Source: Planctomycetota bacterium (GTDB taxonomy: Bacteria; Planctomycetota; UBA1135; UBA2386). Taken from it: a DNA stretch of 64,000 nt. Positions 1-64,000 of this stretch are shown piece by piece. The position numbers were made by a program, and so were the translations under genes. The number at the start of each line of letters is the position of its first letter. The stretch's first letter is position 1. The stretch is taken from positions 5,792,001-5,856,000 of the forward strand of contig OZ245838.1 in the NCBI GenBank assembly GCA_965228735.1, given 5' to 3'. The notes beneath the pieces are model-generated. The model was given only the letters and a program-made list of their open reading frames with translations, was not told the DNA's origin and did no database searches.

Positions 1-382
1 GATCCGGGTGATCGAGCGCGAGCAGCGTCGCCTGCGCGCGGGCGAGGCCCGGCAGTCCGCGCGACTCGGCCCAGCCGACGAGGAACCACTGCGCGCGCGC
101 GTTCCCTTTGTGCTGGATCCGTCGTTTGCAGAACTCGCGCACGCGATGCGCCACGAGATCCATGTCGGCGATCGTCGTGCGCTCGACGCGCACGCGCTTG
201 CCGCCCTGCAGCACGACGATCTCCTTCGGCGCGGTCGCGCAGACGACGCGACCCGTGACGGTCTTGCCGTTCCGTAGGTGGATCTCGTCGCGCAGGTCGT
301 CCTGCGCGCCGGCGGTGACAGCGAGCAGCGCGGCTGCCCATGCACACAGCCAGCGCCGAGAGCGGCGAAACGCGGGGTCCAT
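1..382 (-). CDS. secreted hypothetical protein, runs off the window start (partial)
   Basis: Not in the ORF track; translated by hand: MDPAFRRSRRWLCAWAAALLAVTAGAQDDLRDEIHLRNGKTVTGRV... Signal-peptide-like N-terminus; TACACT 7 nt upstream of the ATG. Confidence 0.75.
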   Translation of the reverse strand, partial: MDPAFRRSRRWLCAWAAALLAVTAGAQDDLRDEIHLRNGKTVTGRVVCATAPKEIVVLQGGKRVRVERTTIADMDLVAHRVREFCKRRIQHKGNARAQWFLVGWAESRGLPGLARAQATLLALDHPD

Positions 383-579
383 GGCAGCGAGTGTAGCGCG
401 TCGTGGCGATCCGCGGGTGCTCGTCGAGCGGGTCGTCGAAGTGGCGAATCGCGGGCGTTACCCGGTGACCGAGCCGAACTAGAACGGAGATACCTGACGC
501 GAGGCGTCCGTGCGATTCGTCGCGCGGGCGCCCGCGGCGGGCAAAAGACCTGCCTGGCGTTCGCGGGACGGCAGCTCTG

Positions 580-2223
580 CTACGCGCGCGGTGCTGCGAG
601 GCGGCCGTAGTTGCGCACCGCGAGCGCGAAGCCGACGCCGAAGACGAACAGCGCCCACGCCCAGCCGAGGGCCAGGACGGCGGGCGTCCAGTCGGCCACG
701 ACCGCGCTGGAGAGCTGCGATCGCCGCGCCCACATCGAAATCGCGATCCAGCCGACGGCGGCGGGGGCGATGCCGAGTTTGAACGCGAACACGAGGACGA
801 GCGACGCGAAGAACCCGCGGCCGCCCTGCGCGACGTTGCCGCCCTCGTCGGGGCGCACGAGGATCGGCGTCGTGCCGACGAGCGCGAGCACGCCGAGCGC
901 CGTGGCGAGGCCGCCGAGCGCGATGACGAAGAACAGGCCGAGCGTTCGTGGCGCGGCTTCGAGCGCGTGGCCGCTGACCGCCGCGACGAGCACGAGCGGC
1001 CAGAGCAGCAGCAGGAACACGGCTTCGAGCTTGCCGCGCAGGATCTGCGAGTGCGCTGCCGGCGCCGTGACGTAGAGCGGCCACTGCGTGGCCTCCCATT
1101 GCACGAGGCGTCCCATGTGCGGGTAGAGCACGAGCATCGTCGCGAGGAACCACTGCGCGAGCATCGCACCGAGATGCCGCAGTTCGATCGGCAGGCGGTG
1201 GTCCGCGAGAATGCCGCCGACGAGCACCTGCCGTTCGACGAGCGCGAACACGAGGAAGGCGAAGATGAGGAAGCCGACGAGCGCGCCGGGTTGCTGCAGC
1301 ACCTGCGCGAGTTCTTTCTTCCGGATCGTCGCGGCTACGCTCGCGGGCCACCCGCGGCCGCGGCGACGTTTGCGGGCCGGTTCGGCGAGTCGGTGCGCTT
1401 CGAGCGCGCGTGGGTGCATGCGGGCGCCGAGCCAGAACAGCGCGCTGGCGAAGAGCAGCCACCACAGGCACGTCCGCAGCGCGCCGCCGTCGAGCTGTCC
1501 TTGCGCGGCGGCCCGCAGGAGCCGGGCCCCGGCGTCGACGGTCGCGGGCAGCGACTCCGCGTCGGCGGCGCGTTCGACGAAACGGCCGCCGCCTTCACTG
1601 CCGCCGAAGAGCACGACGAGCAGCCAGAGCGAGAACGCGGCGGAGGCGATCGCGCCGAGGCTCGTAAGGACGAGCCGCAGCAGCCGGCTTGCGAACAACC
1701 GCACGAGCGCGACCTGCACGACGAGCAGCGTCGCCATCAGCGGCGCCGTGCCGGTGACGATCGCGACGGGCAGCAGCGCATAGGCGAGGAGCGGCGCGCG
1801 GCCGTCGAGCAGCAGCGTCACGAGGAACGGGGCCGACAGCGCGGCGGCCCAGAGCGCGGCGAGGAAGCTGCTGCGGACGAAGATCTGCAGCGGTCCGCGC
1901 CACGCCGGCAGCGGCGAGCACTCCCAGAGGTCGAGCTCGGGTGTGTCGAACATCTGCCGCTGCGCGAGCGACAGTCCGAGCCACGTCGCGGTGATCGGGC
2001 ACGGCAGGAGCCCCATACCGATGAGGGCGAGCTGCCAGTCGCGCGGGTCGCGCCGGCGCAGCACGTCGATCAGCTCGGGATGGGCGACGAAGCTGCTCGC
2101 GAGCCAGTAGGACAGCAGCGCGAGCAGACCGAGGCCGATGCCGAGGTGCAGCAGAAGGCGCCGGCCGATGCGATCGCGGGGCAGGTTGCACAGCGCCAGC
2201 AGATCCGCGCGCAGCAGCTTCAT
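580..2223 (-). CDS. ABC transporter permease (multi-TM exporter subunit)
   Basis: Many hydrophobic segments in two blocks; MKLLRAD start overlaps the ATPase stop (ATGA). Confidence 0.75.
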   Translation of the reverse strand: MKLLRADLLALCNLPRDRIGRRLLLHLGIGLGLLALLSYWLASSFVAHPELIDVLRRRDPRDWQLALIGMGLLPCPITATWLGLSLAQRQMFDTPELDLWECSPLPAWRGPLQIFVRSSFLAALWAAALSAPFLVTLLLDGRAPLLAYALLPVAIVTGTAPLMATLLVVQVALVRLFASRLLRLVLTSLGAIASAAFSLWLLVVLFGGSEGGGRFVERAADAESLPATVDAGARLLRAAAQGQLDGGALRTCLWWLLFASALFWLGARMHPRALEAHRLAEPARKRRRGRGWPASVAATIRKKELAQVLQQPGALVGFLIFAFLVFALVERQVLVGGILADHRLPIELRHLGAMLAQWFLATMLVLYPHMGRLVQWEATQWPLYVTAPAAHSQILRGKLEAVFLLLLWPLVLVAAVSGHALEAAPRTLGLFFVIALGGLATALGVLALVGTTPILVRPDEGGNVAQGGRGFFASLVLVFAFKLGIAPAAVGWIAISMWARRSQLSSAVVADWTPAVLALGWAWALFVFGVGFALAVRNYGRLAAPRA

Positions 2224-3014
2224 CGCTCGGTCGGGCCGTCGGCAGGTGCGTCGGCGTCGATCACGCGCAGGAACGCGTCCTCGAACGAGCTCGTACCCTG
2301 CTGATCGCACAACTCTGCCGGGGTGCCTTCACAGCGCAGCCGGCCACCGGCGATCACGCCGACGCGGTCGCAGATCTCGGCGGCCACGTCGAGGACGTGC
2401 GTGCTCAGGAGGATGGTCGTGCCGTTCTTGCTCTCGGCGAGCAACAGGTCCTTGAAGCGCCGCGTGCTCAGCGGGTCGAGGCCCGTCGTCGGTTCGTCGA
2501 GCAGCAGCACGCGCGGCGCCGTGGTCAGGACCGCGGCGATGTGGACCTTCTTGCGCATGCCGTGCGAGTAGCCTTTGCAGAGTTCGTCCGCGGCCTCCTC
2601 GAGCGCGAGCAGGTCGAAGAGGCGGTCGCAGCGCTCGTCGCGCGTCTTGCGGTCGACGTTCCAGAAGCTCGCGACGAGCGCCACGTACTGGCGGCCCGTG
2701 AGGTAGTCGTAGAGCGGTGGCGTGTCGGGCACGAGGCCGACGACCTGTTTGCGCTGCCGGGTCTGCTGCGCGCTCGTGCCTGGGATGCCGGCGAGCGCGA
2801 GCTCCCCGACCGTCGGGCGCAGCAGCCCCGCGAGCATGCGGATCGTCGTGGTCTTGCCGGCGCCGTTCTGGCCGAGGAAGCCGTAGAGCTGCCCCTCGGG
2901 GATGCGCAACGTCAGATCCTGCACGGCCCACTTGCTGCCGAAGCGCCGGCCGAGACCGCTGGCCGCGATCATCGGCGCTGGCTCGGGCGTTGGTCCGGCG
3001 GCCGGTTCGCTCAC
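2220..3014 (-). CDS. ABC transporter ATP-binding protein
   Basis: Walker A GQNGAGKTT, signature YSHGM, Walker B LLLDEPT, H-loop STH. Confidence 0.95.
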   Translation of the reverse strand: MSEPAAGPTPEPAPMIAASGLGRRFGSKWAVQDLTLRIPEGQLYGFLGQNGAGKTTTIRMLAGLLRPTVGELALAGIPGTSAQQTRQRKQVVGLVPDTPPLYDYLTGRQYVALVASFWNVDRKTRDERCDRLFDLLALEEAADELCKGYSHGMRKKVHIAAVLTTAPRVLLLDEPTTGLDPLSTRRFKDLLLAESKNGTTILLSTHVLDVAAEICDRVGVIAGGRLRCEGTPAELCDQQGTSSFEDAFLRVIDADAPADGPTER

Positions 3015-3015
3015 G

Positions 3016-3786
3016 TCAGTCCTCGAACACCGCGGTCACGGGCACGTGGTCGCTCGGGCTCTTCTGCTGCCGGATGTCCTTGTGCACGATCACGTCGCGG
3101 CAGCGTTCGCTCGCGGGCGGCGACGTGAAGACGTAGTCGATGCGCAGGCCGTCGTCGACGAACGCAGCACCCGCGCGGTAGTGCCACCAGGTGAAGATGC
3201 CGCCCGCGTCCGTGTGCCGCCGCATCGCATCCTCGAGGCCGAACGCGAGCACGTTCTTCAGCGCGCTGCGCTCCGCGTCCGAACACAGGATCTTGCCGCG
3301 CCACCAGTCGGGGTCGTGCACGTCGCGGTCGTCGGTCGTGATGTTGAAGTCGCCGACGACTACGACCTTCTCCGTAGCCGCGTAGGTCGAGTCGAGGAAC
3401 GCGCGCAGCCGCCGCAGCCAGTCGAGCTTGAACTCGTACTTGTCGGAGCCGACCTCCTGCCCGTTCGGCACGTAGAGGTCGAGGATGCGGTAGCCGTTGA
3501 CCGTCGCGCCGATCACGCGCTTCTCGGCATCGGGCGGGTCGTCGGGAAAGCCCTCGATCACGTCCTCGATCGCGTGGCTCGCGAGGATCGCGACACCGTT
3601 GTAGCCCTTCTGGCCGATGAAGCGGATCTCGTAGCCCTCGTCCTCGAGCGCCTCGCGCGGGAACAGATCGTCCTGCACCTTGGTCTCCTGCAGGCAGAGG
3701 ACGTCGGGCTCGTGGTCGCGGAGAAAGTCCACGACGTGCGTCAGCCGGGCGCGGATGCCGTTGACGTTCCAGGTGCAGATCTTCAT
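3016..3786 (-). CDS. xth: exodeoxyribonuclease III
   Basis: TWNVNGIRAR, LCLQETK, GYNGVAI, GDFN, LRIDY and SDHVPV motifs. Confidence 0.95.
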   Translation of the reverse strand: MKICTWNVNGIRARLTHVVDFLRDHEPDVLCLQETKVQDDLFPREALEDEGYEIRFIGQKGYNGVAILASHAIEDVIEGFPDDPPDAEKRVIGATVNGYRILDLYVPNGQEVGSDKYEFKLDWLRRLRAFLDSTYAATEKVVVVGDFNITTDDRDVHDPDWWRGKILCSDAERSALKNVLAFGLEDAMRRHTDAGGIFTWWHYRAGAAFVDDGLRIDYVFTSPPASERCRDVIVHKDIRQQKSPSDHVPVTAVFED

Positions 3787-3896
3787 CGGGGTCGGCATTC
3801 AAGGGTGCGCGGCGGTCGAGGGAAAGGGCGCGCCCCCGCGAATCCCCGGCCTGCCATCTTGCCCGTTGCCGAGCGGCCGCGTCAGATATCCCGATC

Positions 3897-5189
3897 ATGC
3901 GATCGCTGCGACTGTTGCCCGTTCTGTTCTTGTTCTTCGCGGCCTGTGCGACGCCGCGCTTCGTGCCGATGGTGGACGCGCAGAAGGACGCGATCCGCGC
4001 GGTCGCGCCGGAGCTGAAGGACGCCGACGTGATCGTGCTCGGCGAGCATCACAACACGCCGACGATCCACCGCACGCACATGGCGCTGATCGAGGCCGTG
4101 CATGCGGAGCGCCCCGCCGTGGTGATCGCGATGGAGATGTTCGAACGCGACGTGCAGGAGGTGCTCGACCAGTACCTCGCGGGCGAGGTCGAGGAGTCGG
4201 TGTTCCTCGAACGGTCGCGGCCGTGGTCGGAGTATGCGCGCGACTACCGTCCGTTCGTCGAGTTCGCGAAGGAGCACGGCCTGCCGGTCATCGCGGCGAA
4301 CGCGCCGCGGCCGCTCGCGCGCAAGGTCGCGTTCGAGGGCATCGAGAGCGTCGCGGGTTCGAAGGACATCGCGCGCGAGACGACGGCGCCCGAGGACGCG
4401 TACTGGGATGCGTTCGTCGATGCGATGGGGGAGCACGGCGGCATGCTCGGCGAGGACGCGATGGCGCGGTTCTACGCGGCGCAGTGCCTCAAGGACGACA
4501 CGATGGCCGAGTCGATCTGTGATCACCTCGCGGCTGCGCCGGCCGGCGAGCGCCCGGTCGTGTTCTTCATCTGCGGCAAGATGCACAGCGATCACCGGCG
4601 CGGCACCGTGCAGCGGATCGCGCAGCGCATGCCGGAGCTGCAGATCGAGGTGTTCTCCGTTCAGGTTGCCGACAACGTGCTGGCCGGCTCGTTCGACGTG
4701 GCGAGCGGCGTCGCCGACTACGTGATCGTAACGAACGAGAAGCCGCCGGAGGCGAAGACCGGGCGCGGCGACAAGACCGCGAAGCACGACGGCAAGGGCG
4801 AGGCGGAGCACGCCGGCGGCGAGCACGAGGGCCGGGAACACGAGGGCCGGGAGCACGCCGACCCGCACGCCGCGGCGTCGGCGGGTGCGGGCGAGGAGGC
4901 GATGGACACGAGCGGCATGCGGCCGGCCCTCGGCTTCATGCCGGGCTACGGTGCGACGGAAGCCGGCCTGCTCGTCGACAACGTGCGGCCCGATGGTCCC
5001 GCTGCCACGGCCGGAATCGAGGGCGGCGACGTGATCGTCGAGCTCGCGGGTTTCGAGATCGTCGACATCAACGACTACGCCGAGGTCCTCGACGAACTGA
5101 AGATCGGCAGCACCGTCAAGGTGAAGCTCAAGCGCGGCGACGAGACCAAGGAAGTCGACGTCAAGGTCGGCATGCGCCCCGGTCGCTGA
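3897..5189 (+). CDS. ChaN-family (haem-uptake-like) lipoprotein with His/Glu-rich linker and C-terminal PDZ domain
   Basis: Lipobox FAAC; LGEHH, AMEMFER, IAAN, AQCLKDDTMAESI; PDZ-like LGFMP...VRPDGPAATAGIEGGDVIV. Confidence 0.8.
   Translation: MRSLRLLPVLFLFFAACATPRFVPMVDAQKDAIRAVAPELKDADVIVLGEHHNTPTIHRTHMALIEAVHAERPAVVIAMEMFERDVQEVLDQYLAGEVEESVFLERSRPWSEYARDYRPFVEFAKEHGLPVIAANAPRPLARKVAFEGIESVAGSKDIARETTAPEDAYWDAFVDAMGEHGGMLGEDAMARFYAAQCLKDDTMAESICDHLAAAPAGERPVVFFICGKMHSDHRRGTVQRIAQRMPELQIEVFSVQVADNVLAGSFDVASGVADYVIVTNEKPPEAKTGRGDKTAKHDGKGEAEHAGGEHEGREHEGREHADPHAAASAGAGEEAMDTSGMRPALGFMPGYGATEAGLLVDNVRPDGPAATAGIEGGDVIVELAGFEIVDINDYAEVLDELKIGSTVKVKLKRGDETKEVDVKVGMRPGR
4821..4857 (+). repeat. 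in-frame 15-bp tandem repeat encoding EHEGR-EHEGR-EH
   Basis: gagcacgagggccgg gaacacgagggccgg gagcacg. Confidence 0.7.
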
Positions 5190-5224
5190 CCACGGCGCTG
5201 ACCCTGGGGGGTGGATGCCGGATC

Positions 5225-5242
5225 GAACCGGGTACCGTACGC
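5225..5242. repeat. degenerate fragment of the palindromic repeat family
   Basis: gaaccgggtaccgtacgc matches gaaccaggtaccgtacgc (8483-8500) at 17/18 nt; intergenic. Confidence 0.6.
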
Positions 5243-5315
5243 CGGAAACCGGTGGTCGGCAGGGGGCTGCCCGGATCACGGCTGTCGGTCATACTGCGGG
5301 CGATCTGTCCGCCCG

Positions 5316-7202
5316 ATGCGCCGTTCTCTCCTTCCGCTCGCCGTCTCGCTCGCCCTGGCGTCATTGACCGCGCAGGAGCCGTTGCCGAAGAGCGCGGGGT
5401 TCGGCGCGGTCTACCATGACGTCGAACTCGACGTGGCGACCGGCAACCCGCTGCACCTCGGGGTCGCGGTCGATGCGGCGACGGGGCGGATCTACGTGTC
5501 CGCGACGGGCGCCGGTGGCGCGCCGCCGCACCTGATCTACGAGTTCGACGCGACCGGCGCACCGCTCTCGCAGTTCCAGCAGCCAGCGGTGCACGACGCG
5601 AGCCCGTTCGGCATGCGCGATCTCGCGTTCGACGGCGCGAGTCTCATCGGCGGCAGCGAGGTCGGCATCTCGGTCATCACGCCGACCGGTCAGCTCGGCA
5701 ATCAGGTGCTCGCCGCGAACGGTCCGCAGCCGGTGACGCAGCCGATCACGGGGCCCGTGCTCGCGCAGCTCGCGGTCGTTCGCGCGATCGCGTTCGACCC
5801 CGCGGGGAACGGCGGCAACGGTTCGCTGCTCGTCGCCGACTTCAGCTCGCCGATCTTCGAGATCGATCTCGCCGGGAACGTGCTCGCGACGTTCGCCAAC
5901 CAGGGTTGGTCGGCCTACGGCCTGACGCTCGACCCGACGACCGGCAACGTCTGGGTCTTCGCCGGGCCCGGCGGGCAGATCGAGGAGCTCGACCGCGCGA
6001 CGATGACGCCGACCGGGCGACGCCTCGCGCCCGTGCTCGATGGCGCGGCGACGAGTCCCGGTGGCCTCGCGCTCGCGAGTCCGGTCGCTGGTCATCACGA
6101 GCCGTGGCCGAACGAGGCCGCGTTCGTGCACGTCGTCCAGGGCGCGACGGACCACCTCGGCGTGCAACGCGTGCACCTGTGGCCCGGCGTCCCCGGCTGG
6201 GACGAGCTGCAACTCCGCGTCGGCAGCAACTCCGGTCCGCGCACCGATCGCAGGGCTACGTTCTGGGTCGGTGACGTGCTCGACTTCGAACCGTTCGACC
6301 CGACGGGGCTGCGGAACGGACAGCCCGTCTGGATCGTGTTCAACGTCTACAACGACGCCAACCGCAACGGCACGACCGACCTGAGCTTCCTGCTCCCCGG
6401 CACGGGCATCCTCGCCGAGCACCGCTCGATCAACGCGGTGAGCGTGCCGGCGTCCGGCACCGCGCTCATCACGACGGGCGCCGTCGGCCAGGTGTCGTCG
6501 TGGCAGCTGCCGCCGGCGATCCCGCTCGTCGATCGCGACCTGTTCCGCATGCAGGCGCTCTACATCGAGCCGCAGAGCCCGCAGGCGCAGATCGCGTCGA
6601 CCAACGAGGCGCTCTGGCAGGCGGTCGCCGGGGAGCGCGGGATCGTCGTCGAAGCCAACGGGCCGACGAGCTTCAACGGCGGCGCGGCCCCGCCGTTCTG
6701 GCGCGTGCGGAGCGACCTGACGCACGGCCACGGCGCGATCACCGCGGTCGAGATCTCGACGATCGGCGCCGTGCCGCCCGCCGCACTGCAGCAGTTCGAC
6801 GTCGATCAGAACAGCATGACGGACCGCTTCGACGGCGGGAACTCGACGCAGCCGGGGTTCCGCGGCACCTACCGGAACGGCAGCGACGTGACCTGCGGGC
6901 TCGACTACCAGGCGGCCGCGGTCTACGTGGCCCCGTTCCACGGTGCCGGCGAGAGCGCGGGCGTGCGGTTCACCTCGCCGCCGGATCCCGCCGGCTACGT
7001 CGCGGACCTGAACTTCTCGTTCGCCGCCTTCGGCTCCGGCAAGACGTTCGAGTTCGATTGCGACACCGACGGCGGTGCGGCGAGCGGCGCCGATCACGCC
7101 GGCATGGTGATCCGCGTCACGACGGTCAACTCGGGGATTCTGACGGGGATGCTGGCGGTCGATCCGACGGTCCCGGGCCGCGCCGTCGTCTGGTTCCCGT
7201 AG
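5316..7202 (+). CDS. secreted protein with beta-propeller-like N-terminal region
   Basis: Signal peptide MRRSLLPLAVSLALASLTAQ; blade-like repeats (GVAVDAATGRIYV, DLAFDG, AIAFDP, GLTLDPTTGNVWV). Confidence 0.7.
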   Translation: MRRSLLPLAVSLALASLTAQEPLPKSAGFGAVYHDVELDVATGNPLHLGVAVDAATGRIYVSATGAGGAPPHLIYEFDATGAPLSQFQQPAVHDASPFGMRDLAFDGASLIGGSEVGISVITPTGQLGNQVLAANGPQPVTQPITGPVLAQLAVVRAIAFDPAGNGGNGSLLVADFSSPIFEIDLAGNVLATFANQGWSAYGLTLDPTTGNVWVFAGPGGQIEELDRATMTPTGRRLAPVLDGAATSPGGLALASPVAGHHEPWPNEAAFVHVVQGATDHLGVQRVHLWPGVPGWDELQLRVGSNSGPRTDRRATFWVGDVLDFEPFDPTGLRNGQPVWIVFNVYNDANRNGTTDLSFLLPGTGILAEHRSINAVSVPASGTALITTGAVGQVSSWQLPPAIPLVDRDLFRMQALYIEPQSPQAQIASTNEALWQAVAGERGIVVEANGPTSFNGGAAPPFWRVRSDLTHGHGAITAVEISTIGAVPPAALQQFDVDQNSMTDRFDGGNSTQPGFRGTYRNGSDVTCGLDYQAAAVYVAPFHGAGESAGVRFTSPPDPAGYVADLNFSFAAFGSGKTFEFDCDTDGGAASGADHAGMVIRVTTVNSGILTGMLAVDPTVPGRAVVWFP

Positions 7203-7344
7203 CGCCCGCCGCGCCCGTTTCCCGGCGCCCGCCGCGCCTGATTCCGCTCCGCCGCGCGGGTTACGACGGGGACCGGTTCGAGCGTGGCGTTCGCGGGGGT
7301 GAGTCCCTAACATGTTCGCCCCTTTTCGACGGACGAACTGCGCA

Positions 7345-8412
7345 GTGACCGATTCCCTCCAGATCACGGACATCCCCGCCCCCGGCTACGAGCGCGTCGT
7401 TCGTGGCGTCGACCCGGAGAGCGGGTTGCATGCGATCATCTCGGTGCACGATACGACGCTGGGCCCGGCCCTCGGCGGCCTGCGGATGTGGCCCTACGCC
7501 AGTGAGGAAGAGGCGCTGTTCGACGTACAGCGGCTGAGCAAGGGGATGACCTACAAGTCGGCCGTGGCCCAGACCGGGCTCGGCGGCGGCAAGGCGGTGA
7601 TCATCGGCGACCCGAAGACGACCAAGTCCGAGGCCCTGTATCTGGCCATGGGGCGGCTCGTCGATTCCCTGAACGGGCAGTACATCACGGCCGAGGACGT
7701 GAACACCTCGCTCGCCGACTGCGCGATCGTCCGGCGGGCGACCAAGTACGTGACCGGCCTCGCGCCCGAGGACGGCGGCAGCGGTAACCCCTCGCCCTAC
7801 ACGGCCTACGGTGTGTTCCTCGGCATCAAGGCGGCGCTCGGCCACGTGTTCGGCGACGACTCGTGCAGCGGCCGGACCGTCGTGATCCAGGGGCTCGGGG
7901 CGGTCGGCAGCGCGCTCGCCCGCCGGCTCGCCGAGGACGGCGCCAAGGTCTACGGCGCCGACCGCAACGAGGAGAAGGTCCAGGGGCTCGCCGACGAGAT
8001 CGGCCTGGTTCCGCTCGCGGACGAGCAGGTCATGACGACGGAGTGCGACGTGTTCGCCCCGTGCGCGCTCGGCGCGATCCTCAACGACGAGACCATCCCG
8101 GGCCTCAAGACCCCGATCATCGCCGGTGCTGCGAACAACGTCCTGCTCGAGAGCAAGCACGGTGCGATGCTGCGCGAGCGCGAGATCCTCTACGCCCCGG
8201 ACTACGTGATCAACGCCGGCGGCATCATCAACGTGTCCGTCGAGTTCCACGACGGCGGCTACGACGAGCAGGTCGCGCTGCAGAAGATCGAGCGCATCCC
8301 GGTCGCGCTCAAGCAGCTCTGGACGATCGCCAACGAAGAGAACATCCCGACGAGCGCCGCCGCCGACCGCCTGGCCGAGCGCATCCTCGCGGACGCCCGC
8401 CAGCAGGCGTGA
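7345..8412 (+). CDS. Glu/Leu/Phe/Val dehydrogenase (leucine dehydrogenase-like)
   Basis: HDTTLGPALGGLRM, KGMTYKSA, GGGKAVI, TAEDVN, QGLGAVG, PCALG, GAANN, YAPDYVINAGG. Confidence 0.93.
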   Translation: MTDSLQITDIPAPGYERVVRGVDPESGLHAIISVHDTTLGPALGGLRMWPYASEEEALFDVQRLSKGMTYKSAVAQTGLGGGKAVIIGDPKTTKSEALYLAMGRLVDSLNGQYITAEDVNTSLADCAIVRRATKYVTGLAPEDGGSGNPSPYTAYGVFLGIKAALGHVFGDDSCSGRTVVIQGLGAVGSALARRLAEDGAKVYGADRNEEKVQGLADEIGLVPLADEQVMTTECDVFAPCALGAILNDETIPGLKTPIIAGAANNVLLESKHGAMLREREILYAPDYVINAGGIINVSVEFHDGGYDEQVALQKIERIPVALKQLWTIANEENIPTSAAADRLAERILADARQQA

Positions 8413-8512
8413 GCCTTGCGTACGGTACCTGGTTCATCCTGCCGGCGAGCGCGCGGCGGAGCCGCGCGCTCGCCGGCAGGATGAACCAGGTACCGTACGC
8501 AAGGCTCACGCC
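8406..8512. repeat. perfect 52-bp inverted repeat (107-bp palindrome, 3-nt loop) between convergent genes; REP/MITE-like, could also act as a bidirectional terminator
   Basis: 8406-8457 is the exact reverse complement of 8461-8512; loop GGA. Confidence 0.95.
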
Positions 8513-9404
8513 GGCGGATACGTCATCACTTCCGCGCCGTCGTCGTGGATGAAGATCGTGTGCTCGAACTGCGCGATGCGCACGCCGGGCTTCTCGCACA
8601 GCGGCGGATAGTCGTCGATCAGCTTCTTTCTGTGCAGCAGCTTCAGCGCTGACTCGCACGCGTCGATCGAACCGAGCCAGCGCACGAGATCACGCCGCGC
8701 GAACGGCAGCCGCATCGTCTGCTCCATCGCTTCCTTGACGTCCTTCGGCAGGTTGTCGCGCGGCTTGACCGGGCGCTTGAGCATGAAGACCTCGCTCTTG
8801 CCGTCGATGTCGATCATGCCCTTGCCGTCGCTCGCGAACGGTTCGCACGCGATCGTCATGTTGGACCGCAGCTTGCCCGCCTTGGGGTCGGCGTAGTTGG
8901 GGATCTGCGGCGCGCAGTGGATCGTGTAGCGCGCGACGCCATGGCCGCAGAGGTTCCGCACGGGCTGGAAGCCGAGGTTCTCGATCGTGTCCTCGACCTC
9001 GCGGCCGATCTCCGTGAGCGATACGCCCGGGCCCATCCGGCTGATCGCGTTCTCGAGTGCCATCTTGCTCGCGGTCGCGAGCAGCGAGTCCTCGCCGTCG
9101 CGCAGATCGACCGTCGTCGCGTTGTCGGTCACGTAGCCGTCGACCTGCGTGCCGCAGTCGAGCTTGACGATGTCGCCCTCCTCGACCGTCGTCGGGTCGT
9201 TCGGCGGCGAGCAGTAGTGCGCCGCGATGTGGTTGCGCGACACCTGGGCGGGGAACGCCGGCGAGCCGCCCATCTCGCGGATCGTGGCCTCGACCGTGCG
9301 CTGGATCTCCTCGATCCGCGCGCCGGGGACGATCATCTTGCGGCCCTTCGCGAGCGCCGTGGACGAGATCCGGCCGGACTCCCGCAGCTTGTCGAGATCG
9401 ATCT

Positions 9405-9408
<4 letters not shown>
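8506..9408 (-). CDS. map: methionine aminopeptidase, type II
   Basis: [37 protein letters not shown], helical insert with LPFARR...YPPLCE, AQFEHT. Confidence 0.9.
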
Positions 9409-10592
<1,184 letters not shown>

Positions 10593-10670
10593 CGTCTGGG
10601 TCGTGGCCCGCGGTGGCGGGCCGGGCATTCTGCGGCTAGAACCGGAGCAACGCCACACATGAGAGGGCCC

Positions 10671-11156
10671 ATGGCAGGGATGTCGACGAAGAATCGAGGC
10701 GGTCACGTGCCGATCCGCCAGAACCCAATCGGTCCAGGACTGATCGGCCAGAACGCGCGCGGCGCAACCGTCGCGCTCGCGCTTTTCTGGCTGTGGGCCG
10801 CGGCCTGCAGTTCGGCGCCGGCGCCGGTGCCGCCGCTGCAGCCGCGCCCGGTGGTCGAACTCGAGCGCTGGGAGGCGCGCGACGGCGATCGGCTGCTCGG
10901 CAACCTCGTCGAGTTCGAGATCCAGGACCCGGCCGCTCCCGTGCGTTTCTACCAGATCGAGGACGCGGCGGGCCGCATCGTCGGCTCGGCCACGGCCAGC
11001 CGCCGGTTCAGCCGGCGCGTGCCGTTCCAGGACGAAGAGCAGGACGTCGGCGTCTGGTCGCTCGCGAGCGGCGTGGCCCGCCTGTTCGAATTGCCCGCGG
11101 GGCGAACGGTGAAGCTCACGGCCATTCCGGTCGAGGCCGACGCGCGCAAGCGATGA
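10671..11156 (+). CDS. hypothetical lipoprotein (start uncertain)
   Basis: Hydrophobic stretch ending WAAAC; stop overlaps the next ATG. Confidence 0.6.
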
Positions 11157-11599
11157 GTGACGGTGGGATGGATGACGGGTCGGCCGGCGGCGAGTCGATC
11201 GGCGGTGAGGCTGTCGGCGGGAAGGACCGCGAACTGCAGCAGGCGTTCGTCGACAAGGTCGGCGTGCGCGGCGCGCAGCGGCACATCTTCCTCTGCAGCG
11301 ACCAGACCAAGCCCAAGTGCTGCGACCGCGACGCCGGGCTCGCCGCCTGGGACTACCTCAAGCGCCGACTCAAGGAGCTCGGACTCAGCGAGGCCGGCGG
11401 CGTGCTGCGCACCAAGGCCAACTGCCTGCGGATCTGCCACGGCGGCCCGGTCGCGGTCGTCTACCCCGAGGGTGCCTGGTACGGCGGCTGCACCGCGGAC
11501 GTGCTCGAGGAGATCATCCAGCGGCACCTCATCGGCGGCGAGATCGTGCGCGAGCACCTCGTGGCCGAACGCCGGCTGGATGCGGGGCCCCCGAACTGA
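11153..11599 (+). CDS. thioredoxin-like [2Fe-2S] ferredoxin
   Basis: [38 protein letters not shown]. Confidence 0.88.
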
Positions 11600-11689
11600 G
11601 TCTTCGGGCCGGCCGAGCAGGAGGGGGCTACGTTCTGTCCGTTCCACGCCTCGCCTGCGGCGGGCGCGCGTCCTAAGGTGTCCGCCCCG

Positions 11690-12178
11690 ATGAGCGACAG
11701 CACCCTGGAGCCCCGTCCCGTCTCGGCCAGCAAGGTCGAGATGACCGAGATCGTCTTCCCCAACGACACCAACCCGCTCGGCAACGTGATGGGCGGGCGC
11801 GTCATGCAGTGGCTCGACATCGCGGCCGCCGTCGCCGCGGGGCGCCACGCGCGCACCCCGGTCGTGACCGCGAGCGTCGACAACGTCGATTTCCACAACC
11901 CGGTTCCGTCGGGCGGCGTCGTCATCCTGCTCGCGTCCGTGAACTTCACGGGGCGAACATCGATGGAGGTCGGGGTGAAGATGTTCTGGGAGGAACGCGC
12001 GACCGGCAACCGGATCCACGTCGTGTCCGCGTATCTCACGTTCGTGTCGCTGAGCCCCGAGACGAAGAAGCCGCGGGAAGTGCCGCCCGTGTTGCCGGAG
12101 AGCGACGAGGAGAAGCGGCGCTTCGCCGAAGGGCAGAAGCGGCGGCAGCAGCGGTTGGCCGAACGGAAGAAGACGTAG
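11690..12178 (+). CDS. acyl-CoA thioesterase (hotdog fold, YciA-like)
   Basis: VFPNDTNPLGNVMGG, VVTASVD, GRTSMEVGV. Confidence 0.92.
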   Translation: MSDSTLEPRPVSASKVEMTEIVFPNDTNPLGNVMGGRVMQWLDIAAAVAAGRHARTPVVTASVDNVDFHNPVPSGGVVILLASVNFTGRTSMEVGVKMFWEERATGNRIHVVSAYLTFVSLSPETKKPREVPPVLPESDEEKRRFAEGQKRRQQRLAERKKT

Positions 12179-12191
12179 CCGCTGCGAGCCG

Positions 12192-12641
12192 GTGATCCGC
12201 GCCGGGCTGTTGTGCCTGCCCGTGTTGGGCTGCGTCGGGGTGCCGGCGCCGGTGGACGACCCGCTCGCGTGCTTCGCCGAGCACTACGAAGTCGCGAAGT
12301 CGTTGCTCGCGAACGCTGCCAAGAGCGAGGGGCGCATCGGTCTCGTGGACCTGCGCGTCGCACGCGTTGGGTCGTGGTCGAGCCACGTGGTCTGCCGCGC
12401 GGAGCAAGCGTGCGAGGCACTGGGGATCGCCGCGGGCGAAACGGTGCAGCTCGAATGCAACGCGGAGCTCGCCGAGTCCGAGGGCAAGAGACCGCGCGGC
12501 TCCGAGAACTGGAGGGTGGGCGACGTGAACCGTTGCGTCGTCCGCCGCCACGACCTGGTTCCAGACCTCTACTACCGGTTCTGGGTGATCCTCGCCGCGG
12601 ACCCGACCGCGGTCGCCGAGGCTGGCCGGTTCCCAGATTGA
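12192..12641 (+). CDS. hypothetical lipoprotein
   Basis: N-terminal LLCLPVLGC; fills the gap on the same strand as its neighbours. Confidence 0.55.
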   Translation: MIRAGLLCLPVLGCVGVPAPVDDPLACFAEHYEVAKSLLANAAKSEGRIGLVDLRVARVGSWSSHVVCRAEQACEALGIAAGETVQLECNAELAESEGKRPRGSENWRVGDVNRCVVRRHDLVPDLYYRFWVILAADPTAVAEAGRFPD

Positions 12642-12746
12642 CGAGTTCCCGGTGCGGGCGGGAGGGGGCGCCCCTCGTTCGATGCCGGCACCTGCGAGGT
12701 AGAGCTGCCGATCGTTCTGCCGAGCGTGCGGTATGCTGCGTCTTGG

Positions 12747-13271
12747 ATGTCGCCGGAAGACGTGAAGAATCAGATCGCGCACGCGTTCGCAGACGGGGAG
12801 TATCCCGGCGATCAGCGCCTGGCCGGCTCCATCGAGGGCGACGAACCCGCGCTGCTGGCTAGCGAGTTCCGGGGCAAGACCGACTGGCGGGCGTTGGATG
12901 CGGCGTTTCTCGACGAGGCGCCCGACGGCTTCTCGTCCGCCCTCAGCTTCTTCTCGGACGAGGCGTTTCGCTTCTTTCTGCCGGCATACCTGATCGCGAG
13001 TGTCGATGAGCAGCTCGAGAGCGTCGAACCGGTCTTTCATCTCATTCACGGCCTGACGAACGCCAGTCGCGACGAGCTGGTCAATCCGAGGCGCTACGGT
13101 GACCAGACCTGGTTCGATGCGCGGGCGGCCAGGTTTGCCGCGTTCAACGTTGCGGAATCACAGGCAGTTGTGGCGTACCTGCGCTTGATGCGGGCACGAG
13201 GCGCAGCCAATCGCAGAGAGATCGACGAGGCCTTGGCCAACTTCTGGGCCGCGAAGGCCGATGAGGCGTAG
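12747..13271 (+). CDS. DUF6714-like protein
   Basis: IAHAFADGEYPGD and LSFFSDEAFRFFLPAYL; family recalled by eye. Confidence 0.65.
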   Translation: MSPEDVKNQIAHAFADGEYPGDQRLAGSIEGDEPALLASEFRGKTDWRALDAAFLDEAPDGFSSALSFFSDEAFRFFLPAYLIASVDEQLESVEPVFHLIHGLTNASRDELVNPRRYGDQTWFDARAARFAAFNVAESQAVVAYLRLMRARGAANRREIDEALANFWAAKADEA

Positions 13272-13333
13272 CAACGTCGGGCTCGCCGCTCGGCACGAAG
13301 CGAAGCCTGCGGTCAGGCTCTACGATCGAGTCG

Positions 13334-13705
13334 ATGACGACGCGATTCGTGACTTGGGCCTTGTGGCTGATTCCGCTCGGCGCGTGCGCGACGCGTCCGC
13401 CCGATCAATGGCCCGGCCAGGATGAGATGACGGACTGCACGTTGCTCGACCTCGCTGATTCGGGTCGCTACGAAGGCCGCGACTCCAGTTTCTTCTACGA
13501 TCCGCCGACGGACCTGGACGCGGTGATCTGGGCTCACATCTGTCGACAGATGATCGATCGGGGTGATACGGCCGAGACGATCTCGAACGAACTCTCGGTA
13601 GACGGTTGGCTGATCCGCCTCGTCAACCGGTCGCTCGTCCTCGTCGTCTACCACGGCGAGCACCAGGTCCCGGATGGCGAGCGCGTCTGGCTGGTCCGCT
13701 TGTAG
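13334..13705 (+). CDS. hypothetical lipoprotein
   Basis: Lipobox LGAC; TACGAT 7 nt upstream of the ATG. Confidence 0.6.
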   Translation: MTTRFVTWALWLIPLGACATRPPDQWPGQDEMTDCTLLDLADSGRYEGRDSSFFYDPPTDLDAVIWAHICRQMIDRGDTAETISNELSVDGWLIRLVNRSLVLVVYHGEHQVPDGERVWLVRL

Positions 13706-13781
13706 CGGCGGCAATGGCGGTGAGCGCCGGCGACGGCGTCGTCTTGCATCCCCTTCCCGGCGAAGCGCTATGATCGACCCC

Positions 13782-14706
13782 ATGGAGGCAGCATTTCGGG
13801 CAACCGCGGCTGGAGTTCTGCTGGCAAGCATGACGGCGGCGCAGGGCCTGCAGTTCGCGTCGGAGATCGTCACCCCGAACAGCACCCGGGCGTGTGGTGG
13901 GGGCGGCAGCTGCCTGGTGCATCCAGTCGGGCCGGTCGGGTTTCCGGTCTTCTACTACGAGAGCAGCAGCGGTCTCGGGACGCTTGCGCTCGATCGCGTT
14001 GACGGCCTGTTTTGGTCGCGAGCATCAGCTGCGAGCTATCAGCATGCCGCCGGCGGCGAGTCCGAAGTGTTGACCACCTTGACCTCGGCGCTTCCCGCGC
14101 GCGTGCAGCTGCTCGTCACGCACGTCTATTCGCCGGGCCAGCTCGCGTTCGCCGCTCATCATGTGGAAGCCAGCATCGACATTGGCAACGACGGCGCGGT
14201 CGAGCTCATGGAGCCAGAACTCCTCGGTGCCGACGACGTCCTTCGGCGTGCATGTGGACCAACGGGGAACGGGCGTACTCTGGAGCAACTACAGCGGCGG
14301 GTTCGCGATCCATGCGGCCCCGTCTTCCCTGCTCGAACTCGACTTCGTCGACCCTGTGCGGGAGCCTGCGTACGGTCCGAGTTGCGTTGGTGAGCTCGGT
14401 TGCCAGCACGGCAGTGCGCCCTTCGAGCGCGTGTTCGTCGCATCGTTCCCGGGTGACACCACGTTGGCATGGCTGATGGGCGGCACCCAGCAGTGGCACG
14501 TGCAGTTTCCGAACTTCTACTGCCCGTTGCTCGTCGAGCCGCAGTTCATCCTCGGGGTGCCACTGGTCGACGGCCCGAACGGCCGCAAGTTCGTCGACTT
14601 CGAGGCCACGTTTCCCGCCGTTCCGGGGCTGACGTTCTATGCGCAGGGCATCGCGATCCGTGGCGGCACGTTCATCGGCACGAACGGCGTCGTGATCCAG
14701 ACATAG
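13782..14706 (+). pseudogene. secreted protein gene split by a frameshift near 14205-14212 (paralog-like to 50869-51912)
   Basis: One frame gives a signal peptide and ...ASIDIGNDGAVEL; the protein-like continuation WSQNSS...YGPSC...TNGVVIQT is in the +1 frame. Confidence 0.7.
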
Positions 14707-14724
14707 CGGGAGATCGCGCTCCGA

Positions 14725-15228
14725 ATGCGTTGCCTCAACTCGAGCCGGGTCTCGCCGCCGACGGACGAGCCAGCGAACAAACTCGCGATCGTCGCGAGCG
14801 TGACCATTGCTATCGGTCTGGCGTGGGTGGGGGTGTGCTGCCTCGACCATGTGCGGCGGTTCGGCCTCTTGGGGCAGCGAGCTGAAGTCGTGCGAGTTCG
14901 TTCTTCCTCGGGGATCGAGGCGGCGGTCATCGAGTGGGACAACGGTGCAACTTCGGATGTCGGTCACGAGGTTCATGTGGCTTGGGCGGAGGGGTCGGCG
15001 CACGTCGCGAGCCTGTATGTGGCGCATCTGAACGAGCGCGGTCGCGGTGTCGTCTGCCGTTGGCAGGGGGACACCCTCGTGATCGAGTACTGGCGAGCCG
15101 TTCGGGCCGAGCGACTCCGGGAAACCGTCGAGGTTGGTGACCGTGAGGTTCGAGTCGTGCTGGCGGACAATCGCTACCAGGAAGGTCCCGCAGGCAAGAT
15201 GGTCGAATGGGCCACCGAGCAGCGGTAG
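14725..15228 (+). CDS. hypothetical membrane-anchored protein
   Basis: One N-terminal TM segment, then beta-rich sequence (DNGATSD, CRWQGDTLVIEY). Confidence 0.6.
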   Translation: MRCLNSSRVSPPTDEPANKLAIVASVTIAIGLAWVGVCCLDHVRRFGLLGQRAEVVRVRSSSGIEAAVIEWDNGATSDVGHEVHVAWAEGSAHVASLYVAHLNERGRGVVCRWQGDTLVIEYWRAVRAERLRETVEVGDREVRVVLADNRYQEGPAGKMVEWATEQR

Positions 15229-15250
15229 GCCATCCCGTGAGAGAACTGAC

Positions 15251-16129
15251 ATGACGAGGCAGCTGCAACGAGCAGTTCTGTGGATCGCGCTCTTGGGGAC
15301 GGGCTGTGTGCCGGTTCGCGATGGCGGCGACGCCGAGCCGTTGGCCGGATTCAGGGATGCGGGCCGCTTCGTTCCGATCGGGATGGAAAGCTTGGTCGTC
15401 GATCGCGGCTCGTCGTGGCTCGCGGGCTCGGGCAGCGAGTTGGCGGCTGGCGCGAAGTGCAAGGCCGTCTGGGCAGCGCGTGACTTCGAGTCACCGGTAG
15501 GTTTGGTCGGTGCTGGCGCGGCCAGTTCCGTCCATGTCCTGGACTTCGAACATGGCGGCGCCGCTGCCCACTTCGCGCGCCGCATACGCGCTCACGAGCG
15601 TGCTGGCAACGTGGTCCAGCCAACGTCGGTCCGCGAGCAGCCTTGCTGGCACATCACGACCGCGGGGAACGGGCTGAACGAGTGGCTCTGCGTCGTCGAC
15701 GACCGCTTCGTCGTGCAGGCGTCGGGTCGCGACGAGTTGGCGGCTGCGCTCACTCGGCCCGGCGGCCTCGACGCGGGCCTCGCGGCGTTCGGCGACCAGC
15801 AGTTCCTGCCGACGGACTTCATGCTGGCGATGTTCTTGCTGCCGCGGCGGCCGGTGGACGACGGCTTGAGCCTCCCAACACCGCGCGAGCCGCTGGTGTT
15901 CACGCTGTCGTCGACACCGCGGCGGTTGGCAATGTTCTGGCGCGCCGGTCCGGTTGATGCGCATCGCGACGTCGCTGCACAGCTGTGGTCGAATTCGGAT
16001 CCGGAGGTCGCGCAACGCGACGGTTGGCAGTGTCAGGATTGCGAGACGAAGGAGCAGGGACCGCTGCGAGACGCGCCCGGACTCACGTTGATGCTGCTGA
16101 CGTTCGCCGGTGTGCGGGTGATTTTCTGA
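15251..16129 (+). CDS. hypothetical lipoprotein
   Basis: MTRQLQRAVLWIALLGTGC lipoprotein-like signal. Confidence 0.6.
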   Translation: MTRQLQRAVLWIALLGTGCVPVRDGGDAEPLAGFRDAGRFVPIGMESLVVDRGSSWLAGSGSELAAGAKCKAVWAARDFESPVGLVGAGAASSVHVLDFEHGGAAAHFARRIRAHERAGNVVQPTSVREQPCWHITTAGNGLNEWLCVVDDRFVVQASGRDELAAALTRPGGLDAGLAAFGDQQFLPTDFMLAMFLLPRRPVDDGLSLPTPREPLVFTLSSTPRRLAMFWRAGPVDAHRDVAAQLWSNSDPEVAQRDGWQCQDCETKEQGPLRDAPGLTLMLLTFAGVRVIF

Positions 16130-16250
16130 CGTGTATCGCGGCATCGCTGCGTTCCCGGGTGTGGGTGTGCCATTCGCACCGCTGGCTGGGGCACCGGATG
16201 CGCGCCATCGGGTTGACGGTTGCGGTCCCGTAGCGGATCGTCGATCCGTG

Positions 16251-16976
16251 ATGCGGTTCTGGCTGCGCCTCCTGCTGTCCCTGGTGCTCGTGGCCGCGCT
16301 TGGCATCGCTCTCCCCGTTCTCGCGATCCTTGGCCCCTGGTGGTTCTCGCGGTGGGGGCCCGACTTCACGCACCAGCCATCGCCGAACGGAGACTACGTC
16401 GTCGTCAGCGAGAGGTGGGGCAACGCGCTCGACGGATACATGAGGGTCTGGATCGCGGCGCGAGGCGACGAGCAGGACCAGGACCGTTGGACGAGGATCG
16501 CGCCGACGGTCGATGGCGGCTGGTCGGTGCGGTGGGCGGCCGCGAACCATGTTGTGTTGGTCGACCACGGGTCTGGTTACTCGCGTCGTCAGCCTTACGC
16601 GGAACAGCGATTCGGTGACGTTCGGATCGAAACCCGTGGACCGGGCTACGAGGACGTTCCGGTGGCGAGAGAAATGCCGCAGCGGGTTCACGTCCGTCTC
16701 GAGAGTGCGGCCCTGCCGAACTGGGGCGTCGGGCGCGGCAGCGAATGGCGGCTGACCCGGAAGATCCGCGTTCGCCGCGGCAGCCCGGTCGAACTCCTCC
16801 TCTCCTCTGACCGGGACTGTTCGTTCACCATCGAGGCGTTGCGTGTCAGCGAGGTCCTGCCGGCGGAGTGGCCGCAGATCGCCTGGTTCATGCCGACCAC
16901 GGTCGGCGAGTGGAACGTGGAGGCTCGCGTCGGTGGGATCCGCTGCGATGGAGTTCTGATCGTCGAGGCGCAGTAG
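16251..16976 (+). CDS. hypothetical membrane-anchored protein
   Basis: MRFWLRLLLSLVLVAALGIALPVLAIL TM segment, then PSPNGDYVVV. Confidence 0.6.
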   Translation: MRFWLRLLLSLVLVAALGIALPVLAILGPWWFSRWGPDFTHQPSPNGDYVVVSERWGNALDGYMRVWIAARGDEQDQDRWTRIAPTVDGGWSVRWAAANHVVLVDHGSGYSRRQPYAEQRFGDVRIETRGPGYEDVPVAREMPQRVHVRLESAALPNWGVGRGSEWRLTRKIRVRRGSPVELLLSSDRDCSFTIEALRVSEVLPAEWPQIAWFMPTTVGEWNVEARVGGIRCDGVLIVEAQ

Positions 16977-17006
16977 GTGCTGATGCGTCGGTCGGGCTGC
17001 GATACG

Positions 17007-17123
17007 ATGAAGCGAGACCGCGCTGGAACGTGGATCCTGTGGTGTTACGTGATCCTGGTGTACGGCTGCTTCGCGGCCGTCGCGGGCTTCGTGATCTGGC
17101 TCGTGGGATTCAGCGGAGTGTAG
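17007..17123 (+). CDS. 38-aa single-TM small protein
   Basis: MKRDRAGTWILWCYVILVYGCFAAVAGFVIWLVGFSGV*; too short for the ORF track. Confidence 0.4.
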   Translation: MKRDRAGTWILWCYVILVYGCFAAVAGFVIWLVGFSGV

Positions 17124-17263
17124 GAAGCGCGCATTGCCCGGCTGTGAAACGAGAGTGCGGCGTTTCGGATGGCGTCGGCAGTCGTCTCTTGCAGCCACGG
17201 GGCTCCGTTCACGCCATGGTGCGGTGGCATGCAAGGTTGCGCCTCACTCGGTAGGATGCTGGC

Positions 17264-17494
17264 ATGTCGGAGCTCAAGGCGCGCGTCAAGAACGGTCGGC
17301 TCGTCCTCGATGAGGCAACCGATCTGCCCGAGGGGACCGAGGTCGATCTCGTGCCGGCCGACTGGTGGGACGGTCTCTCGGATGATGATCGGCGCAAGCT
17401 GGAGTCCGCGCTTGCCAGATCGGAGGATGATGTTGCGAACGGGCGCGTGAGACCCGCAGCTGACGTTCTCCGCGGCCTCCGCCACAGAGCGTGA
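17264..17494 (+). CDS. putative type II antitoxin
   Basis: 76 aa; KARVKNGRLVLDEATDLPEGTEVDL swapped-hairpin-like N-terminus, acidic C-terminus; GTGA overlap with the toxin. Confidence 0.75.
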   Translation: MSELKARVKNGRLVLDEATDLPEGTEVDLVPADWWDGLSDDDRRKLESALARSEDDVANGRVRPAADVLRGLRHRA

Positions 17495-17808
17495 CGCAGC
17501 AACGCTGGGAGGTGTTGTTCGCAGCAACCGCTGAAGAGCAAGCGCGCACGATCGCGGACTGGTGGGAGGTGGAGCGGCCCGCCAACCCCGGCTTGTTCTT
17601 CGACGAACTCGTGGACGCCATCGACCGGCTCTCGGACTTTCCAGGGACAGGCGCGTCTGTCGATTCCACCGTGCTCGAGGGTGTCAAACGGATCCTCCTG
17701 CCTGGAAGCCGATACCACGTCTACTACACGATGGAAGCCGATCGACGTGAGGTTCTGATCCGCGCCATCTGGCACGGCTCACGCGGTCAGCTGCCCGAGC
17801 TCGGTTGA
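17491..17808 (+). CDS. type II toxin, RelE/ParE family
   Basis: 105 aa; AIDRLSDFPGTG, RYHVYY, VLIRAIWHGSR. Confidence 0.85.
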   Translation: MTQQRWEVLFAATAEEQARTIADWWEVERPANPGLFFDELVDAIDRLSDFPGTGASVDSTVLEGVKRILLPGSRYHVYYTMEADRREVLIRAIWHGSRGQLPELG

Positions 17809-17895
17809 GGGCGGCAGATCGATGTCGATTGCGGGTCACAGGGGCGGAAGAGGCGGCGACTCGTTCGACGGATCCCATTCGATCCCTCCATCTCG

Positions 17896-18119
17896 TTGAT
17901 CAACGACAGCGCGGGCTCGGCGGTCCGGATCGCGTTCTTGTTAGTAGTGCCGCATCCCCGGAGTCGGCGTTCACCCTACGGCCAGAAGTACGACGTTCGC
18001 GGTAGGCTGGTGGGGCCCAGTGGCCGGAGAGCAGTGGCCGGAGCGCATTCGTTATTTCCGGGTGGATCATCCTCCGCGGGACCCGGGTGCCCAGATTCGT
18101 GACCGCATTCCCCTCATAG
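17896..18119 (+). pseudogene. DUF6883-like gene remnant (5' end lost, frameshifted)
   Basis: SPYGQKYDVRGRLVGPSGR in one frame; WIILRGTRVPRFVTAFPS* (18063-18119) in another; abuts the DUF4926-like gene. Confidence 0.65.
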
Positions 18120-18356
18120 ATGATGCAGTTCCACAAGCTCGATACGGTCGTTCTCGATCGCGACCTGCCCGACCACGGGCTGCGCCGTGGTGACCTAGGC
18201 GCGGTCATCGAGGTCTACGAGCCCGATGCCCTGGAGGTCGAGTTCGTTGCTGCATCGGGCAGGGCCGGGGCGCTCGTGACGCTCGCGATCGACGACGTTC
18301 GAGCGATCGCGCCGGAGGACCGGCTCGCGGTTCGGCCCGGCGACCGGCCGGTGTAG
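18120..18356 (+). CDS. DUF4926 family protein
   Basis: LDTVVLDRDLPDHGLRRGDLGAVIEVY...LEVEFV..SG. Confidence 0.8.
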   Translation: MMQFHKLDTVVLDRDLPDHGLRRGDLGAVIEVYEPDALEVEFVAASGRAGALVTLAIDDVRAIAPEDRLAVRPGDRPV

Positions 18357-18367
18357 CTGGCCACGCG

Positions 18368-20416
18368 TCACTCGACCCGGTAGGTCCGCGGGGCGTCCGC
18401 GATCGCGCCGGTCACGACCACCGATCGCGGGCCCTGCTCGATGACCGTTTCGGTCGCGAAGTTGACCGTCACGTGCACGTCGCCCGCCGCCGTCCGGTAC
18501 GTCGCCCGTTGCACCAATCGATCCGCCGTGAGGTGACGGAAGTCGACGAGCGGCGCGGTTGCGAGCACGCGGTGCAGCGGACTCCAGAACGCGAAGCGCT
18601 TCCTGATCGCCGCCAACCGCAGCGGCCACGCCGCGCGCGAGAGATGATACATCGGCGGCGTCATCGTCAGCAGCTCGAGCAGTTCGCGGTCGCCGCGCAC
18701 GTTGCTGAGCTTGAGCGAGTCGAAGCTCCAGTGATGGGACGTCACGAGCTCGTCGCCGATCGCGGCGCGATACAGCGGGATGCGGCGCGACGGGTCGAAG
18801 TATGGAACGCGCAGGCTCGCCGGGATCGGCACCGGGTCGAACGATTGCTCCGGCGTGTCCGGCGGCCAGTGGCGGCCGAGGAAGTGCTCGCTCTCGCGAT
18901 CGCGCAGCGCGGGGTCGAGGTGGCCGATGTACGGCGTATCGACGCCGTGGCCGAACGCGATGACGTCGGCGAACAGGATCGAACCGCCCTCGCTGCCGAC
19001 GACGAGGTCGTGCTCGTCCGCGAGCCACTGTAGGCGGTCGCGGCGCTGCCGGGTGTCGTCGATGCGGGTCGCGGGGTGGTCCGGGTGGTAGTCCTCGAAC
19101 GCTTCGCCCGTCGCGTCGCAGTCGATGAACCACGCAGAGAACGGCGCCTCTTCGCACATGCCGTCGACCCTGGCGTGCACGTAGGGCCGCGCGCTCGCCG
19201 GTGCGAAGTGGAAGCCCCGGCCGCGGAAACCGCCGTGTCCCGAGCCGTCGGCGTTGAGCACGCGCCCGTTCTCGAACGCGGCTGCGTCGAACTGCGCGGT
19301 CTCCCACGTCGAGTCCGGTCCGGCGTTCGGCGAGTGCACCGAGTGATACGAGTCGTACGGGCCGAACAGGTAGCCGAGCTCTTCCGCGTGCGCGATGACG
19401 TCGGGTCGCACTTCGTCCTGGTGGAGATCGCTGGTCAGCAGCAGCGCGCGATCGATGCCTGCATCGTGCAGCGCGGTGAGCATCGTCGCTGAGATGCCGT
19501 CGCCCCACGTCTCGGGCCTGCGCAACAGTTCGCCGAACTCGCGCAGCAGCGCCGTCTTCGTGGCCGGGTCGCGCAGCGCGCGGTCGATCGCCGGCGCGAC
19601 GATGCGGAGCAGCCACGCCTCGGGCCACTCCACGTCGGCGAGTTGCTTCACGGCGTCGCGTTCGTCGTCCGAGAACGTCGACCGCAGCTTGCCAAGCGGT
19701 GAGTCTTCGCCGGCCGCGCGCAGCGCACCCGCGACCGCGCGCCACTTCTGGCGCGGCACGTCGTGGTGCGAGAACCGGGCGCTGCCCCACAGATAGACGT
19801 GGGGGGCGCCGAGCAGGCGCCCGATGCGCGGCTGGTTGGTGATCTTGTCCGCGAGCGACACGGGCTTCGGCACCATGCCGAGCTCCGCCGCTGGCGCCGT
19901 TGCCCGCCACGCGCGAAACACGTGCGCGATCGCGAGCGGTGCGTTGTCGGTCCACTGCGTGAGCACCACGCACGGTGCCGCGTCATGACGGCCCTCGGGC
20001 ATCCGAAACCGGATGCCGACGCGATCGCCCGTGACCAGTTCGGCGTAGTGCGGCCACGGCACGATCACCGCGAGCGTGCGATCGCCGTAGCGTGCGCCGA
20101 GCAGCGGCAGTTCGAGGAGGTTCCACGGCGACCCGTTGCGCAGCCATCGCGTCGCGGCGTCGTCGTCCGCGCGCACCTCGACGCCCGCGGCGAACGGCAC
20201 GATCCACGCATCAGCGCCATCCGGCAGCCAGCACGTCGCGAGCCCGTCGTCGCCGGGCACGACCGTGCGCCGCTGCTGCGCTTCGCCGCTGCCGCCCGTG
20301 AGCTCGACGACGGACTGGGCTGGCAGCGCCGCGAGGATCAGCAAGATCGGGGCGACGATCCGGGCGCTGATTCGGGCGCCGACTCTGGCGGTGCTTCGGG
20401 CGCGGGCGAGCGGCAT
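18368..20416 (-). CDS. secreted glycoside hydrolase, GH129/GH101-related
   Basis: Signal peptide; GYLFGPYDSYHSVH, WFIDCDATGE, LVVGSEGG. Confidence 0.7.
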   Translation of the reverse strand: MPLARARSTARVGARISARIVAPILLILAALPAQSVVELTGGSGEAQQRRTVVPGDDGLATCWLPDGADAWIVPFAAGVEVRADDDAATRWLRNGSPWNLLELPLLGARYGDRTLAVIVPWPHYAELVTGDRVGIRFRMPEGRHDAAPCVVLTQWTDNAPLAIAHVFRAWRATAPAAELGMVPKPVSLADKITNQPRIGRLLGAPHVYLWGSARFSHHDVPRQKWRAVAGALRAAGEDSPLGKLRSTFSDDERDAVKQLADVEWPEAWLLRIVAPAIDRALRDPATKTALLREFGELLRRPETWGDGISATMLTALHDAGIDRALLLTSDLHQDEVRPDVIAHAEELGYLFGPYDSYHSVHSPNAGPDSTWETAQFDAAAFENGRVLNADGSGHGGFRGRGFHFAPASARPYVHARVDGMCEEAPFSAWFIDCDATGEAFEDYHPDHPATRIDDTRQRRDRLQWLADEHDLVVGSEGGSILFADVIAFGHGVDTPYIGHLDPALRDRESEHFLGRHWPPDTPEQSFDPVPIPASLRVPYFDPSRRIPLYRAAIGDELVTSHHWSFDSLKLSNVRGDRELLELLTMTPPMYHLSRAAWPLRLAAIRKRFAFWSPLHRVLATAPLVDFRHLTADRLVQRATYRTAAGDVHVTVNFATETVIEQGPRSVVVTGAIADAPRTYRVE

Positions 20417-20437
20417 GCCAGCACCGTATCGGTGCGG

Positions 20438-23314
20438 CTACCGCAGATCGATCGGTTCGCCCGGCGTGCCGCGAACCGCGAACTCGCGTGATGTCTTCCG
20501 GCCTTTCGGATCCTTGGCCACGAGCCGATACGTGCCCGGCGCGAGCGTCACGGAGCCGGTGTCCTGCACGTAGCCCCGCGCGATCCGGCGCTCGCCGGCA
20601 AAGACCTCGTAGCGGTGCCGCTGCCCGACGAGCGGTTGCGCGATGCCTGGCCGCAGTTTCGCGCGCACCGTCGTCGTCTCGCCTTCGCGCACTTCGACGT
20701 CGTAGCGCGCCGCGGCGATGCCGTCGCCGGTGAGGTGCACCTGGACCTTGCCGGCCGCAATCGGGTGCGACAGCAGCGTGTCGTGCTCGCGTTCGAAGTG
20801 CGCGGCGAACGGCCCGGTCGGCAGGTAGGCGCGGCCATCGACGTCCTTCGGGTCGCCGTCGAACTCGATCGCGATCCGGCCCGTCGCCGGCATGCGGATG
20901 TCGCCGAGGTCCCAGCGGTCGTTGGCCAGAAGTTCCCGCGGGTCGAGCCGCAGCGGCGCCAGCCCGCGCGCGCGAACCGACAGATGGAACGTGCCACTGG
21001 GCAGCGGGCCGAGTTCGAACGTGCCATCCGCAGCCGTCTTCTCGCGTTCGTAGAAGCGTGGGGTGCCGCGGCGCATCGCCGTCACGTCCGCGTCGGCGAC
21101 CGCGTCGCCGCGGTGATCGAGCACGCGGCCCGCGATCACGGCGGAGCGCGCTTCCGGCGCGGCGATCTGCAGGCGGAACGGGGTCGCGCGCGGATCGAGG
21201 TCCTTGCGCGTGAGCTCGCGATCGCCCTCGGCGCGCGCGGTCAGCGAGATGCGCTGATCCGGCGGGCAGTTGATGAGCTCGAACCTGCCCTGGTCGTCGG
21301 CCACCGTGTACGGGGACCAGCCGCGGGTGCGTCCGGACACGTAGGCGCCCGCGACCGGATTGCCCTCGTGATCGATGACCTGGCCGCTCACGACGTGACC
21401 GCGGGTGATGGGCAGGTCGCGTTCGATGGTCGTGTTCGCCACGGTTTGGACGACGTGGGTGCCGCGGCCGTGATCGTCGTGCTCGACGACGACGGCGAGC
21501 TCGCCGGCCGGCAGGCCCTCGAACTCGAACGTGCCGTCGCGCGCCGTGAGGGTCGCGAAGTGGGCCAGGTCGCGCGCGCTGCCGATCTCGATCCCGGCTC
21601 GTGCCACGGGTTGACCGTCGTCGTCGATCACGCGACCGCGCAGACCCGCAGCGGCGGTGAGAACGATCCGGGTCAGCGCCGTCCCGCTCGGCGCGACCTC
21701 GCAGTGGCCACGCCACGGCGCGAAACCGGGCGAACGAACGACGACGCGCTGGGGGCCGGCCGGCACGCCGATCGCCCAGAAGCGACCCTCGCCGTCCGTC
21801 CGGACGAGCGCGCCGAGCGGGTCCGCGCCGTCCGCGGTCGCGGTGACGGCACAGATGCGATCCTCGCCGACATGCACGAACGCGCCGGCGACTGGTTCCC
21901 CGGCAGGATCGTGGACCGTGCCCTCGACGGTGCCGCCGCCCGCCCCGAGGCGCAGCTCGATGTCGGCGTCGCTGCCCGCCGTCGAGGAGACGAACGTCAG
22001 TCGCGAGGCCTGCCAGCCGGGCGCGCGGGCGCCGATCAGCAGACGAATCGGCAGATCGTCGACCGCGAACCGCCCGTTGCTGTCGGCCGTGGCGATGACG
22101 AACGGGTCGGCGTCGGTGCGCGCGAAGGCGATCGCCTCGACGGTGGCGCGCGGAACCGGGACGCCGTTCGGGTCGACGACCTGGCCGGTCACCCGAACGC
22201 CCAGCGGCAGGGTCAGTTCGGCGGTCGCGACCTCACCGGCCTCGACGTCGGCGACCACGGCCGTGCTCACCTGCTCCGTCGTGATCAGGTACCGGCGGGC
22301 CGGCAGGCGTGGGAACCGGGCAACCCCGTTGTCGTTCGTGCTGGCGGCCGTCGTGCCGATGCGGTGGTCGGCGCCGATGCGACGAACGAGGACGCCGATA
22401 CCGGCGGCCGGGCCCTGCGTGCGTTCGAGCGTGACCGTGACCTCGAGCGAGCCGGTGGTCGGGTCCGCCACGGCGGGAGCGTTCGCGCTGGCTGGCGAGG
22501 CGGCGGCGACGGGTTCGCGAACTGCCGGCGAACGCGGATCGGTGCCGTCTCGTCCGAGCGGGGCCGAGGCGGTGCCCGTGGTGTGGCGCGCCGGCGTGAG
22601 GTCCGCATCGTTCGGCGTGCCGTCGCCCGTCTGCCACCACACGATGGCGGAGGCCACGGCGAGGGCGATTCCGAGAACGGCGGTGGTCTTCTTGGCGGTC
22701 ACGGTCAGCACTCCATGCCAGAGGTGGGGCGAGGTTGCGGCGGCGGCCGGCAGCACGGGCGCCGGCGCCATGACGTCGTGCGTGAGCACGGCGATCGGGC
22801 CGAGCCAGGCCGCGCGGCCGCCGCTCCGTTCATCGAGGAGCGCGCGCAGCCGCTGGATCGCGCTGCGCGTGCGGTTGTAGATCGTGTCGACGGGCACGCC
22901 GAGCCGCTGCGCGATCGCCCGCGGCTCGAGGCCCTCGAAGTAGCGCAGCAGCACGACGGTGCGCAGGTCGTCCGGCAGCGCGTCGACCGCGGCGACGAGA
23001 CGGCGACGCTGTTCTTCGCGTTCGGCGAGCTCGGCCGAGGACGGCGCGGTGGTCGATCGGCCGGCGGCGGCTTCGTGACGCTGCCGCCGGCCGCGGCCGC
23101 GCACCAGGTTGGCCGCCGCGTTGCGGACGAGGCGGGACAGCCAGCCGCGCGGCTCGTCGACCCCGTGGCCGCCGTGCGAGACGGCGTTGAGCCAGGTCTG
23201 CTGCTCGAGGTCGTCGGCGTCGGCGTCCGCGCGCACGAGAACGGTGGCCAGCCGCCGCACGTGCGGGGCCTCGGCGAGCAGCCGTTCGAGGGCGGACTTC
23301 GGGTCGGGGGCCAT
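20438..23314 (-). CDS. ECF sigma factor fused to a TM segment and carboxypeptidase-regulatory-like (beta-sandwich) repeats
   Basis: Region 2 DADDLEQQTW...RGWL; region 4 LPDDLRTVVLLRYFEGL...IAQRLGVPVDTI; TM segment; repeated G.V.D..G.PVAGA.V / TD..GRF units. Confidence 0.88.
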   Translation of the reverse strand: MAPDPKSALERLLAEAPHVRRLATVLVRADADADDLEQQTWLNAVSHGGHGVDEPRGWLSRLVRNAAANLVRGRGRRQRHEAAAGRSTTAPSSAELAEREEQRRRLVAAVDALPDDLRTVVLLRYFEGLEPRAIAQRLGVPVDTIYNRTRSAIQRLRALLDERSGGRAAWLGPIAVLTHDVMAPAPVLPAAAATSPHLWHGVLTVTAKKTTAVLGIALAVASAIVWWQTGDGTPNDADLTPARHTTGTASAPLGRDGTDPRSPAVREPVAAASPASANAPAVADPTTGSLEVTVTLERTQGPAAGIGVLVRRIGADHRIGTTAASTNDNGVARFPRLPARRYLITTEQVSTAVVADVEAGEVATAELTLPLGVRVTGQVVDPNGVPVPRATVEAIAFARTDADPFVIATADSNGRFAVDDLPIRLLIGARAPGWQASRLTFVSSTAGSDADIELRLGAGGGTVEGTVHDPAGEPVAGAFVHVGEDRICAVTATADGADPLGALVRTDGEGRFWAIGVPAGPQRVVVRSPGFAPWRGHCEVAPSGTALTRIVLTAAAGLRGRVIDDDGQPVARAGIEIGSARDLAHFATLTARDGTFEFEGLPAGELAVVVEHDDHGRGTHVVQTVANTTIERDLPITRGHVVSGQVIDHEGNPVAGAYVSGRTRGWSPYTVADDQGRFELINCPPDQRISLTARAEGDRELTRKDLDPRATPFRLQIAAPEARSAVIAGRVLDHRGDAVADADVTAMRRGTPRFYEREKTAADGTFELGPLPSGTFHLSVRARGLAPLRLDPRELLANDRWDLGDIRMPATGRIAIEFDGDPKDVDGRAYLPTGPFAAHFEREHDTLLSHPIAAGKVQVHLTGDGIAAARYDVEVREGETTTVRAKLRPGIAQPLVGQRHRYEVFAGERRIARGYVQDTGSVTLAPGTYRLVAKDPKGRKTSREFAVRGTPGEPIDLR

Positions 23315-23533
23315 GTAGAGGTCAGGACACCGATCGGGCGATGGCCTGTACGGGTTCGGGTCGATTCTCGCGATTTCGCGGCCCCGGGGCGTTGCCGTGC
23401 TCCCGACGCCGGCATTCTGCTCCCCGGATCCGCCTGCGGAGCCATCCGCCGGATTCCGGTCGCCGGATTCCGATCGCCAGGGGCCGCGCTCCGCTGGCGA
23501 AAGCCCTGGCCCGTCGCTACAGTCTTCGCCCCG

Positions 23534-23986
23534 ATGTTCGAGGACTTCAGCGAGAAGACCGTTCAGGCCGTCAAACGCGCCGAGGAGCTGGCCAAGCAGC
23601 TCGAGGACGAGTCCGTGGCGACGGGCCACCTGATCTACGGCCTGACCGCGGACCGCAGCGTGTGCCTGCACTTCATCTTCCAGGACCTCAACGTCGACCC
23701 CGACATGTTCTCGGGCTACGTGCAGGCGCTGCCGCGCGAGCCCGAGGCGCCGAACGGGCCCTACAACCGCCACCTGCACACCGTGTTCGAGCGGTCGCGC
23801 GACGCGGCGAAGGATCTCGGCAGCAAGACCGTCGAGCCCGAGCACATGGCACTCGCGCTGCTGTCGGTCAAGGCGGGCTCGTGCTACGAGACGCTCAAGG
23901 AGTTCTCGATCGACCCGGAGTACGTGCAGGGGCTGATCCTGCAGGCGATGGGGCTCGACCCCGAGCAGATCCCCGAGTGGTTTTGA
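23534..23986 (+). CDS. stand-alone Clp N-terminal (Clp repeat) domain protein
   Basis: MFEDFSEK..QAVKRAEELA...TGHLIYGL and a second repeat VEPEHMALALL; no AAA+ domain. Confidence 0.8.
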   Translation: MFEDFSEKTVQAVKRAEELAKQLEDESVATGHLIYGLTADRSVCLHFIFQDLNVDPDMFSGYVQALPREPEAPNGPYNRHLHTVFERSRDAAKDLGSKTVEPEHMALALLSVKAGSCYETLKEFSIDPEYVQGLILQAMGLDPEQIPEWF

Positions 23987-24039
23987 GTTAGCGGACTCGC
24001 GCCGACTGGTCGCGGGCGTGCGCTACACTTGGGGACGCG

Positions 24040-25341
24040 ATGGCCGGGCCCCGCACGATTCTGCATGCCGACATGGACGCGTTCTACGCGGCCGTCGAGC
24101 AGCGTGAGCGGCCGGAGCTGCGCGGGCGGCCCGTGATCGTTGGTGGCGCCGGGCCGCGGCAGGTCGTGAGCACGGCGAGCTACGAAGCGCGCGAGTTCGG
24201 CGTGCATTCCGCGATGCCCGGCGTGCGCGCGAAGAAGCTGTGCCCCGACGGCGTGTTCGTCACGCCGCGCATGGCGCTCTACGCGCAGGTCGCGGAGCAG
24301 GTCCATGCGGTGTTCGCGCAGTTCACGGACCTCGTCGAGCCGCTGTCGCTCGACGAGGCGTTCCTCGACGTGACGGGCAGCCGGGCGCTGTTCGGCGACG
24401 GCCGGGCGATCGCGCAGCGGATCAAGGACGACGTGTTCGCCGCGACGCAGTTGCGGGTCTCGGTCGGCGTCGCGACGTCGAAGTACGTGGCCAAGGTCGC
24501 GAGCGACTTCGACAAACCGGACGGCCTCGTCGTCGTCGCGCCCGGAACGGAGAAGGAGTTCCTCGCGCCGCTGCCGATCGGCCGGCTCTGGGGGATCGGC
24601 CGCAAGTCGGAGCCGCGGCTGCGCGAGTTCGGTCTCTCGACGATCGGTGACGTGCAGCGGCAGTCGCGCGCGGACCTCCTGGCCGCGTTCGGCGAGCACC
24701 TCGGCGATCATCTCTTCGTGCTCAGCAACGGGCTCGACGCGCGGCCGGTCGAAGCCGGGCGCGGCGCGAAGTCGATCAGCCACGAGCTCACGTTCGCCGA
24801 GGACCTGCAGACGCGCGACGAGGTTCGTTCGGTTCTGCTGCAGCTGTGCGAGATGGTCGGGCGGCGACTGCGCGGGGCGGGCGTGCGTGGCCGGGTCGTG
24901 CGGCTCAAGCTGCGGCACCCGGACTTCACGACGCTGAGTCGGCAGCGCAAGATCACGGCGACCGACGACGACATGACGATCTACCGGGTCGCCGGCGAAC
25001 TGCTCGACAAGTGTTGGAACGGGCGGCCCGGCGTCCGCCTGCTCGGCGTCGGGCTCGCGGAACTCGGGAGCACGGACGAGCCGGCGCCGCCGCGCCAGCG
25101 CGGCCTGTTCGGTGACCCCGTCGCGGACGCTGGCGCGGGCGCCGCTGGGGATGCCGCTGGGGCAAGTCCGGCGGCGTCGGGCGATGCCGCCGCGGACCCG
25201 GAGCGGCGCGCGCGCCTGCTCCAGGCAATGGACGCGATTCGCGATCGCCACGGCGACGCGGCGGTGCATCGCGGCGGGCAGCGGCGCAGCACCAACCCGT
25301 GGGGGCCGGGCGCCGACCGGGGTGGCGAGCCCGACGCGTGA
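24040..25341 (+). CDS. dinB: DNA polymerase IV
   Basis: ILHADMDAFYAAVE, ASYEAR.FGVHSAMP, SLDEAFLD, AKVASD.DKPDG; C-terminal QRGLF clamp-binding-like motif. Confidence 0.95.
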   Translation: MAGPRTILHADMDAFYAAVEQRERPELRGRPVIVGGAGPRQVVSTASYEAREFGVHSAMPGVRAKKLCPDGVFVTPRMALYAQVAEQVHAVFAQFTDLVEPLSLDEAFLDVTGSRALFGDGRAIAQRIKDDVFAATQLRVSVGVATSKYVAKVASDFDKPDGLVVVAPGTEKEFLAPLPIGRLWGIGRKSEPRLREFGLSTIGDVQRQSRADLLAAFGEHLGDHLFVLSNGLDARPVEAGRGAKSISHELTFAEDLQTRDEVRSVLLQLCEMVGRRLRGAGVRGRVVRLKLRHPDFTTLSRQRKITATDDDMTIYRVAGELLDKCWNGRPGVRLLGVGLAELGSTDEPAPPRQRGLFGDPVADAGAGAAGDAAGASPAASGDAAADPERRARLLQAMDAIRDRHGDAAVHRGGQRRSTNPWGPGADRGGEPDA

Positions 25342-25446
25342 CCCGGCCAGCGTGCCCCCGGCCCGGTGGCAGGAAAGACGGTCATCTTTCCACAAGTGGT
25401 GTTCTGGCGGCCGTCGACGGCTTAGAACGACGCCATGCTTCGCCTC

Positions 25447-25710
25447 ATGAAGAACTCGTTCGTGGTCGCGGCCGCCTGCCTGACCCTCGCCGCCTGCAAC
25501 TCGATGGGTGCCAAGACGGACGGCGCCATGATGACGGTCAACGACTCGTGCCCGCTCATGGCGGACCACGGCGTCGATCCCGACGTCACGGTGGACTACG
25601 AGGGCTACAAGGTCGGCTTCTGCTGCTCCAAGTGCATCGGCAAGTGGGAGGAGTGGTCCGACGAGAAGAAGATGGCCTACGTCAAGAACTCGGCCGCCGC
25701 GAAGAAGTAG
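25447..25710 (+). CDS. small lipoprotein with YHS/TRASH-like metal-binding motif
   Basis: Lipobox LAAC; NDSCPLM...YEGYKVGFCCSKC. Confidence 0.75.
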   Translation: MKNSFVVAAACLTLAACNSMGAKTDGAMMTVNDSCPLMADHGVDPDVTVDYEGYKVGFCCSKCIGKWEEWSDEKKMAYVKNSAAAKK

Positions 25711-25740
25711 CCCGCGCGCAGCGGCTCCCGACTGGCGCCG

Positions 25741-25780
25741 CTCCCTACAGCAGCTCCCTACAGCAGCTCCCCTAAAGCAG
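25741..25780. repeat. three 13-14 bp tandem units at the carA stop
   Basis: ctccctacagcag ctccctacagcag ctcccctaaagcag. Confidence 0.8.
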
Positions 25781-26926
25781 TTCCACGAAGCGCTTGAACA
25801 GATACAGCGCGTCGTGGGGCCCCGGGGCCGCTTCGGGGTGGTACTGCACCGAGAACACGGGCAGTTCCTTGTGGCGCAGACCCTCGACGGTGCCGTCGTT
25901 GAGGTTCTTGTGCGTGATCTCGACGCTGTCCGGCAGCGAGTCGCCGTCGACGGCGTAGCTGTGGTTCTGCGACGTGATCTCGACCTTCTCGGTCGTGAGG
26001 TCGATCACGGGCTGGTTGCCGCCGTGGTGACCGAACTTCATCTTGTAGGTCTTGCCGCCGAACACGTGGCTCAGGACCTGGTGGCCGAGGCAGATGCCGA
26101 AGACCGGCAGCTTCTGCACGAGCTCCTTGGCCGCGCCGATCGCGTATTGGGTGATCTGCGGATCGCCCGGGCCGTTGCTCAGGAAGACGCCGTCGGGCTG
26201 ACGCTCGAGCACCGCCGCGGCGGGGGTGTCCGCCGGGACGACCGTGAGGTCGAGACCGCACGCGACGAGCGAGCGCAGGATGTTGCGCTTGGCGCCGAGG
26301 TCGTAGGCCACGACCTTGGGGCGCTTGCTGCCCGCCGCCGGCGTGTGCGGTGACGGTGGGGAGAACGCCGACTCGTAGCCCTTCTGCCAATCGACCGGCT
26401 TCTTCGTCGTGACGGCGAGCACGTGGTCGACGTCGGCGACGCGCGGCGCTTGACGCACGCGCTCGACGAGCACTTCGGCGCTGCTCTCCATGTCACGCGT
26501 GATGAGCACGCGCTGCTCGCCGTGGTCGCGCACCCGGCGCGTCAGCATCCGGGTGTCGACATTGTCGATGCCGGGGACGCCGTGCTGCGCGAGGTAGTCG
26601 GACAGCTCCATCCCCGAACGGAAGTTGCTCGCCCGATGGCACGCCTCGCGCACGACGAGGCCCGACAGCCACAGCCGCGACGACTCCTCGTCCTCGCCGC
26701 TGATGCCGTAGTTGCCGATGTGGGGTTGGGTCAGCAGCACCGTCTGCCCGCGGTAGGACGGATCCGTGAGGATCTCCTGGTAGCCGGACATCGAGGTGTT
26801 GAACACCAGCTCGCCGAACATGTCCTCGGCGGCGCCGAAGCCCTTGCCGACGAGCACCGTGCCGTCCTCCAAAACCAGCCGCGCGGCCGGGCGTTGCGGG
26901 CTCGCGCTGGGTTTCGGGTCGGTCAA
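25772..26926 (-). CDS. carA: carbamoyl-phosphate synthase small subunit
   Basis: [53 protein letters not shown]. Confidence 0.97.
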
Positions 26927-27759
26927 GGTCGGGGTCTTTCGGCGAGCGGAGGCGCGATCTCGGCCGTCCTCCGGTTTATCTGGCTAGCGAGATATCCGGC
27001 GCCAAAGCCGTTGTCAATGTTGACCACGGCCACGCCGGCGGCGCACGCGTTGAGCATCGCGAGCAACGCTGTAAGGCCGCCGAATGACGCGCCGTAACCG
27101 ACGCTCGTGGGAACGGCGATGACCGGGAAATCGACGAGGCCGGCGAGCACGGATGGCAAGGCACCCTCCATGCCGGCGACCGCGACGGCGACGTCGGCTT
27201 CCCGAATGCGGTCGAGACGCGCCGTCAGGCGGTGCAGCCCGGCGACGCCGACGTCCGTGTGCCGCACGATGCGGTTGCCGCCGATCGCGAGCGTGACCGC
27301 GGCTTCTTCGGCCACCGGCAGGTCGGCCGTGCCCGCGGCGAGCACGGCGACGTGGCCGTGGCCGGCGGCGGTGCCTGCGTCGCTCGGGTCGAGCGGTCTC
27401 GCCGTCACCGTGATGCAGCGGGCGCGTTCGTGATAGATCGCGTGCGGCAGCGCTCCCTGCACCGCCTCGGCGTGCGCCGGCTCGGCGCGCGTCAGCAGCA
27501 CGCGGTCGGCGCGCGTCAGGATCTCGACGGCGATCGCGGCGGTGTCAGGTGGCGTCTTGCCGGCGCAGAACACGACCTCGGGGAAGCCGCAGCGCGCCGC
27601 GCGCTCGTGATCGACGGTCGCGAACCCGAGGTCCTTCGCGGCGCGCAGCGGCGTCTTGCCGACGGCGTTCGTCAGCGACGCGGTCGCGGCGTCGAGGTCG
27701 AGTTCGCCGCGCCGCACGCGTTCGAGCAGCGCGCGGATGTCGTCCGGTGGCAACGTCAT
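26923..27759 (-). CDS. larB: nickel-pincer cofactor biosynthesis protein LarB (AIR-carboxylase-like)
   Basis: [67 protein letters not shown]. Confidence 0.92.
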
Positions 27760-28820
27760 CGGCGCGACCTCGTGACCTTCGCCTTGCCGCCCGTCTGCGC
27801 GGTCGCGGTCGCGTCGAGGTCGAGCGGCGCGATCTGCCCGGTGCGGTAGAGGTGCGAGCCGAGGCTCGCGATCATCGCGCCGTTGTCGCTGCACAGGCTC
27901 ATGGGCGGCAGCACGAGCCGCAGTCGTGACAGCACCGCGTCGTCGGCGAGCCGTTCGCGCAGCCGCTTGTTGCGCGCGACTCCGCCGCCGATGCAGAGCG
28001 CCTGCACGGGATGGCGTTCGGCTGCCCGGCGCAGCTTGGTGATGAGCACGTCGACCGCGGCTTCCTGGTACGAACACGCGAGGTCGCGCAGCTGGTCGCC
28101 TGTCGGCATCGGCAGCGGCTCCTTGCCCTGCGGTTTGAGGGTGTAGAGCAGCGCCGTCTTGAGGCCGGAGAAGCTGAAGTCGAGCGAGTCCTTCGACAGC
28201 AGCGTGCGCGGCAGGTCGAACGCGCGCGGGTCGCCGCCCGCGGCCGTCTGCTCGATCGCCGGGCCGCCCGGGTAGGGCAGACCGAGCAGGTTGGCGCCCT
28301 TGTCGAGGGCCTCGCCGGCCGCGTCGTCGCGCGTCGTGCCGAGGCGCTCGGTGTCGCCCGGGCCGCGCACGAGCCAGATCGCGGTGTGGCCGCCCGAGGC
28401 GACGAGCGCGAGCGCCGGCAGCGGCATGTCCGGTTCGGCGAGAAAGCCGGTGTGGACGTGGGCCTGCACGTGATCGACGCCGACGAGCGGCAGGCCGAAG
28501 CGGAAGCTCAGCGCCTTCGCGGCCGCGAGACCGACGAGCAGGCAGCCGACCATGCCGGGGCGTTGCGTCACGGCGACCGCCGTCAGGTCGCCCGGCGTGA
28601 CATCGGCTTCCTGCAACGCCTGATCGACGATCGGCAGGATGCGCTCGGTATGCGATCGGCTCGCGACCTCGGGCACGACGCCGCGCCAGCGCTTGTGCAG
28701 CTCGATCTGCGAGTGCACGACGTTGCTGCGGACCACGTGGCCGTCCTCGACGACCGCGGCGGCGGTTTCGTCGCACGAGGTCTCGATGCCGAGGATCAGT
28801 TCGGGTGACGCTGCCGTCAC
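27756..28820 (-). CDS. tsaD: tRNA N6-adenosine threonylcarbamoyltransferase
   Basis: ILGIETSCDET, GVVPEVASRSH, HVQAH, SGGHT, DDAAGEALDK, FSFSGLKTA, GGVARN, DNGAMIA. Confidence 0.96.
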   Translation of the reverse strand: MTAASPELILGIETSCDETAAAVVEDGHVVRSNVVHSQIELHKRWRGVVPEVASRSHTERILPIVDQALQEADVTPGDLTAVAVTQRPGMVGCLLVGLAAAKALSFRFGLPLVGVDHVQAHVHTGFLAEPDMPLPALALVASGGHTAIWLVRGPGDTERLGTTRDDAAGEALDKGANLLGLPYPGGPAIEQTAAGGDPRAFDLPRTLLSKDSLDFSFSGLKTALLYTLKPQGKEPLPMPTGDQLRDLACSYQEAAVDVLITKLRRAAERHPVQALCIGGGVARNKRLRERLADDAVLSRLRLVLPPMSLCSDNGAMIASLGSHLYRTGQIAPLDLDATATAQTGGKAKVTRSRR

Positions 28821-30232
28821 TTGCCGGCTCCGTTGGTCGCGCCGGCCGCGTCGACGCGCGCTTGCAGTTGTTCGAGGGCCGTCCCGAGCTGGGCGTCGAC
28901 GCCCGAGCCCGGCGGGCTCGGCACGACGATCCCGACCTCGGCAGCGACCGCCGTGAAGGCCTCGCGGTGCGCGCGCGGCACGTCGAGGGCGCGGAGTCGA
29001 CTCTTGACCGTCTGCGCCGCCTCTCGGCCCAGCTCCGTGACGACATCGGGGGCGATGCCGACCGGCGGCTCGTTCTCGCCACCCTGGCCCGTCCCTTCCT
29101 GACCTGGGCCATTCGAGCCGCCGTGCGGCGAACGCGTCCGGGTGGAGCCGCCGAGACTGCGGCCCTTCGGCGTGTAGTAGTGCGCGGTCGTGAGCTTGAG
29201 CTTGAAGTCGGACCAGCTGTAGACGGTGTTGACGACGCCCTTGCCGTAGGTGCGCGTGCCGACGATCGTCGCCCTGTCGTGATCCTGCAGGCAGCCCGCG
29301 AGCACCTCCGATGCGCTCGCCGAGTCGCCGTTGACGAGCAGCACGAGCGGCAGGTCGGGGTAGCGGCACTTCGCGGCGTCGGCTTCGGCGCGTTCGAGCT
29401 CCTCGCCGCGGCGGCGCGTCGACACGATGACGCCCGATGGCTGGAACATGCGGGCGACGTCGAGGCACTCGTCGAAGTTGCCGCCGCCGTTCCAGCGCAG
29501 GTCGACGATCAGGCCGCGCAGGCTCGTCGACGCGGCGCGCGCGTCGGCTCGCAGGTGTTCGATCTCGTCGCCGAGTGCTTTCGTCAGCCCGCGGTGGAAA
29601 TCGCTGAAGTGCACGTAGCCGAGGCCGTGTTCCGGGTCGATGAGGCGACCCCATTTGACGATGGGCCGTTGCACGCCGGCGCGTTCGACCTGCACGACCA
29701 TGGACTCGTCCGCGCGGCGGATCCCGATCGCGACGGTGCTGCCCTCGGGCCCGCGGATCAGCTCGACGGCGCGGTTCCTGCGCTCGGCGCTCGGGATGGC
29801 GGTGAGGAGCGTGCCGTCGATGCTCACGAGCCGATCGCCCGGCCGGATCCCGGCCCGTTCGGCCGGGCCATCGGCGAACGGAAAGTGCGTGACGAGCTCG
29901 TCGCCGTGCAGCCGAAAGACGAGGCCGATGCCCTCGTATCGTCCGGTGGTCGCCTCTTCGTACTGCTCCACCTTGCCCGGCGGCACGTAGCGGCTGTAGT
30001 CGTCGACTCGCGCCATCGCGGCGATCGCGCGGTCCAGCAGCGCCGCCCCGTCCTGCACTTGCACGTGGGACGTCATGATCTGGTGGTAGACGGATTGCAG
30101 CGCCCGGTCCTGCGGATCGGGGAAATCGACGGCCCGGCCGGAGCCGAGGAAGACCCCGGCCAGGAAGGCGATGGCGATGAGCGAACAATTCACTACCAGG
30201 AACCAGAGCGGCAGCCGCGGTTGCTGATTCAT
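28817..30232 (-). CDS. S41 family C-terminal processing peptidase
   Basis: PDZ domain; DLRWNGGG, SASASEVLAG, RTYGKG, KLTTAHYYTPKGR. Confidence 0.92.
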   Translation of the reverse strand: MNQQPRLPLWFLVVNCSLIAIAFLAGVFLGSGRAVDFPDPQDRALQSVYHQIMTSHVQVQDGAALLDRAIAAMARVDDYSRYVPPGKVEQYEEATTGRYEGIGLVFRLHGDELVTHFPFADGPAERAGIRPGDRLVSIDGTLLTAIPSAERRNRAVELIRGPEGSTVAIGIRRADESMVVQVERAGVQRPIVKWGRLIDPEHGLGYVHFSDFHRGLTKALGDEIEHLRADARAASTSLRGLIVDLRWNGGGNFDECLDVARMFQPSGVIVSTRRRGEELERAEADAAKCRYPDLPLVLLVNGDSASASEVLAGCLQDHDRATIVGTRTYGKGVVNTVYSWSDFKLKLTTAHYYTPKGRSLGGSTRTRSPHGGSNGPGQEGTGQGGENEPPVGIAPDVVTELGREAAQTVKSRLRALDVPRAHREAFTAVAAEVGIVVPSPPGSGVDAQLGTALEQLQARVDAAGATNGAGK

Positions 30233-30256
30233 GGGGACAGCGTAGAGTCTGGTGCC

Positions 30257-32146
30257 ATGGCGCGCATTCTCGTCGTGGACGACTCGATCGAGAACCTCTC
30301 GCTCATCGAGCTGTTCCTGCGCGAGACGGAGTTCGAGGTCGTCACGGCCAACAGTGGCCACGATGCGCTGGAACAATGCTCGCGCCGCCCGTTCGAGCTC
30401 ATCCTGCTCGACGTCGTCATGCCGGGGATCGACGGCTTCGAGGTCTGCCGGCGCCTCAAGGACGACCCGCGAACGGCGTTCATCCCGGTGATCTTCCTGA
30501 CGGGGCGCTTCATCGACGAGTCGGACAAGGTCGCGGCCTACAAGCTCGGTGCCGTCGACTACATCCAGAAGCCGGTCAACCGCGAAGAGCTCGTGGCGCG
30601 CATCCGCGTGATGCGACGCCTCGAGGAGACCCGATCGCGGCTCGACCGCGAGAACGCGGCGCTGCGTGCGGAGGTCGAGGCGCTCGGCCGGTCGCTGCAG
30701 TCGGTCAGCGGCGAGATCGAGCAGCTCCAGCTGTTGCGGCGCGAGTTCGACGCGACTTCGGATCCCGGCGTGCTCGCGCTGGCCGCCGATGGCCTGGTGC
30801 GCAGCGTGGATCAGGCGGTGCGGACGCTGCTGCCGAACGTGCGGATCGGCGCGTCGCTCGTCGACGCCGGCCACGGCGCCTCGCGGGTCGCGCGACTCGT
30901 CGCGGACGGCGCGCGGTCGGCGGACCTCGACCTGCCGCTCGGTGAGGACGACACGCGGACGGTGCGCGTCGTCGTTCGCGGTGTCGACGGCGGCGGCCAC
31001 GTCGTGTTGCTGCGCGACGTGACCGGGCTCTGCCGCGCCGAGCAACTGGTGCACGACCGTGAGCTCGCCCGTTCGGACGAGCCGGACGACGACGGCCGGA
31101 AGTCGGCGCGGTCGTACGCGATGAGCGACTACATAGGTGATTCGAGCGGGATCGCCGAGGTCAACGGGCTCGTCGAGCAGTTGCGCCATACCCGCACGAC
31201 CGTGCTCATCCAGGGGGAGACCGGCACGGGCAAGGAGCTGGTCGCGCGCGCGCTGCACTTCGACGGCAAGAACCGCAGCGCGCCGTTCATTCCGTTGCAC
31301 TGTGGCGCGATCGCGCCCGAGCTCGTGGAGAGCGAACTGTTCGGTCACGAGCGCGGTTCGTTCACGGGCGCCGACAACGCCCGCGACGGGCTCTTCCGCG
31401 CGGCCGACGGCGGCACGATCTTCCTCGACGAGATCGCCGAGCTGTCGATGGAGACGCAGATCAAGCTGCTGCGGGTGCTGCAGCGCGGCGAGGTGCGACC
31501 GATCGGCGCCAACCAGCCGCGTATCGTCGACGTCCGGGTGATCGGGGCGACCAACCAGGAACTCGCGACGCTCGTCAAGGCGGGCAAGTTTCGCGAGGAC
31601 CTCTACTATCGACTGCAGGTCGTGCGCATCGAGCTGCCGCCGCTGCGCGATCGCGTCGAGGACCTGCCGCAACTCATCGACCACTTCCTCAAGGCCGGCA
31701 ACACGCGCCACGGCCGCAAGGCGGAGCCCGTCCGCGGCGTCTCCAATGCGGCGATGGGGTTGTTGCTCGCCTACAGCTGGCCCGGCAACGTGCGTGAGCT
31801 CGAGAACATGATCGAGCGGGCGTTCGCGCTCGGCGTCGGTGAAGTGCTGCAGGTCGAGGATCTGCCGTCGCACATCGTCGCCGGCCGGCCGGCGCTCGTC
31901 GTGGACGACCCGGTCGAGAGCGCTGCATCGGCCGAGGATGGTGCGATCGTCGACGCGGACGGCACGCGCGATGGCAAGGCGGCGGGCGCCGTGAAGAACA
32001 TCCGCGACATGCGGCGGTCGGCCGAGCGGCAGGCGATCATGCAGGCGCTCGAGAAGGCCGACGGTGACAAGCTCGCCGCGGCGGCTGCGCTCGGCATGTC
32101 GCGCAGCACGTTCTATCGCCGGCTCAAGGACCTGGGCGTCTCCTGA
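30257..32146 (+). CDS. sigma-54-dependent response regulator (REC - linker - AAA+ - Fis HTH)
   Basis: [71 protein letters not shown]. Confidence 0.95.
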
Positions 32147-32177
32147 GTCGGCCGCCTGTGTCCGCTGTCTGGGTCGG

Positions 32178-34844
32178 TCAGTCGCGACCGCGCCGAACCG
32201 GAATGCCAGCGGCCGCGTCGCCGTCGTCCTTCGGGCCGTCGACGCCGTCTGCGGCCGGAATCTCGGGCGGCGCGATCAACGGCAGCTCGCACGTCAGCCG
32301 GTCCGAACCCGCCGGGATCTCGAGCTCGGCCTCGCAGAGCGGCGGCAGCGAGTGACGGTCGCGATCGGTGCGCATGTGGCGCACCGCGCTGCGGGCGTAG
32401 AACGCGGCGGTCCCCGGTGGCAGTGCGAGCGTCAGCGTCTCGCTGTCGGTCGGCCACAGGATGCCGTTGCCGCTGTCGTACTGCCGGTTGCCGAGGCGTG
32501 CCGCGTCCGCCCCGGTCGGGGCGAACCGAACCTCGATCCGGTCGAACGCCGCCGGCTCGTCGACGCCCGCGAGCGTGGTCAGCTCGAGGTCTACGCGCGT
32601 GAGGTCGAGCTCGACATCGACCTCGTGGGTCGCCGCGGTGTCGACCTCGGTCCGTTCGGTCGCGCGGTGCAGCGTGATCCCGCTGCGGAAATCGACGACG
32701 TGCAGCCAGTAGAGCCCGGGGCCGACGCGGATGTCGAATGCGCCATCGCGGCCGACGAACGAGCGCGGGCCCGCGAACCGCGAGTTGTACTGGATCGTCG
32801 GCGCGCGGCCGTTGCGACCGGGCTCGGCGATCACGAGGAGGTGTTCGAACGCCGTCGTCGCGCGCGCGAACGTCACCCGGCCGTGGAGGCGGCCCGGGCG
32901 GTCGGCGCTGCAGTCGAACTCGCGTTCGATGCCGGCCGGTCGCACCCGGAACGGTTCGATCGGCAGGTAGAGATCGTCGCCGAGCCGCGGCTTCGACGGC
33001 AGGCGCAGAACGATCTCGTGGTTGCCGAGCGGGACACCGTCGAAGCGGAACTCGTTGTCGTCGCCGAGCGTCTGCTGGCGAGGATCGCCGGCGTTGCTGC
33101 GGATGCCGCCGAGGAGGCGGGCGCCCGACGTCGCGAACGCCATGCGCGGCATCGGATTCAGCATCACGCTCGCGCCGCTGCCGACTTCGATGCCGGTCAG
33201 GCGGCCGGCGACGCGTGCGCCCGTCGGCAGCGTCAAGGTCACATCAGCGCGCTGCTCGGCCGCGGCGAGTTCGACGTGTTGCGGCTCGCCGCGCGGGTGG
33301 GACGGGTGGCGGACCTCGATGCGCCACCGCCCTTCGCCGAGGCCGGGCAACGTGAAGCTGCCGTCGGGTCCCGAGCGGACGGCGTCCTGCGGCTCGGTCT
33401 CCGGGTAGCTCGAGCGGTTGGCGGGCGGATCGAAGCGGGCCCAGATCAGCGCGCCCGCGACCGGCGTGTCGCTGTCGACGATCCGCACGACGCCGCGCAC
33501 GGTCGCTTCCGGATGCAGCTCGACCGTCACGGGCTCGTCCGCATCCGTCGGCGCCCCCGGGTCGGCGTCGCCCTCGCGCGCGGTCGGCCGCGGCACGTCC
33601 GCGACGGTCGCCGGCGCCATCCCGGCGGCGATGACGCGCAGGACGCCGTAGTTGGCCTTCGAGAGCGCCGGCAGTTCGGCCTCGCCGCTCTCGGTCGGGG
33701 TGGCGGCGTCGAGCAGCTGGCGCAGGCGATGTTCGCGGTAGCCGGTGCTGCCGACGTTGAACTTCTGCCACAGGCAGACGGCGGTGAAGCGTTCGACCGC
33801 GGTGCCGTCCGCGGCGCGCACGGCCCGGACGCGGAGCTTCGGCGCGTCGTCCGCCTCGGCCGGCGGCAGCAGCAACTCGAGGTTGGCTTGCGGGCCGCGC
33901 AGCACGCGCGAGCGAATCTCGCGTGGCGCATCGGCGCCGGCGTGGTGGCGCGCCACCAGGCGCCAGCGGCAGTCGCGGTCGAGCGGGAGCCGGAAGCTGC
34001 CGTCCGGGCCGGTCCGGACCTGGTCGCCGTTGCTGCGGAGCTCGTACGTCGCGACCACCGTCGCGCCCGCGACGCTGCTGCCGTCCTGCTCGAGCACGCG
34101 CCCCGCGATCCAACCCGTGCTGCGCAACTCGATCTCGAGCGGCGCGCCGATCGCGACGGGCTCGCGCCAGGTCCGTTCGTAGCCGGGCCTCGACAGCTCG
34201 AGGCGCACGCCGTTGCCCAGCGCGCACGGCAGATCGAAGATCCCGCCCGCGGTCGAGGTGGTCGCGCAGAAGAAGCCGTGCCGTGGGCCGACGCGAAACC
34301 GTGTCGCGCTCTCGAGCAGATCGGTGGCGACGACGCGGACGCCGGCGAGCGGGTTGCCCGCAGGATCCCGAACGCGCCCGAACATCCGGCTGCCCGCCGG
34401 CAACACGATGTCCCCGAGGTCGGGGGTCTGCCGTTCGACGGGGCGCAGCACCGCGGCGCGGCCGCGCTGGGCGACGTGGATCGCGAAGCCGGCGGTCGCC
34501 GCGTCCGCAGCGGGAAACGCGACCGTGAAGCGCCCGGCGTCGTCGGACGTCGCGAGCGGTGCACGCAGCGTCGCGTCGGTCGCGATCGTGCGGTCCGTGC
34601 CGAGCTGGATCGCGGCGCCCGCGAGCGGCGTGCCGTCGGGGGCGACGACCCGGCCCTGCCAGGCCGCAGCGCCCGCGTTCTGATTCGCCGCCGGCTGCTG
34701 GGTCGGCAATCCGCCGCCGAGTCCGATCCCGAGCGCCAATGCGGCGACGCGGATTCGGGTGGCCCGGCGGGGCCAGGACGGCCGGCGTTGGCGCGGCGGT
34801 TCCGCGGCGGCAGTCCTCGGTCCAGCGCTTCGTCGAACGTTCAC
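32178..34844 (-). CDS. exported protein with carboxypeptidase-regulatory-like repeats
   Basis: Repeated GRV.D..G.P.AG..V / T...G.F units; GTG start inferred from TATGGT 7 nt upstream. Confidence 0.75.
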   Translation of the reverse strand: MNVRRSAGPRTAAAEPPRQRRPSWPRRATRIRVAALALGIGLGGGLPTQQPAANQNAGAAAWQGRVVAPDGTPLAGAAIQLGTDRTIATDATLRAPLATSDDAGRFTVAFPAADAATAGFAIHVAQRGRAAVLRPVERQTPDLGDIVLPAGSRMFGRVRDPAGNPLAGVRVVATDLLESATRFRVGPRHGFFCATTSTAGGIFDLPCALGNGVRLELSRPGYERTWREPVAIGAPLEIELRSTGWIAGRVLEQDGSSVAGATVVATYELRSNGDQVRTGPDGSFRLPLDRDCRWRLVARHHAGADAPREIRSRVLRGPQANLELLLPPAEADDAPKLRVRAVRAADGTAVERFTAVCLWQKFNVGSTGYREHRLRQLLDAATPTESGEAELPALSKANYGVLRVIAAGMAPATVADVPRPTAREGDADPGAPTDADEPVTVELHPEATVRGVVRIVDSDTPVAGALIWARFDPPANRSSYPETEPQDAVRSGPDGSFTLPGLGEGRWRIEVRHPSHPRGEPQHVELAAAEQRADVTLTLPTGARVAGRLTGIEVGSGASVMLNPMPRMAFATSGARLLGGIRSNAGDPRQQTLGDDNEFRFDGVPLGNHEIVLRLPSKPRLGDDLYLPIEPFRVRPAGIEREFDCSADRPGRLHGRVTFARATTAFEHLLVIAEPGRNGRAPTIQYNSRFAGPRSFVGRDGAFDIRVGPGLYWLHVVDFRSGITLHRATERTEVDTAATHEVDVELDLTRVDLELTTLAGVDEPAAFDRIEVRFAPTGADAARLGNRQYDSGNGILWPTDSETLTLALPPGTAAFYARSAVRHMRTDRDRHSLPPLCEAELEIPAGSDRLTCELPLIAPPEIPAADGVDGPKDDGDAAAGIPVRRGRD

Positions 34845-34956
34845 AACCGCGACCATACGGGGGAATCCGCGACTCGGCCAAGGCCGTCCGCGCGGCGTCG
34901 GGTCGGCGGATTTGCTCCTGGCCGTCAGGAATCGAGCGTTACCATTCTCCGCACCC

Positions 34957-36531
34957 ATGCACCCGAGAACCAGCATCCACCGCACCTCCGTCACGTCGAT
35001 CCTCGCCGTTGCACTCGTCACGGCCGCCGGCTGCAGCAGCGGCGGTGGCGGGGACAGCACGCCGCCCGCCCCGACCCCGACGCTCGCGTTCGGCGCGCCG
35101 ACGATCACGCCGACCGGCGGCGCCGGTGGTGGTCGGAACGCGCTGACGGATCTCAACGGCGATGGCGTCATCGACTTCGTGGTGGTGAACGGACCGCTCG
35201 CGAACGTGTCGGTCCTCGCGGGTCAGCCCGATGGCAAGGTGGGGGTCGGCGCGACGGTGCCGGCACCGCAGCTCGTCGCGGCGACGGCGTTCGCCGACGT
35301 CGACGGCGATCGGATCGTCGACCTCATCGCTGCGAGCGGCGCGCTCGCCGAGGCCGTGTTCGCGAAGGGTCGTGGCGACGGCACGTTCGAAGCGGGGGCC
35401 GCGATCACGTTGCCGTGGGCGGTGAACGAACTGGCGGTCGCCGACTGGAACCGCGACGGCAACGCCGACCTGCTCGCGGCCAGCGCGGATGCGGGCGAGG
35501 TCGCGCTGCTCCGAGGCAATGGCGCCGGCGTGTTCGGCGGCGCCGTCATCGCGAGTCTGCCCTACGTGCCCACGCAGATGGTCATCGCCGACATGAACCG
35601 CGACACGCTGCCCGACGTGATCGTGACCGGCGTCGGCGCGGTCTCGATCGAGGTGCTGCGGAACGACGGTGTCGGTGGATTCCTGCCGGCCGTGAGCACG
35701 CCGGTCAGCGGCCGGGCCGGCACGTTCGTGTGCTGCGATCTCGATCGCGACACGCTGCCCGACCTCGTCGCGCTCGACGGCAGCGGCCTCGCCGTGACCG
35801 TGTATCGCGGCGTGTTCGGCGCGAGCTTCGTCGAAGGGATGCGGCTCGGGATCGATCAGACCGCGGTCACGGGCCTCGCGCTCGGTGACCTGGACGGCGA
35901 CGGCGTGCTCGACCTTGCGGCGGCGGCGGGGACGCGCGTTCTCGTGGCCTACGGGACGGACCTCGCGGAGTTCACCGGCGTCGAAGAGGCGTGGTCCGGG
36001 GCGGAGCCGATCAGCTCGGTGGCCGTCGTCGACTTCGCCGGCACGGGTTTCGCGGACATCGTCGCGGTCGTCGGCGGTGATCGCGTCGCGCAGCTCAGCA
36101 ACCCGCGGTTGATGCCGGTCGGGCTCGCGGGCTACGGCGTCGGCACCCCGGACTGTCGCGGTCGGATCGGCATGTGGGCGAACGGCGTGCCGCAGATCGG
36201 CAACGCCGACTTCGCCTACACCGCGACGAACGCGCCGGCGGATGCGCTCGGCGTGTTCATGCAGGGTGGCCCGGCCGACGTTCTGGGCAGCAACACGCTC
36301 GGCAACGGCGTGCTGTTCCACATCGGGTTCGACCTGTTGATCACGCGGCTGGTCTTCAGCGACCAGCTCGGCAACGCCTACATCGCGGATCCGCTGCCCG
36401 CCGAGGCGGGGCTCGTCGGTCTGCCGATCCACACGCAGACGCTGTGGTTGACCGACCTGGCGACCACGTGCACGACCGCGGCGACCAACCTCGCGAGCTC
36501 GCGGGGCATGACGGCCACGATCCAGCAATGA
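34957..36531 (+). CDS. FG-GAP/VCBS repeat lipoprotein with the shared C-terminal domain
   Basis: Lipobox AAGC; DLNGDGVID, DVDGDRIVD, DWNRDGNAD, DMNRDTLPD, DLDRDTLPD, DLDGDGVLD repeats. Confidence 0.88.
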   Translation: MHPRTSIHRTSVTSILAVALVTAAGCSSGGGGDSTPPAPTPTLAFGAPTITPTGGAGGGRNALTDLNGDGVIDFVVVNGPLANVSVLAGQPDGKVGVGATVPAPQLVAATAFADVDGDRIVDLIAASGALAEAVFAKGRGDGTFEAGAAITLPWAVNELAVADWNRDGNADLLAASADAGEVALLRGNGAGVFGGAVIASLPYVPTQMVIADMNRDTLPDVIVTGVGAVSIEVLRNDGVGGFLPAVSTPVSGRAGTFVCCDLDRDTLPDLVALDGSGLAVTVYRGVFGASFVEGMRLGIDQTAVTGLALGDLDGDGVLDLAAAAGTRVLVAYGTDLAEFTGVEEAWSGAEPISSVAVVDFAGTGFADIVAVVGGDRVAQLSNPRLMPVGLAGYGVGTPDCRGRIGMWANGVPQIGNADFAYTATNAPADALGVFMQGGPADVLGSNTLGNGVLFHIGFDLLITRLVFSDQLGNAYIADPLPAEAGLVGLPIHTQTLWLTDLATTCTTAATNLASSRGMTATIQQ

Positions 36532-38009
36532 GGGTCTGGCTGCCGCCGGCGCTCGGCGCGCTGCTCGCCGGCTGTGCGGCCGCGCCGGCGAGCTTCGAGG
36601 GCGTCGATCGCGATCGCATCGCGCGCGCCGCCGGGGAGCTGACCGCGTTGCCCGAGCTCGCGGGTGGGCGGGTCGGGGTCGTCGTCATGGATGCTGCGTC
36701 GGGCGAGGTGCTCGCGGAGCACATGGCCGACCGCGGGTTCGCGACCGCGTCCAACATGAAGCTCGTGAGCAGCGCCGTCGCGCTGTGGACCCTCGGCGCC
36801 GAGTACCAGGCGCGCACCGAGTTGCTGCAGCTCGGCAGCATCGACGACGGCGTGCTCGTCGGCGACCTGCTGCTGCTGGGGCGCGGGGATCCGACGTTGC
36901 CGGTCGGCGCCCTGACCGAGTTCGCGGCCGCCGTGCGGGATGCCGGGATCTCGCGGGTCGCGGGGCGGGTGCGGGCCGACGGCAGCTGGCTCGGGGACGA
37001 ACGGCGCGGTCGCGGCTGGCAGTGGGACTACCTCGACGCGGGGTATGCGGCGCCGTTCAGCGCGTTGTGTCTGAACGGCAACTGCGTGCGCGTGACGGTT
37101 CATCCGGGCAACGACGGGCGGCGACTGCAGGTGCTGCGGGAGCCGCGTGCCGAGCCCGCGCCGCACGTCGATCTCGAACTGCTGCCGGCGGGGAGCAGGA
37201 CGCGGATCCGGGTGGCCCGGGAACTCGGCAGCGATCGCATCACGATCACCGGCGAGATGGCGCGCGACAGCAAGCCGGTCGTCGACGCCGTCGCCGTGCG
37301 GGATCCGGAGGCGTTTGCGGCGGCGGCGTTGCGGCAGGCGCTCGTCGATGCCGGGATCGAGGTCGCGGACGGTTCGGCGCTCGCGATCGCCGACGCGGAG
37401 CGCATGACGCGCCGTGTGCTCGCGACCCGGCAGGCTCCGGCTCTCGCGGCGATCGTGCAGCCGTTGCTCGAGAGCAGCGACAACCTCTACGCCGAGGTCG
37501 CCTGGCGCACGGCGGCGCGGGAGGCGGGGCGCGAGCGCACGACGACGGGTGCCGCGCGGCACACGGCCGAGTTCTTCCGCCGCATCGGCATCGATCCGAC
37601 CGGCGCGGTGTTCGCCGACGGATCGGGGTTGTCGCGTCGCAATCTCGTGCAGCCGCGGCAACTCGCCGGAATGCTGCGTTGGATCGATCGGGAGGCGCCG
37701 TTCCGCGCCGAGTTCGTCGCCGGACTGCCGGTCGCGGGCGAGAGCGGCACGTTGCGGCGCCGGTTTCGCAGCCAGCCGAGTCGCGCGCGCGGGCGGGTGC
37801 GGGCGAAGACCGGGTTCATCTCCCGCGTCGTTGCGCTCTCCGGTTACGTCGAGCGTCCCGCCCCGGATGCCGCCCCGCTCGTCTTCGTCGCGCTGGTGAA
37901 CGACTTCACCTGCTCGTCCCAGGCCGCGAAGGACGCGGTCGACACGTTCGTCGAGGAGCTGGCCGCGAGCGTCGGGTGGTCGGAGCCAGCGCAGCCGGCG
38001 ACGGGGTAG
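36528..38009 (+). CDS. dacB: D-Ala-D-Ala carboxypeptidase/endopeptidase (PBP4, peptidase S13)
   Basis: Lipobox LAGC; SxxK (ASNMK), GRGDPT, SxN (SDN), DGSGLSR.N, KTG. Confidence 0.93.
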   Translation: MRVWLPPALGALLAGCAAAPASFEGVDRDRIARAAGELTALPELAGGRVGVVVMDAASGEVLAEHMADRGFATASNMKLVSSAVALWTLGAEYQARTELLQLGSIDDGVLVGDLLLLGRGDPTLPVGALTEFAAAVRDAGISRVAGRVRADGSWLGDERRGRGWQWDYLDAGYAAPFSALCLNGNCVRVTVHPGNDGRRLQVLREPRAEPAPHVDLELLPAGSRTRIRVARELGSDRITITGEMARDSKPVVDAVAVRDPEAFAAAALRQALVDAGIEVADGSALAIADAERMTRRVLATRQAPALAAIVQPLLESSDNLYAEVAWRTAAREAGRERTTTGAARHTAEFFRRIGIDPTGAVFADGSGLSRRNLVQPRQLAGMLRWIDREAPFRAEFVAGLPVAGESGTLRRRFRSQPSRARGRVRAKTGFISRVVALSGYVERPAPDAAPLVFVALVNDFTCSSQAAKDAVDTFVEELAASVGWSEPAQPATG

Positions 38010-38011
38010 GG

Positions 38012-38836
38012 CTACAGCGAGACCGTGAGCCCGAGCTGGAAGCCGTCGATCACGAGGTCGGCGTAGTAGTCGACCATGTCGACGCCGCCGCGCGCCGTGA
38101 GTTCGGAGTAGCGATAGCCCGCGAAGAACGTGACATCCCGCAGCGGGATCGCGTAGCTCGCGCGCAGTTCGAGATCCTGCCCGATGTCGCGATAGTCGCC
38201 GCGCACGCGCAGGTGCGGCGAGATCGCGTACTCGGCCTGGAACGCGAGGTCCTGCCATTCGGCCCGGAAGCGCGCGGCGATCGACAGGTTCTGGCCCGCG
38301 ACCGGCACGTTCTGCCGCCGCGCGAGGTCGTCGGTGAACATCCGCATCGTGAGGTCGCGGTAGGCGAACTCGCCGCCGGCGCCGAAGCGCAGTCGCAGAT
38401 CCTCGTCCTTGTAGGTCGTGGTCTGGTCGATCAGCGGGTGCAGGTAGCTGATGCGCAGCTCGTCCATCTGCGCTTCCATGCGGACGAGGTCGTCCTCGAG
38501 CAGCATGCCCCAGTCGGCGCCGAGGACGCCGTTCTTGGAGGTCTGCATGTCGAGGCGGTAGTAGTCGACGCGCAGCCCGCCGAAGCCGTCGCCGACCGCG
38601 GCGCGGAACCCGACGTCGTCCTCGTGCGTGTCCATGCCGAACAGGGCGAGGCGTTGGTAGGGGTTGCTCTGCACCGGCGCGCCGCCGCCCGGATCGGTCT
38701 CGACCGTCGTCTTGCCGCGCAGCTGGTAGATCGCGTAGTAGGGCGACAGGGTGACGCGCGGTTCTTCGAAGACGGAGGACGCGCAGCCCGACAGAGTCAT
38801 CGCCATGACGGTCAGGCCGAGTGCTGGTCCACGCAT
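38012..38836 (-). CDS. lipoprotein-signal protein with outer-membrane beta-barrel-like pattern
   Basis: Lipobox LSGC; amphipathic strands, AGYRY, ends DGFQLGLTVSL. Confidence 0.65.
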   Translation of the reverse strand: MRGPALGLTVMAMTLSGCASSVFEEPRVTLSPYYAIYQLRGKTTVETDPGGGAPVQSNPYQRLALFGMDTHEDDVGFRAAVGDGFGGLRVDYYRLDMQTSKNGVLGADWGMLLEDDLVRMEAQMDELRISYLHPLIDQTTTYKDEDLRLRFGAGGEFAYRDLTMRMFTDDLARRQNVPVAGQNLSIAARFRAEWQDLAFQAEYAISPHLRVRGDYRDIGQDLELRASYAIPLRDVTFFAGYRYSELTARGGVDMVDYYADLVIDGFQLGLTVSL

Positions 38837-38882
38837 GCCCGAAAGGTAGCCCACGTGCCGGCCGTTTCGTAGGCTCTGGTCG

Positions 38883-39584
38883 ATGACGCAAGGCTTCCTC
38901 GAGCGCGACTTCCTCGCCTACGAACGCCACCGGCAGGATGACCCCGAGTACAACGGCCTGCGCCTCAGCGTGCGCCGCAAGCTCAAGGGGATCATCGACG
39001 GCACCGCGAAAGCGGCGAAAGCAGCCGGCGTGACGCTCAGCGCCCAGGCCGGGTTGCACCATCCGTACACGTTCAACAGCTACCGCGTCCGCGAGCAGCG
39101 GGCCTACCTCTGCCGGGGCCCCAAGGAGCGCAAGAAGCTCGCCTCGTTCTTCGGCGAGGCGCTCGGCAAGGACGCCGAGACGCACTACATCCAGACCGTG
39201 CTCGAGGCCTGCCTCGACGATCAGATCCTCGAGGCCGCGCTGCGGATCCACCCGCAGGCGTGGTGGGACGGCGAGAACCTCAAGAAGCAGCTGCAAAACG
39301 ACGACGCGGCGCTGCAGCAGTTCTGCGAACGGCTGCGCGCGCTGCCGCCGGGCTTCAACCTCAAGCTGCACGACTGGCGCAAGGATCACTGGTGCGCCGG
39401 CATCAAGCCGGGCGACGTCAAGGAGCTCATGACGCACTACACGCCGGGCGAACATTGGCTGCACGTCCAGCGCCAGCTGCCGAAGGAGGACGCGGTCGAG
39501 ATGGGCCCCGAGACGGCAACCTGGGTCGAGACCAGCCTGATCGCGCTGCTGCCGACCTACCAGTCGATCCTCTGGACGCCGTGA
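38883..39584 (+). CDS. hypothetical cytoplasmic protein
   Basis: 233 aa with protein-like composition; TAGGCT 7 nt upstream; no family recognised. Confidence 0.8.
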   Translation: MTQGFLERDFLAYERHRQDDPEYNGLRLSVRRKLKGIIDGTAKAAKAAGVTLSAQAGLHHPYTFNSYRVREQRAYLCRGPKERKKLASFFGEALGKDAETHYIQTVLEACLDDQILEAALRIHPQAWWDGENLKKQLQNDDAALQQFCERLRALPPGFNLKLHDWRKDHWCAGIKPGDVKELMTHYTPGEHWLHVQRQLPKEDAVEMGPETATWVETSLIALLPTYQSILWTP

Positions 39585-39619
39585 AGCCCTGCGTACGCAG
39601 GTTCCGTACGCATGGTCAC
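39581..39619. repeat. internally deleted copy of the 8406-8512 palindromic element
   Basis: gtgaagccctgcgtacg / caggttccgtacgcatggtcac resemble the outer ends gtgagccttgcgtacg / caggtaccgtacgcaaggctcac. Confidence 0.75.
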
Positions 39620-40866
39620 CGGCTGGGGTAGTTCTCTTTCACCCAGTCGCCCCAGCGCTGGTCGAACGTGAGGGTCGAGAGGTTGTAGGCGTCCTTGATC
39701 GCGTCGCGCGTGGCGCCGACGAGGTCGGTCTGGTCCGGGAACCAGTTCTCGTCGACGCGGCCCTTCACGGCGAAGACGAACTTCTTGAACTTCTCGGGCC
39801 CCTTGCTGATCAGGAAGTCCATGCGTGACCAGATCGCGCAGTGGTCGTCGAACTCGATCTGTCCGAAGTTGCGCCACTGGATGACCTCGGCGAACGGCTT
39901 GTAGTCCTTGCCGCCGGCCGCGACCATCCCGCGCACGTAGGGCGCCCAGTTCCACTTCGTGTTCTGCAGCGCCGCGCCGCCTTCCTGCTGGTCGAAGCTC
40001 GGCCAGCGCGGGCTCACGCGCCGGCTCCAGTAGTGTCCGAAGCCCTCGCGGATCCAGACCGGCAGGTCGTAGGTGTAGTAGCGGAAGCCGTCGAGCAGCA
40101 GCTGTGCGGTGTTGAAGATCACCGCCGCGTGCATCGCGGTGTCGTGCTTGAGGCGACCGTCGTCGCACTCCTCGGCGACGCACAACATCAGCGACCCGTT
40201 CTCCTTGAAGTGCCACCGCTGCGGGAACTTCGTGTTGCGGCCGATGAACGTGTTGAGGTAGAGCTCGTGCGTCGCGAGCTTCTCGAACATGAGGATGTTG
40301 TACTTGTCCTTCATGCCGAGGAACGGACCCATGCCCATGTAGATCGCGCCGGGTTGCCGGATGATCTTGTCGGCGGCCGCGGGGAAGTCCTCGTCCTTGA
40401 CGCCGAACAGCGCCTGGACCTCGGCGTAGTGCGTCTCGAGCCGATGCGCGAACAGGTGCGCGCGCAACCACGGGTCGAGTCGGCGCGTCTTCGGGTTGAT
40501 GCCCGGCAGCTTCTTCTTCAGCTCGGTGAGCTCGGCGCGGATCTTCTTGCGCGTCTTGGCGTCGGTCGGCACCGACCACTGCGGCAGCGCGCAGCCGATG
40601 CGGAAGTGCGCCGTCTCGATCCAGAGGATCTGCACGTACTGCAGCTTGTCCTCGATGTCGGTCGTCATCGTCGCGCGATCCGCGATGCCGCCGACCTGGA
40701 ACGGGCCGAACGAGACGTAGCCGGCCTTGTCGAGCGCCTTCTGCTCGTTCTTGGTGTACGGGTCGATCTTCCACTTGGGCGTCTTGTCGCGCTGCGCGGC
40801 GGCGGGCGTCGCCAGCAACGCCATCGAGAACGCGAGGAACGCCAGGATCGACGGTCGCAGAGTCAC
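39616..40866 (-). CDS. secreted protein with a degenerate peptidase MA/gluzincin-like region
   Basis: Signal peptide ending PAAAQ; LPVWIREGFGHY but no HExxH. Confidence 0.7.
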   Translation of the reverse strand: MTLRPSILAFLAFSMALLATPAAAQRDKTPKWKIDPYTKNEQKALDKAGYVSFGPFQVGGIADRATMTTDIEDKLQYVQILWIETAHFRIGCALPQWSVPTDAKTRKKIRAELTELKKKLPGINPKTRRLDPWLRAHLFAHRLETHYAEVQALFGVKDEDFPAAADKIIRQPGAIYMGMGPFLGMKDKYNILMFEKLATHELYLNTFIGRNTKFPQRWHFKENGSLMLCVAEECDDGRLKHDTAMHAAVIFNTAQLLLDGFRYYTYDLPVWIREGFGHYWSRRVSPRWPSFDQQEGGAALQNTKWNWAPYVRGMVAAGGKDYKPFAEVIQWRNFGQIEFDDHCAIWSRMDFLISKGPEKFKKFVFAVKGRVDENWFPDQTDLVGATRDAIKDAYNLSTLTFDQRWGDWVKENYPSR

Positions 40867-40874
40867 AGCACGTC

Positions 40875-41768
40875 TCACAGTTTGCCCTTCCACTTCTTCG
40901 CTTCGTTGATGACCTGGAACACGCTGAGTTTCTCGAGCGGCTTCTCGCCGTGGATCACGCGCAGCGCGTTCACGGCCTCCTTCTTGACCGCGTGCTGACT
41001 CGCGTCGAGGTAACCCTTGAGGATCATGTGGTGATTCTCGTTCGCGAGGTAGCGCGCGAGCCGCAGGCCGGCCATTTGATCCGCCGCGGAACGCTTCGCG
41101 ATCAGCTCGAACACGACGTTGCCGCTCGCCGGCGAACGGATCGGGGTGAGCGACGTCGCGACGAGGTCGCCGACCTGTTCCCAGTGCGTCTTGCTGTACT
41201 CGAGCACCGACTCGACCTGCGTGAGGTCGCCGAGTGCGAGCGCGCCGAGCGCGCCGTAGAACGCGATCTCCGGCTCCTTGTCCTTCTTGGCTGCGGTCTG
41301 CAGCACGGTGAGCAGGCTGCGATCGCGGAACTCGCACAGCCGCCGGACGACGTAGCGCCGCAGCTCGACGCTCGGCTTCTTCAGCTCGCGCGCGAGCAGC
41401 GCCGAGTGCCGCGCGTCGACGATCTCGTCGAGCACCGAGAACAGGTGCTCGTTGATGTTCTCCGCGCGGTCCGTCACGCGCTGCATCAGCCGCGGCGCAG
41501 CGCCTTCGCCGAGCTTGATCAGCACCGCCCGGGCGCCGTCGTGCAGCTCGGCCTTCGGCTTGCGAAACTGCTTCAGCGTCGCGGTCAGGCGGCGTGACTC
41601 GGCCGTCTTCAGCTCGGGCCACTCGGTGAGCTTCGGCGGCTCCTGGGCCTTGCCGTCGCCTTCGCCCTGGGCGCTGACGGGTGCGGTGGCGAACACCGTG
41701 AGCAGCGCCGCGAGTGCTCGGCAGCTGACTCCGGCGCGAACTCCGGTCCGAATCGACTTCGACGTCAT
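40875..41768 (-). CDS. secreted HEAT-repeat-like protein
   Basis: Signal peptide ending VSAQ; helical repeats such as VKKEAVNALRVI. Confidence 0.7.
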   Translation of the reverse strand: MTSKSIRTGVRAGVSCRALAALLTVFATAPVSAQGEGDGKAQEPPKLTEWPELKTAESRRLTATLKQFRKPKAELHDGARAVLIKLGEGAAPRLMQRVTDRAENINEHLFSVLDEIVDARHSALLARELKKPSVELRRYVVRRLCEFRDRSLLTVLQTAAKKDKEPEIAFYGALGALALGDLTQVESVLEYSKTHWEQVGDLVATSLTPIRSPASGNVVFELIAKRSAADQMAGLRLARYLANENHHMILKGYLDASQHAVKKEAVNALRVIHGEKPLEKLSVFQVINEAKKWKGKL

Positions 41769-41770
41769 GG

Positions 41771-42529
41771 TCACTGTCCTTGTTCCTTGGCTGGCCGCGG
41801 CCGCTCGCACCACGTCGGCAGCGCATCGCGAAAGTCCGGGTGCACGTAGGTCACCTTGTCCTTGATGCGCGCCTTCTCGGCCGCGTGCCATTCGTTCCAC
41901 GCGCCGACGGTGTGATGGAAGAAGCCGACCTGCGTGGCTTCGACGAGGTCTTCGCCGGCGACCGGCACCTCGGTGTACTCGTGGGTCGCGGCCAGCACGA
42001 ACCCGCGCGGCACGGCCAGCGGCTTGCTGACGCTGCCTTCGTTCATGCGATTGAACAGGTGGGCGGCGACCGGGATCGCGGGCTGCAGGCGCGTGTACTT
42101 CCGGCGTTCCTGCACCTCGAGGTTGCCGCCCTGCTGGGCCTGTTCGAGCTCGTAGACGTTGGTCAGCACCCCGCTGGCTTCGGTCGCCTCCCGAAGCAGC
42201 TGCGCGCGCTCCTCGGGAAACGCGCGTTCCGCGAGCCGCAGCGGGATCACGTGCTGCTCGAGCACGGCCTGCACGATCGTCTTCCTCCCCGCCATCGGAT
42301 ACGCGATGCGCAAGAAGTCGGCCCACTCGTCGACCTCGGCGAACGTGAACTCCATGCCGTCGAGGCGCAGGACGACGTCGGTCGGCTTCGGCCCGCTCGG
42401 GCCGGGCGCCGGCTTGCTGCCGCCGCACCCGGGGATCGGCAGCAGCGGCAGCGCGGCGAGGACCGCGAGCACGAGGAGCGGCACGCCGAAGCGGATGGTC
42501 GGCAGGCGGTCGGTCGATCGATCAGGCAT
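41771..42529 (-). CDS. lipoprotein, possibly degenerate parvulin/foldase-like
   Basis: IPGC; VVLRLDG..FT..EV and GSVSKPLAVPRGFVL resemble PrsA/SurA segments. Confidence 0.55.
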   Translation of the reverse strand: MPDRSTDRLPTIRFGVPLLVLAVLAALPLLPIPGCGGSKPAPGPSGPKPTDVVLRLDGMEFTFAEVDEWADFLRIAYPMAGRKTIVQAVLEQHVIPLRLAERAFPEERAQLLREATEASGVLTNVYELEQAQQGGNLEVQERRKYTRLQPAIPVAAHLFNRMNEGSVSKPLAVPRGFVLAATHEYTEVPVAGEDLVEATQVGFFHHTVGAWNEWHAAEKARIKDKVTYVHPDFRDALPTWCERPRPAKEQGQ

Positions 42530-43217
42530 CGTTCGCGGGCGAATCGAGCCGGGCCAGGAACTTGCAGACCGGGCCCGTCAGGAAGCGATAGGTGGCGTAG
42601 AGGTTGTCAGCGAGGCGCGGCAACTCGGGGATCTGGGTCGCGCCGGCGAAGCTGCCGGTGTTCTCGATCCAGACCGAGCGGGGGTCCTGGGGCCACGACT
42701 CTACGCGCACATGATAGGTCTCCTGGCCGCCGTCGTGGGGCGGAAAGACGAATCGGGCGCCGAGCGACTGCAGCGGCCGGCCGATCGCCTCCCACGAGTC
42801 GGGCGGTGGCGCGAGCAGGCGCTGCTGCAGGAACGACCCGCCGTCCTTGAAGTGCCGGGGTTGGATCAGGGAGCGCACGATGATCTGCTGCGCGACGGTG
42901 GCCTGGATGCCGAGGGTCGAGAACGCGGTCTTGCTCACGTTCACGAGCCGCGTCGCGAACGATTCGACGGTCGTCGCGCGCAGCTCTTCCCGCAGCACGA
43001 GCCGGTCCGGACCGAACGTTGCCATCGAGATCTGGCCCGGTGCCTGCGGCATGTTCGACAGGTGGATGCCGTCGGGTGCGATCTGGAAATTCTGGTAGGC
43101 GAGCTCCGGCTGCCGGAACAGGGAGTTGTGGACGGTCTGCAGCAGGTCCGCCCGCAGCTGCTGCGGCGGGTAGAGGACTTCGGCGCAGAACGCGATGCTG
43201 CGAGGGTCGTAGGTCAT
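42522..43217 (-). CDS. hypothetical protein, TIGR04255-like
   Basis: Protein-like composition; overlaps the next gene; family recall is weak. Confidence 0.55.
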   Translation of the reverse strand: MTYDPRSIAFCAEVLYPPQQLRADLLQTVHNSLFRQPELAYQNFQIAPDGIHLSNMPQAPGQISMATFGPDRLVLREELRATTVESFATRLVNVSKTAFSTLGIQATVAQQIIVRSLIQPRHFKDGGSFLQQRLLAPPPDSWEAIGRPLQSLGARFVFPPHDGGQETYHVRVESWPQDPRSVWIENTGSFAGATQIPELPRLADNLYATYRFLTGPVCKFLARLDSPANDA

Positions 43218-43447
43218 TGCGGGAGCTCGTGATGATGGGGGCGCCGGGCCGACCGGAGCTGCGCCCCGAGGGGGGCTCGGGGCGCGATCGGGCGGTGTGG
43301 CCGGAGGTTGCTTTCCGAAGGTCGCAATCTGGGGCAACGAATCGGGAGGAATATCCCCGGGGCCTCGTTTCAGTGGGCCGCTGGGATACTCTCCCTGGCC
43401 GCGCTTTCCAGCCGAATCAGCTTCCCCTTCTACTCGTGAATCCGAAG

Positions 43448-45043
43448 ATGAATCCCGTTTTCGCCCTGTCTGCCGGCCTGTTGCTCGGCACCATCGCCGT
43501 CGCGCAGGACTCCGACGCCATCAAGTCGCTCCGGCGCGAGGTCAACAGCCTGCAGGAGCAGCTGATCGAGGAGCGCGCCAAGCTCCTGACCAATGTGAAG
43601 GTCAACGGCGTCGCCCTCGACCCCAAGGACGTGATGCGCGAGGCGGTCTACCTCACGGGCGGCAAGCTCGTCGAGGCCAAGGTCGCCGACTTCTTCATCC
43701 TCGAGGAGATGGCCAAGCAGATCGATTCGGGCCGCCGTCAGCCGGAGGAGTTCCTCGTCAAGGACGAGGATGTGATGGAGCAGCTCGCGCCGATGAAGGC
43801 CGAGTTCGAGACCAAGAATCCCGGCGTCGATTTCTGGACGGTCGTGCGTTCCCAGTTCGGCCTCAACAAGGAGACGTTCCTCGAGCAGCGCAAGCAGTCG
43901 ATCCTGTTCGACCGCGTGTTCTTCCCGGGCTCGCCGAGCAACTGGCCGGACATCACCAAGGAAGCGATCAAGTCGCAGACGCAGAGTGATCAGGGTCCGA
44001 AGTTCATCGAGCAGCTCGAGAAGGCGACCGAGGGCACCGACGAGAACGGCAACCCGAAGAAGCTGCCCGAGTTCTGGGTCAACATGATGCGCCAGTTCGT
44101 GCAGAAGGGTCTGCGCAACTGGAGTGACATCCAGTACGCGTCGCACGGCCTGCCGGCCGAGACCGTCCTGCGCGTCAACGACTTCGAGTGGTCGACCGAG
44201 CAGGCCTTCGAGTTCGTCAAGAAGGGCATGTTCGTGCAGGACCTCGAGCGCGCGATCCAGGAGGTCGCGGTGCGCGAGGCGCTGCGGCAGGAGCTCGTCG
44301 ACAAGGGCGCCTACGTCAGCGACGAGGAGTTCCACAACCGCTACGAGGAATACCGGCAGCCCTACGACACGACGCCGTTCACCGTCGAGGTCATCGCGAC
44401 GCGCTTCAAGGGCTACCCGTGCCTCGAGGCGTTCCGCTCGCGCTGGCGCCTGATCACGTCGTTCTCGGACATGATCAAGGACGAGATGACGACGGAGAAC
44501 CTGCAGGCGCACGCCGACAAGCACGCAGCGTTCTTCGCGGACGGCCAGGTCAGCATCGACATCATCCCGTTCCAGGCCCGCGACCCGAAGACGGGGGCCT
44601 GGCAGCCCAACGGCATGGCCGAGGCCAAGAAGCGCGCCCAGGTGGTCTTCGATCAGCTCGCGAGCAAGGAACTGAAGTTCGACGAAGCGATCGACAAGCA
44701 CGGCGAGTTCTTCAGCAACGACGAGAAGCGCGGCCGCCTCGGCTTCCTGCCGCTCAACCAACTCAAGCAGCAGCTCCGCGAGAGCGAATACACCCAGCTG
44801 CTCGACGGCTTCTCCGCGAGCTACTACCTGTTCTTCGACGCCGAGGCCGGCAAGACGCACGGTCCGATCCAGGGCGCCGACGGCTACTTCATCGCGCGCG
44901 TCAACTCGCGCACGCCGCCGCGCCGCAAGGTCAACGTCGAGAGCGAGAAGGAGCGCGAGCTCGTGACCGAGGACTACATCAACCACCGGTTCTTCCAGTG
45001 GGCGGCCGAGGTCATCGGCAAGGCTCAGTTCGGCAACCAGTAG
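43448..45043 (+). CDS. secreted SurA/parvulin-like foldase
   Basis: Signal peptide ending AVAQ; two VKVNG/LRVND...V.DE repeats; FDEAIDKHG..KRGRLGF..GPIQGADGYFI. Confidence 0.7.
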   Translation: MNPVFALSAGLLLGTIAVAQDSDAIKSLRREVNSLQEQLIEERAKLLTNVKVNGVALDPKDVMREAVYLTGGKLVEAKVADFFILEEMAKQIDSGRRQPEEFLVKDEDVMEQLAPMKAEFETKNPGVDFWTVVRSQFGLNKETFLEQRKQSILFDRVFFPGSPSNWPDITKEAIKSQTQSDQGPKFIEQLEKATEGTDENGNPKKLPEFWVNMMRQFVQKGLRNWSDIQYASHGLPAETVLRVNDFEWSTEQAFEFVKKGMFVQDLERAIQEVAVREALRQELVDKGAYVSDEEFHNRYEEYRQPYDTTPFTVEVIATRFKGYPCLEAFRSRWRLITSFSDMIKDEMTTENLQAHADKHAAFFADGQVSIDIIPFQARDPKTGAWQPNGMAEAKKRAQVVFDQLASKELKFDEAIDKHGEFFSNDEKRGRLGFLPLNQLKQQLRESEYTQLLDGFSASYYLFFDAEAGKTHGPIQGADGYFIARVNSRTPPRRKVNVESEKERELVTEDYINHRFFQWAAEVIGKAQFGNQ

Positions 45044-45100
45044 TTGGTAGCCAGTAGAGCTCGCGCCAGCGAGCCGGCGGCCGTTACGGAGTCGCCGGAC

Positions 45101-45143
45101 CCAGGACCCCGCCCAGCGATTCCATCGCGCGGCGGGGTCCTGG
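45101..45143. terminator. 13-bp GC-rich hairpin after the foldase gene
   Basis: ccaggaccccgcc / ggcggggtcctgg; no U-tract, so termination is unproven. Confidence 0.4.
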
Positions 45144-45159
45144 CGTTAGGATGCGCCGC

Positions 45160-47088
45160 GTGACAGGTCAGGCAGGCGGTGGCGGCGCAGGGCGCCCGGA
45201 CGACGGCAGCGTGCGAGCGCTGCTGTCGCGGCTCTGGCAGGCGATCCTCACGCACCGCGCGATGGTCGCCGGCATGGTGGCGTTCGCCGTTCTCGAGACG
45301 ATCTTCACCAAGTTCCCGCTCGTGCTCATCAAGCCGTTGATGGGCGAGCTGGCGAGCGGTGGCGAGCAGCCGGCGAAGCTGATCCCGGACCCGTGGCTCT
45401 CGCCGCTCCTCCCCGGGTCGGATAAGGACCTGACCGAACAGGTCACGGACGACTTCAACGCGTGGTTCCGCGACTTCGCGCAGGACTTCGTGCAGTTCTT
45501 CGGCGTCGGCTTCGAGAGCGAGAGCATGAACGTCGTCATCGCGTGCGGCCTCGTCGCGATGATCTGCGGCGTGTTCGGCGCCGTGACGATCTACTTCGTG
45601 CAGACGATCTCGCGGTTCTTCGCCGTGCGCGTGATCGCCGGCTTGCGGATCGAGCTCGCGGATCACTTCCTGCGGTTGCCGCTGCGGTTCTACGGTCGGC
45701 AGCGCATGGGCGAGATGATCAGCAAGGTCACGAACGACACGCAGGTCATGCAGCGCTCGTTCGAGCTCGCGGCCGATCACATCGTCGTCGACCCGCTCAT
45801 GATCGCCGGCAACTTCGCGATCCTCGCCTACTTCGTGCCGCAGGCCATCTGGGTGCTGCTGATCATGGTCCCGCTGATGGCGATCCCGATGTATCGCCAG
45901 GGCCGCAAGGTGCAGAAGCGCAGCAGCAAGAGCCTCGCGGCGATGGGGGAGGCGACCGAATCGCTGAATCAGATCCTGACCGGCATCCGCACCGTCAAGG
46001 CGTTCCAGCTCGAGGATCAGCGGCTGGGCGACTACGAACGCAACACCGCGACGTTCCTGGAGCGAACGCGCCGCATGCTGCGGGCGAAGGGACGGTCGAT
46101 CGCGCAGACGTTCGTCGGCTACCAGATCGGGTTCGCGGTCCTGCTCGGCCTGCTCGGTTACGTCGTGCTCGTCGATCGCAGCATCGACTTCACCGACATC
46201 GGCGTCGCGCTCGTGCCGCTGTCCACGACGTATCAGCACGTCAAGCGCATGACGCGGTCGTACCACGTGCTCATGGAGTCGGCCGGCGCGCTGCAGGGCA
46301 TCGAAGCGATCCTGCAGTCCGAGCGGGACGTCAACCAGCACGGCGGCAAGCCGATCGACACTGTGCGCGGGCGCGTCGAGCTCGAGGACGTGTGGTTCGG
46401 CTATGGCGACGAATCGGTGCTGCGCGGCGTGTCGCTCGCGGTCGAGGCGGGGCAGACCGTCGCGTTCGTCGGCCCGTCCGGTGCCGGCAAGTCGACGCTC
46501 ATGGATCTCCTCATGCGGTTCCACGACCCGAGCCGCGGCGTCGTGCGCATCGACGGGATGGACCTGCGCGAGGTCCGGCTCGCGGATTTCCGTGCGCAGA
46601 CCGCGGTCGTGAGCCAGCAGCCGTTCCTGTTCAACACGACGATCCGCGAGAACATCGCGTGCGGTCGCCCCGGCGCGAGCCAGAGCGAGATCGAGGACGC
46701 CGCGCGTGCGGCCAACATCCACGAGTTCATCGCGGGCCTGCCCGGGGGCTACGACACCCAGGCCGGCGAACGCGGCAGCAACCTCAGCGGCGGTCAGATG
46801 CAACGGATCACGATCGCGCGCGCGATCCTGCGCGATCCCGCGATCCTGTTCCTCGACGAGGCGACGTCGGCGCTCGACTCCGAGAGCGAAGAACTCGTGC
46901 AGCGCGCGCTCGACGGCCTGCGTCGGGGCCGCACGTCGTTCGTGATCGCCCACCGGCTGTCCTCGATCGTCGACGCCGATGTCATCGTCGTGCTCGACCG
47001 GGGCAAGGTCGTCGAGTCCGGCTCGCACCAGGAGCTCCTCGCCCGCGAAGGCGCCTACAAGCGCATGCACGACCTGCAGACGGCCTGA
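45160..47088 (+). CDS. MsbA-like ABC transporter (TMD + NBD)
   Basis: TM domain; GPSGAGKST, LSGGQMQR, FLDEATSALD, IAHRLS. GTG start 7 nt after TAGGAT (ATG 45151 is an alternative). Confidence 0.93.
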   Translation: MTGQAGGGGAGRPDDGSVRALLSRLWQAILTHRAMVAGMVAFAVLETIFTKFPLVLIKPLMGELASGGEQPAKLIPDPWLSPLLPGSDKDLTEQVTDDFNAWFRDFAQDFVQFFGVGFESESMNVVIACGLVAMICGVFGAVTIYFVQTISRFFAVRVIAGLRIELADHFLRLPLRFYGRQRMGEMISKVTNDTQVMQRSFELAADHIVVDPLMIAGNFAILAYFVPQAIWVLLIMVPLMAIPMYRQGRKVQKRSSKSLAAMGEATESLNQILTGIRTVKAFQLEDQRLGDYERNTATFLERTRRMLRAKGRSIAQTFVGYQIGFAVLLGLLGYVVLVDRSIDFTDIGVALVPLSTTYQHVKRMTRSYHVLMESAGALQGIEAILQSERDVNQHGGKPIDTVRGRVELEDVWFGYGDESVLRGVSLAVEAGQTVAFVGPSGAGKSTLMDLLMRFHDPSRGVVRIDGMDLREVRLADFRAQTAVVSQQPFLFNTTIRENIACGRPGASQSEIEDAARAANIHEFIAGLPGGYDTQAGERGSNLSGGQMQRITIARAILRDPAILFLDEATSALDSESEELVQRALDGLRRGRTSFVIAHRLSSIVDADVIVVLDRGKVVESGSHQELLAREGAYKRMHDLQTA

Positions 47089-47090
47089 GG

Positions 47091-48494
47091 ATGCCGAACT
47101 CGGTATCCTCGCCCGTCATGTCGAACGTGCGCACGCCGGGGGTCGCCCTGTTGATCTCGTTGCTCGTCGGAACGGTCGGGCTGCGGGCCCAGGAATCGAC
47201 GCCGGGGCACCTGGAGCAACGTCTGGCCGGGCTCGCGATGTCCTACACGGACTGGGTGTTGCTGCGTGACATCTGCGACAAGGCCGCGCGCGACCGCGAA
47301 GCCGCGCTGCCGATCGTGACCCGGGCGGTCGCGACGGCGCGCGAGAGCGGGGACCCGCGGTACCACGTCCGCGTCCTCGGCGTGCTCGCGCGCATCGACG
47401 ACGCCGGTCTAGAGCAGCTGCGGGCGATCATCGCCGGCGACCAGGTCGGGACGGCAGCCGTGGCGGCGCGGGTCCTCGGGCGGTGCGGTCGCGCGGATGC
47501 GGCGCTGGGGCTGTCGCTGCGCGAGGCTCTCGAGGCCGAGCAGCGCCCGTGGGTGGCATCCGCGATCGCGCTCGCCGCTGCCGACGCGGGTGCGACGAGC
47601 GTGGCGCCCGCGATCCAGGCCCGTCTGCGCGCAGGCGACCTGCCGAAGGAGGTCGCGCTGTGGTTCGCGAGCGCGCTCGCCATCGTGCGCAAACCCCCGC
47701 TTCGAACGATCGACGGCTGGCTCCGTTCGGACTCGGCGCTCGCGGATGCCGGCGTTCTCGCCACGCGCTGGCACGGTCGCCAGCGTCGGTTCGAGGAGCT
47801 GTTGCTCGATCGAATGGCGACGGTCGAGGGCGACGCACGGGATTGGGTCGCGCAGTCGTTGGGCGTGTGTGGCGGCGAGTCGGCGAAGCGCGTGCTGCGC
47901 GAGAGCTACATCGCGGACTCGGAGAGCGACGGCGGGGCGGTCATCGTGTCGAGCAACGTCGATGCGCGCCTGCTCGCGCTGGCGAGGCTCGGCGAGCCGG
48001 TGGCGCGGAGGTGGTTGGCCAAGGCGGTCGAAGGCGACTTCCGATCGGCCACCGCGAGCCCGTCGTTCGAGCTCCTCACGCCCGAGACGGCGCGGCTCGC
48101 GGAGCTCTACGGCAAGTGGCGTTGCCCGGGCTCGACCGCGGCGTTGGCGGCCCGCCTCGCCGGGGCCCGCGGCCACGCAACGTCGCGGGCGTACGCCGCG
48201 CGTGGACTCTGCTGGCAGCGTGACGTTCGCGGGCTGTCGGCCTCGGCGGATCTGCTCGTCACACCGAAGCTCTCGACCCTCGAGCGCGGCTTGGGAATGG
48301 CGCTGACCAAAGCCCAGGCGAACCTGCACGAGTTCGTCGCCAACGCCGACCGGCCGGACTACGTCGTCGTCGATGACGACGAAGCGGCGGCCGCGAAGGT
48401 CGGTCGCGCCTGGCGGACCTGGCTCGAAGAGAACGCGGACGCGATCGAATGGCGCGAACCGTTGCCTGGCGACGACCTCATCGTCTGGCGCTGA
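47091..48494 (+). CDS. secreted HEAT-repeat-like protein
   Basis: Signal peptide ending LRAQ; Ala/Leu-rich helical repeats. Confidence 0.65.
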   Translation: MPNSVSSPVMSNVRTPGVALLISLLVGTVGLRAQESTPGHLEQRLAGLAMSYTDWVLLRDICDKAARDREAALPIVTRAVATARESGDPRYHVRVLGVLARIDDAGLEQLRAIIAGDQVGTAAVAARVLGRCGRADAALGLSLREALEAEQRPWVASAIALAAADAGATSVAPAIQARLRAGDLPKEVALWFASALAIVRKPPLRTIDGWLRSDSALADAGVLATRWHGRQRRFEELLLDRMATVEGDARDWVAQSLGVCGGESAKRVLRESYIADSESDGGAVIVSSNVDARLLALARLGEPVARRWLAKAVEGDFRSATASPSFELLTPETARLAELYGKWRCPGSTAALAARLAGARGHATSRAYAARGLCWQRDVRGLSASADLLVTPKLSTLERGLGMALTKAQANLHEFVANADRPDYVVVDDDEAAAAKVGRAWRTWLEENADAIEWREPLPGDDLIVWR

Positions 48495-48529
48495 CGCCGG
48501 CCCGGCGAGGAACCCCGCAAGCTGACGAC

Positions 48530-49228
48530 GTGGGCGCGATACTCCAACGATCGGAGCGACCGGCGAGCCCGGCCGAGCTCGCCGAGGCGCGGCGCCGGAT
48601 CTCCGGTGCGGGCAGCCTCGGGTGCGCGGCGCTGTTCTCCGTCGGCATCGTGACCGCGGGCGTGCATCTCGGTTCGCAGTGGAGCGAAGTCGGCGCCTGG
48701 ATCGTGGGGTCACTCGTCGCCGTGATCGTGACGTTCGCGCTCGTCGGCTCGGCCCGTTCCGCCGCGCGGCTCAACGCCCGCGTGCGCGCCGACGTGGCGG
48801 CCGGCAAGGTCGAACTCCTCGATCTCTTCGACGCCGAGCCGGTGAACGTGCAGCCCACACGTTCGGCCGTGTCGCCCGGCCTGCTGTTCGACCTCGACGG
48901 CGGCCGCTGTCTGGTCCTCGTCGGCCAGTGGCTGACGGCGCCCGAGACCTACGGCGGCAGCTACGTCGAACGGTCCGCCGATGCGGAGACGGACGGCGAG
49001 TCGGAGGCCTATCCCGTGAGTGCGCCCCCGTACGCGTTCCCGACGAGCGAGTTCACCGTGATTCGCCTGCCGCGGTCCGGTCAGGTGCTGCGCATCGAGC
49101 GCCGCGGCGAGTATCGCCGGCCCGGCCCGGCGCGGGAGCTCGACCTCACGCCGATCGGCGACATGCCGAGTCGGGTGATCGATTGCCCGGTGAGCGGGAT
49201 CGAGGAGCACCTGCGGCGCGTTCGCTGA
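48530..49228 (+). CDS. hypothetical protein with two N-terminal TM segments
   Basis: Two hydrophobic stretches, then a soluble domain. Confidence 0.6.
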   Translation: MGAILQRSERPASPAELAEARRRISGAGSLGCAALFSVGIVTAGVHLGSQWSEVGAWIVGSLVAVIVTFALVGSARSAARLNARVRADVAAGKVELLDLFDAEPVNVQPTRSAVSPGLLFDLDGGRCLVLVGQWLTAPETYGGSYVERSADAETDGESEAYPVSAPPYAFPTSEFTVIRLPRSGQVLRIERRGEYRRPGPARELDLTPIGDMPSRVIDCPVSGIEEHLRRVR

Positions 49229-49250
49229 ACCCGCAGAGAATGACGAGCCC

Positions 49251-49538
49251 ATGAGCCATCCCCGCCGGTCCCCCGCCGAGCTCTTCGCGCGCGGCAGCTC
49301 GTTCCGGATCTGCGCGGAGCTGCACGTGTGGCCGCCGCTCGCGACGATGAACGCGTTCCTGCAGTGCGAGGTCGACGACGTCGAGCCGGATGGCGAGCTG
49401 CGGTGGTCGGCGTTCGAGCTCGGGGATGTCGACTACGACGCGGCGGTCCGCGCGGTCGATCCGCGCGGCGTGATCGACGCGCTGGGTGTGCCGTCCGGAG
49501 ACTGGCGGGCGTGGTTCCTCGTCGCGGTCGGCCGCTAG
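49251..49538 (+). CDS. hypothetical protein
   Basis: 95-aa acidic ORF collinear with its neighbours. Confidence 0.5.
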   Translation: MSHPRRSPAELFARGSSFRICAELHVWPPLATMNAFLQCEVDDVEPDGELRWSAFELGDVDYDAAVRAVDPRGVIDALGVPSGDWRAWFLVAVGR

Positions 49539-49698
49539 CGTTCCGGTCGTGGCTCGCGCTGAGGCGCTCGTCCGCGGGGTGGGCCGAGGCTCTCCCGGGG
49601 GCCCGCAGGGTTACCTCGCCGGCTCGCTGGACTAACGCTCATGGACAATTCCGAAGGGGTGTCGTCCGGCTCGAGGTCGGGCGGCGCACGAGGTTCGA

Positions 49699-50142
49699 AT
49701 GCTTGCCAATCCGGTCGTCATCCCGGTCTACGCCGATCCGGTCGTGTGGATCATCGGAGTGCTCGGGCTGGTCGTCGAGATCGCGCTCGTGGCGCGGCTC
49801 GTCGCCCTGGGTCGACTGCGCGGCAGTCGCGTCACGGACATCATCGTGCTGCTCAACCTCGTGACGTGGGTCACGTTCCTGGTCGCCGTCGATCAGCTGG
49901 TCGCGCCGGCGAGCGACAACGCGATCCGGGTCCTCGTCGGCCTCGAGCTCGGCGTCGTCGTGATCGAAGCGGCCGCGCTTCGCGTTCTGACGCATCGTCG
50001 CTGGCCCGAGACGGTCGGCCCGTTCCGGCGACTCGGCCTCGGTGGCGCGTTCGCCGTGTCGCTGCTGGGCAACATCGTGTCGATTGCGGTCAGCAGCGCG
50101 TTGCCGCTGTCGATCTGGGGGATCCGCTCGTTGTTGGCGTGA
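49699..50142 (+). CDS. hypothetical membrane protein (about 4 TM)
   Basis: Hydrophobic; VVE, LNLVT, LELGVVVIEA, GNIVS pattern. Confidence 0.7.
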   Translation: MLANPVVIPVYADPVVWIIGVLGLVVEIALVARLVALGRLRGSRVTDIIVLLNLVTWVTFLVAVDQLVAPASDNAIRVLVGLELGVVVIEAAALRVLTHRRWPETVGPFRRLGLGGAFAVSLLGNIVSIAVSSALPLSIWGIRSLLA

Positions 50143-50205
50143 AGCTCCGAGGTCGGGTGCCCGCACCGAGGGTTTTGGGGGCGACAGAGTATCGTGACGA
50201 CCAGC

Positions 50206-50424
50206 ATGAGTGACCGCTTCGAGTACCGCGTCGTGCACTTCAACGCCGAGCGTTGGACCGTGTCCGGGCTGCCGAACGACCTCAACGAGTTGTTCGACGA
50301 GTATGGCTCGCAGGGCTGGGAACTCGTCGGCACCGAAGCGGTTCAGCGGGCCTCGTTGTTCCTGTGGGGTGGGTCGAGGACCGTCGGCGTCGTCGCGTTC
50401 TTCAAGCGGCGCCTCGCGCCGTAG
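50206..50424 (+). CDS. DUF4177 family protein
   Basis: FEYRVV...YGSQGWELVG...FFKR. Confidence 0.82.
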   Translation: MSDRFEYRVVHFNAERWTVSGLPNDLNELFDEYGSQGWELVGTEAVQRASLFLWGGSRTVGVVAFFKRRLAP

Positions 50425-50456
50425 TCTGCCGCGGCAGCCGCCTGCAGCCGAACGCC

Positions 50457-50729
50457 ATGAGCAACTCCCATCACGAACATCGCGACGACGAGCCGGATCG
50501 GTTCGAGCCCGACGAACAGCCGAAATCGATGCTGCGGGAACTCGGCGAGGGCGCAGTGCAGGAGGCGCGGTTCTCGTTCCGATTCGCGCTCGTCATGGCT
50601 CTGGTCGGCGGCGTCGTTCTCGGGGGGCTGGGGCTCTGGAACTTCGGCACGCCGGGGCTGTTGATCGGCGGCGGGGCCGGCGCGGTTGCCGGCGGCGCGG
50701 TGGGGCTGTGGGCGTGGTTCAACGCCTAG
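50457..50729 (+). CDS. small Gly-rich membrane protein
   Basis: Charged N-terminus plus two Gly-rich TM segments. Confidence 0.6.
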   Translation: MSNSHHEHRDDEPDRFEPDEQPKSMLRELGEGAVQEARFSFRFALVMALVGGVVLGGLGLWNFGTPGLLIGGGAGAVAGGAVGLWAWFNA

Positions 50730-50868
50730 ACGGAAGCGGTTGGCGGAAACGCGCGACGAACCCGGGCTCGGCCCCGATTCGCCTCGGCGGCCAGCCGGCA
50801 CCGGCGGTAACGTAGGCCTCCTGGCGTTCACGCTCCCGACGCCAGCAGCCCCGCCTCCGAGGTCCACG

Positions 50869-51912
50869 ATGCGAACCCTCCTCTCCCTCTCCGCCCTCCT
50901 CGTCGCCCCCGCGTTCACGGTCTCCTCCGCGCTCGCCCAGACCACGATCGCGCTGTCCACGGGCGCGCCCGTCGCCGTGATGACGAACGAAGCCGGTGCG
51001 AACGCGACGTTCGACGGCGTCGCGCAGGGCACGGCGATCACGGGGTGGCCCAACAACGTCGCGATCTCGACGAGCCAATACCCGAACGGCAAGTCGCTCT
51101 ACGCGTCGACGAGCATCTACGCGACGCAGCCGTACCAGGGCGGCATCGGGTTCAACTTCTTCGAGCGCGCCGCGGTGCGCGGGGCGCCGGCCGACGTCGC
51201 GGGCACGAGCGCGTCCGCGACCGCGACCGGGGCGACCGTCGCGCCGCACGAAGTGCTCGCGACCTACTCGGCGACCCCGGGCACGGTCGGTGTCATCCGG
51301 GTCTCCTACCAGAACAACCCGGCGCAGGGCGGCGTCGTGGTCGCGACGGTCGACATCGACGACGACGGCACGCTCGAGTTCAACCAGTCGACGGGCGGGG
51401 TCGCGAACATTCCCTACACGTTCGGCCCGAGCGGTCAGGTCACGGTGCGCGTGACGAGCGAGTGTCACATCAACGGCGTCGGCGTCGGTACCCACAACTA
51501 CTGCTGGGCCGACATCTGGGTCGGCTTCCGGCCGGACCTCACGGCGACGTGCACGCTGACGAACTACGGTCAGGGTTGCGGCGGCGTCGCGGCGGTCGGC
51601 AGCGAGCAGATCAACGCCGGCAACCGAACGATCACGATCGCCGGCTCGGGTTGTTTCCCGGGGGACCCGGTGATCGTCGCGAGCGGTTCACAGCAGATCA
51701 ATCTGCCGCTCCTGCTCGGCTGCTCGCTCCTGAGCAACGCCGAGGGCGTCACGCTCGTGACCGCGGATGCCGCCGGTGACGCGAGCGCGAGCTGGGTGAT
51801 CCCGGTGACGGTCATCGGCACGACCTTTGTTCAGATGCTGCCGATCACGACGCAGAATCAGGCACTCGTGATCAGTGCCAGCAACGGCGTCGAGATCGAC
51901 TGCTTCCTGTAG
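50869..51912 (+). CDS. secreted protein with the shared C-terminal domain
   Basis: Signal peptide ending ALAQ; VDIDDDGTLEF; C-terminal YGQGC...SNGVEIDCFL. Confidence 0.8.
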   Translation: MRTLLSLSALLVAPAFTVSSALAQTTIALSTGAPVAVMTNEAGANATFDGVAQGTAITGWPNNVAISTSQYPNGKSLYASTSIYATQPYQGGIGFNFFERAAVRGAPADVAGTSASATATGATVAPHEVLATYSATPGTVGVIRVSYQNNPAQGGVVVATVDIDDDGTLEFNQSTGGVANIPYTFGPSGQVTVRVTSECHINGVGVGTHNYCWADIWVGFRPDLTATCTLTNYGQGCGGVAAVGSEQINAGNRTITIAGSGCFPGDPVIVASGSQQINLPLLLGCSLLSNAEGVTLVTADAAGDASASWVIPVTVIGTTFVQMLPITTQNQALVISASNGVEIDCFL

Positions 51913-51929
51913 CGCGCCGGGAGGCGACC

Positions 51930-52151
51930 ATGAACGAGCAGACGCCGCGCGACGACGAGCAGGAACGCAAGAGCCGGCAGGCCACGTCGATGGGTTCCGG
52001 CGTCGCGATCGGCGTCGGGATCGGGGTGGCGCTGGGCGTCGCGCTCGACAACATCGCGATCGGGATCGCGATCGGTGCGGGTGTCGGCGTCGCGCTGGGA
52101 GCGGGTGGGGCCGCTGCCGCTCAGGGCAGGAGCAAGGGTGACGGGAGTTGA
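51930..52151 (+). CDS. glycine-zipper small membrane protein
   Basis: GVAIGVGIGVALGVALDNIAIGIAIGAGVG; GGAGG RBS upstream. Confidence 0.75.
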   Translation: MNEQTPRDDEQERKSRQATSMGSGVAIGVGIGVALGVALDNIAIGIAIGAGVGVALGAGGAAAAQGRSKGDGS

Positions 52152-52157
52152 CGAGCG

Positions 52158-53303
52158 TCAGGCGCTCGCCTCGTCCTCGTCGTCGTAGAGCCCGAGCGCG
52201 TCGTTGAGCACGGCGGCGATCCACTTCAGCTCCTGCTCGTCGCGGCCCGTCCACAGCCCGAGGCGTTCGTCGCCGGCGTGGATCGCGAGCTGCGGCACGG
52301 GCGAGTTGTTGACCCGCATCGTGCTCGCCTCGACGTCGATGAGATCGATATCGCCGGCCTTCCACTCGTGCGTCTTGGTGCCGAACAGGTTGGTCCGCTT
52401 GATCGCGAGCTTGTCGTGGATCACGCCGATGAGGGCGCGCCGGCGTCCCATGTTGATCGCGATGGTCAGCACGACGCCGCCGACGAGCCAGAACGGGATC
52501 AGGATGAGCAGCGCGAGCCAGCCGTCGCCGTCCTCGCCGATCGCGTCGGCGCCGAGCAGGCCGATCGTCATGAGCGCGATGAAGACCGTCCAGACGGTGC
52601 CGAAGATGAACAGACCCTTCGAGCCGCGCACGAGGCCGGCCGGCGGCAGCGTGAGCATCAGGCCGACATCGTTGCGTTCGAGGACCGCCTTGCTGCTGCG
52701 CGGTTGTTCGACGAGCGCTCGCTTGATCCGGCGGCGCCGCGTCTGCTTCGGCGCCTCGACCTCGATCGGGGTGTCCTCGGTGTCGAGGCCGAGATACGGG
52801 GCGAAGTCGCGCGCCGCTTCCTCGAGCACTTCGACTCTGTGCGCGAGCGCCAGGTAGAAGTCCTTGCCGGACTCGAACTCGCCGACGAGGTGGCCGAAGC
52901 CGTGCAGCGGTCGATTGTTCGACTCCATCTGCGCTTCGAGGACGCGCAGTCGCTTCAGGCCTTGTAGCGGGCGCTTGCGGGTCCACCAGAACGGGCCGCC
53001 ACGTTCGCGCGCGTAGATGATGCCGTGATCCACGCGGATCTCGCTGCGGCCGAACTTCGCGAAGCAGCCGAAGACCATGAGCATCGCGCCGACGAGCGAG
53101 AAGCCGACGGACATGAACATGTCGAACGAATCGAACACGAGCACGGCCGTCCACGGTCCCGCGATCGCGAGGAAGCCGAACCCGAGGAACATGCCGCCGA
53201 CGAACCCGAGGCCGGGGACGTTGCGTTTCGGCATCACCATCGTCGCGCCGTCCCCGAGCGGCGCCGGTGTGACGCCGGGTCCGCCCATCGTGCCAGTAGC
53301 CAT
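52158..53303 (-). CDS. membrane protein with two 2TM-plus-soluble modules
   Basis: Two pairs of TM segments, each followed by a beta-rich region ending ESNNRP / RVNNSP. Confidence 0.7.
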   Translation of the reverse strand: MATGTMGGPGVTPAPLGDGATMVMPKRNVPGLGFVGGMFLGFGFLAIAGPWTAVLVFDSFDMFMSVGFSLVGAMLMVFGCFAKFGRSEIRVDHGIIYARERGGPFWWTRKRPLQGLKRLRVLEAQMESNNRPLHGFGHLVGEFESGKDFYLALAHRVEVLEEAARDFAPYLGLDTEDTPIEVEAPKQTRRRRIKRALVEQPRSSKAVLERNDVGLMLTLPPAGLVRGSKGLFIFGTVWTVFIALMTIGLLGADAIGEDGDGWLALLILIPFWLVGGVVLTIAINMGRRRALIGVIHDKLAIKRTNLFGTKTHEWKAGDIDLIDVEASTMRVNNSPVPQLAIHAGDERLGLWTGRDEQELKWIAAVLNDALGLYDDEDEASA

Positions 53304-53384
53304 GATCCGATCGAACCCGCGGGCCGCGGTCGCGGCAACTCGCCCGTGAGGTTTCTCTCGCGGCGACCTATGCTGGCTTCGCCG

Positions 53385-53930
53385 ATGACTCCGACCGCCC
53401 GACTCTCTCTGGCAGCTCTCGCGCTGACCGCGCTGTGCGCCGGCTGCGCGACGACCGACCCCGAGTTGCCCGTCAACGCGATCGCGCACGAGGCGATCAC
53501 GCCGCTCGCGTTCCTCTCCGGGCGCTGGCTCAGCGTCAACTCGAACGACACCGTCAACGAGGAGCACTGGATGCCGCCGCGCGGGCGATTCCTGCTCGGC
53601 ACGTTTCGGCAGATCCGGCTCGACGGCAAGTGCGCATTCGTCGAGCTGAGCCAGATCTCGCTCGCTGACGACGGTGAGATCGTGCTGCGGCTGCGGCACC
53701 TCCATCGGAACCTCGAGGTGCCCGAGAAGCGCAAGGATGCGAACGTGTTCCGCCTCGTCGCGCTCACCGCCGATCGCGTTGAGTTCGTGGGCACGGGCGA
53801 CGCCGAGGGCGTCAGCAGCGTCGTCTACGAACGGCGAGGGGCCGATGAACTCGTCCAGACGATCTCGTTCGACCCGCAGAAGTCGAAGGAGAAGCCGTTC
53901 GTGTCCGTGTATCGCCGCGCGGGCGACTGA
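53385..53930 (+). CDS. DUF6265-like lipoprotein
   Basis: Lipobox CAGC; LAFLSGRW, EEHWMPPRG..LLG.FR, LRLRH. Confidence 0.75.
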   Translation: MTPTARLSLAALALTALCAGCATTDPELPVNAIAHEAITPLAFLSGRWLSVNSNDTVNEEHWMPPRGRFLLGTFRQIRLDGKCAFVELSQISLADDGEIVLRLRHLHRNLEVPEKRKDANVFRLVALTADRVEFVGTGDAEGVSSVVYERRGADELVQTISFDPQKSKEKPFVSVYRRAGD

Positions 53931-53980
53931 CCGGGCAACGCACGGTTGCAAACTGGCGGGAGGCGCGCAGACTCAGCGGC

Positions 53981-54559
53981 GTGGCCCATAGCTATGCGTA
54001 TCCGCGGCCCGCGGTCACGGTCGACACGGTGCTCGCGACGGTCGGCGATCGGGGCGATCTGCGGGTCCTGCTCATCGAACGAGCGCGGCCGCCGTTCGCC
54101 GGCTCCTGGGCGCTGCCCGGTGGGTTCGTCGATCAGCACGAGGATCTCGAGGTCGCAGCGAGGCGCGAGATGCTCGAGGAGACGCATCTGCAGCTCGGTC
54201 CGATGGTGCAGCTCGGAGCCTATGGCACGCCGCACCGCGATCCGCGCGGTCACACCGTCGGGGTCGCGTACCTGGCGCTCTGCGGGCCGGGCGATGCCCG
54301 AGGTCAGGCGGGTGACGATGCCGCGGACTGCCGGTGGTTCGGCCTGCGGCGACCGCCGAAGCTCGCGTTCGATCACGGGTTGATCCTGCGCGACGCGCGC
54401 GCCGAGTTCGTGCGGCTCGCGGCGGACGAGGACGGGTTTCGGAAGACGTTCTGTGGGCGGCGGCGGCCGCAGTGGCTCGCCGACGTGCGGCAGGCGGCGC
54501 TCGCGCTCGGGCCCGCCGGCGAGCCGAAGCGAGTTCGGAAGAGGAGGCAGAGCCGATGA
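53981..54559 (+). CDS. NUDIX hydrolase (ADP-ribose pyrophosphatase/NrtR N-domain-like)
   Basis: YPRPAVTVD, WALPGGFV...AARREMLEET, RDPRG, LAFDH. Confidence 0.9.
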   Translation: MAHSYAYPRPAVTVDTVLATVGDRGDLRVLLIERARPPFAGSWALPGGFVDQHEDLEVAARREMLEETHLQLGPMVQLGAYGTPHRDPRGHTVGVAYLALCGPGDARGQAGDDAADCRWFGLRRPPKLAFDHGLILRDARAEFVRLAADEDGFRKTFCGRRRPQWLADVRQAALALGPAGEPKRVRKRRQSR

Positions 54560-55632
54560 CAGCAGCCGTGTCGACGTCCGATCGGGCCCGCGCCGACATC
54601 GACTTCGAAGCCGCCATGCACGAGGTCGAGAACAACCTCGAGGTGCGGCGGCTCATGGTCGTCCTGAGCAACGTGCTCACGCCCGCGTGCGTGATGGCGG
54701 TGACCGACGCGATGTCCGGGGCCGACCCGACGCCCGCGCTCGCGTGGCTGCCGCCGCTCGTGCTGCCGATCTGCGGCGGGCTGCTGCTCGCTGGCGGTGT
54801 GCTCGTGACCGGCGTCGTCGCGCGTTGTCACTTCGGACTCGTCATCAACGGCACCAAGATGCGCAAGGTCGAGACCGGCAGGCTCGATCTGCAGGCGCTC
54901 AACTGGCTCGGCGTCGCGACCAACTTCCTCGCGCTCACCGCGTTGTCGGCCGCGCTCGGGGCGGTCAGCCTCGTCGCGGGCCTCGGCGTGGTCGACTGGT
55001 GGTGGCCCTGGGCCGCGGGCGCTGCGACGTTCGCGTTGCTCATGCTCTGGCTGCCCGTGACGCACGTGCGGGCCAATCGTCGGTGCCGGCAACTCGACGC
55101 GGATTGGCAGCACGGCACCCCGTCGCGCCAGCTCGGCATCGAGCACGCGCGCAAGTCGCTCGACAGCACGACCGCGGACATCGCCGTCATCGTCGTCATG
55201 GCGGTCGCGCTGTTCGTCGGGGTCTTCAACGCGCTGACCAACGTCGGCGCCGTTCCCGATGACCTCGGCGTCGAGCCCTCGCCGGCGGCGATCAAGTCGC
55301 TGGCGCCCGTGGTGCTGCTCACGTTCGTGCTCGTTTCGCTGCTGTTGTCGAGCCGGATCCTCGTGCGCCTGCGCATCGCGTTCGGGCACCACGCGGCTCG
55401 CCTCGCGAAGCTGCGGGAGGAACAGGATCCGACGGCGCTCGTGTTCCGCCTGCCGGAGCGCACCTATCTGCTCTACCTCATCGTGCTCGCGCTCGCGGTC
55501 GCCACGGCGATCATGCTCGGCTGGGAACGTGGCGGTCGCACGATCGGCCTCTCGGCGGGCGGCGTGATGCTCGTCGCGGGTGCCGTCTGGTATCCGATGG
55601 TCCTGCGCGGCGCGCGGCGCGCTAGTCTGTGA
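54556..55632 (+). CDS. hypothetical multi-pass membrane protein
   Basis: Multiple hydrophobic segments; ATGA overlap with the NUDIX gene. Confidence 0.72.
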
Positions 55633-56066
55633 TGGTGCTACAGCCCTTTCATCTGGCGTTCCCGGTCACCGATCTCGCGGCGGCGCGGTCGTTCTATGGC
55701 GAATTGCTCGGCTGTCCCGAAGGGCGGTCGAGTGCCGGCTGGGTCGACTTCGACCTCTTCGGCCACCAGATCGTCGCGCATCGCGTCAGCGAAGCCGCGT
55801 TGCCGCGCCGCGAGCGCAACCCCGTCGACGGCGAGCAGGTGCCCGTGCCGCACTTCGGCGTCGTGCTCGCATGGGAGCAGTGGGAAGAACTCGCGACGCG
55901 GTTGCGCGAGCGCGCCGTGGACTTCGTGATCGAGCCAACGGTGCGGTTCGCCGGCCAGCACGGCGAGCAGGCGACGATGTTCTTCCTCGACCCGTTCGGC
56001 AACGCGCTCGAGTTCAAGGCCATGCGGCACCCCGAGCAACTGTTCGAGCCGACCCCAGGCCCTTAG
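55629..56066 (+). CDS. VOC/glyoxalase family protein
   Basis: [53 protein letters not shown]. Confidence 0.9.
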
Positions 56067-56548
56067 GCGGGGCCGACGAGCGCGACCGCGGTCGCGCGCA
56101 ACGATTCCCCGCGACCGATCGGGCCGACCTTCTCGCCGGTCTTGCCCTTGATGTTCACCCGGTCGACGTCGGCGCCGAACAGCTCGGCGATGCGCTCGCG
56201 CATCACGACGCGGTGGCGCTGCAGCTTCGGCACGTTCGTCTCGAGCACGACGTCGATCGACCAGACGCACAGTCGCAGGGCCCGAACGCGCTGCATCGCC
56301 GCCGCGCAGAAGTCCGAGCTCGCCCGGTCCTTGTTCTCCTCGGCCTGATCCGAGAACAGGCTGCCGAGATCATCGAGCCCGCACGCGCCGAGCACGGCGT
56401 CCGTCACCGCGTGCAGCACCGCGTCGCCGTCGCTGTGCCCGACGGGCCCGACGGGCGAGTCGATCTCGACGCCACCGAGCACGCACCGGCGCCCTTCCTC
56501 GAGCCGATGCACGTCGATCCCGAGACCGATGCGAGGATGATCATTCAT
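56063..56548 (-). CDS. ispF: 2-C-methyl-D-erythritol 2,4-cyclodiphosphate synthase
   Basis: [38 protein letters not shown]. Confidence 0.95.
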
Positions 56549-56610
56549 GCCGCCAGCGTAGACCGTGGCCGTACCGAACCCGTTTCAAATCCGCCACGCC
56601 CCTGGCGCGG

Positions 56611-56790
56611 CGCTACCGTACGGAACCAGGTTCATGCTGCCGGCCGCAGGTGAGGTTCACGCTACCGTACGGAACCAGGTTCATGCTGCCGGCCGCAGGT
56701 GCGCTGCCTTGCGGGCGGCGTTCCGGCGGCCGGCAGCATGAACCTGGTTCCGTACGGTAGCGCAGGATGAACCGCGTACCGTATCGGTCA
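56611..56790. repeat. cluster of palindromic-family units: two identical 42-bp direct copies, one 37-bp inverted copy, one degenerate copy
   Basis: cgctaccgtacggaaccaggttcatgctgccggccgcaggtg at 56611-56652 and 56660-56701; reverse complement of its first 37 nt at 56726-56762; caggatgaaccgcgtaccgta at 56763-56783. Confidence 0.92.
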
Positions 56791-57501
56791 GTCGGTCAGG
56801 CCGGCGGCCAGGATCGCGGCGGCCAGGGGGAGGTCTTCGGGGCGCGTGATCTTGAGGTTGGTGGGGCGGCCGGGGACGACGGCGACGGGTTCGCCGAGGT
56901 GTTCGACGAGGCTGACGTCGTCGGTGCCCGAGAACTGCGTCGCGCGCGCGTGGTCGAACGCGCGGTGCAGCAGGTCGCGGCGCACGATCTGCGGGGTCTG
57001 GGCCTGCCAGATTCCGGCCCGGTCGACGGTCTGCAGGATCATGTCGTCGTCGACCTTCTTGAGCGTGTCCGCGGCCGGCACGGCGAGCAGCGCGGCGCCG
57101 GTCGCGCGGGCGGCGTCGATGCATTCGCGCGTCGCGGCGATCGGCAGCAGCGCGCGCGCCGCGTCGTGGATGAGAACGAGTTCCTCCGCGGCCGGGGGGC
57201 CATCGTCGGCCAGCGCCGCGAGGCCGTTCTGCATCGACGCCTGCCGCGAGTCACCGCCGATCGCGAAGCGCACGTCGCCGAGCGCGGTCAGGCGATCGCG
57301 CCACGGGGCGATGAGTTCGTCGTCGGTCGCACCGGTCACGATCACGAGCCGATTGCCGGCGCGAAAGTCGGTCGCGCGCGCGAGGCGTTCGGCCGAGTGC
57401 AGCAGCAGCGGCTTGTCCTCGAGCTGCAGATACGCCTTGGGCACCGGGCCGCCGAAGCGCGTTCCGCGTCCGGCGGCGAGCAGCAAACACGCGACCTTCA
57501 C
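56788..57501 (-). CDS. ispD: 2-C-methyl-D-erythritol 4-phosphate cytidylyltransferase
   Basis: LAAGRGTRFG..PKAY, GGDSRQAS, IHDAAR, DTLK, AQTPQ, TDD, NLKIT.PED. Confidence 0.95.
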   Translation of the reverse strand: MKVACLLLAAGRGTRFGGPVPKAYLQLEDKPLLLHSAERLARATDFRAGNRLVIVTGATDDELIAPWRDRLTALGDVRFAIGGDSRQASMQNGLAALADDGPPAAEELVLIHDAARALLPIAATRECIDAARATGAALLAVPAADTLKKVDDDMILQTVDRAGIWQAQTPQIVRRDLLHRAFDHARATQFSGTDDVSLVEHLGEPVAVVPGRPTNLKITRPEDLPLAAAILAAGLTD

Positions 57502-57526
57502 GGCGCGAGACACTACACTCCGGCGC

Positions 57527-58117
57527 GTGGCGGTGGTGCGGATTCTGGGTATCGACCCGGGGACTACGTGTGTGGGCTACGCGTGTCTCGAGATCGCGCT
57601 GGCCTCGCCGCGGGCAGCCGGCGCAGCACCCCTCGCCCTGCGCGCGAGCAACGTGCGCGCGGCCGACACCAGTAGCGGCGATGCGCGCGTCGTGGATTGC
57701 GGCGTCCTGCGCCTCGGCGCCCGCGGCACGCCGTTGACGGATCGGCTGTTTGCACTCGACCGCGAGTTCGCACGGCTCGTCGACGCGCACGGTCCCGACG
57801 AGGTCGCCCTGGAAGAGGCGTTCTACGGCAAGAGCGTGCAGGCGGCGCTGCGCATCGGCGAGGCGCGCGGCGTGATCCTGGCCGGGGCGGCGCGCGCGGC
57901 GATGACCGTGCATCAGTTCGCGCCCGCCCGGATCAAGCGCTGCGTCACGGGGCGCGGGAACGCGACCAAGGAGGTCGTGGCCGCGATGGTCTCGCGGCTC
58001 GTCCGCTTGCCGTCCGATGTGGCCGAACTGCCGCGCGACGCGACCGACGCGGTCGGGATCGCGCTCACGCGGATCGAGCAGCGTCGGTCGCCGCTGCTCG
58101 GCTCCGACGCGGGCTGA
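57527..58117 (+). CDS. ruvC: Holliday junction resolvase
   Basis: RILGIDPG, ALEEAF, IGEARGV, GRGNATKE, DATDA. Confidence 0.93.
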   Translation: MAVVRILGIDPGTTCVGYACLEIALASPRAAGAAPLALRASNVRAADTSSGDARVVDCGVLRLGARGTPLTDRLFALDREFARLVDAHGPDEVALEEAFYGKSVQAALRIGEARGVILAGAARAAMTVHQFAPARIKRCVTGRGNATKEVVAAMVSRLVRLPSDVAELPRDATDAVGIALTRIEQRRSPLLGSDAG

Positions 58118-58171
58118 AGCCGGCGTTTCGATCGCGCCGTAGCCCGGGCGCGAAACGCCGCGGCGCGCCCG

Positions 58172-58200
58172 TTGCAACTCGTCATGCGGTGAGCCATAAT
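58172..58200 (+). promoter_or_regulatory. sigma-70-type promoter
   Basis: TTGCAA - 17 nt - CATAAT, intergenic, upstream of the 58336 gene. Confidence 0.65.
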
Positions 58201-58335
58201 CCGCCAGCGGTTAGTGAGGATCGTTCCTGATATCGTGGAACGGCGGCAACGTCTGGCTCCGCCCAGACCGCCCGCCCGGTCCGGCGCTCAGCGTGAGCGC
58301 CGCGGGGGATCCTCTCACCCTATGGAGGAACGGGC

Positions 58336-59628
58336 ATGATTCGCCGTTCGGTGTTGCCCGATTCTCGCGATCGGCTCTGGCCGGTCTTCGCCGCCCGACT
58401 CGACGCGATCGAACACGGCCTCACGCTGGTGCTCGAAGGGCTCGATTGTTCCAGCGGCCAGCACGGCGTCGCCGACGGCCTCGCGCGCGACGGCGCCGGC
58501 GCGCCCGTGCTCGTGCTCGTCGCGACGCCCGGCGATTCGCTGCTCTTGCCGCGCGTCGTGTCCGCCGCGGAGTTCCTCGGCCGCGTCGGCGACGCGCTCG
58601 TCACGGCGGTGCCCGAGGGCAACTTCTGCCGCGGCACGCTGGCGCGGGTTCTCGTCGTCGGGACCGATGCCGCGACGACGGCGCTGCACGCGCTCGTCGC
58701 GCTCGGCCTGCCGCGCGTCGAGGTCTGTCGGCTCGAGCCGTTCCGGCTGGCCGGGACCGAGCGCTTCGCGATCACGTGGTTGACCGGGGACGGGGCCACG
58801 GCAGTTCGCAGCGGCGAGGTTGCCGCGTCCGGCGAGACCGCCGGCTCGCGCGCCCGCGCTGCCGGCGAACGGGCATCTGGCCAACCGCGATCGTCGACCA
58901 CATCGGTCGAAGGCGAACGCTTCGAGGCTTCGCTTCGCGCCGATCAACGCGCGTTGTGGCAGGTGCTCGTGAAGATCTGCGAGCGCCTCGACGACGGCGT
59001 CTGCATCGAGCGCGACGGTCTGCTCCGGCGCATCACGTGGCAGGGCCGGCTCCTCGGCCGCGTTGCGAGCCTCGACAGCACGCTGCGGGCGACCGCGGCC
59101 GACGGCACCGAACACACCGTTCTGTCCAAGGGCGACGTCCGCGCGTTCGCCGACCGGCTCATGCGGCGTTACGCCGAGCTCGCCGGTCTGTGCGCGGCCG
59201 TCGACACCGCGTCGACCTCGGCGGCCGCTCGGTCTGCCGACGCTCGCTCTTCGAGTGCTGGGTCTTCGAGTGCTGGGTCTTCGAATGCTGCGGCGATCGG
59301 CGCGCAGGCGTCGCCGGGCCATTCGGCAGGCGATCACGGCGCCACCAAGGGCGCTGCGGTCGTGGCGACCGACCCGCAGGCAGAACTTCTCGCCGCTTCC
59401 CCGACTGATCCCATCTCGCACCCCGAACGCGCGATCCGAGCTGCCGGCGACGCTGGCCGCCCGGGTGACGACAACGGGCGGGATCGACTTCGATCGTCCG
59501 AGCGCAGCACCCTGCGCGCGGCGGTCTCCGAGGCCCTGCTCTCCCCCGAGGAGTTCGCGGCCTTGGCCGAACCTCAGCAAACCGCTGACCCCCAGACGGG
59601 AGCCCCGCCGCCGCAGCCGCCCGACTGA
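58336..59628 (+). CDS. hypothetical protein; N-terminus resembles a degenerate PD-(D/E)XK/NucS-like fold; low-complexity C-terminus
   Basis: GGAGG RBS; ADGLARDGAGAPVLVLV; 15-bp tandem repeat (SSAGS) near 59250-59290. Confidence 0.65.
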   Translation: MIRRSVLPDSRDRLWPVFAARLDAIEHGLTLVLEGLDCSSGQHGVADGLARDGAGAPVLVLVATPGDSLLLPRVVSAAEFLGRVGDALVTAVPEGNFCRGTLARVLVVGTDAATTALHALVALGLPRVEVCRLEPFRLAGTERFAITWLTGDGATAVRSGEVAASGETAGSRARAAGERASGQPRSSTTSVEGERFEASLRADQRALWQVLVKICERLDDGVCIERDGLLRRITWQGRLLGRVASLDSTLRATAADGTEHTVLSKGDVRAFADRLMRRYAELAGLCAAVDTASTSAAARSADARSSSAGSSSAGSSNAAAIGAQASPGHSAGDHGATKGAAVVATDPQAELLAASPTDPISHPERAIRAAGDAGRPGDDNGRDRLRSSERSTLRAAVSEALLSPEEFAALAEPQQTADPQTGAPPPQPPD

Positions 59629-59663
59629 CGCGACTGCGCGGCGCGGCTGGTGCAACCTGCGAG

Positions 59664-60575
59664 GTGCACGTGGAACGCAACTGGCACGCCGGCAACCCCC
59701 GACGCGGACTCCTCCATCGGCTCTTTCGACGCGGTGGCGGCCGGGTCCCGCAGCCGCATCGCGAAGCCTCGGTGCTCACGTTCGCGAGCGGCAAGGGCGG
59801 CACGGGCAAGACCTTCTTGTCCACGAGCGTCGCGATCGCGGCCCATCGGCAGGGTCGCCGTGTCGTCGTCGTCGACTGTGACTTCGGGCTCGCGAACGCG
59901 CACCTGCTGTTCGGCGTGCAACCGACCTGCACGCTCAAGAACGTGCTCGACGGCGGCGCGTCCATCGACTGCGCGCTGACGCCGACGCCGTATGGCCCGC
60001 ATCTGCTCGCGGGCGGCTCCGGCATCGCCAGCATGTGCGAGCTCGATCCCGAGCACATGGTCATCGTCGCGCGCGCGATGGATTGGCTCGTGCGCAACTT
60101 CGATCTCGTGATCGTCGACTCGCCCGCGGGACTGTCGCCGCAGGCGCTCGTGATGGCCCTCGCGGCGACCCACGTCGTCGTCGTGACCAATCCGGAGATC
60201 GCGGCGCTCACCGATGCGTACGCGCTGATCAAGTGCCTCTCGAAACAGCCGCGCTGCCCGAGCATGCACGTCGCGGTGAATCGCGTTCTCGAGCCGGGCC
60301 TCGGCACGATGACGTTCGATCGATTGGCGGAAGTTGCCCGGCGGTTCTCGGGGTGCTCGCTGCACTACGTGGGGGAGGTCCCCGACGACCCGGCCGTGAC
60401 GCATCGGCGGCTCGGTCAGGAACCGTTGCTCGTCTCGCATCCCGAATGCCTCACATCCCGCGCGATCGACGCGATGCTCGACGCCATGACGGCGCAGATG
60501 AGCGGCCTCGCGGCGGCGATGGTCACGGGCGACGGCGTGGACGAGCGGATGACGAGCCAGCTGGCGCGCTGGTAG
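59664..60575 (+). CDS. MinD/ParA-family ATPase, FlhG/FleN-like (start uncertain)
   Basis: SGKGGTGKT, DCDFGLAN, VDSPAG, PEIAALTDAYALIK. Confidence 0.88.
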   Translation: MHVERNWHAGNPRRGLLHRLFRRGGGRVPQPHREASVLTFASGKGGTGKTFLSTSVAIAAHRQGRRVVVVDCDFGLANAHLLFGVQPTCTLKNVLDGGASIDCALTPTPYGPHLLAGGSGIASMCELDPEHMVIVARAMDWLVRNFDLVIVDSPAGLSPQALVMALAATHVVVVTNPEIAALTDAYALIKCLSKQPRCPSMHVAVNRVLEPGLGTMTFDRLAEVARRFSGCSLHYVGEVPDDPAVTHRRLGQEPLLVSHPECLTSRAIDAMLDAMTAQMSGLAAAMVTGDGVDERMTSQLARW

Positions 60576-60658
60576 CGGGTGACGGCGGGGTCGCCGGGGG
60601 CGACGACCACGGGGTCGCTGCCACGGGGAACGACACGGGGAACGACACGGGGAGCGAC

Positions 60659-60997
60659 GTGGGGGGCGTCGGTGCCGGGCTGGTCGGGCGCCGCGGGCTG
60701 CTGTTCCGGATCTGGATGGTCGTGACGCTCGGGCTGCTCGTCCGCGCCTTCGCCGGTGGTGTGCTCGGCGCGGATCCGGCGCGCCGCCTCGCGGTCGTCG
60801 AGATCAAGATCGACCTCAACGGCGCCGACCTGTTCGAGTTGCAGGCGTTGCCCGGGGTCGGTCGGACCCGGGCCGAGGCGATCATCCTCCACCGCATCCG
60901 GCACGGGCCGTTCCGGGCGCTCGCTGACCTCGATGCCGTGGACGGCTTCGGGGCGGCGAGCGTCGCGCGCCTCCGGGGGCTTACGGTGCCGCCATGA
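60659..60997 (+). CDS. comEA: ComEA-family helix-hairpin-helix DNA-binding protein (start uncertain)
   Basis: TM segment, then IDLNGA...LQALPGVG..RAEAI...GPF....DL..VDGFG. Confidence 0.8.
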   Translation: MGGVGAGLVGRRGLLFRIWMVVTLGLLVRAFAGGVLGADPARRLAVVEIKIDLNGADLFELQALPGVGRTRAEAIILHRIRHGPFRALADLDAVDGFGAASVARLRGLTVPP

Positions 60998-61101
60998 TCG
61001 GGTGCGGCGGTGTGCCGGCAACGGCTGGGGCAGGCCTTTGGCGGGTCGTCGCGCAGACTCCTATGCGCCGATGCCGGTTCGGGTTAGGCTCTCCCGCCAG
61101 C

Positions 61102-62040
61102 ATGGAAGGCGTTGCCGATGCCGCGCTAGATCCCGTTCGACGGGCGCTCGCAGAAGACCTGGGTCGGGTCGATCTCGACCTGGCTGCGGACGTGACCACG
61201 CGACTGGCGTTGCCCGGTGTCGGTCGCGGGCGTGCCGTCATGGTCAGCAAGGCCACGGGTGTGTTGGCCGGCCTGGACTGCGCGACCGAGGCCTTTCGCC
61301 TGCTCGATCCCGAGGCCGTGATCGCCACGCGGCGCAGCGACGGGGACGCGGTCGAGCCGGGCGACGAGGTGCTGACGGTCGACGCCGAGGTCCACGCGTT
61401 GCTCGTGGCCGAGCGCACGGCCCTCAACTTCGTGCAGCGGCTCTCCGGTGTCGCGACGTTGACGCGCCGCTTCGTCGACGCGGTCGCGGGCACCGGGGCG
61501 CGCATCCTCGACACCCGCAAGACCACACCGGGGCTGCGTGACCTCGAGAAGCGCGCGGTCGTCGCCGGTGGCGGCGAGAACCACCGCATCGGGCTGTTCG
61601 ATCAGGTCTTGCTCAAGGAGAACCACTTCGCCCTCGCGGGCGTGGGGGCGACCGGTCTGACGTTCGAGGACGTCGTCCGGCGCTGCTCCGGCACCGACGC
61701 TCCGGAGGCGCCCGTGATCGCCGAGGCCCGGACGGTCGACGAGGCCGTTGCCGCGGTGCGCGGCGGCGCCGAGGTCGTGCTGCTCGACAATTTCGCGCCG
61801 GGTCAGCTGCTGCGGGCTGCCGTCGCAGCCGTGCATGCGGCAGCGCACGAACTGTCGCGCCGCGTCGAGACCGAGGCGTCGGGCGGGATCCGGCTCGACA
61901 CCGTGCGCGCGTTCGCCGAGTCGGGCGTCGATCGCATCTCGGTCGGCGCGCTGACGCATTCGGCGCCCGCCCTGGACCTGTCGCTCCTCGTGACCGGGAC
62001 CGAGTCCGATGCGGCCCGGACGAAAGGGGGCGGCGCGTGA
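61102..62040 (+). CDS. nadC: nicotinate-nucleotide diphosphorylase (carboxylating)
   Basis: ALAED, AERTALN, SGVAT.T, DTRKTTPG, NHR, LLKENH, LLDNF, EASGGI, ISVGALTHSA. Confidence 0.96.
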   Translation: MEGVADAALDPVRRALAEDLGRVDLDLAADVTTRLALPGVGRGRAVMVSKATGVLAGLDCATEAFRLLDPEAVIATRRSDGDAVEPGDEVLTVDAEVHALLVAERTALNFVQRLSGVATLTRRFVDAVAGTGARILDTRKTTPGLRDLEKRAVVAGGGENHRIGLFDQVLLKENHFALAGVGATGLTFEDVVRRCSGTDAPEAPVIAEARTVDEAVAAVRGGAEVVLLDNFAPGQLLRAAVAAVHAAAHELSRRVETEASGGIRLDTVRAFAESGVDRISVGALTHSAPALDLSLLVTGTESDAARTKGGGA

Positions 62041-62462
62041 GTCACGAATTGACCTTCCTGCCCGAGCCGGGCGTGCTGCGCCAGGTGCGCGAGGACGTGC
62101 GGCAGGCCGCGGCGAAGCTCGGCGCCGAAGAACGGGTGTGCGACACCGCCGCGCTCGTCGTCGACGAACTGGTGAACAACGCGATCGAGCACGGCGTCGC
62201 CTACCGCCGGCACGGCCACGAACTCGAGGTGCGCGTGCTGCCGGCGTCGAGCGGCATCGAGCTCGTGTTCCACGACCCCGAGATGCCGGCGCAGGAAGTG
62301 ACCGACCTCGCCGCGGCGCTCGCCGTCGCGAACGACATGCCGTCGCTCGAGAACGAGCGCGGCCGTGGCCTGTTCCTCATGTCGATCTACCTGTCGGGTC
62401 TCAAGGTCGAGGCCGACAGCCGTGGCGGCATGTCGCTGCGCGGCGTGATCGAGAACGCATGA
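62037..62462 (+). CDS. RsbW-like anti-sigma factor / HATPase domain protein
   Basis: LVVDELVNNAIEHG, ERGRGLFLM. Confidence 0.85.
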   Translation: MSHELTFLPEPGVLRQVREDVRQAAAKLGAEERVCDTAALVVDELVNNAIEHGVAYRRHGHELEVRVLPASSGIELVFHDPEMPAQEVTDLAAALAVANDMPSLENERGRGLFLMSIYLSGLKVEADSRGGMSLRGVIENA

Positions 62463-63064
62463 GCGATCGCGCGCCCGCCCGGGTCGCCGACGCTGGCGAC
62501 GGTCGGGAGGCAGACGCCGGCCGCGCAACTCCGGAGCGCGATGCCCCCGGCTGGGCCCGCAGCCTCGGCGTGAGCCTCCTCGACCTCGCGTTGCGGGTGC
62601 CGTTCGCCATCCGCATCACGTTGCCGTTCGGAATCATGGCGGTGCTGTGGTTCTCCTCCTCCCGCAAGCCGGGTGGGCCGGCGCTGAGCGTGGCCTGGTC
62701 GTTCGTGCACAACAGCGCCCACGTCGTCGCGTTCTTCGGACTCGCCGGCGCCTGGCTCCTGGCCCTGCTCGCGCGTGACCGTTCGGCGCCCGTGCCCGAG
62801 CGACGCATCGTTCGGGCCCGAGCCGCGACGTTCGTCGCCGCGCTGAGCTTGGCGATCGGCTACGGCATCGTCGACGAACTGCACCAGAGCTACGTCCCGG
62901 GTCGCGACAGCTCCGTCTACGACGTGGTCTCGGACGCCTGCGGCGCGGTGCTCGCGGCGCTGTTCGTGTTCTGGCTCGTGCGCGGCCGCAGGAGCGCGCT
63001 GATCGGCCTGTTGCTGACCGCTCTGGCCGCGCTGGCCGGAGTGTCCGCGGCGACGTTCCTGTAG
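62459..63064 (+). CDS. VanZ family membrane protein
   Basis: AHVVAFFGL, YGIVDELHQSYVPGRDSS..DVVSD..G. Confidence 0.88.
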   Translation: MSDRAPARVADAGDGREADAGRATPERDAPGWARSLGVSLLDLALRVPFAIRITLPFGIMAVLWFSSSRKPGGPALSVAWSFVHNSAHVVAFFGLAGAWLLALLARDRSAPVPERRIVRARAATFVAALSLAIGYGIVDELHQSYVPGRDSSVYDVVSDACGAVLAALFVFWLVRGRRSALIGLLLTALAALAGVSAATFL

Positions 63065-63137
63065 GGATCGCAGCGGGAGTCCAGGATTCGTGAATCCGAT
63101 CGGGCTGCTCGCGCGTGATTGTAGTGAGACGGACCCG

Positions 63138-64000
63138 ATGACCCCGCTGGAGCAGGAACTGCTGAACCATGCAGCGTCGCTGCGTGCTCTTGCGCTGGCA
63201 CTCGTCGGCGCCGATGGCGCGGATGACCTCGTGCAGGAAACGGCGCTGCATGCCTTGCGCAGTCGGCCGCGATCGGGTGGGCTCGGCGGCTACTTCGCGA
63301 CGATTCTGCGTCGCCTCGCGAGCACCTCTCGACGCCGCGAACGCCAACGCCGGTTGCGCGAGGCGGTGACGGGCGGGCCGGCCGAGACGCTCGGGCCCGA
63401 GGCAGCTGCGGTTCGGGGCGAAGTGCTCGAACGACTGACGGCGGCGCTCATGGCGCTGCCGCCGCACTACCGCGACGCGCTGTTGCACCGTTACTTCCAG
63501 GATCGCCTGCCCGGCGAGATTGCGGCGGAAACCGGTTTGCCGATCGCCACGGTCAAGACCCGGCTACGGCGCGCGCTCGTGCTGCTCCGACAGTCGTTGG
63601 ACGAGGTGGATCCGGGCGGCTGGCGCTCGTCGTTGACGGCCGCGGTCGGTGCGATCCCGGTGGGGCAAGCACCAGCGAGGTTCCTGTTCATGCACACATT
63701 CACGAAACCGATCGCCGCTGGCCTCGTGTTGATCGCGCTCGGTGCGCTCTGGTTCTCGCTGTCGTCGTCCGGGGCGCCGAGCCCGTCGCCAGCTGCGGTG
63801 GGTCAGTCCGCATCCTTGTCCGCCACGGCGCCATCCGTCGAGCCGATCGGCTCCGAATCAACGGTCGAGCGCGAGTTGCGGCGCGATGACGCAGCCGTCG
63901 CGACCACGCCGACGACCGGCTCCGTTCGCATCCGCGTGCGCTACGAACGCGACGGGGCGCCGGCGTCGGGGTTGGGTATCCAGCTGCGCGGTGCAGGAGC
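63138..64000 (+). CDS. ECF sigma factor with TM segment and extracytoplasmic extension (partial, runs off the window end)
   Basis: Not in the ORF track; translated by hand: MTPLEQELL...ADDLVQET...LPPHYRDALLHRYF...EIAAETGLPIATVKTRLRRA, then a TM segment and PTTGSVRIRV, as in the 20438-23314 protein. Confidence 0.88.
   Translation, partial: MTPLEQELLNHAASLRALALALVGADGADDLVQETALHALRSRPRSGGLGGYFATILRRLASTSRRRERQRRLREAVTGGPAETLGPEAAAVRGEVLERLTAALMALPPHYRDALLHRYFQDRLPGEIAAETGLPIATVKTRLRRALVLLRQSLDEVDPGGWRSSLTAAVGAIPVGQAPARFLFMHTFTKPIAAGLVLIALGALWFSLSSSGAPSPSPAAVGQSASLSATAPSVEPIGSESTVERELRRDDAAVATTPTTGSVRIRVRYERDGAPASGLGIQLRGAG

Follow-up and report, generated by a model that had tools for sequence, protein, structure and literature searches.

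Among the described systems closest to the one considered here, the T9SS CTD is an Ig-like terminal domain on Sec-exported cargo, with many copies per genome, often a Gln at +1 and a terminal G-x-Y…K motif; its type A (TIGR04183) corresponds to Pfam Por_Secre_tail. Dockerins are calcium-binding EF-hand-like pairs of approximately 60 amino acids, and SLH domains are helical repeats which bind wall polymer, occur at either protein end and are retained. The placement of proteins on the envelope of Planctomycetota is poorly known.

A stretch of 64,000 nucleotides (hereafter the window; G000:C1:5792001-5856000) was analysed from a Planctomycetota genome of 7.19 Mb (G000; 69% GC, 93% complete). Where relatives of the window proteins have a taxonomic label, it is in most cases Planctomycetota. 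A sequence-only reading of the window had proposed that three signal-peptide proteins share a terminal module, that a fourth protein contains part of it internally and that the module is an unnamed surface-display or secretion signal resembling the T9SS CTD or PEP-CTERM.

Domain copies in the window

The motifs on which this proposal was built were all found at the positions claimed. The three tails start with YGQGC (51565), YGPSC (14371) and YGVGTPDC (36133). Two of them contain G(S/T)QQ (SGSQQ at 51682, GGTQQ at 14479) and CxLL (CSLL at 51721, CPLL at 14521), all three have the conserved Q (TFVQ at 51823, FYAQ at 14635, IHTQ at 36427), and near their ends they have SASNG, GTNG and SSRG, separated from the stop by 7, 5 and 7 residues, respectively. 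The internal motifs of the fourth protein were likewise present (WQLP at 6501, FRMQAL at 6543 and IASTN at 6591).

The gene with the 51565 tail starts at 50869 and encodes a predicted exported protein of 347 amino acids (50869..51912, forward strand), which consists of a signal peptide ending in SSALA/Q, an all-beta passenger of approximately 200 amino acids with a DIDDDG loop, and the terminal domain. This domain (copy 1; 51547..51909, forward strand, 121 amino acids) has a YGxGC start, a GC in its hairpin, the conserved Q and SNG. The 50869 protein has 61 relatives, the named ones being assigned to Planctomycetota or to unlabelled bacteria, and no conservation of the flanks of its gene was seen in 13 related loci. 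The AF2 model of the full protein (pLDDT 93.8) shows the terminal domain as separate; a Foldseek search with this whole 347-residue model gave TM values of 0.22 at most.

The second tail (copy 2; 14356..14706, forward strand) lies in the downstream frame of a broken gene, the N-terminal part of which (13770..14393, forward strand) encodes a signal peptide ending in MTAA/Q and a DIGNDG passenger. A tblastn search with an intact paralogue of 306 amino acids (G000:C1:7161603-7162523) located the change of frame between 14204 and 14230. An assembly error at this position is unlikely, since the same letters occur in near-identical contigs from 4/4 sequencing runs, any of which may be the source of this DNA. 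The gene at 13770-14706 is thus likely a real pseudogene, and the earlier description of three signal-peptide proteins has to be amended in that this tail is out of frame with its signal peptide.

The third tail (copy 3; 36115..36528, forward strand), which lacks the hairpin Cys, ends a predicted lipoprotein of 524 amino acids (34957..36531, forward strand). Its FG-GAP propeller was correctly recognised from the letters alone (PF13517, E 1.5e-34), as was the presence of a signal, the type of which is that of a lipoprotein (LVTAAGC). The fourth protein (5316..7202, forward strand) is a predicted exported protein of 628 amino acids with 66 relatives, composed of a likely propeller (PF22701, E 3.4e-5, under the cut-off), an internal diverged domain copy at about residues 304-431 (6225..6608, forward strand) and a further domain of approximately 190 amino acids.

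Two other features were noted separately. A predicted lipoprotein of 264 amino acids with a strong beta-barrel-like pattern is encoded at 38012-38854 of the window (reverse strand) and belongs to a set of several small barrel-like proteins for which G160, a genome from a different class, contains no reciprocal match. Elsewhere in the genome, a 71-codon ORF (G000:C1:1198-1413) occurs identically in at least eight other places and is likely part of an insertion element.

The window tails are strongly diverged, with 22% and 17% identity to copy 1. No tail retrieved another by phmmer against the 61,526 ORFs of the genome, and 2/6 tail pairs scored above all 500 shuffles (51547/14356 and 51547/6219); for the pair 51547/36115, 381/500 shuffles reached its score. 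Iteration from the 36133 tail gathered more than 260 ORFs of the genome, with the other two tails joining in one round. A profile was then built from paralogues of the genome, with the window proteins and their closest paralogue held out. With filters off, it matched the 51565, 14371 and 36133 tails at iE 1e-7, 1.9e-3 and 1.5e-6, respectively, and no reversed-ORF decoy was found at E<0.1. With filters on, the 36133 tail alone was recovered, and a column-trimmed version of the profile was weaker (1.7e-5, 0.093 and 9e-4). The tail of the copy 1 family aligned with the profile at an hhalign probability of 95.9 (E 5e-9). The three tails therefore align significantly through the held-out profile, and by this sequence evidence a terminal domain is shared among them. 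The proposed copy in the fourth protein holds at family level and not for the single protein (iE 600; hhalign E 0.09): 11/66 members of its family match the domain profile internally at iE<1e-3, and a profile of the whole family aligns with the domain profile at E 2e-5 against 0.84 for the reversed control.

Predicted fold and conserved residues

AlphaFold2 was run on 80 paralogous copies, and copy 1 was modelled as an all-beta domain of 11 strands (pLDDT 94.6). In the model, the domain adopts a generic Ig/FnIII sandwich; its best structural match had a Z of 8.7 and an rmsd of 2.4 over 85 aligned residues, with many ties. Compared with Ig, fibronectin-III and bacterial Ig-like folds (2vsd_A, 6xi3, 1cwv_A), it has the same seven-strand core (Z 8.0-8.7 over 79-90 residues) and differs in an added N-terminal strand and hairpin; identities are 1-17%, and the tied matches reveal no function. 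None of the 50 structure matches listed was a T9SS CTD, cohesin or TIG structure. Foldseek against PDB gave nothing at E<=1e-3; weak rows to an ML-domain, neocarzinostatin and an ester-bond adhesin were not trusted (TM<=0.44).

No Pfam or NCBIfam match was obtained on the domain in the window proteins or in the 80 copies, nor any match among PDB sequences, in agreement with the earlier statement that no family name could be assigned. No description of the domain was found in the literature within reach of the search, which covered a minority of subscription journals; the main text of 10.1101/817700 does not contain the terms 'C-terminal', 'secretion' or 'signal peptide'.

Over 297 copies, the most conserved residues are the Gln (97%), a Pro (93%), Gly residues (81-82%), an S/T (88%) followed by N/D, and two Cys (58% and 70%). 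The S/T-N-G/A motif near the domain end is conserved. Both Cys are present in 165 copies, neither in 34 and one only in 25 (odds ratio 41), and because the two co-occur, a disulfide between the N-terminal strand and the inserted hairpin is inferred. Hairpin columns 52, 56, 58, 60 and 63 are occupied by large hydrophobic residues in 60-82% of the 297 copies and by charged residues in 0-3%, the hydrophobic residues alternating along the sequence.

Abundance and carriers within the genome

The domain was found on 330 ORFs of the genome (E<0.01), its end lying within 10 amino acids of the stop in 277 cases, within 25 in 307 and within 40 in 317. Of the 13 copies located farther away, 12 (two of them weak) are near the mature N-terminus and one is internal, in an apparent fusion of a domain-terminated protein and a lipoprotein body. 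The carriers represent 326 of the 4,629 called genes, or approximately 7%. A signal peptide was predicted for 237/326 carriers compared to 929/3427 other genes of at least 200 amino acids (odds ratio 7) with a strict heuristic, and for 300/326 compared to 1656/3427 with a looser one. An HMM search thus returned what had been predicted of a sorting or anchoring domain, namely many hits that are nearly all C-terminal and mostly on proteins with signal peptides.

It should be noted that the signal-peptide calls come from an in-house heuristic that considers alternative starts for each gene, prefers Gln at +1 and has a background rate of 27%. Gln follows the predicted signal peptide in 228/235 SPI carriers and 470/780 others, counts which this preference of the heuristic itself favours; the pattern recalls the Q-rule of Bacteroidetes. 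Glutaminyl cyclase (PF05096) was not found in the genome. Lipoprotein signals are rarer on carriers, with 2/237 signal-bearing carriers compared to 149/929 others.

The passengers fall into 77 clusters among 219. Pfam was searched with 50 of the 59 carriers in loci L001-L020. Matches were obtained for 29 of these carriers, all outside the domain: kelch (11), propellers of other kinds (7), S8 (3), M14 (2), di-haem peroxidase (2), and one each of trypsin, sulfatase, beta-lactamase-like and LamG. These propellers, S8, M14 and trypsin peptidases, sulfatase and di-haem peroxidases are kinds of cargo typical of surfaces.

Seven proteins consist of a signal peptide and the domain only, an eighth row being an internal deletion or a mis-parse. 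Such stand-alone proteins would suit a self-assembling coat or filament subunit, the copies of which bind each other through strand pairing or the hairpin to form a surface layer with interchangeable heads. The low charge of the domain (7.9% D/E/K/R, compared to 14.5% in passengers) points the same way, and a coat would make a partner gene unnecessary, in agreement with the failed partner search described below. However, the copies are 14-30% identical to copy 1, which is low for one common lattice, none of the eight stand-alone rows is known as abundant, and tandem domain repeats were found in one ORF only. The coat is regarded as the least probable of the four explanations weighed here.

Distribution among genomes

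The profile finds at least 33,634 representatives of 50%-identity clusters; in the top 150 of these the domain is C-terminal in 149 and N-terminal in one. It is present in 66/301 Planctomycetota genomes, including all 17 other genomes of the same order, and its presence is all-or-none by family (for example 6/6, 6/6, 0/16 and 0/17). Five genomes hold one copy each. In the 2.30 Mb read of G160, 31 copies were found, 27 C-terminal and four N-terminal. Atlas neighbours of the domain are commonest in Planctomycetota, and the nearest clusters are unnamed. The suggestion of a lineage-restricted, unnamed module on hundreds of unrelated, predicted exported proteins is supported.

A tail type of Saltatorellus ferox Poly30 (WP_145194641.1), which is missed by the HMM, aligns with the domain over 108 columns (E 6e-4, probability 28%; reversed control 0.12) and, judged from this alignment, is likely a subtype. 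Since such tails escape the HMM, the domain counts are lower bounds.

Search for machinery and partner genes

Cohesin families, SLH (PF00395) and dockerin (PF00404) each gave no match in the genome while their controls matched (four in the case of SLH), and PF00404 matched 0/80 domain copies. PorV was not found in this 93%-complete genome, its control in B. thetaiotaomicron being below the cut-off; SprA and TIGR04183 also gave no match in the genome, in searches where no control matched either. A single exosortase gene (PF09721) was found at G000:C1:1004369-1005223.

Comparison of G000 with the 2.30 Mb of G160 gave 950 reciprocal best hits, from which divergent genes would escape. Among the shared candidates, 177 signal-bearing and 134 membrane proteins, no specific partner emerged, 78 of them having been assessed by Pfam and the others partly by eye. 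Genes for a T2SS-type secretin, ATPase, platform and pseudopilins are present in G000 and in G160, the ATPase and platform being recognised by eye. A predicted exported thioredoxin-like/helical-repeat protein without a Pfam match (G000:C1:6992590-6995004, reverse strand) is 50% identical in G160 and lies near domain-bearing genes in both.

Two unusual clusters were profiled across genomes. The first is a pilin/T2SS-like cluster (G000:C1:1395519-1412829, reverse strand) with a pseudopilin-like gene of 1,709 amino acids lacking a Pfam match; proteins of this kind, of 1,300-2,300 amino acids, occur in 55/80 Planctomycetota genomes searched, namely 35/36 domain-rich, 4/5 single-copy and 16/39 negative genomes. 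In the second (G000:C1:6769699-6785226, reverse strand), two TPR-secretins flank TPR proteins and an ExbB-ExbD-ExbD set, and the cluster is found in 19/20 domain-rich, 4/4 single-copy and 9/28 negative genomes (E<=1e-60). A short domain-only ORF lies inside it at 6774252-6774800. In the phylogenetic profiling proposed from the window sequence, the domain is thus nested within the distribution of these two clusters, both of which also occur in domain-negative genomes. Either cluster may have a role, but no specific link to the domain is seen for the one or the other.

At G000:C1:3598143-3600809 (reverse strand), a divergent peptidase of the C25 (gingipain-like) type is encoded, in which the His and Cys motifs are present and the tail domain is lacking. 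It was set aside, having neither the length nor the tail of PorU and no reciprocal match in G160. In two domain-poor genomes (G170 and G201), a di-haem peroxidase carries the single domain copy, followed by an extra unnamed domain of 310 amino acids, of which one further copy exists, in G170.

These data bear on the possibility that the domain serves export in the manner of the T9SS CTD. It would then be a folded Ig-like tag which a so far undescribed translocon of the outer membrane recognises, and it would perhaps be cleaved later; the twin TPR-secretin/ExbBD cluster and the giant-pseudopilin T2SS-like cluster are candidates for such a machine. The size and fold class would be those of the T9SS CTD, 96% of copies are C-terminal, the cargo is T9SS-like and includes haem proteins that must fold first, and the family-wise distribution, the near-constant presence of the two clusters in domain-rich genomes and the 310-residue tail behind single copies would all be in keeping with it. 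Against it stand the N-terminal, internal and stand-alone copies, the occurrence of both candidate machines in domain-negative genomes, the failure to find PorV, the single recurrence of the 310-residue tail (in G170), and a sole C25-like peptidase that does not resemble PorU. An export signal is thus considered unlikely, though it ranks second among the explanations.

A proposed envelope tether as the best explanation

The explanation ranked first, which is given roughly an even chance, is that the domain is a retained, non-covalent envelope-tethering module and not a cleaved tag of the T9SS type. Carriers, with their predicted signal peptides, would be exported by Sec, and the domain would fold and form its disulfide in the periplasm. 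The separate, predicted Ig-like domain would stay on the protein after export, and its hairpin would bind either to lipid/LPS at a surface or to an envelope protein that is conserved. Any cargo reaching the outside may pass through a general secretin (T2SS-like) channel, with no dedicated T9SS-like translocon.

A retained tether is favoured over a tag read at a free C-terminus by the N-terminal, internal and stand-alone copies and by tail swapping. The rarity of lipoprotein signals on carriers, the paired Cys, the charge-poor hydrophobic hairpin and the surface-type cargo also speak for it. Tail swapping was followed in the PF28492 passenger, which is linked to TonB receptors and conserved in G000 and G160. 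Among 120 relatives in which the tail was traced, 42 carry this domain, 34 likely subtypes of it (27 and 7) and 10 dockerins called by Pfam; the remaining ones, assigned by eye, either end in further dockerin-like segments, have short tails as seen in other phyla, or lack a tail (approximately 11). With one query, in a search without a positive control, the passenger was not found in 20 domain-poor genomes. In G000 a domain-bearing PF28492 protein is the first gene of a TonB-dependent receptor operon (TPR, TonB, ExbD, ExbB, DUF3450; G000:C1:4007090-4019087, reverse strand), which is syntenic in G160.

In two further proteins of G000, the domain precedes a body which in other proteins is attached to a lipoprotein signal. 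Dockerin expansions (at least 10 matches) were seen in 4/39 domain-negative and 0/36 domain-rich genomes, kin among these not being independent, and domain-rich genomes have 0-5 dockerin matches each. From these sequence comparisons, the domain appears to take the place that a dockerin or a lipid anchor has in other proteins.

The tail-less relatives indicate that the PF28492 passenger does not always need a tail, as would be expected of a generic accessory Ig domain that was disseminated by domain shuffling, acts as a spacer, stabiliser or glycan-binding module and has no role in localisation. A common Ig/FnIII sandwich without a stand-out match is what such a domain would show, and carrier genes are clustered (63 adjacent pairs observed, 23 expected), as duplication would give. 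On the other hand, there is one copy per protein, nearly always at an end and on a wide range of passenger clusters, it swaps with dockerins, and lipoprotein signals are depleted on its carriers. This explanation is therefore held improbable and is placed third, below the export signal and above the coat.

Some observations also count against the tether. In the 34957 protein the domain occurs together with a lipoprotein signal, the C-terminal bias is equally expected of an export signal, and no specific partner gene was found among the shared genes assessed, nor a cohesin or SLH match in this genome. In the earlier reading, the terminal and unnamed nature of the module and its positional and signal-peptide bias have stood, and a strict C-terminal signal has not; of its two parts, anchoring agrees with the data better than a secretion signal does.

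A more far-reaching and rather doubtful possibility is that of an undescribed surface-display system in several deep-branching Planctomycetota, including the shape-shifting Saltatorellus, in which the domain would be read by a non-canonical secretin machine and would then hold the cargo on the outer membrane via the disulfide-braced hydrophobic hairpin. The machine would be either the twin secretins, driven by protons through ExbB/ExbD, or a T2SS whose tip pseudopilin has 1,700 residues. If true, this would be a functional counterpart of T9SS made of unrelated parts, with the domain carried by approximately 7% of the genes. A position-flexible anchor could double as a display tag. The significance of the domain lies in its scale, since a family of at least 33,634 sequence clusters is without a Pfam, NCBIfam or PDB match. 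With an HMM of the domain, the likely surface proteome could be marked out in a large section of Planctomycetota, most of it uncultured. As the likely subtype occurs in the cultured Saltatorellus ferox Poly30, the question is open to experiment.

Comparison with known sorting and anchoring systems

The domain belongs to none of the T9SS CTD, PEP-CTERM, dockerin or SLH families. It shares with the T9SS CTD a predicted Ig-like nature, a terminal position, many copies per genome, cargo of the same kinds and a frequent Gln at +1. It differs in that no copy matches such families (0/80 at E<=0.1), the G-x-Y…K motif is present in 0/317 tails, a Cys pair and a hairpin insert are present, and the domain can also be N-terminal or internal (13/330 in this genome, 4/31 in G160, and the 5316-7202 family).

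With PEP-CTERM/exosortase (PMC1569441), the domain has in common a lineage-patchy C-terminal homology on many unrelated proteins. In contrast, among the 317 tails there was no PEP motif and no TM helix, a basic tail was present in eight and the combination of TM helix and basic tail in none, and the domain is predicted to be folded and soluble. SLH and similar non-covalent wall anchors resemble it in occurring at either protein end, whereas the domain is all-beta in the model and the genome is devoid of PF00395 matches.

Type I dockerins (PF00404), known from Phycisphaerae and other Planctomycetota, are likewise small terminal modules on many exported proteins and are found on the same PF28492 passenger. 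The domain differs from them in its size of 125 amino acids and its all-beta structure, and the dockerin expansions sit in other genomes. By analogy, the domain likely has a function similar to that of dockerins or lipid anchors elsewhere among bacteria.
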